The notes under the pieces: generated by a model
Database searches by the model: none
What the model saw: the letters and a program-made list of their open reading frames with translations, nothing else
What the model was told of the DNA's origin: nothing
Origin: Octopus sinensis
Lineage: Eukaryota
Length of the DNA: 64,000 nt
Assembly (NCBI RefSeq): GCF_006345805.1
Contig: NC_042998.1
Location: 122,512,001-122,576,000 of the forward strand
Direction: 5' to 3'
Made by a program: the position numbers and the translations under genes
Shown here: positions 1 to 64,000 of the stretch, piece after piece
How the letters are laid out: every line of letters begins with the position of its first letter
Numbering within the stretch: the first letter of the stretch is position 1

Positions 1-2855
1 TATGATTGTTTGCGAAAATTCTTTGTCTCTGATCATTCCTTTCCCTTCGGCTTCAAGAACATCTCCGCTTTTTAGACTCATTAGTTTTCTCGGCATTATA
101 ACAATGAATCTATGGTATATGTAAAGATTCTTTTCTATATTAACAAGTCCCAAAACTTATTGGACAGAAGCTATTCGAACATTCGTATGTTTTCAGGTTA
201 AACTTTCCGCCATCCAACTGCTATTAATGTTTTGCATACCAGGTGACAATGAAAGTTGCTCTATACAGATTATAACGTAGAAAAAAAAAATAATCCAACC
301 GTGCGTTTATTAAACATTCTTTCATATTCGAGCACGAGATTTTTTTTTAGAATTTTAATTCCACCATTGATAGTTGTTAAAAGACATTCAATACTACGTT
401 CATCTTCCAAAAATTATGTACTTCATTTCTCGTCAGATTTACAATTTTTAACTGTGGCTGCTGATAATTTAATGTCTCACTAAAATGCACGCAGCCACTG
501 GTGAATATAAATAACATTAGTTTGTTTTGTAGTCAAACGTTCCATAATTACTAGATAGTTTAATTTATCAATTTTAAAGCAGCTGCAATTTATTTTAAAA
601 AAGTTAATTAATTTAAACAAAACATTTATATTCATAGCAAGTTTCGTAAATATACAAGGGAATTGTATTTTGTACAATATATAAACAAAAATGAAAGACT
701 GAAATATTTTAAAACACAGATGGCTTACAATTTTTGTACATCTAAGGATTTGAACAACGAAACAGTACATGAAATTAGCGTAAAAGTATTTAGTATGTTG
801 TTCAGATATATGTGACATACCCCTTCCCCACTGCAAAACTGAAATATGTACACACGTGTACATAAATATTTATACATATAGATACTTATATCTATACCTA
901 TGCACATATATACTGGACTAACGCGCGCACATGTGCACACATCACTTCCATATTCAGATAGCACACACACACATACACATCACACATAATTGTAATGATA
1001 AAAGCATAACAAATGTGGGATGTTCAAAATTGTAAGATACTAGATGATGTGCTTGTAGATCATTAGTTCAAATCTGCTGTAGTTAATCCTATGTGCTTTA
1101 GAGAAGAACACTTCATTTTATATTACCTTACCAAAAATTACTATCGGTTTCGGGAATAGAAATTGGATTTATTGGAGTTTATTACCCAGTAGATTGCATT
1201 TATTGCTCAAATGACTGAATAACTAGTATGGGACTTGTATTTACAACTGTTTCAGTTAGTTTGATGTATAGACATGCTTCGTGGTTGCTTGAATATGATA
1301 TGATGGGAAAACGTTTTGTAATTCGTACGATAGCATTGTAGCCTTCACATTCAATGTTACTACTACTTCTACATGTAATTTCAGGTATTAGTTGTAATTT
1401 ACATTGAATAAACGTTCATGTCTCTCGAACGGCTCAAAGATATAACCTAGTTTCGCTTATAAAACACGCTTTTCTTAAATACTATTTGTTTAAGTCTCGA
1501 ATCTTATGTCAACATACACAATGACTTCTTACACAAAATGTATGATTTATAAGAGTGACTATGTTATTCTCATAGATCGTCGCTGAATAACAGAAGTTAT
1601 TTGGCTTCATGGAATAATTAGGATTCCATAACAAACTCTGGAATCTTATGCTGAGAGCTAACCTCATTTTTCATACGTTCGTCAGGAAAACATATGCTCA
1701 TATACACTCGCATACGCAAAAAAACTATTACTGTAATGCTAATCAGACGATGAGAAGAAATAGTATCGAAGTGAAGTCATTCCATAATATAAGATATATC
1801 ACAGGCATATATCTTAAGGCAGTCAATAAAAACATACTATACTGTCTTTCTGTGAGTGTTAAAACTTTAACCATTAAGTTTCGGCGAAAATTTACAAGAT
1901 GTAAAAGTTCATTTGATTTAATCGGTTTATTTATGTATGGATTTTACCACAGACATCATGTCATTTACATATTGAAGGCTCCTTATCTTGTTGAAAAATA
2001 TTGAAATAAATATTGAGGATGACATAATCAGACCAATTCCTCGTTTGACAATAATCGAATTGCCAAAGTTTCTATTGATTTTCTTTTAAATAATATTGTT
2101 ATATCTATGTCTATTTTTCCATGCCCATAGTTGAATACAATTGTATAGTTTTATGGTATTGTTTCTGAGTGCAGTCTCAGAGTATAATGTCATGGAACGG
2201 TATTACTTTCAAAATTATAGTAGAATGGTGATAATAGAATTGAAAGCAGAGTTTGAACGTTAGCTTTTCTTTATTACTATGAGCTAAGAAGGAATTTCTT
2301 CGTTTTACATTAAAGCCACTTCTTGTAGTAGTGAGCCATCAGACCCTGTGAAACAAAAACATCTCTGTCCCTGGAAGTACGTACCGACGGACGTACTTTC
2401 TCCAATCTGCTTATTCTGTTGGTATTATAGGGATCTCTATTTCCTGGAGCTGACTAGTCGTGTGTCACCTCTCACCACTTAGGTACTCGTGACTCACTGG
2501 TTTCTAGACTCCATACAAACCAGTTTTCTTTCTTCCAGAGCGTCATCCCTTTGAAATTCTCATTCTATCCTTATCTTTCTTGCAAACATCGATTTGTAAC
2601 TGTTCTGGAATAATGTTAACTGCATCGATCTCACCGGTTTTGAAGACTACTACCCTTTCTTTCAGAATTAACCAACAAGAAAATGTCTTGGACACGGTGT
2701 TGTGCTGGAGTCAGGATACAAATGCTCAAAACCCTACTAACTACTCAGTACCCGATTGATTGAAGCCAATACAGCCGGTATAAAGTTACAATAATACAAG
2801 ACCTATAGAAATGCGAACTGTGTATACAACACTGGTTTGTTTCCTTCTTGACTGT

Positions 2856-2888
<33 letters not shown>

Positions 2889-3793
2889 AAGACTGAACCA
2901 GAGACAGAATAAATGCTGAAAAAACTTTAATTTGTTCTCCAATCTCTCGACTTTGCCAGCTGCAGGCCATACACAATTTTACGAGCGTCTAATTTATGAA
3001 ATAATCTATTTAATAAGATTTATGATTACCAAGAAACTGTTTGACAGTTGAATTTTACTTTCTAATTCCTACATTCTCATAATCACATCAATTAAAATTT
3101 TGCATTAGACAGTTAAGCTTGTTTTGACTAGTAAATAACCAACATCTCTGTGACTATTTCCTCCATTTCTCACTTCTTTTCTCAAACTTTTCATCTCTTC
3201 CTCCCACTCACCTTTTAAAATACGCCCCTCTCTCTCCCTCCCTCTCTTACTCTTTCCTTCTCTCCAACTTTCAATTTTTTGCTTTTCTTTCTTTTTCTTT
3301 CTCTTTATATTTCTATATTTTCTGCTCTTTTTCATCTCTATTTACCTAGTTTCTGTTCTTTTTCCTCATTATCTTACAGCTCCATCAATATTGCAAAAAC
3401 TACACTAACAAACTTATGAATAACTAGTCGTCTTATAAACAGACAATGTATGTGTGTATCAGCCCCATCTATCTATGTATATATATCAATCTATCATATA
3501 GTTATTCACATGTCTGTTTCTATCATACTTCCTTTCTAGCTTTGTCCATTCTATATATCTACCACTCTAAAAGTTTTTTATCCCTAAATTAGCTTTCAAT
3601 TTAAAAAAAAAATTCCCATCTCTCTATCTTCATTTCTTTCTATATGTTTGTCTTTTCTGCCCTTTCCTTCTCATTCTATATCTTTCGCTACACTGAAAAA
3701 ATATATGCTAAAAACAACAGTACATCTACATAGACAACTAGATCTCTTCTAAACAGACAGTATATGTGTGTACTTCTCTTTCCTTTTCTCTTT

Positions 3794-4015
<222 letters not shown>

Positions 4016-6652
4016 AGTCAGAGTTAGACGAACATACTTTCTCCACTCTGGTTTTTCTGTTGCTATTATAGGTATTTCTATCCCTATAATTGGTTGTGTG
4101 CCATCTCTCTCCCCTCAGGTATTCCCGATTACTGTATCGACAGTCCAGGCACCACACAAAGCAGTTCTTTTTCTAGAGCGTCAGTCCTCTGAAATTCTTA
4201 GCCTATGATGGAAGGCGTTCGAACAATGATCATCTCGTTTTGTTTTTATTCAAACACAGTGCATTTTGGACTACACTATCATACGTGTCCCTCGGTGTTT
4301 AAGAACGCAGTGTCTGAGATGAGGTTGCTGCCAATTCTAGTGGACTGTCATTTACTCACCCTCATTGGTTTTCCTAGAAGTTACAGAAATTAAAATGAAA
4401 ACCATATAAATATAAATGTATCTTAAAAACAAAATGGATATAATTCTTGCTTTGGAAAAAAACTTTTTATGGTAACGGAATTTCATGTTCATTGAATCTT
4501 CTCACTCATCCAAACTTATATTCCTCATTGGTGTTTTTTATTATCCCGTTCATAGGTGTTAGATAAAAGAAAAAAAAGGTCACATCATTAGTAACATTTG
4601 TTCTCAAAGAGTCAGATATCAAATTATATGCCGAATAGTATATAGTGCAGATATTTACTATTTGGCACAATCATCATTCTCTTCAAATAAATACTGATTA
4701 ATTATTTAGGATGCAAGATTTATAGGAGAGAGGAATAAGACTGTATGATGTTTATACCTTCGTCAAAGGTATTAACATCGATAAGTGAAGTGAATCAACT
4801 TCAATCAGAACTTATCTTCTTTCAATTAAATATTCAAATTCTGTTTAGATATATAATGCTTCATCCAAGTGCTATAAGACAGCAATTCGTTGTAGAAAAT
4901 GTATAGTCGATTGTTTTTATCCCTGTGAACAAATGGTTTGTATTTGAATCGTGTACAAAGGAATAGCAAACTTAGTCATCTCAAGTGTAAGTTGAACTTA
5001 ACTTGCAGACAGACAATAATTATTATGTAGCCTTAAGCAAAAGCTGTATGTTTTAAATATATTATAATTTGTCCGCTTTGTATATTACCTACAACTTGCA
5101 GTTATTGTAAATTAGCACTATGTTTATTTGTTGATATAATGCCGACGCTACAATTTGCAGGAAAAATATTTAGTATATTTAATCCGGTCAATACATCATT
5201 GGTGCTTATTTTATTAAAATAAAATAGAATGTAGGTTCCTTCTATTTCCCCACTGTATTGTTTATGTTTAAATATTCAAATACATACAGGTTTCTTATAT
5301 AGACATATGTTAACCCTAGTTTTGAAGGGCGGCTTTGGATTGTATCATGTGAAAGCCACTTACATACCCATTACTAGAAAAGGGGTGCTTTTTGCCTTTA
5401 TTGATCATTGAAATAGATATAAGATGTTTGCCTCTGTTATATTACAGATCAGTTATAAGTAAAAAAATAATCATTTAAGTAAATGATCTTCATCTTTATG
5501 TAGATAGAAGGGATAATTACCCCGGAATGGTTTCTCATTGATTCCACTAAGTTCAAAGGAAGAGCTGAATTTAGCAGTGTCCCAATGAAACTCGCTTTTG
5601 TTTGCTACTTACATTCAGGAATTATACCATCATGTCGAACCCAGAAAGTATCAGAGACACCCACATTAGGCGGCCTGTTGTTTGATACCATCCTAATAAC
5701 TTGTTTCCGCTATAACAAATAGAGAAAAGAAAGATAAAGTTAATATTAGCGAGGTCTGAACTAAAACATTAAGGTACAACGTTAAATGCTGTAAAGCAAT
5801 TACGTTCGTAGTGTCATCGCGTTTTGCCACTGCAATTTCCTCCAATTTAATAACGAATTTTAATATTAACACAGCTACAAATGCGTTGAGTGAATTGGAA
5901 TTTATGCACTAATAGTAATTACTTTATCATTCTAACAGAAACGAAAACAAATTCAAAGTCAATATAGTCGGGATTTGAACTCAGATTTGAAGTGCTGCAC
6001 TAAATACCACGAAGTAATAAATTCGGCACTTAATTCGTTTATCCACTCGCACACGCGATGATAATTTATTTAGACATAAAAGTACGACTGTAATTGCAAA
6101 GACGAGATTGTATGATATTCATGCCTCTCTTAAGGAGATTAGCGATATACGTTGAAGGTTATAAATCAAATTTGGATTATATATGTTATTATCTTTGAAA
6201 TTACTTCTTTGTCTGAAGTGCTCTTCTTCTCAACTGTTTTCTTAAACGAATAATGGAAAGTTATTTAGAGCAAATATTTTATATAAGGTGTAAGATTGGT
6301 GATATTCTGCAAGGGTCATTCTACTTTGAAGTTCAGTGGGTACATGCAATCAGAATAAATATAAAACTGCTCGTGAAAACTATTAACCAACTATTAACCA
6401 AGTTAAAAAGATAGTTTAATTCATAGTCAGCAATGAATACTAATCTACTAACAGATACATGTGTGAATCATTAACACAAAGTCACATACTGTACAGTGCA
6501 CCCAACCCTCCCATCAAATGACAATTGCTTACACTGGCTCACGATGCAAATTTATACTGGAAGGATATAGATCAGCTATACTATGGTTCACTTTGTTTCT
6601 GACGATGCAATTGTATAAAGGTGATATAATGAACTAAATATAAGTTGTACAT

Positions 6653-6865
6653 AAGGCGGTGAGCTAGCAGAACCGTTAGGACGCCAGGCAAAATGCTTAT
6701 CAGCATTTCGTGGTCTTTATGTTCTGAGCTCAAATTCCACCGAGGCCAGCTTCATGTGTCATCCTTTCGGGGTCGATGAAATAATTACCAGTTAAGCACC
6801 GGGGTCGATATAATCAACTTAAACCCGCCACTAAAATTGCTGGCCTTGTGTCAAAATTTGAAACC
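6653..6865 (+). mobile_element. tRNA-derived SINE, older subfamily (tail ..ggccttgtgtcaaaatttgaaacc)
   Basis: Pol III A-box-like (gctagcagaaccg) and B-box-like (gagctcaaattcc) motifs; central catcctttcggggtcgat..taccag body shared with other copies. Confidence 0.8.
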
Positions 6866-7449
6866 ATTATAAGGTGTACATAATTGACAAAATCGACCCT
6901 ACTAGTCTTTCAACTAAGAATATTGAAGGATAAAATTTATCATTGGAAAGTATTTAGTCTAGTACTTTATTGCGTATCACTACACTTTCATTTATTAAGT
7001 TAATATTTTAAATATAAAAGTGACACATATATCCACGAGTATATTTGGGTTTAACATAGAATCGAAAGTGATTTTCAAATATTGAAGATCGTTCAGTTCC
7101 TAGTCGGCAATAAATACTACGCTTCTAACGAATACGTATTTGAAATATTAGCATAAGGTCATACGTTTATAGGAAGTATGTAGCCTGTTGATTCGAGCGT
7201 AGTATTTAACTGGAACTTACTTTACCAATCTCTGGAGGTATTAAATGATAACTCAACCACTGCAGAACTTAACCTCAGGTAGCACGGAGACGTAACTAAA
7301 TAGTACAAGGCATTTTGTCTGGCGCTCTACTCATTCTTCCCTCATAGCACTTTCCATGAAATGAAAAACGATTTCAAAAATTGGTTGAAAGACTATTGTT
7401 TATGGGAAATAGGTGTAATGGATTTAATATACTCTTCCTGTTTATTATT

Positions 7450-8079
7450 ATTTCTTTACTGCCCACAAGGGGCTACACACAGAGGGGGAAAACAGGACAG
7501 ACAAACGAATTAAATCGAATATATCGACCCCAGTGCGTAACTGGTACTTATTTAATCGACCCCGAAAGGATGAAAGGCAAAGTCAACCTCGGCGGGTTTT
7601 GAACTCAGAACGTAGCGGCAGACGAAATACCTATTTCTTTACTACCCACAATGGGCTAAAGACAGAGGAGACAAACAAGGACAGACACGGATTAAGTCGA
7701 TTATATCGACCCCAGTGCGTAACTGGTACTTAATTTATCGACCCCGAAAGGATCGGCAGACGAAATACCTATTTCTTTACTACCCACAAGGAGCTAAACA
7801 CAGGAGGGACAAACAAGGATAGACAAACCGATTAAGTCGATTACATCGATCCTAGTGCGTAACTGGTACTTAATTTATCGACCCCGAAAGGATGAAAGGC
7901 AAAGTCGACCTCGGCGGAATTTGAACTCAGAATGTAACGGCAGACGAAATACCTATTTCTTTACTACCCACAAGGGGCTAAACAACCTCGGTGGAATTTG
8001 AACTCAGAACGTAACGGCAGACGAAATACGGCTACGTATTTCGCCCGGCGTGCCAACGTTTCTGCCAGCTCGCCGCCTT
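7450..8079 (-). mobile_element. tRNA-derived SINE, 4-unit head-to-tail array
   Basis: One head (A/B boxes) at 7990-8079; three junctions aaagaaatag|gtatttcgtctgcc near 7630, 7768 and 7951. Confidence 0.9.
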
Positions 8080-8475
8080 GTTTAATATTAATACTATTTA
8101 GATATATGAAACTTGAAGTAGACCATAGCGTAGTTTGAAACCTGAGTGCAAAAGGACCCATTTAAATACTGTAAAATTTTAGTCCAGCGCTTTACTGCTT
8201 TTGCCACTCAGTGACCTCATCAAATAAATAATGAGAATATAAACGATTGTTATCGATTCTTCGGTGCCAATACAGACATTTTGCAATAAATTTCTGAACT
8301 CAGAAAATTTATTTTTCTTAACTTTATAAGGTAAAAAATAAAATAAAATAATGAAATAATGATTTAACTATGGATAACTCGACTTCTGTATCTGTTTGAT
8401 TTGTTTTTTTTAACACACAGATGCATATATATGTGTGTATGTATTCAAGAATATACATGTGTACACACATACATA

Positions 8476-8478
<3 letters not shown>

Positions 8479-8574
<96 letters not shown>

Positions 8575-8710
8575 ATATATACACACACATTCATGTACAC
8601 ATATATGTTACGTAAATTACTGATCTGTTTCTGTTTCTCTCTTTCTCTATTTTCTTTCTGTATACACACACACATATATATATGCATCTATGTATAAATA
8701 TATGTATGTG

Positions 8711-8742
<32 letters not shown>

Positions 8743-8792
8743 TGTATGTATGTATGTATGTATATGTGTGTATGTATGTATGTATGTATGTA

Positions 8793-8849
<57 letters not shown>

Positions 8850-8860
8850 ACATACATACA

Positions 8861-8893
<33 letters not shown>

Positions 8894-8940
8894 GTATATG
8901 TAAGCACATATGTGTGTGTGTATGTGTGTGCATGAAATAG
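8479..8940. repeat. Compound microsatellite (TA)n(TG)n..(TATG)n(TATC)n(TACA)n
   Basis: Direct inspection. Confidence 0.95.
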
Positions 8941-10220
8941 CTTAAACTTTTTTACCTTTAACGATTTTTCTTTCTTTCACTGTTATTGACCCTTGCACTT
9001 CGCACCGAGAAAGCTAAACAAAAATAAGACGTAAAAATAAAGTGCTTAAAAGAAAGAATCAAACAATTACCAGAATTATTATCTTTTCTTTTCTTTCGTT
9101 GAAATTCTACATAGAAAATGTATGACAAAATAAAAGAAAAGCATAACGTCAACTCCAGCATGAAAAACTAAATAAAAATCATACCCCACCACACCACTAA
9201 AATGCTAACGAAACGAAAAATACTGATGATACGGAACAAAAGACATATTTCAATACAGGGAAAAAATGGCGGAACTATAGAAAAATGGGAAGATTGATTT
9301 CACGTCAAAAGAAGATGTTGGAAATAAGTGATGATCAGGCAACAAGCGGAGGGTTGACAGAGAAATGTCAGATTTGAAGTAATTGTTTTATGTGTGTGTA
9401 TATATGTGTGTATGTGTGCGTGCGTGTGTGTGTGAGCGCGTGTGTACATGTGTGTGTTTGTGCATGTGTGCGTATGAGTGTGTGTGTTTGTGTTTGTGTG
9501 TTTGTGAGTAGGGGGCGTTGAAGTTATGTTTAAAAAAGAAAATTATTATTCACAGTCATAAGGTTAAGAACAAGCTCCTTGGGATGAAAATAATTTGTTG
9601 TAAAGAGCTATATGTATCAATGGGTAGAATGTATGTGTTAGTGTGTTTTGTGTTTTGTGTGTGTGTGTATATATACATATGTGTGTGTGTAATATTCAAT
9701 GAACAGTGTGTTCCACCAAACCTGGATACACGCACACATATACGCATACACACTCGCCAATACACGTACACACGCGCTTTCATATAAGAAAGAAAAACTT
9801 AGTGCATGATGTAGAGATAATGTTCATTAGACATCATTTGTTGATTCTTTCCATTGCTACTCCGAGTTTCTCGCACGTATGCTTTGTCAGACAATTCCGA
9901 GCAAACTTCATTCTATGAAGATGTATCAAGTTCATCAGTTTCCAGACGTATGCATAAGAGAGGGCTGTCTGTCTGCAGGTATATGAAGGGATCTCTCTCT
10001 CTCACCCTTTGTCTCTGTCTGTCTGTCTGTCTCTCTCTCTCTATATATATTCATCTATACATTTACTGTATATAAATGTATATATGTATATGTATATGTG
10101 CGTATATGTATACACACTTGTATATATATATTTATATATGTGTGTATCATGCATATTCATGCTAACAGTAATACGTAGCATACATGCATATATACAAGCA
10201 CACACACATATGTGTGTATG

Positions 10221-10260
<40 letters not shown>

Positions 10261-10531
10261 AAAAAGCAATAAAGATTCAAGTTAATTTAAATGAATTTAC
10301 TTGAATATGGTACCTAACTTAGATGCACCAAAAAAAACTATACTGTTTTAACAATACAGTAATGTGGGGTGATTATAAGCGAGAAAGAAGCAACAAGAAT
10401 GGATAGGTTTTTAGTACAATCGTTTCATACAAGGACAGGCTTTATTAAAAGTTGCAAAAATTACAGCATATAAACGTGTCCCGTACTCATCCCGTACTGT
10501 ATATAAACATATATATATATATATGTTTATA

Positions 10532-10885
10532 TACAGGGTTATTCAAGAAGAATGAACCGATTTCATTACGCAATATTTTAATAAGGAAAAACAATAGAAA
10601 ACTCCAGTTAAGTCACAAATATTTACTCACAATTAACTTTTATTACCTAGCTTACAAGTGCTCAATGTGGCCACCACCTGCAGCACGGGCGACATCAATG
10701 CGATAAGAGAATTACTCCCAGACGTGTGTCAGCATATCACGATCCACCGAGTTGATCGCTGTTGTTATTCGATGTTAGTGGGTAGAGGTAGAACGTAAAC
10801 GCGCTCTTTTACATATCCGTACAAGAAAAGATCACATATGGTGAGGTCTGTGGATCTAGCAGGCCAAGCACAAAGAGCGTCTGAG
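10532..10885 (-). mobile_element. Tc1/mariner remnant: transposase C-terminus + one terminal repeat
   Basis: AWPARSTDLTICDLFLYGYVKERVY (WPPRSPDL motif) ... HIEHL*. End reads TA|CAGGGT at 10532-10539. Confidence 0.85.
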
Positions 10886-10889
10886 AGGA

Positions 10890-11250
10890 ATTTTCTTATC
10901 GCATTGATGTATATTGGAGCAATATTTCATCAAAGGAAGAGTCCAGTGAAATCCGGAAGTATATCCAGTGGTAATGCTGGTGGAATGCTGGTATATAGAT
11001 GAGGGTTGGTGCAGAAAGTTCAGGCAATAGTTGGGATGTGTAAGTCCAAGGAGAAGGAGGTTAAAGCAGGATAAAACTGGGGTGATCACGTGAGAGTATA
11101 ATATATAGTTGAAATTTACAGAAAAACAAGACGAAGACAGGTGTATGAACAACAAGCAGGTGTATATTTGTTTGACGCTCGGAAAATTAAGAAGTCTTTT
11201 ACGTTTCGATCCTACGCTCTTCAACAGATAGGAATAAGGAAAAATAAACA
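10890..11250 (-). mobile_element. Possible Penelope-like pLTR/5' remnant carrying a degenerate hammerhead-like motif
   Basis: Minus strand reads TTGAAGAGCGTAGGATCGAAACGTA at about 11200-11225. The assignment is inference. Confidence 0.35.
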
Positions 11251-12895
11251 GAGAGAGAATAAGAAACTTGTGGATTTAGCGCAATTTTCTCTCTTTCACA
11301 CACACACACACACACGCACGCACACACACACACACACACACACACAATATTAATGATTTCAGATCCCACTTGTTACGGTTAGTTTTTTTATTTTATGCAT
11401 TGCATTTTTCATTCCTTATATATATATATAATTATATTAGGGGACCAAGGGCGAAAACGACCTATCTCGAGCATGCTTAATATTAATTTAACGTATAAAT
11501 TGCCTATAAATTTTTATAGCATGCTGGCTACCTGATAAAAATCATCAACGTGATTTCTATCCTTATATCCTATATATATATATAAATAAATTTTAGATAT
11601 CATTGCAATACAATGGTACCACTCTCCAGCCAAATAAAGCACCGTAAAGGTAGAATTATGAATTAGAAATAGTGGGACAAAAAGGCACCAATGTTTGCTG
11701 GAAATTACAGTTGATAATGATACGATGCTATGTAAAGCTTCACTGAAATGTATACTGGCAAAGATGTATGCGGGAAGTGAACTTAAAATAAATTTTCGTC
11801 TAACCTCTAGGAAGAACATCGGAAAAATGGACCACCTAGAATGGATAATCTAGGAACCGAGTTTCTGACTTTCCAAAATACGTTTATTATCGTAAGTTTG
11901 ATTAGTCCTCATCAGATAGACTCACATGAGACGAAATATTAAATGATTGCAACAGAGTGTGCATAGCAATAAATATCCAAGGTCCAGGTAGTATCGGTAA
12001 ATCTAGAGTGACTAAGTTTATCATTCAAGATCAGATTTATACAAGATACGGGCTCCTACAGAGTTTCCGTGAACAGAATATAACGTAAAAGGTTTGATAG
12101 AAGACTATTCCCTATGACTGTTAGGATATGGTGGTGGGCAATTACCCAAGGTTCTGTGTAGTGATAAAATATGGAATTAAGTAATGGAGAAAGAAGCTTT
12201 TTAACTATTGGAAATAGTTGTAAATGCCTGCTTCCAACCGTGTTTTTAAGCTTCCTCACTGGCTATTTAATAATAGCAGTGACTGTTGTTTTTCCCTGTT
12301 TAATACTGTGTTTGGATATCTTTTCTTGAGCAGATGTTATGATACAATGATAGATGAAAGAATTTTCTAGCAACTCGAAAATGTAGCTCGAAAATGCAAA
12401 TATAAAATATCAGCTAGCTATGCTGTTTATAAATATTTTTATCTCATTATATATTATTTTCTAAAACAATGAGACATGCAAATTTGTACTACTTCAACGT
12501 TTGATCTGTGTTTTACTTACATCTTTATTGTGGTTTAGCTGGTGTAACGTCAGATTTTAACATGTGATTTTGAAATTAAAATAAAAAGAGCGTTGTCAAG
12601 AATTCTTATTGTTGTTTGGAACAATCCCGAGGAGCTGAATTGTTATGAAAAGAATTCCAGCTGAGATCATCTCAGCTTTTCATATTAGCATAAAATTATA
12701 TTGTCTATTCTCTTCTTGTCTTTTGTTAGAGACGTTGGAGTGATACAAAAGATATTTGGATTATATTTCTCGCAGGTCGAACAACTATACAGAGGTACTT
12801 TTTATCGAATCTTTACAAGGAGTTTGTTGAGGGAGATATATAATTTTTTATAGAGTAGGTTGAAGAGTCTGTCTGTCTGTCTCCCATCTCTAAAT

Positions 12896-12967
<72 letters not shown>

Positions 12968-14169
12968 AAGTGATACCAGTTGAAGCCGAATCACTCAGTA
13001 TACTTTGCTTATACCTTGGAGAAAGGCATGAATATAACAGTAATTTCCTACTGATTCAATGAAAATAATATGTTTAAAATAAAGTATATTGATCAGTTCT
13101 GAACCTCGTTTCGAACTATTACTCTGACAAATTATATCTGCATATACGAGCTAAGCTCTTAAAGTGACAGCCGTCCCAACATTGAACAGAATGTCTCGTG
13201 GTATTTGTTACGAGTCTGCGTTCTGATTTCAAATTCTGCCGAGTTAAACTTTCTCTTCCAAAGATGAAAAAAAAAATACTAATCACCGTCTTAGACTGTA
13301 GCTGTTAGAGTCTTGGGTAAGCCTGTACTGGTTTTTCGCATTTTGAAGGAGACACTTGAGACGACACTGGTACCAAACTTTATTAGCCTTTAAGAAAAAC
13401 CATTTCTTCGGAATTGAAGCCGAGATCTGTTCTGAAAAAACAACTGAAATTGGTTCATTTTATGCTTGAAATATTTAATTCTTCTTTTCTTAATTGAAAC
13501 GCTGTGTACAACACCGCCGTAAATTTATAAAGATCGAGCATGATTTTTGTGCTGCTATGGTGTTCATTTTTCTTAAGAGTATTTGTTTGTGCTCTTAGTG
13601 TAAAACAAGTTTATTAACATACATTGGGAACTAAAACTCAACCATACAGATTACTAACCACGCATAACAGGCTTTAACAAAGATCACCACATTCTTTCTT
13701 ATTAATTAACGCTGATACTTAACGTGATATGTTTGTAACAACCTCAATTAATTTAAAATAAGCATATAAAGGAAATAAGGGTTTAACCGGTAAAATAGCC
13801 ATCTCTGATAAACAAGGGAAAAATGGCACAATCAATATTAGAATTTCAGCTAAAAGCAAATGATTTCCCAAGCAAATGCTTTGATCAAAAGAACCATATT
13901 CTTCGATATGACGTATCAATAACAAAAGTTATTTTTAACTGGAAATCTGGGGGAAAAACATCTATGAGATAAACAACTCTGCCAAATATAATAAACTGTT
14001 ACCAAAGTGATTCTGACATATATCATACTCAACAGAAAATATAAAAATTATTTCTGATTATCTTTTTTTATTATTAGCCTTTTTTTAATATATATTTTAG
14101 CTGTCAATTCCAGAGAATAAGATTCAAAATGAGTTGAGAAGAATAAGGAATTCTTTGAATGAGAAATCC

Positions 14170-14185
14170 AAATAACAACAATAAC

Positions 14186-14232
<47 letters not shown>

Positions 14233-14239
14233 CAACAAC

Positions 14240-14301
<62 letters not shown>

Positions 14302-14335
14302 AATAATAATAATAGTGATAATAATAATATAACAA
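14170..14335. repeat. (AAT)n(AAC)n microsatellite
   Basis: Direct inspection. Confidence 0.95.
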
Positions 14336-14776
14336 TAAGGAAATGATCTTGATGATGAAGAATGATAAAAAGAATATGTTACTAAGTATAATAATAAATA
14401 ACAATGATGCCGTGGCAAATAAGTGTAAGAATGGATTTACTTACGTAGGTTAAATTTAGGTTTTGTACTTCATTGGACAAGAGAATTCTTTTGATGTATT
14501 TATCGTCTAAGAATCTTGTAATGAAAAAACACGTGAATAATGTATGCTACTGAATTTAGAGGAAATATTTTTGACATTCACTCATAGAAGAGTCGTTCAT
14601 AGAGAATTAACCCTATGTCAACATACTGTGTGAACATCATTACAAAAAATTAGGTAACATTAATCTTTGTTTATTAACTTTCTACAATCACCGTCTAACA
14701 TGTAGCAATACTGCATAACAGCACCTATGCAATCCTTCTTGAGATTTCATGAAAACTTATTTAGAAGATAAGTGCT

Positions 14777-14856
14777 TGGATGATTCATAACGGAAGTGGA
14801 TGATTCATAACGGAAGTGGATGATTCATAACGGAAGTGGATGATTCATAACGGAAG
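14777..14856 (+). repeat. 20-bp minisatellite x4 (TGGATGATTCATAACGGAAG)
   Basis: Four exact copies. Confidence 0.95.
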
Positions 14857-14898
14857 GGGTAATCCCAACACAAATCGCATCAGTTTCTTAGGGTTAAT

Positions 14899-14931
<33 letters not shown>

Positions 14932-14980
14932 TGTGTACAGTGCTCAGGTGCACTACAACTCATCTAAAGTGTATATATAA

Positions 14981-17746
14981 TCAGGTGTAGTTTCGGCGGA
15001 TTTCGGAAAGCATGAGGGCCTTAAAAGATGCAGTGTCATGGCAGTCAACAACTGACGCAGGCAGTTTATTCCATGCTTCAGCAACTCTGAGCGTGAAAAA
15101 ATGTTTCCGAAAGTCATGGGAGCTGTATTGTTTTCTGACTTTGTAGGCATGTCCACGTGTGTTAGACACATGGAGATCAAAAAGGTGTTCAGTGTTGTTG
15201 TTGGTGAGGTGGTTGATAACTTTGTGGGTGTTTACCAAGTCCGTCGCCAAACGCCGGAGCTTCAGTGAATCCATGCCCAGGGAAACAAGGCGCTCAGAAT
15301 ATGGTAGGTGTCTGATGGAGGGTATGCGTTTGGTTGCACGTCTCTGGACAGATTCCAGGAGGTCAATGTTCTGTGCAAGATAGGGGTTCCAAACTGATGA
15401 TGCGAATTCCAAGTGTGGTCGTACCATAGCTGTATACAGTTTTAAATAGATGGCTGGAGAGCGGCTAACAAAAGACCTGCTGAGTGATGCCAAGACACCC
15501 TCGGCCTTCCTGACAATCTTAGAGATATGCTTTGACCAACGCAAATCACTGCTGACAGTGATGCCTAGATCACGCTCGCAAGAGGATTTCTTGATATCAG
15601 TGTTGTGGAGGGAGTAAGTGAACGCAGGGTTTTTTCTCCCAAAATGCATGGTGGTACACTTGTCCACAGCCAGTTTCAGTTGCCAGTCTGTGATCCATTG
15701 CTGCATTGTGTCTAGGTCTGATTGCAGGAAAGAGTTGTAGACATCAGGATCTGTCCTCTTGATTTCAAGGTACAGCTTGATGTCGTCTGCATATTTCAAT
15801 ACTGTGGCATTCTTTAAATTGGCATCTATGTCTTTAATGTATGCCACAAACAAGAGGGGACCAAGGACAGATCCCTGTGGTACACCCGATGACATCTCAT
15901 ATGGTGTAGAGTGCTGTCCTAGAACTATGACTACCTCCTTTCGGCTGAGGATGAAGGATTTCAACCAGTTAAAAAGGTCATCCCCCACACCCATTGCAGA
16001 GAGTTTCACCATAAGCCTTTTGTGTGGCACAGAGTTGAAAGCCTTAGCAAAGTCAAGGTAGACAACATCCACCCATGAGCCACTGTCAGTAATCTGAGTA
16101 ATGTCCTCAAGGAACTCGACAAGCTGGTCACTGCAGCTGGAGTTAGGGACAAATCCATATTGTGAGGGTCGGATGAGACTGTGAGAGCTCCAGAAGTTCC
16201 AGAGTGTTTCTCTGACACACGATTCCATCAGTTTTGCAATACAGCTAGTGAGACTGACTGGGCGATAGTTGACAGGTGATGTGCGGTCGCCCTTTTTGAA
16301 CAGAGGAATGACACTGGCAGTTTTCCACTGCTCCGGAGTAGCACCATTGTTGAGACAGTACTGGAAGAAAATAGAAAGCTGGTGTAAAAGGAAGTGCCTG
16401 CCACGTTTGAGAAGCAGGTATGTAACTCCATCGAGACCAGGGGAGGCATAGTTGCGCTTATTTTGAAGGTGACGTCGCAGCATTGCAGGTGTAAATTCCA
16501 TAGTTGTTATGGAGTTTGCTGTTAGTGATGGTGAAGATGGTACATTTTGACTTTCAACAGTGAATATGTTTGCATAGCACTCGGCAATGAGTTCTGCGCA
16601 TTCCTTGGGGTCGTCAGTGATCTGGTTTGTGTGAGGGTTGCGAAGAGGGCCCACTGGAGAGTGAGGTCTCTGCTTTGAGTGCACATATTTCCAGAAAACC
16701 TTGCTGTCAGGATTGGCTGCTATGCACTGTTCAAATTCAAGCACTGCTTTTTTTGTCACTTGCTTGAGATGGTTGGAGGATTTATTCCGCTTCTTCCTGT
16801 TGGTGTCTGATTTATGCAACCTGTATTCCCGTTCAGCAGTCCGACGTTCCCTCCTGGCAAGTCGGACCGCTGAAGTTTCCCAAATTGCCCTTTTGGGGCG
16901 GTTCTTCTTTTTTTGTTTACGTGGCACTGATGCTGCACATGCTGCCCATATTGAGTCCAGGATACTCTGGAGTATAGTATTCACATCTCCAGAGTTGTAG
17001 AATTCACGCCAGTTTGGGTGCTGTAGTTCAGTGTGGTACAGGTTCCAATCTGCTCTCTTCCAATCGAAGGAAGCAGATTGGAGATGGTTCAGGTTTTTGT
17101 TGCCCGCAAGAGCCAGATTGGCGATGATCATAGCATGATCAGAGTCACCTAGAGGTTCCTTCGTAGTGCAATTGATAACCGCTTCAGGAGTTGTGGTGAA
17201 GAGCAGCTCCAAGGTGTTGTCGCCTCTTGTTGGAGAGGTGACTACTTGTGACCAGTTTAAGTCCAGCACAAGCTCAACAAAATCGTTTGCACTCTGTGGC
17301 CAATGGAAGGTCTCCCAATCGATCTCAGGATGATTGAAATCGCCTGCAATAAACACATAAGTGGCTGTTTTCCTGGCAGCAGCTCGGAGGACATTGCAAA
17401 GCTGTGTGTCCCCATGGTAACTTGGGGGACGATAAACAACGCCAAGCAGGAGTGTTGACATGGTCATACGCACGTCACAGAAAAAAACTTCTTCTTGTGA
17501 TTCGTTCAAATCGGCACAAGGAATTACCAAAAAATTTGAACGAACGTAGACCATCACACCACCACCACGGCGGTTAGTGCGGTCCTTACGGAAGAGGTTG
17601 TACCCCGTAATGTTGAAAACCCCATCACAGAGTAAGGAATGCGCCCATGTTTCCGTGACAGTGATGAAGTCAGGGTCAACACTTCTGACGTAGGCGTTGA
17701 ACAAATGTATTTTGTTGCATAAACTGCGAGCATTTAAGGACAACAA
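14981..17746 (-). CDS. LINE ORF2: apurinic-like endonuclease + reverse transcriptase (921 aa from TTG; frame open from 17830; no ATG before the EN motifs)
   Basis: Motifs LNARSL, TETW, GDFNHP and SDH (EN); SPGLDG, YRPVSLTS, YLDFAKAF, GVPQGSVLGP and YADD (RT). No internal stops. Confidence 0.93.
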   Translation of the reverse strand: MLSLNARSLCNKIHLFNAYVRSVDPDFITVTETWAHSLLCDGVFNITGYNLFRKDRTNRRGGGVMVYVRSNFLVIPCADLNESQEEVFFCDVRMTMSTLLLGVVYRPPSYHGDTQLCNVLRAAARKTATYVFIAGDFNHPEIDWETFHWPQSANDFVELVLDLNWSQVVTSPTRGDNTLELLFTTTPEAVINCTTKEPLGDSDHAMIIANLALAGNKNLNHLQSASFDWKRADWNLYHTELQHPNWREFYNSGDVNTILQSILDSIWAACAASVPRKQKKKNRPKRAIWETSAVRLARRERRTAEREYRLHKSDTNRKKRNKSSNHLKQVTKKAVLEFEQCIAANPDSKVFWKYVHSKQRPHSPVGPLRNPHTNQITDDPKECAELIAECYANIFTVESQNVPSSPSLTANSITTMEFTPAMLRRHLQNKRNYASPGLDGVTYLLLKRGRHFLLHQLSIFFQYCLNNGATPEQWKTASVIPLFKKGDRTSPVNYRPVSLTSCIAKLMESCVRETLWNFWSSHSLIRPSQYGFVPNSSCSDQLVEFLEDITQITDSGSWVDVVYLDFAKAFNSVPHKRLMVKLSAMGVGDDLFNWLKSFILSRKEVVIVLGQHSTPYEMSSGVPQGSVLGPLLFVAYIKDIDANLKNATVLKYADDIKLYLEIKRTDPDVYNSFLQSDLDTMQQWITDWQLKLAVDKCTTMHFGRKNPAFTYSLHNTDIKKSSCERDLGITVSSDLRWSKHISKIVRKAEGVLASLSRSFVSRSPAIYLKLYTAMVRPHLEFASSVWNPYLAQNIDLLESVQRRATKRIPSIRHLPYSERLVSLGMDSLKLRRLATDLVNTHKVINHLTNNNTEHLFDLHVSNTRGHAYKVRKQYSSHDFRKHFFTLRVAEAWNKLPASVVDCHDTASFKALMLSEIRRNYT

Positions 17747-17802
17747 TTTGTACCCTGCTCGCAGTTTATGATGGTGTGTAGAGGATGGCAGGTTGTTCTG
17801 GC

Positions 17803-19053
17803 TTAGTTTCCCTGAGTTGCTGTAGTCTTTTTAGTTATTGTGGGTAGAGAGCACTCAGACCAGCTGGTATCTCTCTTCCACGTTTCAGCAGTCTTGACAA
17901 ATCTCCAGATTTGTCTATCTTCCCGAAGACTGAAGCTTTCCTGTAGAGCTGAGTTCCTATTCAGGGAAGCCACTACACGTAGCTTCGGACGTACATCGGA
18001 CGGTAAGCCTGGGCGTGTTCGGAAGGTGGTCCGATTTTCCCGCCCAGCTTTAACTGAGGCCAGATGGTAAGAGGTTGCCTCAGTGGGGTCCGTAAAAGAC
18101 AACTTGATGAGCCTAGGTTTTGGGCCAGGTCGTCCAAGGCGGGTAGCACCCGTTGGGGGAACGCAGCCTAGGTCTTTGGCTGAGTTGGCAGCAAAAGCCT
18201 GAAGATCAGCCATGTCTTCTGGTACCCCAATGGCAATGACTTCATGGGTGGCAGAATCCGCGGTCTTAAATGCGACAAGAGGTACAGGTACAGGGAGGTT
18301 CTTTAGCAGAGCATTCCGATAAGACCCCTCATTGTGGAGTCCAACCTGAATGGTTGCTTTTATTCCTGCTACTTCCCCTTTTAAAGCACAGATCGATTGT
18401 TGCAGTTCTGCAAGAACCGCACTGGTCAATTGGTGTTGTTGTTGTTGCTGTTGTTGCTCTGGTTGTGGTTGATTTTGTTGTTGCTGTTGTTGTTGTTGAT
18501 GTTGTTGTTGCTGCTGCTCTGGTTGTGGTTGATTTTGTTGTTGCTGCTGCTCTGGTTGTGGTTGATTTTGTGTGTTGCTGCTGCTCTGGTTGTGGTTGAT
18601 TTTGTTGTTGCTGCTGCTGCTGCTCTAGTTGTTGCTGCTGCTGTGTTGTTGCTGCTGCTCTGGTTGTGGTTGATTTTGTTGTTGCTGCTGTTGCTGTTCC
18701 GCCTCCTCCACGGGAGTGGCAGGGGGAGACACAATCGTCGGTTGTGGAGGCACGCAGGCCTGACACTGAAAAGTCCAAGATTTAAGCTGAACCATCTTCC
18801 AGAGTCTATCCATCATAGCATTATGATGGCTCTTTTTTTGGCCTGGGATCTTCTGAAAGTCCGTGGCACATTGGAGGCAGACAGAGATGAGACATGTCCC
18901 ACATTCGACCCAGCGATTACGGAACGTATTTTCGGGTTCCGTACAGATGTGGCAGGTGTGATTTTCTGGGCAGTGTTCTATTTTAGAGCAGCGACCAGTC
19001 TTATCGCACGCCGCTATGGATTTTACCATGGCGATTCTGTTGGTTCTGGTCAT
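17803..19053 (-). CDS. LINE ORF1 (about 416 aa reconstructed): PHD-like finger, poly-Q linker, coiled coil and C-terminal domain; two compensating frameshifts
   Basis: Track ORFs 18625-19053 and 17803-18429 are in the same frame. Cys pattern CHIC..ECGTC..VCLQC..CQAC. The QQQQNQPQPE repeat has a -1 indel near 18645 and a +1 indel near 18572. Confidence 0.8.
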
Positions 19054-19642
19054 CCGTAGAGACAGAAAATGTAAACAACAATACGATAAAAGTAAAATAT
19101 AAAATATTTGTTTTTGATTCGTTCTTTTTTGTGTATATTCCTTGTTCTTAAATATTGTGTGTGTATATACACATGTTTCGTTCTTTTTTGTGTATATTCC
19201 TTTTTTTCTTAAATATTGCGTGTGTATACATAAAAGTATTTGTGCGTATAGACACGGAGAAAGTTTGTAAACAGAAATGAAATTTTTGATTTTTTTGCAG
19301 TGTAGTCCGTCACATTAAATAGTGTGATTTATTTTCACTCTGCACGTATATACATGTGTGCTACAAGTATCTATGTATGTATGTATGTCACTGCTTTATA
19401 AATTTTGGACGTACTTACTGTCGTTCAACGATTTCTTTTACCCTCAACTACACGTGGTGAATTCTTCCATTGTAGATCTGTGGTGGTCATCGTCGTAATA
19501 TTTTCTCTTTAGTTTCCTCGCCAAATTGATTATACCCTAATCAAACCATTTGTTTGTCTACTTGTGAATGTGTCTTTGTTTTAGTAACATTATCTCCATG
19601 GTTACTTTATCTTCTACGCCGTGAGGATCATATACACAAAAG

Positions 19643-19860
19643 TAATTGTTGTATACAGTGCTCAGGTCACTACAGCTAAGACAAAAAATGCCATTAGGTG
19701 TACTGATGGCGGACTTTGGGAAGTATGGAAGTTTTAAAGGATATAGTGTCTCGACAGCTAACGACCGATGTGGGTAGTTTATTTCAAGCTTCAACAATTC
19801 TGAGCGTAAAGAACTGTTTCCGAAAGTCATGGATGCTGTGTTGTTTTGCCAGACAAATCC
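19643..19860 (-). mobile_element. 5'-truncated, diverged copy of the same CR1 family (3' end only)
   Basis: Translates KQHSIHDFRKQFFTLRIVEA*NKLPTSVVSCRDTISFK..QYT*, matching the ORF2 C-terminus at 14981-15140. Shares the 3' UTR motif ctgagcactgta. Confidence 0.85.
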
Positions 19861-19865
19861 TCCTC

Positions 19866-20350
19866 ATCAATCATCATCATCATCATCTATCCACTACGAC
19901 TATTGTAGTAGATATTGTCATCATTATGATCATCATCGTTTGTTTAACGCCTGTACTTTTCGTGATGGACACAGGTTGCAGTCTTGTATTTAACCAGTTT
20001 TCGCGATCCTGTGCTATATTTTCACAGGACTTTGAATTTATCGTTAGATTTGACTTTGCTATTACTTCACATGTCTTCATCGGTGGCCTTTGCTCTAAAA
20101 ACGACTCATTTCTTTCTCCGTATTCCTTATTTATTCACATGTCATCACCATATTCTCACATTCATCAATTTTGCGTACATCAACTAATGAAGTCAATGAC
20201 CCTTCACTCTCATATCACAAACACTCCACTTTTACAATTGGTTTCTTTCACGTTTCTACAGTATTTTTTTCATTCAATGCTTAAGCCGTATCACGCGCAT
20301 TACGCGCGTTTTTATATAGTTTTATATTCTATACATAGAGAAACACAATA
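19866..20350 (-). mobile_element. Decayed RTE-like LINE 3' fragment with (GAT)n tail
   Basis: SCENIAQDRENW motif typical of RTE C-termini; (TCA)n at 19866-19886. Confidence 0.55.
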
Positions 20351-20477
20351 TGGCTAAGAGATAACACTGCCTTAAATACCTCTAACTCCTATTTTATCAG
20401 CAACAGTTGCATGACAACCAGCTCCAGTACAAATTGTGTACATACATATATACGTACATACATACATACAAACGTAC

Positions 20478-21200
<723 letters not shown>

Positions 21201-21907
21201 TGCATACATACAACTTATCAGCTAACCAACTATCTGCTAATTGTAGGAGACAACTTAAGGAGTTCTTACACTTCATTTCATAAGTCTTCTTACTATTAAT
21301 TACTCCTGTAAATCTAGTGACGAGTACTGCTTATTATTACCAAATAAAGTGACGTTGACATTAAAATTAATGTGAAGAGAGAGAACGTAAATTAGTAGGT
21401 ATGACAAATATCACTAGATCTTGCAGTAAACAAAGAATAAAAGAAATTGATGAAGTATGATACTTATAATTATATATGAAAGGTTGATGATGCGACAAAA
21501 TCAGTATAGTTTTGGACTAAATACTATTCAATACTTAGTCCCATTCTTCTAATTTCTGAGTTCAACTCATGCGCGGGTTGATTTAGTCTTTCATCATTCT
21601 GGCGTTGATACATTAAGTACTAATCTTGTACTGACTTCGATTCATTGTAAAATATATGTACAGTATATTTGATTTTTAAGGAGGTTAACTCTGTTATTGA
21701 TTCAATGTTTATTTGAGTATGGACTATTTTCTTCATTTTATATATACATCATCCTGGTTGCTGACACAATGCACCCAACGTTTGTCTTCAATCGCTTGTG
21801 AGCTAGGCTACGAATTGAATTTGGAGACGAGATCAGTGGTTACTTTCGAAAAATGTGGTTCTCTAAATAAACACACACGCACACAAACGCACACACACAC
21901 ACGCACA

Positions 21908-21970
<63 letters not shown>

Positions 21971-23833
21971 ATCCACACAGAAATGTCTCTAACTCTTCAC
22001 TGTAACTTTTGTAATTAAATTAAAACAGCGTTGACTGAGACAGTCTGCACCTAATATACACTATTTTTCTTTATATTTCACAAGTAAAAGATAATTATTT
22101 GTAATCCTAAGAAGCTTAGCTATAGTAGTTACAGTATGGCTTGGTAGAAAATTAACAGATAATATTTCTAAAAATGTGAGACAAACAAATGCTAAGAATA
22201 CTGATATGGTCAATTGATTAGACTCACTAGAAAAAATCCCACACATAAGACATAACAGGATAAACCATGCAAAACATAAAATAACGACTTAAGAGACCCC
22301 TTTTTATTATAATATGTTATACTAATTAATTTTCGAAGACTGTTTGCCATAAAAGTCTGTACTATTTACCAAATTTCAGTTATTTCGCATCTCTACAGTT
22401 GAGTTACTTTCTAACTCTCTTCGCCATCTTAATCCTCATCTTTCCATCTCATAGATTTCCAAAATCTTTGCTGTCAGATAAGTAGGACAAAAGAAATGCG
22501 GGAAGCACAGTTCAGTTGTAATTATTTAATACAAACTTTTAAAGAATTTACGACTATAATTTTTATCTGGCCATTATGACTCGTGGCAGCAATACGCGGA
22601 ATGTTGTGCATTTACTGTGAGAATTAGTTGCACTATTAAATAGGATTGCACTAAATCTATGCATGCTTTTATTACCTGCCCTATTATCATTTGGTGCCAG
22701 ATATCAATGAAATTTAAATATGTAAATGAAGCAATCAATGAAGCAATTCCATTTAATGCGACCGAAGATTCATTATATTGGCTAAGGATGAAAAAAGATT
22801 ATGATCTGTGATAAAACCATGTCTCGAAGTATCCTCATATAATTAGAGAATATATATAAAAATCTGTTAATCGAAATTAATTGCTCAGACAGTTGTGCAG
22901 TTCGTCTTATCTTTAAAGACATTCTGTTTCTATTGTATTCTTTAAAAAATCATTTTCCTGTGGTACTTTTCAAGGTTTAATTGATTTGAAATGCACCTGA
23001 CCAGAATTTGATCAGATGATATTTTAATCATATTTAACAGATAGAATTTATTGAAATATTTCATTCAGACGTTATATTTAGTTTAGAATGATAGAATTGA
23101 GGTTTCAAACCAATATATTTCTGCATTCCATTTATGGAAACACATATAATGTTGCAGTATAAAAAAAATCGATTTAAAATGTGAATTTGTATAAAAATTC
23201 CTACCAAGCAAGACTATACATGTATTCATATATGGAACTTATTCGGTTTGTGTTTTACTGTAACTTAGCACTTACATAATTATTGCACCTGTCGTTCAAC
23301 AAGTAAAAGTAAGTTAAAACTTTTGTCACCAGTGAATTCAATATATTTCTGAGCAGTAATAGGAACACATATCTTTACATTAAACCACAGATAAATATAT
23401 TCCATACCGAAGTATAGCATCTTGTATTGTGCAGATTTGGTGCATCAGTAATGGTTTGACGCAATACTTTAAGAACACACAGCTGTAACGATTGAAATTC
23501 GTTAGAGTATTCCTATAATAAAATTCATACTATGAGTTCTCGATTGTATTTTTTAACCAAATGTAGAGTAAATGAAAATTTAAGGAGAATAAAATTTACC
23601 CATTCTATCTTTCTCAAGTTATACTGTCATTTGGAGTTTGAACTGAGCACTGCAAGCTAACGCAACTGTTGTAAAGGTTACAGTACTGTTGTTAAAACTG
23701 TAAGGTGAACCATCTTATAGCAGCTATTTAGAGTTAAGGGCGCATCAAATTGATGCAGGAAAACTCTGATAGGACCGAACTAAAAGACTAAGATATAGTA
23801 GGACATTACTCAAGTACGAACATATATGTATAT

Positions 23834-24040
23834 AATCAAAATAAGCAACAAGGATATCCAGAGGTAATGCAGTACGATCGTTTCATACGACTCCATTTAA
23901 TTGAACAATGCAATCATTACATCAATTTAAAATTTAGAGCAATCTTCAGCTGCACGAAGACATAGAATTTAAATTAAATGGAGTTGCATGAAACGATCGT
24001 ACTGTATTACCTCTGGATATCCTTGTTGCTTATTTTGATT
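23834..24040. repeat. 69-bp inverted repeat with 69-bp spacer, overlapping a hammerhead-like motif
   Basis: 23834-23902 vs 23972-24040 have 3 mismatches. Confidence 0.9.
23868..23955 (-). ncRNA. Candidate type I hammerhead ribozyme
   Basis: GTGCAG-CTGAAGA-(58 nt)-GAAAC-GATC-GTA-CTGCAT: both core halves, palindromic stem III and a 6-bp stem I are present. Stem II is non-canonical. Confidence 0.45.
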
Positions 24041-24138
24041 TTAATCACCTTACTTTGAAATTGTATGGATAATACTGTACTAAATTTTGGTGCCTCAACT
24101 TCAGTACCATATCCATCTGACTCTAAATGTTTCCATAT

Positions 24139-24199
<61 letters not shown>

Positions 24200-24921
24200 A
24201 TGTGTGTGTGTGTGTGTGTGCGTGTGTGTGTGTGAATATGTGCGCATGTGCGTGCGAGTATGTGCATGTATGTATTCAAGTAAAGTTATGTTTACTGTTA
24301 CTGTCACTGTTACAATCGAACGTATTAAATGACTTTACACGAATATATTTTATCCAAGCTGTTTTGTGTGATACCACTTATACGCGCACAGACATATACA
24401 TAAATATATGTATGTGTGTGAGGGAGAGAGTGTGATCCTCCTTGTCCCACGGTTATATATGTCTGTCAGTTATATATGTCTGTTGTTTAGCACCAAGTCA
24501 GTCATATGGTCAAAGTCTTTCTGGTCAAGACCAACCTCTTCCTTTTTTCCGATACGAAATACATATAGTATTATCCATTGTTTGTTTTCGTTTTCTAAGA
24601 TGGTAGTGGGCTATCGAGGAAATATTTGCTGTTGTTTCTAGCAAGCCGAGCGACCATGAGGAGCCTTCCTCATTGATATGTAGATAAAATTCGATCTGTA
24701 ACTATTGCCTTTTTTTAATTCAGATATAATGTATACAGAGCAACATTATGTAATGTACTTATTTTTTTTTTGCCATTTTGTTTCTTGACACAGGTCAACT
24801 CTGATTTAGTTGATATATTGCAATTTGGACTTTCGACGTTTTTATGCACACATATATCCATCCACCCGTCTGTTTGTCTGCCTGATGTCTGTACGCGCTT
24901 TATTCGTCTGCTCGTCAATCC

Positions 24922-24982
<61 letters not shown>

Positions 24983-24989
24983 TCTATCT

Positions 24990-25020
<31 letters not shown>

Positions 25021-25029
25021 CGTCCGTCC

Positions 25030-25061
<32 letters not shown>

Positions 25062-25219
25062 GCCTGCATGCCTGTCTATCTGTCTGTCTGTTCGCTCGTC
25101 CATCTGTCTATGTCTATACTAGAGTAGTATTCATACGTATGTATGTATTTATGTATCTATGTATGTATGCATGTACGTATGTATGAATGAATGTTCTTAT
25201 CTTTTTAGTTTAAGGTTAA

Positions 25220-25885
25220 TACTGACCGACCATCCCCTTGGTAGCAGGGTTGTGAAAAAATGCATTTTTCCTTTCGAAAGAAACTATGGGTCACTGATGA
25301 TATCTTGGATCTATGTAATTTAAGACGGGATCTGAGGAAGTCCAAGCTAACGGGTCAGGATGTAAATCAGCAATACAATGCTGTAAATAGGAAGGTTTGG
25401 AAGAAAATGAGGGAAGCCAAAGAGGAACAGATAGCAGACCAGTGCAAAGCCATCGAAGTTGGGAGAAACAAGGTCAAAAGCAAGATTGCTTATGAAAACC
25501 TCAAAATCCTAACGATAACATCACCACTATCATTGAGAACGATACAGGCTGGCTCCTCACGGAGGAAAGTGACGTCGTCAAAAGATGGTCTGAGTGCTAC
25601 AAAGAGCTTTACAATCACAAATTCAAACATGACAGCAACATCCTGGAGAATTTCAGCAACAAAAATAGAGAATTTGGGGACACTCCAATTCTGAAGGAGG
25701 AAGTCGAAGAGGTAGTGCGCATGCTCAAAGATGAGTAGTCCCCTCGTTTTCTTCTTTACCGATATCAAGGACCTGTTACGCATCATAGAGAACAGAGACC
25801 AGTGGCATCGACTGACTATGAAAGCGTCTAGAGTGGCAGCCCAGTGACTGGCTGCATCAGTTAAGGTATCGTGACGATGATGATA
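25220..25885 (+). mobile_element. Internally deleted RTE (BovB-like) LINE remnant
   Basis: KKLWVTDDILDLCNLRRDLRK..KMREAKEEQIADQCKAIE and PILKEEVEEVVRMLKD (RTE EN-RT linker), joined to the C-terminal IENRDQWHRL and a tgatgatgat tail. Confidence 0.75.
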
Positions 25886-25917
25886 TATATCTATGTATAT
25901 ATCTATCCATCAAGCAG

Positions 25918-25995
<78 letters not shown>

Positions 25996-26004
25996 CATCT
26001 ATCC

Positions 26005-26074
<70 letters not shown>

Positions 26075-26076
26075 AT
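25918..26076. repeat. (TATC)n microsatellite, left flank of the Gypsy-Tx1 composite
   Basis: Direct inspection. Confidence 0.95.
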
Positions 26077-26082
26077 CTAGGG

Positions 26083-28074
26083 ATGGTCAATTTCTACCGA
26101 CGCTTCATTCCCGGTTGTGCTGATAAGCTGCTACCTCTCACCAGGCTGTTAAAGGACTCTCCTAGAAAGGACAGTCAAGTCACCCTCTCTGTTGAGGCAG
26201 TGACAGCCTTTGAGTCCATTAAGAAGGAGCTGGCTTCTGTTTCTTTGCTTGCACATCCAGTTCCTGGTGCTTCTCTCTCTTTGACTGTGGACGCATCGGA
26301 CACTGCGATTGGCGCTGTGTTACAACACACAGTGGATGACCATGTTCGACCTCTAGCCTTCTTTTCCCGTCAACTGCAACCAGCTGAACGACGATACAGC
26401 ACCTTTGATCGTGAGCTCCTAGCGATCTACCTATCGGTTCGTCATTTCCAGCATCAACTTGAAGGGCGAGATTTTGTGATCTATACGGATCACAAGCCCC
26501 TTACGTTTGCCCTGTTTTCAAAAACGGACAAACTCTCACCCCGTGCTTTTCGGCACCTGGATTTTATCTCTCAATTTACTAGCAACATTCGACACATACC
26601 TGGAAAAGAGAACGTTCCTGCTGACGCTCTCTCTCGCCTTCCAGTTTGCGCCCTTTCGTCTCCTGCTGCTATCGACTTAGCTGCCATATCGCAGGAGCAG
26701 CCACCTTTGGCGTCGTTAGATTTAACTTCTCCCAAGTTCTCCTGTTGCCAGTTTTCCTACCTTCCGCTTCCGTCAGCCGAAGGCACCATTCTTTGTGACA
26801 CTTCAACTGGATCTCCCAGGCCACTGGTGCCTGAGACCCATCAACGCTCAGTGTTTGAAGCACTGCACTCCTTATCACATCCTGGCATCGCTGCCACCCT
26901 CAAACTAATCACTGCTCGGTTTTTCTGGCCGAATATGCGTCGCACAATTACTTGTTGGACACGCACCTGCTCCAAGTGTCAACGATCCAAGATTCAACGG
27001 CACGTTCGTGCCCCGCTTGGACAATTTCCCCCCACGGAGGCCCGTTTTCGCCATGTCCACATCGATCTGGTTGGACCATGGCCTGTGAGTCGCGGGTTCT
27101 CTTATCTATTAACTTGTGTCGATCGTTTCTCCCGCTGGCCAGAAGCCATTCCGATAGCAGACATTTCTGCTGAGACTGTTGCGCGAGCTTTCGTTTCAAA
27201 CTGGATTTCTCGCTTCGGAGTCCCGTCCCGATTGACAACTGATCGTGGACGACAGTTTGAGGCCTCGCTATTTCGCGAATTGTCGCGAATTTTGGGTATG
27301 CACCATATCCACACCACAAGCTACCATCCAGCGTCTAATGGATTGGTTGAGCGGTTCCATAGACAGCTCAAGGCCGCTCTTCGTGCCTCTTCGGACCCAC
27401 AGTCCTGGATCGAATTTCTGCCCATTGTGCTTCTCGGCTGTCGGACTGCTGTCAAGGCAGACCTGGGGTTTTCTGCTGCAGAGCTGCTGTATGGTACCAC
27501 ACTGGCATTGCCCGGTACGATGTTGGTGCCAGACACTTCCCCGCCCCATGATCCGGCGACCTATGTCACCAGACTGCGGGAATATTTTTCAAACCTTCCG
27601 CCCATGCTTCCCAGAAAGCAATCTCCACCGTCCCATCTTCCACCGGATATGAACACCTGGTCGCATGTTTTTGTTCGGGACGATTCTGTGAAGGGCCCAC
27701 TTGTTTCTCCCTATAAAGGACCTTTTCGTGTGCTTTCTCGCACACCAAAGGTTTTCACGATTGAGATAAATGGTCGTTCGGAGACCGTTTCCGTGGACCG
27801 TTTAAAAAAGGCACATTTTGAGACGTCTTCATCGTTTGATGACAACCTTGACACACCCACCTATGCACCTTTAACAACACTTTCACCTGCACAAACGCCT
27901 TCACCTGCACAAACGCCTTCACCTGCACAAACGCCTTCACCTGCACAAACACCTTCACCGGCTCCTACAACACCACCCTCGCCGTCAACGGGTGCCCCGA
28001 GCACACCGTATGTTACAAAATCGGGCAGAACAGTGCATTGGCCCAAGAAACTTTCAAAAACAATTTACATTTAA
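26083..28074 (+). CDS. pol: 5'-truncated Ty3/Gypsy pol: RT connection, RNase H and integrase (HHCC, DDE, GPY/F)
   Basis: [54 protein letters not shown] / TTDRG / LVERFH and PYKGPF. Uninterrupted 663 aa that begin abruptly at a (TATC)n tract. Confidence 0.95.
27882..27953 (+). repeat. 18-bp coding tandem repeat x4 (SPAQTP) in the integrase C-terminus
   Basis: ttcacctgcacaaacgcc x3 plus ttcacctgcacaaacacc. Confidence 0.95.
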
Positions 28075-28199
28075 CTTTAAAATGTTTCTTATTGTATAAT
28101 AGTATGTACCAAGTCTTCTGGGGGATCGGCAAGCCTTCTGTTTTCTGCAGCACCACCACAATATTCTAGTTGCCGTACTTCGCACTCGGAGGGGAGCCC

Positions 28200-28616
28200 T
28201 GTAGTGATGCTACTGTGTAGGGTTCGGCGCGCATGCGCAGAATGGGACTACTTCCGGTGGCCACCGGAAGTCTTCCCCATGCGCATGTGCGGGAAAACAT
28301 CTCTCGAGCCCGCGAACCTCAAATCTCTCTCTTCGGCTCAAGACAGCACTGCGATCGGTCACGGTTTTCCTGGCTCTGACAGCCACACACCAGCTTCAAC
28401 CAACTTCAACCAACCTCAACGACCAACACCAGCAATACATCAGAGGCTGTCTATTCCCCCATCAGACAACGTACAACCATGAATCAATAAACCAAGTTGT
28501 CTGTTCACCTTTAACCTGAGTTTCGTCTGTTTGTTTTCTGCAAGAATTTTTGTATGTGACTAGAAAGGATCTCGACACCCTGCCAGTGCTTCGATGATAG
28601 ATCCTTTCACGTTACA
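28200..28616 (+). mobile_element. Gypsy 3' LTR (417 bp), preceded by a polypurine tract at 28188-28196
   Basis: PPT GGAGGGGAG lies 3 nt before TGTAGTGA. The LTR ends TCACGTTACA (TG...CA, imperfect terminal inverted repeat) and has an internal AATAAA near 28486. Confidence 0.85.
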
Positions 28617-29731
28617 AACATACCATTTGATGTCGAAACACAATGGGTGGTCTCTGCCATCTGCTTTGAAATGTCAGAGACAATGTCAGAGACAAACATC
28701 CTGGAAATCGCGGTTCTAGGAGAGAAAGACTATGTGGGCAAATCAATCGAATTCCTGCTTCAATTGGATGAAGCAGCAAGAGAGAAGATACCCACCGCGA
28801 TAGAACTGCCAGGAGGCTACAAACTCTATATAGTGGTAGAGGGCAGGCGACCACGCTGCTATTTGTGTGGAAGCGAAACACACTTGAAAAAGACGTGCCC
28901 AACCACTGCACACCAAGAGCAACAACAACAACCACTACCACAACCAAAGCACTCCGGAAAAAAAGCTCTACTACCCACACCACCATCAACACAGAAGACG
29001 ACAAGAGAAGCACACCAAGCTAATCCGTCATCAACCAAAAACCACTCGACACCTGGAAAAATACCAACACTACCATCAACAGCAAAACCAAAGGAACAGA
29101 AAAACAAAGAAAACACACACAAACTGATCCCCCATCCCTTATACCGCACTCAACACACACAAACACTCAACAACCAACAACAACGAAAACAACAACACAA
29201 CCACTTACACAGACATACATAGAAGCCCACAACATACCCCTACCCCCTTCTGATTCCTCAGAAATTTCGTCGGAAGACGAAACCAGTGAGGAATGGCAAA
29301 TAGCTACAAAAAGAAGGAAAATAAAGAGCAGAAACACAACCAAACCAAATGCAAACACGAACAAAGCAGGGGGAAATACATCTCCCGAAGACATTTCAAA
29401 ACCCAACGCAAACAACAGCCACACCAACACCACAAAAACATATACAGCAAACATGCTCACAGCCATAGACACCAAAAACACAAATTTGATGGAATACATC
29501 CAATCAAAAACAAACGTAACAGAAGATGACATAAAAACAAACAACCACCCATACACAACACCACCAGACCACATCAAAATAATACACATCTCCAAAAGTC
29601 TGCACCACACACTCAAAGGCATTTTCCCCAGTGCGGTTGGTAAATGCCAAAAATATCTCACAAAGAAACTGTACTGGGATCTTCTCGAGGACAAACCAAC
29701 GGAGGAGAAAGCAAAAACTTTCGAGCAGTAA
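28617..29731 (+). pseudogene. L1/Tx1-like LINE ORF1, 5' part removed at the Gypsy LTR junction; one frameshift near 29170-29200
   Basis: Reads in frame from the LTR end as NIPFDVETQWVVSAI. Zinc knuckle CYLCGSETHLKKTC (CX2CX4HX4C). Continues in another frame to ..KAKTFEQ* at 29731. Confidence 0.8.
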
Positions 29732-29762
29732 GTAACCCTCTGTATTCTAATTCATTAGAACT

Positions 29763-32700
29763 ATGATCAAGATTGGTTGTGTAAATGCGCGTGGCTTGGG
29801 GTCCCCTTGGAAACAAGGGTACCTCTTAAATGACATAAAGTCACATAAGTTAGAAATCATAGCCATAAGCGAGACCAGACTCCACAATCCGCGGGCCCTA
29901 AAGACCATGTTTGGCGGACAGTTCAACATTTATTTTTCCCCCTGTCTGCCGAGAATGGGCGGTAGTGGCACCGCGGTACTTTTTCACAAGAGTCTGGATC
30001 TCAATGTAAGGACAATATTCGTAGACCCGGAGGGTAGACTGGTCGTCCTGGATGTCGACGGCAGCAATGGGTGCGCTTTTCGGCTCGTATCAGTTTACGC
30101 ACCGCCCTTAACAGGTCGGGCGGATTTCTTTCAACGTCTAGAAGTTTTCTTGGGAACGTCTCGTCCTTTACTCTTAGTGGGGGATTGGAATGCTACCTTG
30201 GACACGCATGTAGACTACGTGGGTAGAGATAGGAATAGACGGGGATGCAAAGAGACCTGCTCAGACGCTTTCAACTGTCTGACAGGTTTCGACTAGACCA
30301 CCCGAATGCGCCAACGTGGACATGGAGCAACCGCATCGGGTCGTCGAGATCGTATCTAGATAGGATACTGTGTAGGACAGTAGATAGAGATAGCATAGGA
30401 TGTCCACAATTCCACATAGTCAGCTACACGGATCACAAACTTGTGACATGTACGCTAGACTTAGGTAAGACACTTAGGCAGGGTCCCGGATACTGGAAAC
30501 TAAACGCGTCTTTCCCATCGAGACAAGTTTTCAGAGACCGGATTAGCACACTAGTAAAGAGGGCTTTGACGGGAGCCATCATCAACAACAAATGGTGGTT
30601 TGCCCTCAAGAGAGCAGTAAAAGCAGAAGCGATTAGGTACAGCAAAGCACTAGCCATAGATAGAAATAGAGTAGAGGGTGAGCTAGTTAAGAAGCTAGAA
30701 GAGGCAATTAGAAGCGGCATCGCATCCGACGTTTTGGCGGCGAGGTTGGCCCTCGACCAACACTTCAACGCCAAACACGAAGGATGTGCTGTCAGAGCTA
30801 GGATGCGTGCTCTAAGGAACGAAGGTGTTGGAGCCGCGAGAGAGGCCCGGGTGGCAGAGGCGCAACAGGGCAACAAAGCCACCATTCGGTCACTGGTAGA
30901 TGAACAGGGGCGCGAATTGCTCGAGCCAAGTAAAATGTGTGAGGCCTTTCAGCAGCATTTTGCCCGACTGTTCGGAACGAGTGGAGGGCAAGAACGTAGG
31001 GTGGACTTCAGTGCCTACCTACATAGCCTACCACGACTCTCGACAAGAAAGGCAGGGTGCTGCGAAGGTGCCATCACGGCGGCGGAAGTGCGGGAAGCGA
31101 TGGCAGAATGCTCGAGGGACAAATCACCGGGTTTGGATGGTCTACCCTACGAGCTTTACAATTGTATGCCAGACTTGTTTGGAGATCTCTTGGCGGCGGT
31201 GTACTGCAACTGGCAGCAAAACGGGAGCATTCCTGGTTTTGTGAGCCGAGGAGCCGTAACACTGCTGAAGAAAGATCTAAACAAGGGAAATGTAATAGAT
31301 AACTTTAGGCCCATCACTCTGCTTAATGCAGACTTGAAAATTTTGGCCAAGGTGCTAGCCAAGAGGTTGGCGCTTGTCATCGAGAAACTGGTCGACAAGG
31401 CGCAAACATGCGCCGTGCCAGGCCGGACCATCCATGACAACCTCCATCTGATGCGCTACATCATAGACAGGGTAGTTAACGAACCTGGCATGGGTGGGGC
31501 CCTGATCAACTTGGATCAATCAAAAGCCTTTGATAGGGTAGACCATCGATACTTGGAGGCAGTCCTGAGAGCGGCTGGTTTCGGTCCCGTCTTCCGCGGC
31601 TGGATAGCTGCCTTGTACAGAGGCATCCGTTCGGTAATTCGCGTAAATGGACATCTATCGAGACCTTTCGACATTGCACGTTCGGTCCGTCAGGGATGCC
31701 CCCTCTCGGCGCTTCTATACGTATTGACTCTTGAGCCACTACTGCGGAAGCTGGCGACTCTAAGGGGCATCCCGCGAGAATTGGGATGCGGGACGAGCGT
31801 GTCTGCATACGCGGACGACGTCACCGTCATAGTGTCTAGCCACGAGCACATCGAGCTGGTCGGCGAGACACTGAAAAACTACGAAGCGGTGACAGGAGCG
31901 AAAATCAACCGGGAAAAGTCAGTGGGCTTGCGACTAGGCACCTGGAGAAGCAAGCCCATGCCGTCCACCAGCGCCTCCGTCGTGGGACGCTGGACCGACG
32001 GCCCGGTTGAGTTGCTCGGGGTCTGGTTTGGTCCGGACCTCCAAGTGGAGAAGAACTGGAACGAGATAACGAGTAGGGTGGTCACTCTCGCCCGGCAATG
32101 GGCCGAGAGGAAACTGTCCCTAAAAGGTCGAGCGGAGGTGGCGAACACGTACATCGCGTCCGTCATCTACTACCGCCTGACCGTCGTACCTTGTCCCGAC
32201 CCTACCATCACCAAACTACAACGCATCCTCTTTCGCTTCTTGTGGAAAGGATGCGTCCCGATGGTCAGGCGATCCATTTGCTGTCAACACCCGTTAAAAG
32301 GAGGGCTGGGCATGCCGTGGTTGATGATGCGCAGACACGCGCTGAGACTGCGACATCTCTGGCTCTATGTAGACGACGGTGAACAGGTGTGGTCGCCGTT
32401 TGTGAGGCACGCTTTCCCGCAGCTCGTCTCCATGACCGAACTGCAGTCGTGGATCAAAAAGAGGCCGAGGAAGGGCGAATGGCACCGCGAGTGTCGCGTT
32501 GCTCTCAAGCAACTCTGCCGTCCTGGGTCGACCTTAAGTGACTTCAACACAACCAAAGCATTCTATAGGGGTTTAGTGGAGGGGAGGTACGACGACGAGC
32601 TCGGGGCGAACCTGGACGTCGACGAGGAGTACCTGACCCGCCTGTTCGGGACGACTTTCGGGCCAGGGCCCATGGACAACTTCCAGAGATCCCTGGCCTG

Positions 32701-33192
32701 GCAGTGCTACCGAGAAGCGCTACCCGTTCGGGATAAGCTCTACAGACACGGCTCGAGAAACACGGGGCCGACCTGCCCGAGATGCGGTCAGAGCGACGAA
32801 ACCGTTCTGCACGCACTCGTTCAGTGTCCAACAATTTCCGACCTGTGGGCTTATGTCGAACAACTGCTGTCACGTGTGGGACGAGTCGGTTTATCAGCTG
32901 AGTCTATCGTCAATATTGTCACGCCTCCTTCCTTCAAACGGAAGGAAGAGCTATTTTCATCATCCTTGTGGCTATGGCGAAAGAATGTATCTGGTGGACG
33001 CGTCTGAAAGGATTGGAGACAAACACTTTCCTCTCTGGTCAATCTCTCATCAACTTCTTCAAGTACCACTTGAAAAGGAAAGTGAGAGTAGAGAGGCAAG
33101 TTTTGTCTAGCGAATGTTTTAAAAAAAGATGGGTGAATGTAGCAAGAATGGCACGTATGAATGACGAAGCCACCTTGAGCATAGTCCTATGA
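29763..33192 (+). pseudogene. L1/Tx1-like LINE ORF2 (EN-RT-zf-RVT) with frameshifts near 30250 and 32940
   Basis: VNARGL, SETR, VYAP, GDWNA, YTDH (EN); KSPGLDG, RPITLLNADLK, DQSKAFD, RQGCPLS, YADD (RT); CPRCGQSDETVLHALVQC. Track ORFs 29763-30296, 30245-33007 and 32968-33192 join up. Confidence 0.92.
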
Positions 33193-33594
33193 ACCCAGAA
33201 ATCGAAAACAGAGAGTTGCTTATTTGCAAAAAAAAAAAAAAAAAAAAAAAAGAAATATAAAATGTGACTTCATTGACCGAGGTTACCGTGGTCTTTTCCG
33301 CAGGCTTTTCTTTCCACGGGTAAACCTCACCTGTCCTCCCCTTTACACTTCATATTGACATTTCTGTGATAACGATCCCTATTGATCATTTTTTTTCCTC
33401 TCCCCCCCTTTTTTTTTTTTTTTTTTTTTTAACCCCCCTTATTTTTGTCCTCTTTCTCTCCTTTTACGATCCCTTTTGGTCGAACCTCCCCTTCCTTTTT
33501 TTTTTTTTTTTTTTTTTTTAATACCTTCAAAAGAAAAGCTCTACCTTGTAATTTGTTCTATCTGTGTGCAGCCCTGTGTGGCTAATAAAGAAAC
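33193..33594 (+). other. Tx1-like LINE 3' UTR ending CAGCCCTGTGTGGCTAATAAAGAAAC, followed by (TATC)n
   Basis: The same terminal motif ends the second copy at 60098-60122. Internal A- and T-homopolymer runs are present. Confidence 0.7.
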
Positions 33595-33595
33595 A

Positions 33596-33629
33596 TATCT
33601 ATCTATCTATCTATCTATATATCTATCTA

Positions 33630-33665
<36 letters not shown>
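33596..33665. repeat. (TATC)n(TGTC)n microsatellite, right flank of the Gypsy-Tx1 composite
   Basis: Direct inspection. Confidence 0.95.
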
Positions 33666-33666
<1 letters not shown>

Positions 33667-33740
33667 AAATCTATCTATAATAATAATGGGTAAATTAATT
33701 AATCAATTAATAATTAATAAGAACCATTATCAGTAACCTT

Positions 33741-34042
33741 ATACAAAAATTCTATAATTATAAGCATAATTATAATTCGGATTCAGCAAAATTTGGTACA
33801 CTACATACCGAAATTTAGAAATAGCAGTTAAATACTATTCCACTACCATAAGATATCTCCTAGACAGCCGGGTGGATTCGTTATTTTTTCTCTTTACCTG
33901 CGTGAGTTGTAGAGTATTGCTGTCTGGGAGATATCTTATGGTAGTGGAATAGTATTTAACTGCTATTTCTAAATTTCGGTATGTGGTGAAGCAAATTTTG
34001 CTGAATCCTAATTATAATTATGCTTATAATTATAGATTTTTG

Positions 34043-34045
<3 letters not shown>
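33741..34045. mobile_element. MITE-like foldback element: about 127-bp inverted repeats around a 50-bp spacer; probable TA target duplication
   Basis: 33741-33868 vs 33919-34045 differ by about 5 substitutions and 1 gap. Termini are TA|CAAAAAT ... ATTTTTG|TA. Confidence 0.75.
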
Positions 34046-34120
<75 letters not shown>

Positions 34121-34690
34121 GCTGTCTGTCTGTCAATCTGTCTGTCGGTTTATCTGTCTGTCTGTGTGCGCGTGCGTGCGTGTGTGCGCGCGTGTGTGTG
34201 TGTGAGTGTGCGTGTGTGTGTTTGTGTGTGCGTGATAGTGGTTCGAGCTTGATAAATCGTTTGCCACACGGTTTCTATATAATCACATAGCTCTTAAGAA
34301 ATACCAACTAAATCACCTCACCCACTAACTTGAAAAGAGTGCCACAGTGGATAATGTTGTACCAGAAGCACAACACTCGTGCCAAAGACTGTGTGGTTAT
34401 AGTTGGAACGTTCTTGATCAAAAGTCTGATTAGTCTGAACAGTCCTACACCGGAACAACACCAACAACGACGATGATAACGGCGATGACGACTACAACAA
34501 TGACGACGACGTCTGTGTTATTGTGGTTGTTTAACAACTTCCGGCTGTCTTTAAATTTGGAACCACATGTTGAAATCCAAGACTGAAATGCGGTAAGGAA
34601 AAATACAAACAAGAATGTGAACTAAAAATTACAGGTCAGACGATTTTCATGATTAGGAAAAGTGCAGCTTTTCCCATTATATACATACGT

Positions 34691-34731
<41 letters not shown>

Positions 34732-34758
34732 ACACACCAACACACACACACACACATG

Positions 34759-34790
<32 letters not shown>

Positions 34791-34957
34791 ATGAATATAA
34801 AGAATTTGGTGGTATATTGATATAGAAGTGATGTTAATGTCTTTGATGGAGAAGGAACAGTACTGGAGCGGGTGTTTGCCTGCCTGTGTATCTGCATAGT
34901 ATTTACACACACACACATACACACATATGTGTTTCTGCGTATATAATACATAATACC

Positions 34958-35044
<87 letters not shown>

Positions 35045-36942
35045 GTATGTATGTATATATTTGCACACAGACAACACATACAGTATATTGAAGATAAGAG
35101 GACAAAGATTCTTTGATCAGTTATCTTCTCTGCCATAAGCTTTACACAAGGAAAGTAGCTGGAGTTACAAAAACAAAAAGCAACAGCAGTAAAACAACAG
35201 CACAAACAATAACTCTTAGAAAGACAAAGCGTATGAAGAAGATAATGCGTATTAAAAAAGAATAACAGCCTAAAACAAATTTCATCTTGTGAATAATTAC
35301 TTTTAAACATTGACTGGGGGTTTCCATTAACATCAGTCAATGCGATATATCACTTCTTTAGTGAAAAGCCGAGGCACAATATTCCTGAATTCAGTTTTAT
35401 TTTTAGTGAAAATTATGGAGAACTCTTTCCTTACATGAGCAGACAATTACTTTTATTGGATTAAATTTTTCATTCATCTAATGTTAAATTATTTATGATT
35501 AACATTTTAATCTTAACTTAGTTTAATTAAATGAAAAAATTTAATATGTAATTAAATTAAAAAAAATAATTCATAAATGTGTTTCCAATAACCTGTGAAT
35601 ATTTTCAATAGAATTTAAATATTCTAATATAATATTGGCATCCTTTCTTTAGAATCAATTATAGATTTTTCTTGTGTTTTAAAAATAAAAATTATATATA
35701 TATATATTACTGCCGTATTTTTCAGTAGTTTGTGTGATAGAATACACAGATATAGGGTATCAAATGGATAACTTTGTTTAATATGAAAGCCACAAAGTAG
35801 TGAAATGATAACTAAGAGAGAAACTGAAAAGAATCTGATGTATATTTTCTGACCATCACTCTCCCACCTCTTCACCCAGTAAAAGAAAAATCTCTCAATA
35901 ATTCAATGAAGTAAATGTGCACACATGTTCAATGAAACTTCGATATAATTTTGCTTTAGATGTTGTAATTAAACTTGACAACAGTCCTGGTGTTCAGAAA
36001 TCAACAAATATTGCAATAATTACTTTAAGTCTCTCAACAAGAATAGTTTTAATGAAAATTCAAGTCAGACAATTTAAACAATTTCCTTTCAGTAAAGAGT
36101 GTTTGAATTGAAGGAGGGAGCGGTGGGGGTGGGGGAAGAGACCGATGTTTCATATTACGGCATCAAAATTGGAAGAGAAACCACACAAACAGAAGCTCAC
36201 CATAGATCTTTATCGTAAAAGCTAAGAAGAGACGAGAAAAATTAAATAAAAGTATTCACTAAAGCTATCTAAACTGATACTTGAATTCATTTTTCTCTTT
36301 TTCTTAATTAGAGATCTTTAGATTTCCAAAGAACTGTTTAAATATCAGCTTTGGACATTAAATCTTTACAGAGAAGTAGAAGGAGAAGAAGGAAAACTTG
36401 AAGAAAAATGAGGAATAATTTACGGGCTTAAAACATCATCTTTCTGTTTGGATTTGATTAAAATCTGCTGCAAATAATTTGAATATAATCTAATAACTAT
36501 TTCTTTCAAATTGGGTGCTAGTCGGCGGAATCAGTATCTCACATGTAATTATTGCATTAAGCTGAGAGCCGCGAATGGCCGAATCAATGAGGTATCAAAC
36601 AAATAACTGGGGAGGTCGGAGATTCGTTACGTCTCTCTAGCACACACTTGCTTCCATGAGCAATATACTTTATTGTCGGTCGATCAGCCCACCTATTTGT
36701 AATTGTGTGCTACCACATGACGGGATGGATATGTAGGTCTTGACACTATAAATAGAAGCTTTACTACAATATCCACTCGTATTTTGACAACCCACAGTTC
36801 TGAGTTCAATGTGCTGTTAGGAAAGCTTATTATTAATTACAATATTAATTGTATCAGCCAAGAGTGGATACTACTTTCTTAGCGAGTTTCAGATCAAACA
36901 ATGAGGTAGGATCAAAGAGAAAGCAAAACTATATATATATAT

Positions 36943-36990
<48 letters not shown>

Positions 36991-38452
36991 TAACGTGAGT
37001 TTGGAGGGATATATTGTCCGAGTGGATACCGTATTAGCTTCCAGTTAAGGGCTAACCACAACGATCAGTATCTAACGTCTGTGTCTACATTTAGTTGTTA
37101 GTCACTCCGCGAATTTTTTCGATGAGTATTTCCGTGTGCTCATCCTGGACGGTAAAAAATGTCTAGAGTATATATTAATATTAATAATAATAAAGAGTAT
37201 GCTGCGGAAATATGTGTAGGTCATTATAATATGCTGTATATAACTATACACAAACACACACACATACACATTTAAAATACAAATTAAAGTTACCTCTTAA
37301 AATAGTCACTCTACTGTTGATATCCCCCTTCTAGAATGTTTTCCATGTTGGATACATCGTAGAATGCGTTTTCAAGAGGAGTGCGAAATTCTCATCGCAA
37401 GATTCCTTCGGTTTATTAATTCCTTTGAAATCAATAAACTTTCAGGAAAGACTTCTGCTTCGGAAATAAAGTAGGAGGACTGGAGGGTGGGGTGATAGTC
37501 TACGCGTGCTTTTTCCTAAAATCGCAGGCAAGGAGTGAGGCACAAGCTGTTGCTTTGTCACAGTGCATATATTAATGCATGTCCTCAGGCTTCACACTGT
37601 ATATCTCAAACGCTTCTGTACACTATAGGAAAATTTATTGATCGTCTGAGAAAGTGTGTGTGTGTGTGTGAGGAACTCACGATAAACGAGGGTTTCACAT
37701 TTGAGCAACTATTACTTTTTGTTTTGGTTCTACTGAAGATGACCCAATCACCTCCGAAAGTTATCCTTTTGTTTGACGTCTTAGCCGCACACCCATATTG
37801 CATCACTTTAATGGCAATTTCAACCAGTTTTCACCAACAACCGAAAGACACTCTATTCGCATTTTGTTTATTTTTCAGAAGATACGGCAAAAATTCTACG
37901 GCAATAATAATGGCTCATTAGTTTTGCTTTTAGTATTATATTTCACGAACTTTTACAGGTGTCTATGTTTTCGGTAAGTTCATGGATCTTCAGATAACGA
38001 ATTTTGGGATTACAATACGCACAATCGCAATGGGATCGTTATCGATTGTCGTTGAATGATGTCAAGATGGGACCCGATTTAAGACATTGGTCCCACTGGT
38101 AACATTGTGTAAGCCCCAAACAATCCTCTTCTAGACCTGTTATAGCTTCAAAAACATTTCTGTAAAGTTTTCCTCTATTTCAAGCAATTTCTAACAAATT
38201 CGCAGCTGTTCCTAATCCTTATTGATTAACTTGCGACAAACAGCCATGTGCAATAAGCATTAGTTCACTCTAGCAAGTAGACGACTAGCTGACGTGGAGT
38301 GATGTTGTTATTTTTAGACTGTTGGGCGAGGTTGTTCAGTCGCAGTACTGCAGTGGCAGGCACACTATACTGGGTGGTTGTCACTGTGTTCTGTTACTTT
38401 ATGGTCAGACAGAGATTATATGTGAATGAGTGAATGTGTGTGTGTATGTATT

Positions 38453-38598
38453 TGGTAGAATCGTTAGCACGCTGAACAGGTTGACCTTGTCTGTTATCCT
38501 TTCGGGTTCGATAAAATAAGTATCAGTCATGTACTGAGGTCAATGTAATCGACTGTCTCCCTACCTCAAAGTTTCAGGCCTTGTGTCTATAAGAGAAA
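38453..38598 (+). mobile_element. tRNA-derived SINE, internally deleted older copy
   Basis: tggtagaatcgttagcac ... atcctttcgggttcgataaaataagta ... caggccttgtg. Confidence 0.7.
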
Positions 38599-39188
38599 CG
38601 TCTCCACCATCCTTTATGTAAATCCCTACACAAATTATCTGATCTTGTGATATCCCCTTCATCTGTGCTCCTGTGGGAGTTCAGCTCAGTATTCAGTACC
38701 ATTCTGACACGTCTATAATATTCTTTCCTGATCGCCTCTTTCATTGACCCACACTGAATTCCTTTCTCTGTAGTTTCTTCTGTTTTTCTTTTTGAATCCT
38801 TTCCTTCAAATACTTATACATCGAAATTGACGGGAGTGACCCTCCTGCTCCTCCTCCTCCTCCTCCTCCTTATTCCCCCCTTTTCCTCCTCCTTTCGTCA
38901 CCGTGACAGGAGAGGTACAAGTACTCCCTAAATTATCCTTCGGCTCCCGCCACATTGATTACCCCTAACGGCTTGTTGTCTTACTGTTCTACAACAGCCT
39001 CCTTTGAAGAAAACCGCAGAACCATCCTTACAGACTAGAGGAAAAGGAGGAAAAACAAGGACAATATGCTCAACCTACCTTCCAAGCAAGCCAGCAACAA
39101 ATATGAACAACCCTCTCCATAAATGTTCGTTCGCGATTCCAAGCCGAGAGTGAGAGAGAGAGATTTTGTTACTAAAATTTATCTTTTA

Positions 39189-39380
39189 TCTTTTACTTTT
39201 TCATTCATTTGACTATGGCCATGCTGGGGCACCGCCTTGAAGAGCTTTAATCGGTTAAATCGACCCCAGGATTATTTTTGTAAAGCCCGGTACTTATTCT
39301 ATCGGTCTTTTTTGCCGAACCGTTAGAATAAGGGGAAGTAAACACACTAACACCGGTTGTCAAGCGGTGATGGGGACAAT
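39189..39380 (-). mobile_element. Second SINE-like family sharing the gata..taagtac..ggggtcgat core
   Basis: Minus strand cggttcggcaaaaagaccgatagaataagtacc..ggggtcgattt resembles the main SINE core. Family assignment is from pattern recognition. Confidence 0.55.
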
Positions 39381-39411
39381 CACAGACATAAAGACAGATA
39401 GACAGATACAG

Positions 39412-39445
<34 letters not shown>

Positions 39446-39599
39446 ACGTATCAGAGGGGACTCCAGGTCATCAGCGTCACATGGGCTCAGCACAGATTTC
39501 GCATAAGACATGTATAAAAGAAGGTAAGAGACATAATGCATACCGTAGACTTATATGTGCACTGATAATTTAACAATAAGACAGAAATATAATTTTAAT

Positions 39600-41290
39600 A
39601 TAAAAATTACTCACTTCATTTATACATGAACTCCAGTCACCTTGGTTTGCTGGCAAACTCGTGTAATATCCTGTCATACAGCTCCTTGACCAAGTCGTTC
39701 AAAATGCTTTTCTCGATGGAAATACGAGCCAGTGAAGACAGCCGTTGTGTTTCTCTGATATGAGTGGATTCTATCCAACATTGAGAAACTTCTCTCATTA
39801 GCGACTGACGTTAAGGGGATGGTCAGCACTAACTTAATTAGGATTCCGGCACAGAGAAAGTCAACTCTAATTTATACAGTAATTCTAAAAAGGAGGTGTC
39901 AGTTGATTTAGTCGGTTTAAAATCACTGTCAATTTACATATATTTTAGCTCATTCTCTAAGCTCTTACGGTCAAAATTACAGGGATACTTGTTTTCTAGG
40001 GAGTCCATATGTTGCACGAGAAATGAGTTAGCAAGCTCTTCAAACTTATTAACGTCTAGTAATTAAAAAAATGCATACTCCTGAATGCCAGAATATCTCT
40101 CTCGTAAGGACATTAGAATTTTATCAATTATTTCAAAATAGGTAGTTTTGTAATTAATTTGTGCATCTCTGGAGGATCGGAATCATCTGCCTGTTCAATG
40201 ACAACAGCTGTATCACGCAGAATGCTTTCATAATGTTCGTCCTTACAATAACCTTCAGCACAATGAATGAAGTCATTTAGTTTAATGTGACCATGCTTTA
40301 TGTCAAGTAGCTTACACTGTAGGATATCAAAGACTTTTCCAGCCTGAAAAAAGTATGTTATGAAAGCAAATGATGAAAAACATGAATGTGAAATCATTCA
40401 GCTTTGCCAATGGATTGTCTGTTTGACAAAGTGCATCTTCATCCCACTTGTCAAGAGAGCCTAGAATACTTGTGAAGGCATTTTTCAAGTTTTCATGCAA
40501 TAGTTTTATGAATGACACATCTTGTTTCGCACAGTGATGGAATACTGACATTAAACTGCCTGAAAACGTTTTTCCGCCTGCTAGTGGAAAATGTAACTTT
40601 ACTAAATGCGCTTAAATGAGAGAAAAATTTTTTTTACTCCACTCAACTTCTCGACACTTTTACTCAAAACTAAGATGAGTTTATGCGCATAGCAGTGATT
40701 GAACTGTGCGTGTTTAAATCCTTTATCCCTTAGCTTGCTTTGTACTCCGTTTAGCGTTCCTGCCGTTAGAGCTGCTCCGTCGTAAGTCTGGTACAGTAAT
40801 TTATCTGTAGCGTCACTGAAAGAGTTCAACGCAGCTGCGATCGCATCAGCCAGTCTTGTAGCTCTTTAATCATCACTGACTTCATAGAATCCAAGAAATT
40901 GTTCACATGTTTTGTCTTCATATACATATCTTATTATGATCGACACTTGGGCAGGCATTGTAGAGTCCGTAGTTTCGTCGGCTTGTACAGACATGGAACT
41001 GTATCAACTTCACTTCTAATTTCATGAGAGATGACATTTCCAATCGCTTGTATTAGATCATTTTGTTTTGTGCTTGAGACTCCAGAAAACTGTTTCGAAG
41101 CAAACATGCCGTCGATTTCAGCAAAGCACTGCAATAGTTCACGGTAATTTCCTCTATTAAGGCTGTGACTTCTTTCATCATCTCCATGGAAAGGCAGCTC
41201 TTGTTTACACAGGTATAACACTGCATTTGTTAACTGCTGTAAATATTGTCAATTTTCTTCAGCTGCTTTGTTATGCCGTTTTTTTTTACC
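39600..41290 (-). pseudogene. Decayed hAT-superfamily transposase (DUF4371/ZMYM-like type)
   Basis: LYLCKQELPFHGDDE..NRGNYRELL, QTYDGAA..NGVQ, HCYAHKL (CxxH), and a SNERSFS-like dimerisation motif near 39780. Many stops and frameshifts. Confidence 0.85.
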
Positions 41291-41316
41291 AGTTTAGCAG
41301 ACTCACTAATAGCTGT

Positions 41317-41432
41317 GAAAGGATGAAAGGCAAAGTCGGCCACGGCGGAATTTGAACTTACAACATAACGAGAGACGAAATACCACTAAGCATTTCTCCC
41401 GACGTTCTAACGATTCTGCCAGCCTCAGCCTT
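41317..41432 (-). mobile_element. Truncated SINE head abutting the hAT remnant
   Basis: ggcagaatcgttagaacg..aagttcaaattccgccg..ctttgcctttcatcctttc. Confidence 0.75.
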
Positions 41433-41433
41433 G

Positions 41434-41465
<32 letters not shown>

Positions 41466-41477
41466 TAATAATAATAA

Positions 41478-41527
<50 letters not shown>

Positions 41528-41542
41528 TTAATAATAATAATA

Positions 41543-41578
<36 letters not shown>

Positions 41579-41586
41579 TGGTGATG

Positions 41587-42147
41587 ATCCATTGGAAGCT
41601 CTGTGGAAATCACGGCACACAAAGAGCAAAGACGCGGTATGAGAAAATCCTAGGCGTCACCGAGAATGAAAATTACAAAATGCTGTGGGTTGCAATGATT
41701 CAGTGTGATCACCTGAGCAGATATCGGAAACCAGATATTGTTATGGTGAAAAGAGAAAAAAAAAGAAAGAAGATGCATGATAATTGATATAGCATGTCCC
41801 GGTGATGACAGGATCAAAGTGAAAGAAGAAGAAAAACTGAACAACTACGACGATTCGAAGTGCGAAATACGAAGGTTGTGGTCAATGAGGTGAGTAGACG
41901 TGATACCAATAGTAATTGGCACACTTAGAAGTATCAGCACTCAACTACCAGCATGGCTCAAAAAGATTGGTACAGATATAAAGGTAGAGCACCTACAAAA
42001 ATCAACATTGCTTGGAACTGTAAGAATTCTTCGCAGGGTTCTTGAAGCACGACCAGTAAATAAGTGTCACCTTAATCTGCTGGCTGTGGACAGCTGACAC
42101 TTTTATCATACCCAACAAAATAAGCGGAGAGTTATTTTTTTTTATCA
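41587..42147 (+). mobile_element. 5'-truncated R4/Dong-like non-LTR retrotransposon (restriction-like endonuclease domain) inside (TAA)n
   Basis: IHWKLCG, ENENYKMLW..IQCDH..RKPDIV, IIDIACPGD, VIPIVIGTL, LQKSTLLGTVRILRRVLE. (AAT)n on both flanks. Confidence 0.85.
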
Positions 42148-42198
<51 letters not shown>

Positions 42199-42289
42199 TT
42201 CTAATCTTGAACCATGATAATAAATGTGTGTTGTGTTTCAAACCCCGATTTTATTGGCATGTTATAAAAGAGATTTCGAGCGAGAAATA

Positions 42290-42508
42290 CAATATAATCT
42301 TTTTTAATATAGGCAGAAGGCCTGAAATTTTTGGGGAGGGGTTAGTCGATTACATCGATCTCAGTGCTCAACTGGTACTTAATTTATCGACCCCGAAAGG
42401 GTGAAAGGCAAAGTCGACCTCGGCGGAATTTGAACCCAGAACGTAAAGACAGACGGACTGCCGCGGAGAATTTGTCCGGCGTGGTAACGATTCTGCCAGC
42501 TCGCCGCC
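42290..42508 (-). mobile_element. tRNA-derived SINE, older-tail subfamily
   Basis: ggcggcgagctggcagaatcgtta .. gggttcaaattccgccgaggtcgac .. caggccttctgcc. Confidence 0.85.
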
Positions 42509-43125
42509 ATAAGGAGAAATACAATATAATGATTTCTTTGAGCCTTCTTCAGGCAAAAGAACTTGAACTCAGATCTGTAACTTGCAAAGAACTCGTTAAA
42601 TTTACGGTTCCTTCTGTTTAAATTTTGTTCTGTGCGAATGAAAGCTTTGAAAAAAGTAGTATAAACGGATAGTAGAAATAATAAAAACATGCTTTTATGA
42701 AGTATTTGTATACAAAATTAGTTAAACTAAATGGCAATGCTAGATATCAGCTAAAAATCGTTACCTATTACATATACACATATATGGGGAAAATAACATC
42801 AGACATCCATTTTTTATGCATTCCTAGTTAAAGTAGAAGGCAGGAAACTATGGAATGACATTTCGTTTTTGGATTTGGTTTGCAAGATTCTTTATATGAG
42901 TTCGTGTGTTGAAGCATATTCTGTTTTGTCTGGGGAGAGTCATTTTCTTTTAGTGCCTTATAATATAACACACTCACCGGTAAAATTTCCACTTTTTTCT
43001 TATTTTTGACTCTCCCCAGACACATCAGAATATTGAATGACAGAATAATTTATGAAAACAGATATCAATCTTGCACGCTACTTCCCCGACTGAAAAGAAA
43101 ATCTGTCATTTACTAATGTGGAATA

Positions 43126-43637
43126 TCTATATATATAAAACTGTAGTTGTGTGAGTGTCTGTCCCCTTCGATTTAGATTCCTAACTACTCCCACATTTTG
43201 CGGTGCAGTTTAACCAAATTCGGGTATCTTATAGTCGTGATTCATATCGAGCCCGTCTGAGTATTAGCGCGCGTCTACGATGAGTCTACGATTTTAAAAA
43301 TAATTTAACATCATTTTTTATTCCATTTTAATGCATAATTTTTCGTGTGTCGATGGCGGCGGAGTTGGCGTCCATGGTCACACTGCACCTGTTTGCTTCT
43401 CCCCCTTCTTCCCTCCCTCGTGAAGCTGTGGGGAAGGGAGTGTAAGGAAATCAACGTCGTAAAGCGTTGTCAAGGAGACCAGCGTTCTTTTAGAACAACG
43501 ACTTCATGGCCTGAAGACACCAAAACAGAAATGGCTAAGAAAGCCCGAATTGGCATCTATAAGGGAAGTAACTCTCTAAAAATGCTTATATAGTTATTTC
43601 CCTTACAAACCCGAGCAACGCCGGGCGATACTGCTAG
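43126..43637 (+). mobile_element. Non-autonomous Helitron (512 bp)
   Basis: 5' A|TCTATATATATAAAA; subterminal hairpin CCCGAGC-AAC-GCCGGG at 43610-43625; 3' CTAG|T. Inserted between A and T with no TSD. Confidence 0.85.
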
Positions 43638-46201
43638 TTATGATATGAAAGTTTAACAAATTAATCAGCAATACAACGACAAAATTGGACAAGATTATTA
43701 AGAGTTGAAATGTGAAACGACGGCATATCACCACAAATAGTTAACCCAATGGAAATGATGAACAAGGATAAAAGGATTCGGTTAATAGTTTATCCAAAAA
43801 ATGCATCACATTAATGTAAAAGATCTAGCTGACTTGGATGAAAAACTGTAGATTTATCTGGACAGCTAATGTAAAATAACCACTAAACAACTAAAGAACA
43901 TTTATAATACCTAAAATATGGAATACAAAGATCCATGGTTTCACCAGTTCTCAGATATAAAAAACAAAAACTATCACGCTCTATCAGAGTATCAGATATT
44001 AACAACCAACAAAATATATTTTGAATCGTAAAAAACGCAGCAGATATATGCGGTATAAGCTTGAAGTTTCAGTTTAACATCCGCAACATTACCATCAAAT
44101 GTCTTTAGCGAAGTTCATTGTTTCAAAAATCCCGGTCTCTTTTTTGAAGGCAGTGATTCTGTTTCCAATCTGGGCAATATATGTGCTGTTTTTTTTTTCC
44201 TGTATAAATTTTCCTCTCCTCCCTCCCCAACTATACTTCTCCCTCTAACTAAAGTGTAACAATATATATTTTTCAATTGTTTAAAGACAAAGCTCGACAA
44301 AGTATGGACCACCATCTGTCTTAAGAATAAAGCCACTGCATATATTCTGGCCAGCAACTGGCATTGTCATTATCGTGAATAACATATGATAATATTAGAC
44401 ACAGCAACACCGTAACATTGTGTTACTACGTGGTTGTTCAGTGAGAAATTGACTGACTTTAGTATACGCCCGGTATTTATATTTCGTAAGGAGTAGAATT
44501 ATGTCAGCCACTAAATACCTTCCATGACATTCTTATATAACAATGCAATTTTTTTTAATATAGAGCCTTCAAATCAGAAATATCAATAAAAAGAAAATAA
44601 TAACAACAATAAGAGGTGAAATATTGCTTGCTTGCATTAAATAGCATAGAAGTATGGGTTCCAGTATTACTTTAGTCACAAGTAGTGGTTTCAACATAAT
44701 GACCTCGAGGGTAATATTAGGATAGATCTTATAGTTCTCTTTTACTATATTAAATGCACACCGTTACTAGTGTGTATGTATGAATGTATGCATGTATGTA
44801 TGTATGTATGTATGTATGTATGTATGTATGTATGTATGTATGTATGTATGTATATAAACAGATATATATATATATATATATGTATACACATGCGTGAATC
44901 CGTATTTACATCGTACGCATACACACCCACACATTAAAATATATATACATATGCATATACACATTTATACATACACATTAACACACAAACACACACACAC
45001 ATACACACACAAACACACACACACAAACAGACACATATTTCAAAGTAATTTCCGCTGTAAGGGTTTAGCTAACATTCAATCGTGGTAATGGAAAATCTTC
45101 CTCTTAATTTTCTTCGGGAACGAAACTACTCTCCACATCAACTTGTTTGAATTACAGGAAAAATAGAATAAAAATGGAAAAAAAAAAAAACCCCACTAAA
45201 ACCAAATCCCCAAACCCAACAACACAAAAACAACTTTGGATTTTCATAGATTCAGCATTTCCATTTCCTCCTTGATTCGACTCTCTCTTAATTTTTATAT
45301 CCAATAGAATTTATATGAACATTTTACGTGAAGTTGAAAAAAAAATTCGTTTTAAAAAACTAAATATAAAGGAAAAGTTTTCCTTAAACATGATAGTAAA
45401 GAAAGAACACTGAAAATCTAAAGTAACGTGAATAAAAGAAAAGAAAACGTTACAAAATAAAAGAATAATTACAAAAAAATTCCCGGCAAAAAGACAAAAT
45501 ATATGAAACTAAGTTTGTTTACTTAACTGTGAACTCCTTTTAACCATCCAAAATATCTTGCTAAGAAACTCTATGGTTCTGCTGTTTGTATATGTTGCCA
45601 TTTACAACAACTAAAAGCTTTAGCATTTACAAATTATACTTTACATGACCAGAGTATTGGAAAGTGTTGCTAAAAGGGCTAAATTCTGGTATTGAAATAA
45701 ATGTTAAACAAACTTATTTAAATTAATGAAACTTGTAATGTTTAAAAGTTTTAAGCTGATCTCGAAGTTAGATGGAAAATCCTCTTTCCTGTATAATCTT
45801 GAAGCAATATATATATATAAAACTCAAGTATAAAAATATACAAATGTGCATGCTTACAATACAGGTTAAATGGCATCAGCAATTAGCGTACCAAAAGAAT
45901 ATATATAAACACATACACATATACGTACATACACAAATACATATATACGTAAATGCATACATGCATAAGTATGTGCATGCGTGACAATACGTGCACGTGT
46001 ATGTATCTCTATAAATATAAGAACAGATTGTCATTATCTATTGAAGAATAAATCATAACAATTAAAACTGATTATTCCCTAACGTTACACCGAAGCGTGT
46101 CAAAATGCTGTTGCGTAAAACTCAGAATGCATAATACATACATACACACACACATACATACATACATACATACATACATACATACATACATACATACATA
46201 C

Positions 46202-46877
46202 AAGAAAAGAGACAGTGAAGCCGTTGGAGCTCCAAGATGTAACCGAAAATGTAGATTATGTCATATTTCTGTGGAAGACATCACACATTTGATTAGCTGC
46301 TGCTCAAAAATTTGATGAAGGTACTACCTACCTATGCGACACGACGTTGTCGCAAAAGCAATGTACAATGCCTTTCAGAAAAAGACTGTCCTGGAATATG
46401 GAGAATCCCTTCTTATTGAATACGTACAGAAATATCAACACTGTCAAGTGTAAGCATAACTTGCCGGATATTGTTGTTTGGGAGTGACAAGAGGTCAGCT
46501 GTCCTGCTGATGTGAATATCTCTGAAAATCAAAGAGAAAGAAGATATGGACAACTGCTTCGAAACCTCCAGATTACAAATTCGGATTACAAATTTACATT
46601 CATACCAAAAATAAATGGTGCACTTGATTTTGTAAGTAAATGCCTAACTGTCAGTCTGGATAAGCTTGGAGTTTCAGGAAAAGAAATCTATCTACTGATT
46701 CGTGTATTACAAATACAATCTATAAGCGGAACTGTAAAGTTATGCATGACTTTTCTCAGGTTTAAAATGTGATATATTTTCGTTATCAACATTCCAACGA
46801 TGGAGTTTTGTATCTTTGTTAGAAAACAGCTCCTTTTTCAAAGGAAGAAATTAAGAAAGTTAAAATACAAAGGAACA
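46202..46877 (+). mobile_element. 5'-truncated RLE-type non-LTR retrotransposon (R4/NeSL-like) inside (TACA)n
   Basis: CCHC-type CRLCHISVEDITHLISCC, RHDVVAK, KHNLPDIVVW..EVSCPAD (PD..E/D) and IPKINGAL. (TACA)n on both flanks. Confidence 0.8.
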
Positions 46878-47107
46878 TTCATACATACATACATACATAC
46901 ATACATACATACATACATACATACATACATACATACATACATACGTACGTCGTACGTACGTAACATACACACACAGTTACCACGTGATCACGTGATCGAC
47001 CAGACTATAGGATGTTGTTATACATCGTGAGCAGATAAATTTCTATAAACATTTTAATATTTACAAATCTATATACATATAAGAGAGAGAGAGAGAGAGC
47101 GAGAAAG

Positions 47108-47138
<31 letters not shown>

Positions 47139-47139
47139 G

Positions 47140-47178
<39 letters not shown>

Positions 47179-47771
47179 TAGAGAGAGAGAGAGAGAGAAT
47201 ATACGTACACTTTTGAGTATATAGATTAGAGGTAAACGTACTCATTTAGAAAAAGCATACAATATAGTTATATAATTGTTATTTTATACAGAGATTGCTT
47301 CTTCGTAACTCGACTCTTATTGCTGACGTCTACAAAATGGTACACGAACACACACAAACACACATACACACATGCTCGCACACACACACACATATACAGA
47401 CACACACATGAATATGTTATTATAATTATATGCACGATTTTTCAGTTTTGCAATATTACTTCATTCCCTCATGATATCTGCAAATTCCAGACAGTCGTTT
47501 ACTACAAAAATATCTTCTGCTTTTGACTCGGTTTTGATACATAGATAATTATGTTGCATATAGTAATGAACAAATAGCGAGTTGAGAGATTCAAGTATTT
47601 TTCCACACAAATATAAAAATACGTGCATAACACTGCTATACACACGCACACATATAAACGCACACATACATACGCACACATATACATAAGTAGAGAACGA
47701 TGGAAATGGTCATGGAATGCGTAAGCAAGTATTATATGGTAAAAATGTTTTGAGATTAGGCAAGTTTTCAG

Positions 47772-47852
47772 GTCCTGGTGAAGAATCTGATATTCATGAT
47801 CTCAGTGAGAGAAATCTCTCTCTTCCAGACAAGGGGAGACAACCCGGAAATG
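47772..47852 (+). other. Candidate internal exon of an unidentified host gene (81 nt, or a 24-nt microexon at 47829-47852)
   Basis: ttttcag|GTCCTG...GGAAATG|gtaagt with a consensus donor; alternative acceptor ctctctcttccag. Both lengths are multiples of 3. No homology recognised. Confidence 0.3.
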
Positions 47853-47871
47853 GTAAGTTGTTGCTATTGTT

Positions 47872-48800
47872 TCTTCTTCTTCTTCTTCTTCTTCTTCTTC
47901 TTCTTCTTCTTCTTCTTCTTCTTCTTCTTCTTCTTCTTCTTCTTCTTCTTCTTCTTCTTCTTCTTCTTCTTCTTCTTCTTCTTCTTCTTCTTCTTCTTTT
48001 TCTTCTAGAAGCATAAGCTCTGATCCAAACTATCGAAAGAGTCGCAGAAGACCAACGTTTTGAGAAGTAAGAACTGGAAGCAGTGATTACTGCAGGTCTT
48101 AGGATGATGAAGATAGATACAGAAAGGGTGATGAACAAAAAGAGAGCCGAAGAGTAGAGGTGGCTTGAGGCCACATATATCTGAAGAACAAGGACCGTAA
48201 TAATGTTTGGTAGAAAATGTTGTGAAAGAGAAAAAGAGGGAGTAAGAGATACAGAGGCAGACAGTAGACTTGTGTGGCAGAGGTTTCAGGGCATAAGTGA
48301 GTGACTATTCCAATAAGCTGCGTGGAATTTACTGATGTTGGGCTCAATGTCTGTGTGTGCCCAGCAGCAGAACCAGCGTCTTAAATGTCAGAGTATATAC
48401 TCTATTATTAAGGGCCTTGGTGAATATCAGTAGGTTTAAAGGAATGAAGTATTTTCTGGACCCGAATTGAAAGACTATTCATTGGGATGCACACCTTGTT
48501 ACGTTAAGAATGTGCTTTCGCAAGGAAAAATCTTTGAAGATTGTGAGGTCCAATATCTGGAGCGGTTGTAAGGATTTTAATTGTGATTAAGTATTGTGGT
48601 TAGCGTTTGTGCGCTTCCAAGCTGTTGTAAAAGACAAAATTGATATATTCCCATAAAAAGATCATAGAATCGGTTTTGGCGTGTGAGGTCTAGTTTGCAA
48701 GTGAAGGAGGCACAGTGAAGGGAAGTTAGAGAAAAGAATGAAGGGAAATGTTGTCTGAGTAAAAGTGGGCGTTGTTTGATGTGATTGCATTAAGTGAATG
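47872..48800 (-). mobile_element. Old L2/Daphne-like LINE 3' remnant with (GAA)n tail (the (CTT)n array at 47872-48005)
   Basis: Degenerate RKHILNVTRCASQ*IVFQFGSRKYFIPLNLL and LKPLPHKSTVCLC resemble L2-group RT C-termini; adjacent trinucleotide tail. Confidence 0.55.
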
Positions 48801-48931
48801 ATATACGTATATAACAAAGAGGGTAAGGGACAAAAACATCGAAACTTCGGTGTATACCCAAGCTAATAACTTCAAGAAGTGAAAGAGCTCCGTCAAGACA
48901 GAGGTGCATACGCACGCACGCACACACGCAT

Positions 48932-49036
<105 letters not shown>

Positions 49037-49165
49037 AATATACGGATTTGCAACTTTCTCAGATTGGACTATCGCAGCGTGTTTATTCAATAGAGATTCA
49101 TAAATACATACATGTATACAGAAGTACAATAACTACAGAGGCAAAATAGAGTTAATCGAGTTAAA

Positions 49166-49765
49166 AAGGCGGCGAGCTGGCAGAATCGTTAGCACGTCGG
49201 GCGAAATGCTTAGCGGTATTTCGGCTGCCGTTACGTTGTGAGTTCAAATTCCGTCGAGGTCGACTTTGCCTTTCATCCTTTCGGGGTCGATAAATTAAGT
49301 ACCAGTTAAGCACTGGGGTCGATATAATCGACTTAATACCTATGTCTGTCCATGTTTGTCCTCTCTATGTTTAGCCCCTTGTGGGTAATAAAAAATAGGT
49401 ATTTCGTCTGCCGTTACGTTCTGAATTCAAATTCCGCCGAGGTCGACTTTGCTTTTCATCCTTTCAGGGTCGATTAAATAAGTACCAGTTACGCACTGGA
49501 GTCGATGTAATCGACTTAATCCGTTTGTCTGTCTTTGTTTGTCCCTTCTATGTTTAGCCCCTTGAGGGAAATAAAGAAATAAGACTCGTTAGCACATAGA
49601 ACAAAACGCTTAACGACATTTCATCCGTTCTTTCACGTTCTGAGTTCAAATTCCGCCGAGATCGATAAAATATGTACCCGTCGCGCACTAAGGTCGATGT
49701 AGTTGACTAAGTCCCTTCCCCCCAAAATTTCAGGCCTTGTGCTTATAGTATAGAAAGGATTATTA
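49166..49765 (+). mobile_element. SINE array: dimer plus an older-subfamily copy
   Basis: Full head at 49166; junction aaaaatag|gtatttcgtctgcc near 49398; third unit with caggccttgtgc tail. Confidence 0.9.
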
Positions 49766-50276
49766 CTCTAGCTGTACATAAGGAGTGTTACCTTATGTAG
49801 CAGTGGTGTTCTCAAATCTTTAGCTGAGAAGAGTCTTTTAATAGCTTTCCATCCCCACTTGAGACCAATTCGCTATGCATCTGTTAATAAAACTCTTGAG
49901 ATAATGTTATCTCTTTCTTTTGTAGTCATTTGTTGCTATTATGCTTTACAAAAAAATTCGATATACTTTACTAAACAAGTTACAAATTTGGGAATCTTCT
50001 CCGTTTTTTTTTTATTGTATTGTGAAAAGAATTACTGATAGTAAATGTTATATAAATATTGATCTTCCACTAAAGAAAAGAAAATTATCAAATGTTAAGT
50101 CATGTTTCTTATCTGTTTTCACATTGATTCTCCTGTAACTAAAGAATCTAATAAGGGTCTACAAGTGGAGGGTAGGCTGAAGATATGAATAAAAAATAAA
50201 CTAATCGTTTGATATGTAACGGTTAAAGGGGTGATAAGTTGAGTTCGAAATTTTTGCTAGTCTGTCTGTCTATCTG

Positions 50277-50359
<83 letters not shown>

Positions 50360-50831
50360 GTCAGTATAATCGCGCACACGTCAAAGAGCGATTTACGCTA
50401 CCAATTCTTAATTTATTAAAATTATGTTGGAGAAAGACAGCAATGTTTAGTGGTACTTACAAGCGATTTTTAAAGAATAACAGAGAGATTTAAAAAACAA
50501 AAATGAAAATCGTTCATGTAAATTTACTTAGGAAGGTGTATTTAACCTGGAGCAGACGGATCAGTGGAGTAAGCTCTTAAATATAGAAAAAGAAAAAAAA
50601 CTTTACTGCGTACGGCATTCATTTACAGTATTTTAAAATTTAATCATTCAAATTTTTGACATTAGTTCCTTCGAGAAGTTTTTCTTAGATCTTGTAAGAA
50701 ATGTTCTTATACAAACTTTTCTTGGCTAAAACATACTTAACACTTTCTCGAGATGTTGTAACCCGCAGGATTGATTTGGCGAGCAATTCTGTACTGAGGT
50801 CACATAGCATAAAACATGTATCAATAGCTGT

Positions 50832-50892
<61 letters not shown>

Positions 50893-51289
50893 TGCGTGTG
50901 CGAGTGTGTGTAAAAGTGTGTGTATGAATGTGTATACGAATGTATGCATGTGTGTGCATGTATGTAAGATCTAACTTTTAAATTAATGGAACTAGAGTTT
51001 TAAAGCGTTTACTTGTTGAACTCTAGACAGAAGTGATTTTTTCGTACTTTTATCTCTTTGTACATAAAATAATAATAGTAGATCGTGTCCACATGTTTCA
51101 CGAATAAGTCTCTCTCAAACTTCTTCCCATGAAGAGAACCTATGACTTACTAAATCAAGTACGAACTTTAATAGCTAGACTAATTTACTAACAATGCGTT
51201 TGTTGGTGGTATGATTAAATAATCTTCTTGTTAATTCAATCCAAACATCGAAGCTTTTGTAAGAAATAGAACAAAGAACCAGTTTTATC

Positions 51290-52830
51290 GATAGTGGTCT
51301 CTCAAAATCCTTTAGCGGTGGAAGCGTGGCTAATTCTGAGACATACTCATAAGAGGAAAATGCTCAACTAATTGAAATGGATTGCGGTTATAGCATATTT
51401 TGGGTTAGCAAGCCGACAGATGAGAAACGGAATGGCGACGTTGGTTTGCAATCAAGAAGAATCTAGGTTGTAGGCTAGATGAACTGCCATCTAATTTGAG
51501 TGACCTCTGTTTTCCACTTTCCTGTAGGTGATATGTAACTTTTCGCTGTGTATACGCCAATCTTAAAAGTGTTAGTCTTTCTATGCTACTTGCGACGATA
51601 TCATCCTAGCTGCTGGATTTAATGCTAGTATATAGGTCGGGACAGTAATTCGTAATCTCGCCTGGAGAGCTTCGTTTACCTCAAAAAGAATAACAGTGGT
51701 CTTCGTGTATTACAACTGAGCTTCGAAGTTGTGTGACGGGCAATGAACAGTTCGATCATAAATGCAAGCAAAAAATTACGTGAAAGATAATCCTCAGTTG
51801 AGTGAAAGTCATCTTGTTGACTTTCTCATAATATGCAATCATAACATTTGTAATATGTAGCGTTAAGGTTTTGCGTGGAGCAACATGCAGTACATCTGAC
51901 TACATAATGCTTGGTATTACGTGTTGAACAGATCTCTATCTAATATGCTTACAACAATATCACAAAAGTTCCGAAACGGTCGAATGTTGATAAATTCCGA
52001 GACTCTGTCCTGTAATATCTGCACCCTTTTGTAAAACTCTAACAAACACATCACCTGATACTTCATGGTCAGACTTCAAGCAAAACAATTTATGTACTGA
52101 TTTATGACTGGCAAGCACAAAGATTAGTTCGATGAAAATTAGTTCTGAAATATCCGAGCCTCAGGTATATCTGATGCCAGCATAAATTACACAATAAATT
52201 GCTCAATCCTAATTTATTTCAAAAGCAACATTTGAAGATAGAAAAATTATTTAAGTGCCATAAATCATTGCGGGGAGAATTAAGAAGAATAAAGATCGCA
52301 ATATGGAAACTCCTTTAATCTGATTCGTCTCAAATATAAATCAAAGACCTTGCTAGCGAATTGTTGTATTGTGACGATTGTGTTCTTGTGGTTAACTGGG
52401 AACAAGGTTTTTAGAAAATAAAGAAACATCACTCAAAAGCCTTCACCAGTGTCTGATGTGTACATTAAGCATCAGTTGGAAATATTTTACATCTGAAAAA
52501 GACAAACTATCTCACTAAGGAAGTTTGCCTCAGCAAGTACATATGAGATAGTTTGGTGATGTTATCCGCCTTGATGATTTCAGGCGTCCAGAGCCCGAAT
52601 TAGTTCTCTGTAATCATTCGCATCACTCCCCCACCTCACACAAGACGATTCAAAAACATTTAAGTCACATTTATTGTGAACATTGAGCACAGAACAAAAG
52701 AGAACACAAACCCCCAGAACTGCGCATGTTGAAGCTCTGTGTGGTGGGGGAATCTAGTGATAAAATCCCCTGCGCAGCCTGTGGTCGCATTATATTTCCA
52801 AAAGCTGGGTCTGACATCCCAGAAACTGAC
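51290..52830 (+). mobile_element. Heavily decayed RTE-like LINE (EN, deleted RT, C-terminal zinc motif)
   Basis: LIEMDCGYSIFWVSKPTDEKR, GA..TDYIML, KHKD.FDEN, LLYCDDCVLV (YADD-like), FGDVIRLDD and CAACGRII. Confidence 0.65.
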
Positions 52831-53639
52831 ATATCAGGAGACCACCAACATGGTACTTATATGCTTGTGGATCCAACAGCAAAAGTGGAACTGTTCTGTT
52901 ATTTGTGTTCAAAGGTTTGTTAATCTACAGCCAAACAGAAAATCCATTTTCGAAGTATGCACCAGGGCTGAGCAGCTGCTGATGTGATTCGTTAGAAAAC
53001 TATATTCTATATCTATAACAGAAAATTTAAAACAAAATCAGAGTTAGGTAAACATATGAGGATCCATGGCAGACATGTTATCACAATTACTTCAGGCGTA
53101 TCTGCAATGAGAATATTTTAATACTGGAAACCAGGATGACCACCATCTGGCCAGCTTTATGCCGTGTATGGGTTTTTCCATCTTTTACCTTTATATATAT
53201 GAAAGAAAAAGAGATGATACAGGGAAAACTATGGTTGTGTTATGAACTTCATTAGCTTACAACAATGGCTAAGCGAAATACATATATACATACATACGTA
53301 CACACACAAGCACCCGCGTACACATACGCACATACACACACATGTATGTACTTATGTATACACGTTATGTCAGATCACTGTTAGTGATCCTGGTAACATG
53401 TAACCCAGTACAATCTGTTGCATTGTTGTGCTGCCGCCGACTAAACCGGCAACCTTAGGGTGGATGAACTCTGTTGAGTCAACGGTCATCCAACAGTTAA
53501 AACCACCGGCACTGAGAAGCTTCTAGCTGTTGTCACAGCATCCATTTAGGTGAGGAACACTCTGATGTAAAAACCTTTGCTTCCAAGTGATTACTTATCT
53601 TGCTTCGGCCTGTTACTAGGTACTAATGACGGAAACTCA

Positions 53640-54480
53640 GAGACTTGTGTTATACAAGCGTTTATCACTATAATCCGGTGACATACATATGTGCCTTTAT
53701 GGTGAATTTATCTGTCATTCCATCATGGCAGTGGAAGAATGGTGACCTTCGCAGATCTAACCAGTTGAAAGTACACACAAATCACAATGTAGGCTGCGTG
53801 GGAGGGACCAAAATCAGTCGAGGGGTTGCAATGTTCAGCTGTCATTTATACTTCAAACCATGCGAAACTGCAACTGTATTTAACTGTCATCTGGTGTGTT
53901 ATGGGTGGTAAGTCAAAAATACCATTGACAACGAAGTATAAAGCAGCAATGATTAGGACAAATCAGTGTACAATTATATTTAGCAGGTTTGTGTACGTTT
54001 AAACGTTGAAGGAATTTCGCTACAGAAACAGCCTCAAGAGGGTAATTCATCCTTAAAGATAATGTGTGTGGAAACACACCGTGCTGGACTACGAAGGACG
54101 TAATCGAACTGGGAAACACGCATTTGTGTATCGTTTTGTTTCGTTAGCTACAGCCACCGAATCTGTTATTCACAGCCCACTAGAAACTGTGGTTACAGCT
54201 TTTGTACAATTGGATTCAATATGGTTGCTGTTACGTTTGAGAAACTGTAAGTTAAGAACAACAAAAGAAATAAAAAAACACAGACAGGCATGGAATTCCA
54301 AAAGTTTGAGATGTAGGAGTTGGCAGTGGTTAGTGCCGGATTTATGAAACAGATAATATGGCTGCCAGAAGGAAAAGAGACTATGTGAGTGGAGATGCTT
54401 GAGTGGAGGTGAAATGAGATTAGTTAACACTGGGGGCCAAGGAACACTGTAACTGCAGTAGGAAAAAGTTACGCGTCAGA
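53640..54480 (+). mobile_element. Possible ancient RTE-type endonuclease remnant
   Basis: Weak peptide resemblance only (SWQWKN..VGCVGG), in a stretch of elevated GC. Confidence 0.3.
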
Positions 54481-54563
54481 ACGATTGTAGGAGAGATGTT
54501 GGTTTGTGTGGCTTGATATGCAACACCATGTCAATCAAGTATCTGTTGTGTGTGTGTGTGTTT

Positions 54564-54622
<59 letters not shown>

Positions 54623-54640
54623 CGCGTATATATTGTACAT

Positions 54641-54870
54641 AAGGCGGCGAGCTGGCAGAAACGTTAGCACGCCGGGCGAAATGCTTAGCGGTATTTCGTC
54701 TGCGTTACGTTGTGAGTTCAAATTCCGCCGAGGTCGACTTTGCCTTTCATCCTTTCGGGGTCGATAAATTAAGTACCAGCTACGCACTGGGGTCGATGTA
54801 ATCGACTTAATACCTATGTCTGTCCTTGTTTGTCCCCTCTGTGTTTAGCCCCTTGTGGGTAATAAAGACA
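54641..54870 (+). mobile_element. Single full-length young SINE copy (about 230 bp)
   Basis: AAGGCGGCGAGCTGGCAGAAACGTTAGC (A box), GAGTTCAAATTCC (B box), central core, tail AGCCCCTTGTGGGTAATAAAGA. Confidence 0.92.
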
Positions 54871-55899
54871 TACGTATATATTGTACAATTCTAGATCTGA
54901 AAGCAATATTTCTTTGTGGTTCTCACTTGTAATTTATAGAGATTTAGAAATCTTTTAAGAGTGAAATACCTTCTGACTATAAAGAAGAACGCCGGCTTTT
55001 GGGAGGCAGTTGTGAACACGAGATCACACCAGCAGAGGTCATTACCATTAATAATTGTGAGGTCTGCATTTGTAGACTATCAAGAATTAACAGGAAAGTA
55101 GACCATGGGGATTTAAAGCCCCAAAATTTAAAGACACACCTAAGTAATGCATAATCTTTTATTCAACTTTCCACTTCCCTAAGCACAAACATAAATATTG
55201 ATACCGAGGCATTCTGTATATTTTACCTATTAAAAATAAGGCTAATATTTTCAGTTTTAACTATTATACTAAAGTAGCACAAGACCTAATTTTGAAGAGG
55301 AAGATTAATATTGATTAACATAATACTTCTGTTAAACCTAAGCAACAAACAGCAAAATCAGTCTTGGTCTTCTTTGAACTCAAAATGTTAAGAAACAAAG
55401 AAAGAAAAAAAAGCAAAATCTTTAATCGTTACTGTAAGAATCTCTGTCGATTCATCACCCTTCAACTAAATATATTTTAAAAGTTACGTATTTTTATTAT
55501 TATACTTCTTAAGTGAAAGAGCTAAAATGATGAATTGGGCAATGCAAAAATAACTACAAGATACCAATAAAAATATCGATGGAACAAATTTACATTTGTT
55601 TTACAATTTATAAAAATTTACAACTTTTACAAAATTAAAATTCTCACTTTAGTTTTAAATGAAAGAAAGAAAATAATTATGGAAAAATGTCACATTTCAC
55701 TGTATTACATTCTAAATGATAAAAGCTTCATTTCTATTTCCACCGATTCCTAGTGGCGCCATTCTTTATTAAGAAATATTTTGTTTCTGACTTCATCGAG
55801 CTATTGATCTTTGTTATGAAATTCTAAATTCTTTTCAAACACTGCAATGCCTGATATATGTATAAACACACATACACACACATACACACACGCACACAC

Positions 55900-55956
<57 letters not shown>

Positions 55957-55995
55957 GCGCACATACACATACACACGTGCGCACATAAACACACG

Positions 55996-56052
<57 letters not shown>

Positions 56053-56055
<3 letters not shown>

Positions 56056-56211
56056 CGATCCCTGCTGTGCTCTTTCGCCACAACTTCCTCTCACTCTTTC
56101 TTCTATTGGCTAAGCGAGATGGCGTCATTTGAAGGCTAAAACAATGCGAAGCGCATTGTGACCAGCGATGTGTTGCAACATCTGATAGCCTGGTCGGTCG
56201 CGGTGATCGCG

Positions 56212-56215
<4 letters not shown>
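56053..56215 (-). repeat. Interspersed repeat of unknown class inside (TA)n; related partial copy at 46978-47027 (+)
   Basis: caccgcgatcaccgcgaccgaccaggctatcagatgttgcaacacatcg vs accacgtgatcacgtgatcgaccagactataggatgttgttatacatcg. Confidence 0.65.
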
Positions 56216-56282
<67 letters not shown>

Positions 56283-56400
56283 ACATATATATACGCACAT
56301 AATATACTGTCCCGTGATGGTAATATCAGCAAAGAAAGTACTCCATCTGGTAAGAGACAAATATTATGTAATAAGCACAATAAATGTTTCTATGTGCCAC

Positions 56401-57559
56401 TTTTAGTTTCATGCGATGAAACTAAAAAGTATATTTTAACACGCCTGGTGTTTCAGTGCCACGCGGCATAACAAGTTGAAAATAGGACAATAAAAGTGGG
56501 GGAATTAGAATTATTTTCCCTTTAACCGGAAAATATAAGACTGAAAACATAGTGGCCTGGTGTCTATTGTACAGCTGCAAAAGAAGAGAGGGTGGTACTT
56601 TCCAATTTATCAACAGGAACTTAGCTTACAACCGCTGAAAATATCGGATCTAGAATTCAGCAGATTGATAGATCTGAAAAGTATCTGAGTACTTTCAGCT
56701 ACGGAGCGCTTACATTTTTTGATCTGTTGACATATGGTGAGGATATTTCGACTACTTTCCGCTTTATCATGTATGGTGTGACGTTCGACTTGAAACCCCA
56801 TATGTGGCTAGCCAACTTAGTAGCTTTACTTTTGTTCCTGTGTCGGAAGGAAGATATGTGGTTAGTATAGCGATGTTTGAAGTCGCCAGCACTTAGTCCC
56901 ATATAGTTCTAACTATCGGTTGTGTTATCCTTTAGCGTTGCTGTAACTTCTGCCTTATATATGACGGATTTAATCATACATCTTTGGTCGAGTGGACATG
57001 TTACTGCATTTCGACAGTTACAACTAGGAGTAAGCTCTTGGTGTTGCTATCGTGTAATGATGCTTTTCACATTGGAGAGCAGCTATATGATAATTTCAGT
57101 GAGCGTCTGTTAAATATTTTCCTGTACCTGTGATTTTCTGGAAAATGTTTGTCTAGGAGAGACTGGAATCTTTTACCTATGTTAGTTTTTACATGAAGGG
57201 AAAGGGAGTGGATAGCGAACCAAATTTTTCCCTAGGTCTATTATTTTTATTATTCCTCTTAATATTACAGGGGTTATATATTAATTTGTTTTTAAAACCA
57301 CTATTGGCTTGGGCATTGTTGTAGTACAGGGCTGTCTTCTCGAAAATTTCTTTAGAGGAAGAGAAGTTAGATACTCTGTTACTTATGTTAGCTAAGAGGT
57401 ATTTAAATACTACATAGGATCGACAAGGCTATTTATGTATATAGTAAAGTTTCTCGTTGGGCTTATGGTAAATTTTATAAGAGGAGGTGTTTAGGTCTAG
57501 GGAAACATCTAAAATATAAACTAAGATTGCGCTGAGACACCAGGTGTGTTAAAAATACT
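56401..57559 (-). mobile_element. Penelope-like element remnant: RT C-terminus + GIY-YIG endonuclease, with inverted terminal segment
   Basis: ILDVSLDLNTSSYKIYHKPN, KEIFEKTALYYNNA, CNCRNAVTCPLDQRCMIKSVIYKAEV and MGLSAGDFKHRYTNHISSFRH..LASHIW. 56428-56456 is inverted at 57532-57559. Confidence 0.85.
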
Positions 57560-57625
57560 GTTTGGATTATTTTATTTGCATGAAACTAACAGTAGCACAT
57601 AAAAATATATTGTGTTTATCATTTA

Positions 57626-57656
<31 letters not shown>

Positions 57657-57665
57657 TATAATATA

Positions 57666-57757
<92 letters not shown>

Positions 57758-57805
57758 CTTACATACATACACATATACATACACACACATATATAAACAT
57801 ACATA

Positions 57806-58045
57806 TACATTGGGTCATCCCATAAATAATGAGTTCTTCTTTATACTTTTATTTTTCAAAATTGAGATAGATAAGGTTTTAAATTTTTAAATCTAAAATA
57901 TACTCTCCTTCATTTTCTACAATTCTCTTCCATCTATCTGGTAGACTTGCAAGGCCTCTCTTCCAAAATTCCCCTGTCCGTAGCGAAAAATACTACTGTT
58001 CTCACCTCATCTACAGAACTCAATGGACATGTCTGACATGTTTAC
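57806..58045 (-). mobile_element. Mariner remnant: transposase C-terminus + one terminal repeat
   Basis: FWKRGLASLPDRWKRIVENEGEYILD. End reads TA|CATTGGGTCATCCCATAAATAATG. Confidence 0.8.
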
Positions 58046-58271
58046 ACAAAGCCCGTACTAAATATAATCCAGGCTAAACTACTTACCCTTCGCCCACACA
58101 CTTACCAACATCAGAATCTCATTTGTTGTTACCGTCTTTTCGCAGCAATTTGCATCTTCTATTGAATGTTGACATGCTCCTCCAGTATGATAGGAAATGT
58201 TGGAATATCAAAAATAATTAAAATAAAACCAACAGTAGCAACGGTGACAGTAAAATATAGAAAGTATTTGG

Positions 58272-58349
<78 letters not shown>

Positions 58350-58350
58350 C

Positions 58351-58480
58351 GGTTCGAGATAAACTCTACAGGCACGGATAGGTTTCTTCAAGGTGTGCGC
58401 AGAGTGACGAAACCGTTCTGCGCATATTCGTTTAGGGTCCGGGCATTGCTGACTTGTGGGCTTATGTTGAGCGTCTGCTA
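58351..58480 (+). mobile_element. Short Tx1-like LINE fragment
   Basis: VRDKLYRHG..CAQSDETVL..DLWAYVE, matching 32725-32860. Confidence 0.8.
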
Positions 58481-58831
58481 AGCACGCCGGGCGAAATGCT
58501 TAGCGGTATTTCGGCTGCCGCTACGTTCTGAGTTCAAATTCCGCCCAGGTCGACTTTACCTTTCATCCTTTCGGGGACGATAAATTAAGGACCAGTTACG
58601 CACTGGGGTCGATGTAATCGACTTAATCCGTTTGTCTGTCCTTGTTTGTCCTCTCTGTGTTTAGCCCCCTGTGGGTAGTAAAGAAATAAGTATTTCGCCC
58701 GTCGCTACGTTCTGAGTTAAAATTCCGCCGAGGTCGTCTTTGCGTTTCATCCTTTCGAAGACGGTAAAATAAGTACCAGTCGAACACTGGGGCGGATGTA
58801 ATCGACTCATCCCTCCGCTAAAACTGCTGCC
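58481..58831 (+). mobile_element. SINE dimer (5'-clipped)
   Basis: Junction aaagaaataa|gtatttcgcc near 58690. Confidence 0.85.
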
Positions 58832-58918
58832 CTCCTCCTCCCCCCTCCCTCCTCCTCCTCCTCCTCCTCCTCCTTCTTCTTCTTCTTCTTCTTCTTCTTC
58901 TTCTTCTTCTTCTTCTTC

Positions 58919-59320
58919 ATTTCTTTATTGCCAACAGTGGCTAAACTTAGAGGCGATAGACAAAGGGATTCAATCGATTACATCGACCCCAGTGTGTAAC
59001 TAGTCCTTAATTTATCGACCTCGAAAGGATGAAAGGCAAAGTCGACCTGGGCGGAATTTAAACTCAGAACGTAACGGCAGATGGAATACCTATTTCTTTA
59101 TTAACCAAAAGGGGCTAAACACAGAGGGGACAAACAAGAACAGACATAGGTATTAAGTCGATTACATCGACCCCAGTGCGTAACTGGTATTTAATTTATC
59201 GACCCCAAAAGGATGAAAGGCAAAGTAGACCTCGGCGGAATTCGAACTCACAACGTAACGCAGATGAAATACCGCTAAGCATTTCGCCCGGCGCACTAAC
59301 GATTCTGCCAGCTCGCCGCC
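58919..59320 (-). mobile_element. SINE dimer, inverted relative to 58481-58831
   Basis: Head at 59240-59320; junction near 59090; tail runs into (GAA)n. Confidence 0.88.
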
Positions 59321-59328
59321 CTATTATG

Positions 59329-60122
59329 CCGATGGATAATTTCCAGAGGTCTCTCGCCTGGCAGTGCTACCGAGGGGCTCTGCCTGTTCGAGATAAACTC
59401 TACCGGCACGGAAGTGCCGTCAGCCGGGCCTGCCCGAGGTGTTGCCAGGACGACGAAACCGTCCTGCATGCACTCGTCCAGTGCCCGAGTATTGCTGAAA
59501 TATGTGTTTATGTCGAACAGCTACTGTCACGTATAGGACGGATCCGACTATCGGCCGAATCCATAGTGAAGATTGCCCCGCCGACCTCCTTTAACAAGGA
59601 GGGCGAGGCCGTTTTCTTGTGCCTAGTGGCTGTGGCGAAAGAGGTCGTGTGGTGGACTCGTTTGAAAGGGCTAAAGACAGACACTTTCCTCTTTGGTCAA
59701 GGCCTCGTCAACTTTTTCAAGTTTCACTTGAAAAGGAAGATGAGGTTAGAGAGGAAAGTGCTGTCCGATAGCAAGTTTTATGAAAGGGGGTGAATTGTGC
59801 GAGACTGGCCTGTATAAATGGACCAGTTCTCAGGTTTCGCCTGTGTGATTTCAAAGAAAAAGGTAATGAAAAAGGAGAGAAGAAAGGGGACTTTCTACAC
59901 CCCCTTTTTTGACCAGGCTCCCGTTGGCTTTGTAGGGTTTTTTCCACCAGGAACCTTTCGAAACGTCCCCCTTTTGGGAGTTTTTCATGTTGAATTTTAT
60001 AAGTTGTTATAAAGATTTTTACTCGATGTTTAAAAAAAACGGCAAAACCCTTTGTAACCTTTCGTCCTGTCTTGTCCCTTTATGTAATCATGCGTGTCAG
60101 CCTTGTGGCCAATAAAAAAAAG
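59329..60122 (+). mobile_element. 5'-truncated Tx1-like LINE (zf-RVT C-terminus + 3' UTR)
   Basis: PMDNFQRSLAWQCYRGALPVRDKLYRHG..CPRCCQDDETVLHALVQC..KFHLKRK. Ends CAGCCTTGTGGCCAATAAAA. Confidence 0.9.
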
Positions 60123-60489
60123 AATTGAGATTATTATTATTGTTGTTGTTGTTGTTGTTGGTATTATTATTATTATTGCAGAAAAACATTTACATGCTAA
60201 TTTAATTAGCAGGTGTGTTATCCTTTGTTTTAGGAAAATATATCTCCTGAAAACTATTAGGATAATTCAAAATATAGGGTGGCCTTTATCTACAGGCCGA
60301 CAACACGTACCTCATATGTTCCATCCTCTTTGATAGCAATTTTGGTTGCGGGATGAGTATACCAATTGCAATTTTCATCCTTGTGTCAAACAATCTCTTC
60401 ATCTCTCCAACTAGATCTTGATATTTTAAAAATTATCTCAATTTCCACTTTTATGATATTTATATGAATATAGCAATGTAAAGATTTCT

Positions 60490-61230
60490 AGCGACATGTT
60501 TGGAAGAACAACTGGGACAGCAACAACACTCAAATACACGTGCTTTTGCCTAAGTGAGGATATTGTAATTATCGTTAATAGCAATGGAAGAAATTTTGTC
60601 AACATCATTCACTCGGAGCTGGAAGCGTGATAGCTGTGTGTCAGGAAATGCTGTGTCTCCGTGGCTGTGGAATTTATCAAAGATAATGGAAAGAAATGTG
60701 AAAAGTTATATACCCACCCATCAAAAATGGAAAGCTTTCAATATGCTTTTAAAAAGACAATTTCAGGAAGTCATGTCCGGTGGGTGCGGGATTACACACC
60801 TGTTCTATTTCAAATAACTTTTAAATGGGCAATTAAGGATAACTCCCAGAAATCTCTTGCCTGTTAGTGCTACTCGGAATTATTACAAGTTCGAGATAAA
60901 TTGTACTGGTAGAAAAATGCTGTCATCTAGGTCTGTTTGAAATGTGAGCAGAACGGTGAAGTACTTCTGCATTCGTTCATTGTCAAAGCATTGAATTATG
61001 GGGCTTTATCGAACAACAGTCACGTGTAGAAAGAACAGATGCAGCTGTCAGTTGAGTTCATCTTGAAGATCACACCGCCTCCTTTGCTGGTAAAGGCAGG
61101 CAGGTTTCCTGTGAGATGCACATGGCTGAAAAGGCTAAGAGCGAAGGCTTTCCTATTCGACCAAACCTCCATCAACGTTTTCAAGTTTCACTTCGAGAGA
61201 AAAGCATTGAAAAGCGGGTGATAGTATGCC
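60490..61230 (+). mobile_element. Older, highly diverged Tx1-like LINE fragment
   Basis: DNSQKSLAC*CY..VRDKLYW..CLKCEQNGEVLLH and FKFHFERK. Confidence 0.7.
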
Positions 61231-61239
61231 GCCTCTCAA

Positions 61240-61620
61240 GCATGCATGTTTAAGCCAAGAGAAAGAAGGCATATATTCTTGGTTGTCAGAGTATTATGGA
61301 TTTTTGAGACTACTTCATTGGGTTTTGGTAGACACCCATTTTTCTGGGGACTGCATCGCCTTTTCATACCAGGTATATTAAAGCTTTCAATTATCTCTCT
61401 ATTAATGTAAGCTATCACACATTTTGTAATCTGTTTCTGCAGTAGTAAAGAAAATATTGTAATAGGCATGCGAAAGTAGTATTGTGAGTAAATAAGCATT
61501 TTGACCAGTTCAAATGTTTGGAACATATTTGAGCCGTACAAAGGTCATATTCACTGCTATCAGCCGTTAGGAATACTTCTCGCTTTAGACATATTGTTAT
61601 TACTATTAATGCCATGATTT
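61240..61620 (-). mobile_element. Possible second, older Penelope-like RT remnant
   Basis: ITICLKREVFL and NREIIESFNIP resemble the PLE segment at 57330-57520. Confidence 0.4.
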
Positions 61621-61651
61621 TGATGATGGTGATCATCAGCAGCAACAACAG

Positions 61652-61712
<61 letters not shown>

Positions 61713-63203
61713 GTTGTGGCTGTCGTTTGTAGCTGCTGGTGTTTGTTGCTAGTTCTTTGATTGGCAATTCGTTTTTGTTTAATGCTAAATTTAGGCCAAA
61801 GCAAGATTAACAGTAAAAGACTTTAAAATACACCAAAGAAAATGTCACATAGATTTATTTCTGTTACTTCACGTAATTATAGAATCATTATCGTTTGTTC
61901 AATGTCTGCAGTAGATGTCTAACACCGAAAGTGGTGGCGTCAGAGGGAACATCCCTATGGTTGTGTTAAGTATGTATGTGATGAGTCTCTGTGCGTATAC
62001 ATGGGGATGCATACGCACACACATAAATATATATGCGTATATACAGATACATTTATGAATGCACAGAGAAATCTCACACATATATAATATTCTGAATTTA
62101 TATTTGTGTGTCTAATGAAATTATAAGATTAAGTGTTTATAAAAGCAAAAGCCAATATAAAAATATATTACCATATATATATATATGAATATGTATATAT
62201 GTAGGTTTCTGTATGCATATAATACATACACACACACACACACTCACACACATATTAGGGAAATTGAAGTAAAAGGAAAGCGAGATAGCGAGAGAGGGAT
62301 TGAGGAAGATTTTGAGCTAACTTCAAATTGAAGGCTGCGTAGCTTTGATAAAACATGTAAGCGCGGCGTTCGTGTGTGTGTGTGCGTGCGCATACACATT
62401 ATGTATCTATATATACACATACACCCACATACAATTTAATTTCTAAAATGTACACACGAACGTGGTCGCGTCTACATATATTTCTGTGTCGATATATGCG
62501 TACATGTGAATATTGTTAAAGTATCTTTGTATTACAGAAAGACGTTCAGTAAAATATGGCTTTTGATTCATGCTGTTCAGAATAAGAAAATAAACTTCTA
62601 TAGAATTCTTTCTAAGACGCTGTTGCAATCTGCAATGAAAGCCTTTGCATCCAATTATGATGTAAACACCTTTGATTATGGCTTTATCTTTACAATGCTT
62701 CCCAACCCTTTAAAGCCCTACGCTCTATAAGGCAGTTGCGAGATTTAATGTGAAGTATAGTATAATGGATTAAATATTTCTGAATGCTTGGCTTATGAGT
62801 AACAATGAAACTGAATACGAGAAACAATAGTGAAAGCATGTGTATGAGTATGCCTTTGTTGACTTGGTTGCTGCGTTTTGTTGGTTTTGTTAGGGGTGAA
62901 CACCCTCCCTCAAAACAGTTATCGATGTATCGATGCCTTTGCTTTTCACCTCCTCATATTAAGTTGTTTTAAGGATGCTTTAGGTTGTTATTTCTATAGG
63001 CTCAGTTGAGCAATTGCATAGAATTTCCCTCCTTGACTTGTGTGCACTTCTTATTAGTCATGGCATTGACACTGTAGTTGTTGTCCTTTGTTTCTGTTTC
63101 TGTTTGCGCTTAATCGTTCTGTTCTCTCTCCCTCCTTTGATTAATTCGTACATGTTTATTTTTTTTATTTTGAAGTTGATTGTTTTTATTAATTAATATT
63201 GCT

Positions 63204-63395
63204 AAGGCGGTGAGCTGGATGAATCGTTAACACACCGGAGAAAATGCTTAGCGGCATTTCGTCTGTTTGCTTTCGGAGTTCAAATTCCGCCGAGGTCAAC
63301 TTTCAGAGTCGATGAAATAAGTACTAGTTAAATATGAGATTGATGAAATAGACTAGCCCCCTCCACCAAACTTTGAATCCTATAATAAAAAAGGA
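63204..63395 (+). mobile_element. Diverged SINE copy
   Basis: aaggcggtgagctggatgaatcgtta..ggagttcaaattccgccgaggtc. Confidence 0.75.
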
Positions 63396-64000
63396 AAAAG
63401 ATTAATGGGTAATGCAAGGGAAGTGGGCTCGCCAAATTCTTAGAACACCAGAGAAAATACCTTGCAGTATTCAGCTATAGTACTTTATGTTCTGGTTTCA
63501 AATTCCGTAGAGATTAATTTTGTCATTTAATCCACCAGAGTAGCTAAAATAAAGTATCAGTCGAGTACTAGTCTCTTACCTAGTGCCTATGTTAAAAACA
63601 CTTATTATTGGTGTTGCTAACGCCTTCACCACTTATACTCACCATGAAACTAGCTACATTCGTGTTAGTGTCGCCTTTGCACTCCAAGAAACTCTCGAAA
63701 CACTTCTATTGATGAGAAGTATTTGTTTGCCGATAAGCCACTTCTTGTTTCACAAAGCGTAGTAATTTCCTTGCCACAGAGACTTCACTATCTCTGTTGT
63801 AACAAACTCGCCCTGTCACTAGTGTCTTTGGTATTATGTTAATGCTCAGGAAATGTTGACTTATTCAGTCAGATGCCTAATTAAAACGCGTATATATCTC
63901 TCAAATAGCAAAGATAGTTGATACATTGGCTCCTCTCAGTTCCCAATAAAATTAAGAATAAAAGCATAACGTTCTTAACTTCTGTTGGTTAAATATGAAT

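What the first reader, a model, noticed from the sequence alone, without database searches (positions are those of the whole stretch)
17746..17833. ATG-less LINE ORF2 overlaps ORF1 at a canonical -1 slippery heptamer (G_GGA_AAC) directly before the ORF1 stop
Seen: on the minus strand ORF1 ends ..CAG GGA AAC TAA (stop at 17803-17805). The ORF2 frame is -1 relative to ORF1 and opens only after a TAA at 17831-17833, so the overlap is under 30 nt. The X_XXY_YYZ heptamer GGGAAAC (17806-17812) lies inside it, in the correct phase. ORF2 has no ATG until residue 65 of the track ORF, after the conserved NARSL and TETW endonuclease motifs. Known: G_GGA_AAC is the -1 frameshift site of the Gypsy-derived gene PEG10. 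LINE ORF2 is usually made by re-initiation or translational coupling, not by gag-pol-style frameshifting. Inference: this CR1 family may make a single ORF1-ORF2 fusion of about 1357 aa (PHD-polyQ-EN-RT). I see no strong stimulatory structure; there is only a weak CCTGC/GCAGG pairing starting 13 nt downstream (17788-17792 with 17754-17758).
Basis: partly seen in the sequence, partly recalled or inferred. Interest (0 to 1): 0.8.

Follow-up and report, generated by a model that had tools for sequence, protein, structure and literature searches.

The report
Conserved -1 frameshift site in LINEs
An octopus LINE retrotransposon joins its two genes through a classic "slippery" seven-base ribosomal frameshift site, and the same site sits at the same junction in distantly related LINEs, which suggests these elements make their reverse transcriptase as a Gag-Pol-like fusion protein; this has not been tested experimentally.

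Summary
On the minus strand ORF1 ends CAG GGA AAC TAA (stop 17805-17803). G_GGA_AAC (17812-17806) is in phase. ORF2 (endonuclease plus reverse transcriptase) is in the -1 frame, opens after TAA 17833-17831, and has no ATG for 92 codons.

Comparative data support the -1 frameshift reading. I read 13 ORF1/ORF2 junctions from related elements (ORF2 identity 94% down to about 30%). ORF2 is in the -1 frame in all 13. Eleven carry one in-phase X_XXA_AAC heptamer in the overlap: GGGAAAC nine times, TTTAAAC once, AAAAAAC once. Flanking sequence is unrelated, all three stop codons occur, and the codon before GGA is always NNG whatever it encodes. GGGAAAC occurs in phase nowhere else in 10,522 codons. 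Thirty-six of 47 ORF1 homologue tails contain "GN".

- This copy has an in-frame TAG (18627-18625) in ORF1's glutamine repeat, so it cannot itself make the 1357-aa fusion.
- The PHD label is not confirmed.
- ORF1's C-terminal half is an L1-type coiled coil-RRM-CTD.
- The CCTGC/GCAGG pairing is no better than chance.
- A 15-bp hairpin (17770-17718) was missed, but it is not conserved.

No shared stimulatory structure was found, and frameshifting itself is untested. Open-access literature describes no such site in CR1/L2 LINEs.

The parts
14895..19591 (-). Full-length LINE copy (CR1/L2-type, Jockey superfamily): 5' UTR, ORF1, ORF2, short 3' UTR and a (TTA)n tail
   Evidence: Homology with an O. 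vulgaris copy (L004 4858-9502, 93.8% identity) spans window 19591-14906. The (TAA/TTA)n tail is at 14895-14931.
17803..19053 (-). ORF1: 416 codons plus stop, interrupted in this copy by one in-frame TAG
   Evidence: Translation. ATG at 19053, final stop TAA at 17805-17803.
18625..18627 (-). Premature in-frame TAG in ORF1, a defect of this copy
   Evidence: It lies in a locally out-of-register stretch of the 33-nt tandem repeat.
18754..19008 (-). N-terminal Cys/His-rich zinc-finger-like domain of ORF1. Coordinates are approximate (about ORF1 residues 16-100).
   Evidence: Cys/His pattern in the translation. Pfam gives only sub-threshold ZZ/C1 hits (E 0.24-0.84).
18435..18690 (-). 33-nt tandem repeat (7.7 copies) encoding the Q-rich (QQQNQPQPEQQ)n linker of ORF1
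   Evidence: Tandem Repeats Finder and translation.
17806..18429 (-). ORF1 C-terminal half: coiled coil, RRM and CTD (L1-type, 'type II' ORF1p), then a variable tail ending ...TQGN
   Evidence: AlphaFold model, mean pLDDT 80.7. The best PDB matches are the human LINE-1 ORF1p trimer 2ykp/2yko/2ykq, E 8e-6 over about 195 columns. 48 homologues were found.
17831..17833 (-). TAA that closes the -1 (ORF2) frame upstream. The ORF2 frame is open from 17830.
17806..17812 (-). Slippery heptamer G_GGA_AAC in ORF1 phase: the proposed -1 frameshift site
   Evidence: It is conserved in phase in L004, L003, L002, L007, L008, L009, L010 and L012, and replaced by TTTAAAC in L005 and AAAAAAC in L006. The synonymous choices NNG-GGA-AAC have a joint probability of 1.3-5.8% per element.
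17803..17805 (-). ORF1 stop codon TAA, immediately 3' of the heptamer
   Evidence: A stop is adjacent in 7 of the 11 heptamer junctions, and all three stop codons are used: TAA, TAG, TGA.
14981..17830 (-). ORF2 frame: 949 sense codons and a stop, uninterrupted in this copy, with no ATG in the first 92 codons
17123..17740 (-). Apurinic/apyrimidinic-type endonuclease domain of ORF2
   Evidence: Pfam Exo_endo_phos (E 1.4e-10) and Exo_endo_phos_2 (E 8e-12), residues 31-236 of the 949-aa frame.
15614..16291 (-). Reverse transcriptase domain of ORF2
   Evidence: Pfam RVT_1, E 2e-36, residues 514-739.
17718..17770 (-). Strong RNA hairpin with a 15-bp perfect stem (CAUAAACUGCGAGCA / UGCUCGCAGUUUAUG). 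It starts 35 nt 3' of the heptamer, and its 3' arm encodes the conserved NARSLC motif.
   Evidence: 100-nt fold: -29.6 kcal/mol, z = -5.7. 113-nt fold: -31.6 kcal/mol, z = -4.0. The stem is 14/15 in L004 and only its lower part is partly kept in L003 and L002. There are no covarying pairs.
17788..17792 (-). Its partner GCAGG is at 17758-17754.
   Evidence: Present in the 60-nt MFE fold, but dG is -6.0 and z = 0.09, so it is no better than shuffled sequence. GCAGG is taken up by the strong hairpin in longer folds.
17792..17796 (-). ACAAC, 9 nt 3' of the heptamer. It could pair with GUUGU (17744-17740) in the hairpin loop to form an H-type pseudoknot. Speculative.
   Evidence: Crude pseudoknot enumeration. 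Both pentamers are kept in L004 and L003, but they also encode conserved residues.
14895..14931 (-). 3' terminal (TTA)n microsatellite tail of the element

Best explanation
The feature is the ORF1/ORF2 junction of a CR1/L2-type LINE, probably in an octopus genome.

Proposed mechanism: ribosomes translating ORF1 reach G_GGA_AAC with tRNA-Gly on GGA in the P site and tRNA-Asn on AAC in the A site. In a minority of passes both tRNAs slip one base 5' and re-pair with GGG and AAA. Decoding continues with CUA in the -1 frame. The result is an ORF1p-ORF2p fusion: zinc finger, polyQ, coiled coil, RRM, CTD, linker, endonuclease, reverse transcriptase. Most ribosomes instead terminate at the adjacent stop and make ORF1p alone. 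This would set a high ORF1p:ORF2p ratio, as Gag:Gag-Pol does. The fusion's coiled coil could also tether the enzyme to ORF1p trimers on its own RNA.

Shown: the anatomy of the site; deep conservation of an in-phase X_XXA_AAC heptamer, the -1 frame and the lack of a start codon; nucleotide-level (synonymous) constraint on the heptamer.

Inferred: that slippage actually occurs, its efficiency, what stimulates it, and the role of the fusion. The window's own copy is defective because ORF1 carries a nonsense codon, so the mechanism applies to the family and not to this insertion.
For: 1. Anatomy is as described.
2. ORF2 is in the -1 frame in 13 of 13 related junctions.
3. Eleven of 13 have exactly one in-phase X_XXA_AAC heptamer in the overlap.
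   - GGGAAAC: window, L004, L003, L002, L007, L008, L009, L010, L012.
   - TTTAAAC: L005. AAAAAAC: L006.
   - Overlaps range from 16 to 226 nt.
4. Background rates are low: GGGAAAC in phase 0 of 10,522 codons elsewhere, X_XXA_AAC 4 of 10,522.
5. The constraint is on nucleotides. The Gly codon is always GGA (14-41% of Gly codons in these elements). The Asn codon is always AAC. The preceding codon is always NNG although it encodes Q, V, S, A or T. The product of the per-element joint probabilities is 1.6e-13 over the 8 elements scored, which are not fully independent.
6. The substitute heptamers change the amino acids (LN, KN) but keep the slippery pattern.
7. The heptamer stays near the opening of the ORF2 frame even where the ORF1 stop lies far downstream: 33 nt in L009, 48 nt in L007, 201 nt in L006.
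8. Thirty-six of 47 ORF1 homologue tails contain GN, against about 5 expected from composition. Most of the rest end KN or GK.
9. No ATG is conserved in the ORF2 frame.
10. Related lineages appear to encode the N-terminal domain and EN-RT as one ORF (L011; Metcalfe & Casane 2014, PMC4120745), so a fused product is plausible in this group.
11. From my own knowledge, not checked here: X_XXA_AAC heptamers are among the most efficient eukaryotic -1 shift sites.
Against: - No frameshift product has been observed; all the evidence is comparative.
- No stimulatory structure with the canonical 5-9 nt spacer is conserved. Downstream folds of 60 nt are mostly no better than shuffled sequence, four related sequences give a -3.6 kcal/mol consensus with no covariation, and a crude pseudoknot search finds nothing consistent across lineages.
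- The window's strong hairpin starts 35 nt downstream and is not conserved.
- One relative (L013) has a -1 overlap without any canonical heptamer.
- Both copies of this particular subfamily that I could read (window, L004) are defective, so activity of the subfamily is unproven.
- The 13 junctions come from few samples and are not phylogenetically independent.
Confidence: 0.7

Rival explanations
1. ORF2 is made as a separate protein. Ribosomes terminate at the ORF1 stop and re-initiate without an AUG, as in the unconventional ORF2 expression of human L1 or SART1-like coupling. The heptamer would be incidental, or would act as a calicivirus TURBS-like 'GGGA' tether to 18S rRNA.
For: The ORF1 stop directly follows the heptamer in 7 of the 11 heptamer junctions. 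ORF2 lacks an AUG, and per Atkins et al. 2016 (PMC5009743) L1 ORF2 expression is thought to be AUG-independent. GGGAAAC contains GGGA, which resembles TURBS motif 1 (UGGGA; from my own knowledge). A review of non-LTR protein biogenesis considers only initiation-type mechanisms (PMC3894237).
Against: - Where the ORF1 stop lies 33-201 nt downstream (L009, L007, L006), the heptamer stays at the start of the ORF2-frame opening and not near the stop.
- Re-initiation does not require a constant -1 frame (13 of 13), a fixed codon phase of the motif, or an NNG third base.
- TTTAAAC and AAAAAAC lack GGGA but keep the slippery pattern.
- There is no UAAUG/AUGA-type stop-start overlap.
- The base before GGGA is not a conserved U.
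Confidence: 0.15
2. The conserved element is a protein motif: a C-terminal Gly-Asn in ORF1p. The slippery heptamer would be a by-product, and ORF2 would be expressed by some other route.
For: GN is conserved near the C-terminus in 36 of 47 ORF1 homologues.
Against: Synonymous positions are invariant (GGA 9 of 9, AAC 9 of 9, preceding NNG 9 of 9 across five different amino acids). Other lineages have LN or KN encoded by TTTAAAC or AAAAAAC. The motif's distance from the folded CTD (5-42 residues) and from the C-terminus (0-20 residues) varies freely, and it lies in a low-confidence, probably disordered tail.
Confidence: 0.05
3. The frame offset is a decay artefact. This insertion is a dead copy whose ORF1/ORF2 junction was altered by an indel or an assembly error, and the active family has one continuous ORF or an ATG-started ORF2.
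For: This copy has a nonsense codon in ORF1. The O. vulgaris copy has stops in both ORFs. One distant lineage (L011) looks like a single ORF broken by a 1-nt indel.
Against: The same junction architecture recurs in 11 divergent elements from different samples, several with both ORFs called intact (L002, L006, L008, L009). The window's ORF2 frame is intact over 949 codons.
Confidence: 0.05

Closest known systems
Retroviral and LTR-retrotransposon gag-pol -1 programmed ribosomal frameshifting (for example Rous sarcoma virus A_AAU_UUA followed directly by the gag UAG; many Drosophila LTR elements)
   Same: An X_XXY_YYZ heptamer in the upstream ORF's phase, with the polymerase ORF in the -1 frame, no start codon of its own, and a short overlap. 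In RSV the 0-frame stop directly follows the shift site (from my own knowledge). The product is a structural-protein/polymerase fusion made at a low ratio. Atkins et al. 2016 (PMC5009743) report that 28 of 51 animal LTR elements have pol in the -1 frame.
   Different: The element here is a non-LTR retrotransposon with an L1-like ORF1p, not Gag, and it has no protease to process a fusion. No conserved downstream pseudoknot or stem-loop was found.
PEG10 (domesticated Ty3/Gypsy gene) and polerovirus (BWYV-type) G_GGA_AAC frameshift sites
   Same: Identical heptamer, G_GGA_AAC. PEG10 frameshifting is documented at high efficiency (PMC5009743; PMC2800197).
   Different: There is no homology. Those sites depend on a defined pseudoknot a few nucleotides downstream, and none is evident here. 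PEG10's ORF1 stop is not adjacent to its heptamer.
Drosophila HeT-A (Jockey-clade non-LTR telomeric element) gag frameshift
   Same: It is a non-LTR element said to need a frameshift for expression (Atkins et al. 2016, PMC5009743). It is the only non-LTR frameshifting precedent I found in the open-access library.
   Different: The HeT-A shift is inside gag, and HeT-A has no ORF2/RT. It does not link ORF1 to EN-RT, and it is not an X_XXA_AAC site conserved across lineages.
SART1 UAAUG translational coupling and human L1 unconventional ORF2 initiation
   Same: Both address the same problem: expressing ORF2 from a bicistronic LINE RNA at a low level, close to the ORF1 stop (PMC3894237; PMC5009743).
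   Different: Those mechanisms yield a separate ORF2p and use a stop-start overlap or an inter-ORF spacer. Here there is no AUG, a fixed -1 overlap and a slippery heptamer.
Single-ORF CR1/L2 subgroups, and type II ORF1 with an N-terminal PHD (Metcalfe & Casane 2014, PMC4120745)
   Same: ORF1 architecture here is a zinc-finger-like domain plus coiled coil, RRM and CTD. The paper reports PHD plus 'transposase 22' type II ORF1 in L2 subgroup 6 and CR1 subgroup 5. It also reports subgroups with the N-terminal domain at the 5' end of a single ORF, so fused products exist in this superfamily.
   Different: That paper does not mention frameshifting or ORF overlap (0 occurrences). Here the fusion would be conditional, through recoding.
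2A 'ribosome skipping' peptides in APE-type non-LTR elements (Odon et al. 2013, PMC3708506)
   Same: Another translational recoding device used by CR1-group LINEs. I saw 2A-like motifs in the distant homologues P0024, P0012 and P0021.
   Different: 2A separates products from one ORF. The mechanism proposed here joins two ORFs.

Membership tests
Canonical eukaryotic -1 programmed ribosomal frameshift signal | X_XXY_YYZ slippery heptamer in the phase of the upstream ORF | tested here: met
   G_GGA_AAC at 17812-17806 in ORF1 phase.
Canonical eukaryotic -1 programmed ribosomal frameshift signal | Downstream ORF in the -1 frame, open across the shift site, and lacking its own initiation codon | tested here: met
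   The -1 frame is open from 17830, and the first ATG is at codon 93. ORF2 is in the -1 frame in 13 of 13 relatives, with no conserved ATG.
Canonical eukaryotic -1 programmed ribosomal frameshift signal | Phylogenetic conservation of the site beyond coding constraint | tested here: met
   Eleven of 13 junctions carry X_XXA_AAC. Synonymous positions are invariant.
Canonical eukaryotic -1 programmed ribosomal frameshift signal | Stimulatory RNA structure (pseudoknot or stem-loop) 5-9 nt downstream | tested here: inconclusive
   No conserved structure was found. The window's strong hairpin begins 35 nt downstream. A possible ACAAC/GUUGU pseudoknot and lineage-specific hairpins (L002, L005) are unproven. 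There are too few close sequences for covariation analysis.
Canonical eukaryotic -1 programmed ribosomal frameshift signal | Measured trans-frame product | not testable with these tools
   Needs a reporter assay, ribosome profiling or mass spectrometry.
CR1/L2-type LINE (Jockey superfamily non-LTR retrotransposon) | ORF2 with an N-terminal APE endonuclease and a central reverse transcriptase | tested here: met
   Pfam Exo_endo_phos, Exo_endo_phos_2 and RVT_1.
CR1/L2-type LINE (Jockey superfamily non-LTR retrotransposon) | 3' end made of a short tandem repeat rather than a poly(A) tail | tested here: met
   (TTA)n at 14895-14931, ending the homology with the O. vulgaris copy.
CR1/L2-type LINE (Jockey superfamily non-LTR retrotransposon) | Placement in the CR1 (versus L2) clade by RT phylogeny against reference elements | not tested
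No Repbase/Dfam reference set was available. The ORF1 type fits either L2 subgroup 6 or CR1 subgroup 5 of PMC4120745.
Type II (L1-like) ORF1p | Coiled coil followed by an RRM and a C-terminal domain | tested here: met
   AlphaFold model with pLDDT 80.7: a long N-terminal helix followed by alpha/beta domains. The top PDB hits are the human L1 ORF1p trimer 2ykp/2yko (E 8e-6) and the RRM-CTD structure 2ldy. There is no sequence-level hit.
PHD finger at the ORF1 N-terminus | Match to a PHD profile (C4HC3 signature) | tested here: not met
   No PHD hit even at E <= 10; only weak ZZ/C1 zinc-finger hits. The domain is Cys/His-rich, so it is probably a divergent zinc finger.
Termination-reinitiation / stop-start coupling (SART1 UAAUG, calicivirus TURBS) | A restart AUG overlapping or within a few nucleotides of the upstream stop | tested here: not met
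   There is no ATG within 250 nt 3' of the ORF1 stop in the window. ATGs in relatives are at non-homologous positions.

The most novel reading that the evidence does not exclude
A broad, old group of CR1/L2-type LINEs expresses its endonuclease-reverse transcriptase only as an ORF1p-ORF2p fusion, made by -1 ribosomal frameshifting at a conserved X_XXA_AAC heptamer, often with the ORF1 stop codon directly 3' of it and without a canonical downstream pseudoknot. The group is found in cephalopods, in an annelid (a Capitella ORF1 homologue ends ...QSGN) and in many unidentified marine eukaryotes. That would be a Gag-Pol-like strategy in non-LTR retrotransposons. It would physically explain cis-preference and the low ORF2p dose, and it would be a natural system for studying structure-independent or stop-codon-assisted -1 frameshifting in animals.
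Probability: 0.55. Interest if true: 0.8.

Novelty: new variant of a known kind. Interest (0 to 1): 0.7.

Why it matters
How LINEs translate ORF2 from a bicistronic RNA is a long-standing open question. For human L1 the mechanism is described only as an unknown, AUG-independent kind of initiation (Atkins et al. 2016, PMC5009743).

A whole LINE group that uses a textbook slippery heptamer would give that question a simple and directly testable answer for one lineage. It would extend Gag-Pol-style recoding from LTR elements and viruses to non-LTR elements. It would also predict an ORF1p-ORF2p fusion that could explain cis-preference.

In practice, TE annotation pipelines and gene callers that demand an ATG for ORF2 will mis-annotate these elements. 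The gene calls seen here start ORF2 at arbitrary internal ATG or TTG codons. The heptamer is also a convenient marker for intact junctions.

The apparent lack of a conserved stimulatory structure is of interest to the recoding field.

Tried and rejected
- **Other copies in the window.** There is only a 200-nt 3' fragment (19649-19847) and an unrelated RT (30923-31822).
- **The search for related loci.** A narrower alignment returned one metagenome locus, L007. I could therefore not collect the dozens of close copies needed for covariation or synonymous-rate analysis.
- **L001 (P0001, 59% identity).** The contig starts 36 nt before the called gene and has no ORF1, so it is uninformative.
It is real but no better than shuffled sequence, so I rejected it as a stimulator.
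- **RNAalifold on four sequences.** Consensus -3.6 kcal/mol with no covariation.
- **Crude H-type pseudoknot enumeration.** It is significant only in window and L004, and only because of the long hairpin.
- **Rfam.** No family matched. There is only a sub-threshold miRNA-like hit that reflects the hairpin.
- **Pfam and PDB sequence searches on ORF1.** No domain hits. Only the structure comparison identified the L1 ORF1p fold.
- **C-rich tract downstream of the heptamer** (7 of 10 lineages). I noted it but did not adopt it as a stimulator, because it may simply encode a Pro/Ser/Thr linker.
- **Non-AUG initiation at the CTG/TTG codons of the linker.** These codons are kept in L003 but not in L002 or more distant lineages, so I rejected it as a general mechanism.
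- **Literature.** Ten searches found no open-access paper that describes a slippery heptamer at a CR1/L2 ORF1/ORF2 junction. Older subscription papers on jockey, T1, Cin4 or RTE that speculated about frameshifting between overlapping LINE ORFs could not be checked.

Full report
**1. Checking the observation**

Reading the minus strand shows ...ACT ACA GCA ACT CAG GGA AAC TAA. The stop is at 17805-17803 and GGGAAAC is at 17812-17806, phased G_GGA_AAC in the ORF1 frame.

The frame one base 5' (-1) is closed by TAA at 17833-17831. It then runs open for 949 codons to a stop at 14983-14981. The overlap is 28 nt, counted from the first ORF2-frame codon through the ORF1 stop. The first ATG in that frame is codon 93, which is residue 65 of the TTG-started ORF in the ORF list. 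It lies after the NARSL and TETW motifs.

Tandem slippage would give ...TTATQGN|LSQNNLPSSTHHHK..., and a product of 416 + 941 = 1357 residues.

ORF1 of this copy has an in-frame TAG at 18627-18625. It lies in a stretch of the glutamine-rich region that has slipped out of register. That region is a 33-nt tandem repeat of 7.7 copies at 18435-18690, with 12% indels. This insertion cannot itself make the fusion.

**2. What the element is**

ORF2 carries an APE-type endonuclease (Exo_endo_phos, Exo_endo_phos_2) and a reverse transcriptase (RVT_1, E 2e-36).

ORF1 has no Pfam hit, even at relaxed thresholds. The N-terminal Cys/His-rich segment gives only weak ZZ/C1 zinc-finger scores, so 'PHD' is unconfirmed.

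An AlphaFold model of the C-terminal 208 residues (mean pLDDT 80.7) matches the human LINE-1 ORF1p trimer best (2ykp/2yko/2ykq, E 8e-6 over about 195 columns), and also its RRM-CTD solution structure. ORF1 is therefore a type II coiled coil-RRM-CTD protein with an extra N-terminal zinc-finger-like domain and a polyQ linker. Metcalfe & Casane (PMC4120745) report this architecture for L2 subgroup 6 and CR1 subgroup 5.

Homology with a 93.8%-identical copy in Octopus vulgaris (L004, OX597842.1) spans window 19591-14906. The element ends in (TTA)n at 14895-14931. I did not test CR1 against L2 placement, because no reference RT set was available.

The O. vulgaris copy has stops in both ORFs. Both copies of this subfamily that I could read are therefore decayed, although the window's ORF2 is intact.

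**3. Comparative test of the junction**

Protein searches with ORF2 and ORF1, followed by contig look-ups and one metagenome scan, gave 13 readable ORF1/ORF2 junctions including the window.

ORF2 is in the -1 frame relative to ORF1 in all 13.

| Source | Relation to window | Heptamer | Distance from heptamer to ORF1 stop |
|---|---|---|---|
| Window | n/a | GGGAAAC | adjacent (TAA) |
| L004 | 94%-identical copy (DNA) | GGGAAAC | adjacent (TAA) |
| L003 | 80% ORF2 identity | GGGAAAC | adjacent (TGA) |
| L002 | 52% ORF2 identity | GGGAAAC | adjacent (TAG) |
| L012 | 31% ORF2 identity, TARA metagenome | GGGAAAC | adjacent (TAG) |
| L010 | ORF1 about 25-30% identity | GGGAAAC | adjacent (TAG) |
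| L008 | ORF1 about 25-30% identity | GGGAAAC | one codon |
| L009 | ORF1 about 25-30% identity | GGGAAAC | 33 nt |
| L007 | ORF1 about 25-30% identity | GGGAAAC | 48 nt |
| L005 | esterase-like ORF1 tail | TTTAAAC | adjacent (TAG) |
| L006 | 35% ORF2 identity | AAAAAAC | 201 nt (heptamer is 15 nt after the ORF2 frame opens) |

Each of these 11 has exactly one in-phase canonical heptamer in the overlap. Sequence on either side of the heptamer is unalignable between lineages.

There are two exceptions.
- L013 has a 64-nt -1 overlap with no canonical heptamer. A relic T_GGA_AAT upstream is followed by stops in the -1 frame.
- In L011 the PHD-containing ORF1 frame runs straight into the first endonuclease motif. 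This looks like a single-ORF lineage with a 1-nt indel in that copy. PMC4120745 reports single-ORF CR1/L2 subgroups.

**4. Is this more than shared ancestry or a protein motif?**

Elsewhere in these elements' ORFs, in-phase X_XXY_YYZ heptamers occur at 55 of 10,522 codon positions. X_XXA_AAC occurs at 4 and GGGAAAC at 0.

Even if x-Gly-Asn is taken as given, the nucleotide choices are constrained.
- GGA is only 14-41% of Gly codons in these elements.
- AAC is 37-69% of Asn codons.
- G is 17-24% of third positions.
- Yet all nine GGGAAAC elements have NNG-GGA-AAC. The NNG codon encodes Q, V, S, A or T.
- The per-element joint probability is 1.3-5.8%. The product over the eight elements scored is 1.6e-13. 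These are not fully independent, because window and L003 are related.

The alternative heptamers encode different dipeptides (LN, KN) but keep the slippery pattern with an AAC A-site codon.

At protein level, 36 of 47 ORF1 homologues have GN in the otherwise unconserved tail after the last conserved Trp. About 5 would be expected from composition. In 20 of them GN lies within 3 residues of the C-terminus. Most of the remainder end KN or GK. One such homologue is from the annelid Capitella teleta (P0093...PSPQSGN).

No ATG is conserved in the ORF2 frame. Where one exists it is at non-homologous positions.

**5. Downstream structure**

Longer folds show a 15-bp perfect hairpin at 17770-17718 (CAUAAACUGCGAGCA / UGCUCGCAGUUUAUG). 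The 100-nt fold gives -29.6 kcal/mol and z = -5.7. The 113-nt fold gives -31.6 kcal/mol and z = -4.0.

It begins 35 nt after the heptamer, which is too far for a canonical stimulator. It is 14/15 in the O. vulgaris copy, and only its lower part is partly kept in L003 and L002. RNAalifold on four sequences gives -3.6 kcal/mol and no covarying pair.

A pseudoknot between ACAAC (9 nt after the heptamer) and GUUGU in the hairpin loop is geometrically possible and is kept in L004 and L003. Both segments are also coding-constrained.

Other lineages have their own candidates: L002 has GGUGCC/GGCACC, and L005 has CACCCCUU/AAGGGGUG after a spacer of about 10 nt. Nothing is shared between lineages.

A C-rich, G-poor tract at +8 to +32 occurs in 7 of 10 lineages. 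It may simply encode a Pro/Ser/Thr linker.

Rfam has no match.

The stimulator is unresolved. The adjacent 0-frame stop (7 of 11) is the most recurrent neighbouring feature, but it is not universal.

**6. Mechanism**

The best-supported reading is canonical tandem -1 slippage at X_XXA_AAC, producing a minority ORF1p-ORF2p fusion beside abundant ORF1p. This is analogous to Gag and Gag-Pol.

The anatomy and the conservation are shown. Slippage, its efficiency, its stimulator and the function of the fusion are inferred.

A low-efficiency shift without a strong stimulator would fit the very low ORF2p dose typical of LINEs (from my own knowledge). A fusion carrying ORF1p's coiled coil could co-assemble with ORF1p trimers on the same RNA, which offers a mechanism for cis-preference. 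That last point is speculation.

**7. Rivals**

- *Termination-reinitiation or AUG-independent restart.* This fits the adjacent stops. It does not explain the constant -1 frame, the fixed phase, the NNG constraint, the non-GGGA heptamers, or the cases where the stop is 33-201 nt away.
- *A protein-level GN motif.* This is contradicted by the synonymous invariance and by the alternative heptamers.
- *A decay artefact of this copy.* This is contradicted by recurrence of the architecture in divergent elements with intact ORFs.

**8. Comparison with what is known**

-1 frameshifting at such heptamers is standard for retroviruses, LTR retrotransposons and domesticated genes such as PEG10, which uses the same G_GGA_AAC (PMC5009743; PMC2800197).

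For non-LTR elements the open-access literature I could search gives the following.
- A frameshift requirement inside HeT-A gag, with unresolved mechanisms for TART and L1 (PMC5009743).
- UAAUG coupling for SART1, and initiation-type models generally. The review of non-LTR protein biogenesis, PMC3894237, contains no occurrence of 'frameshift'.
- 2A peptides (PMC3708506).
- A suggestion of +1 frameshifting or re-initiation in Paramecium LINEs (PMC5405496).
- Two CR1/L2-focused papers that mention neither frameshifting nor overlap (PMC4120745, PMC13343379).

I recall that older papers on jockey, T1 and similar elements noted -1 overlaps and speculated about frameshifting, but I could not check them. 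I therefore rate this as a new variant of a known kind: a known mechanism in an element class where it is not established, with a recognisable conserved signal.

**9. Verdict**

Confidence that the family uses -1 frameshifting is about 0.7. Interest is 0.7.

Noticed in passing
window 19649-19847 (-): The 3'-terminal ~200 nt of a related LINE (74% identity to this element's own 3' end). It lies about 60 nt 5' of this element's 5' end (19591), so the two are tail-to-head neighbours.
   Followed up: partly
window 30923-31822 (+): Reverse-transcriptase coding fragment of an unrelated LINE, 25% amino-acid identity to this ORF2.
   Followed up: no
window 14777-14856: Perfect 20-nt tandem repeat of 4 copies (TGGATGATTCATAACGGAAG), just beyond the element's (TTA)n tail.
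   Followed up: no
window 20479-21165 and 14171-14338: Long microsatellites: (TCTG)n of about 173 copies, and (AAT/AACAAT)n. They generate long spurious ORFs in the ORF list.
   Followed up: no
window 18435-18690 (-): ORF1's polyQ linker is a 33-nt (11-aa, QQQNQPQPEQQ) tandem repeat with indels. Part of it is read out of register (SSSNN*SSSSSNNKINHNQSSS), which creates the premature TAG.
   Followed up: yes
window 17718-17770 (-): A 15-bp perfect hairpin in which the non-conserved linker codons (HHKLRAG) are the exact reverse complement of the codons for the conserved NARSLC endonuclease motif. z is -4 to -5.7. It is not conserved in the 80%-identical relative, and its function is unknown.
   Followed up: partly
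L011 2851-3034: In this distant relative the PHD-containing ORF1 frame continues directly into the first endonuclease motif (LRVLNINFLSIRTK), and the rest of the endonuclease is in the -1 frame. It is probably a single-ORF lineage with a 1-nt indel in this copy.
   Followed up: partly
L013 430-520: Exception to the rule: ORF2 is in the -1 frame with a 64-nt overlap but no canonical heptamer. A relic T_GGA_AAT is followed by stops in the -1 frame.
   Followed up: partly
proteins P0024, P0012, P0021 (distant ORF2 homologues): N-terminal 2A-like motifs (for example LLLSGDVESNPGP) precede the endonuclease, as Odon et al. 2013 described for CR1-group elements.
   Followed up: no
+8 to +32 nt 3' of the heptamer in window, L003, L005, L007, L008, L009, L010: A C-rich, G-poor tract (C fraction 0.28-0.52 against 0.10-0.31 background). 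It could be a protein-binding stimulator or simply Pro/Ser/Thr linker coding.
   Followed up: partly
proteins P0094 and P0046: Public gene models that fuse LINE parts. A Capitella teleta model joins the ORF1 CTD to the endonuclease, and another protein is a cysteine-synthase-like/ORF1 chimera. Both look like annotation artefacts caused by the missing ORF2 start codon.
   Followed up: no
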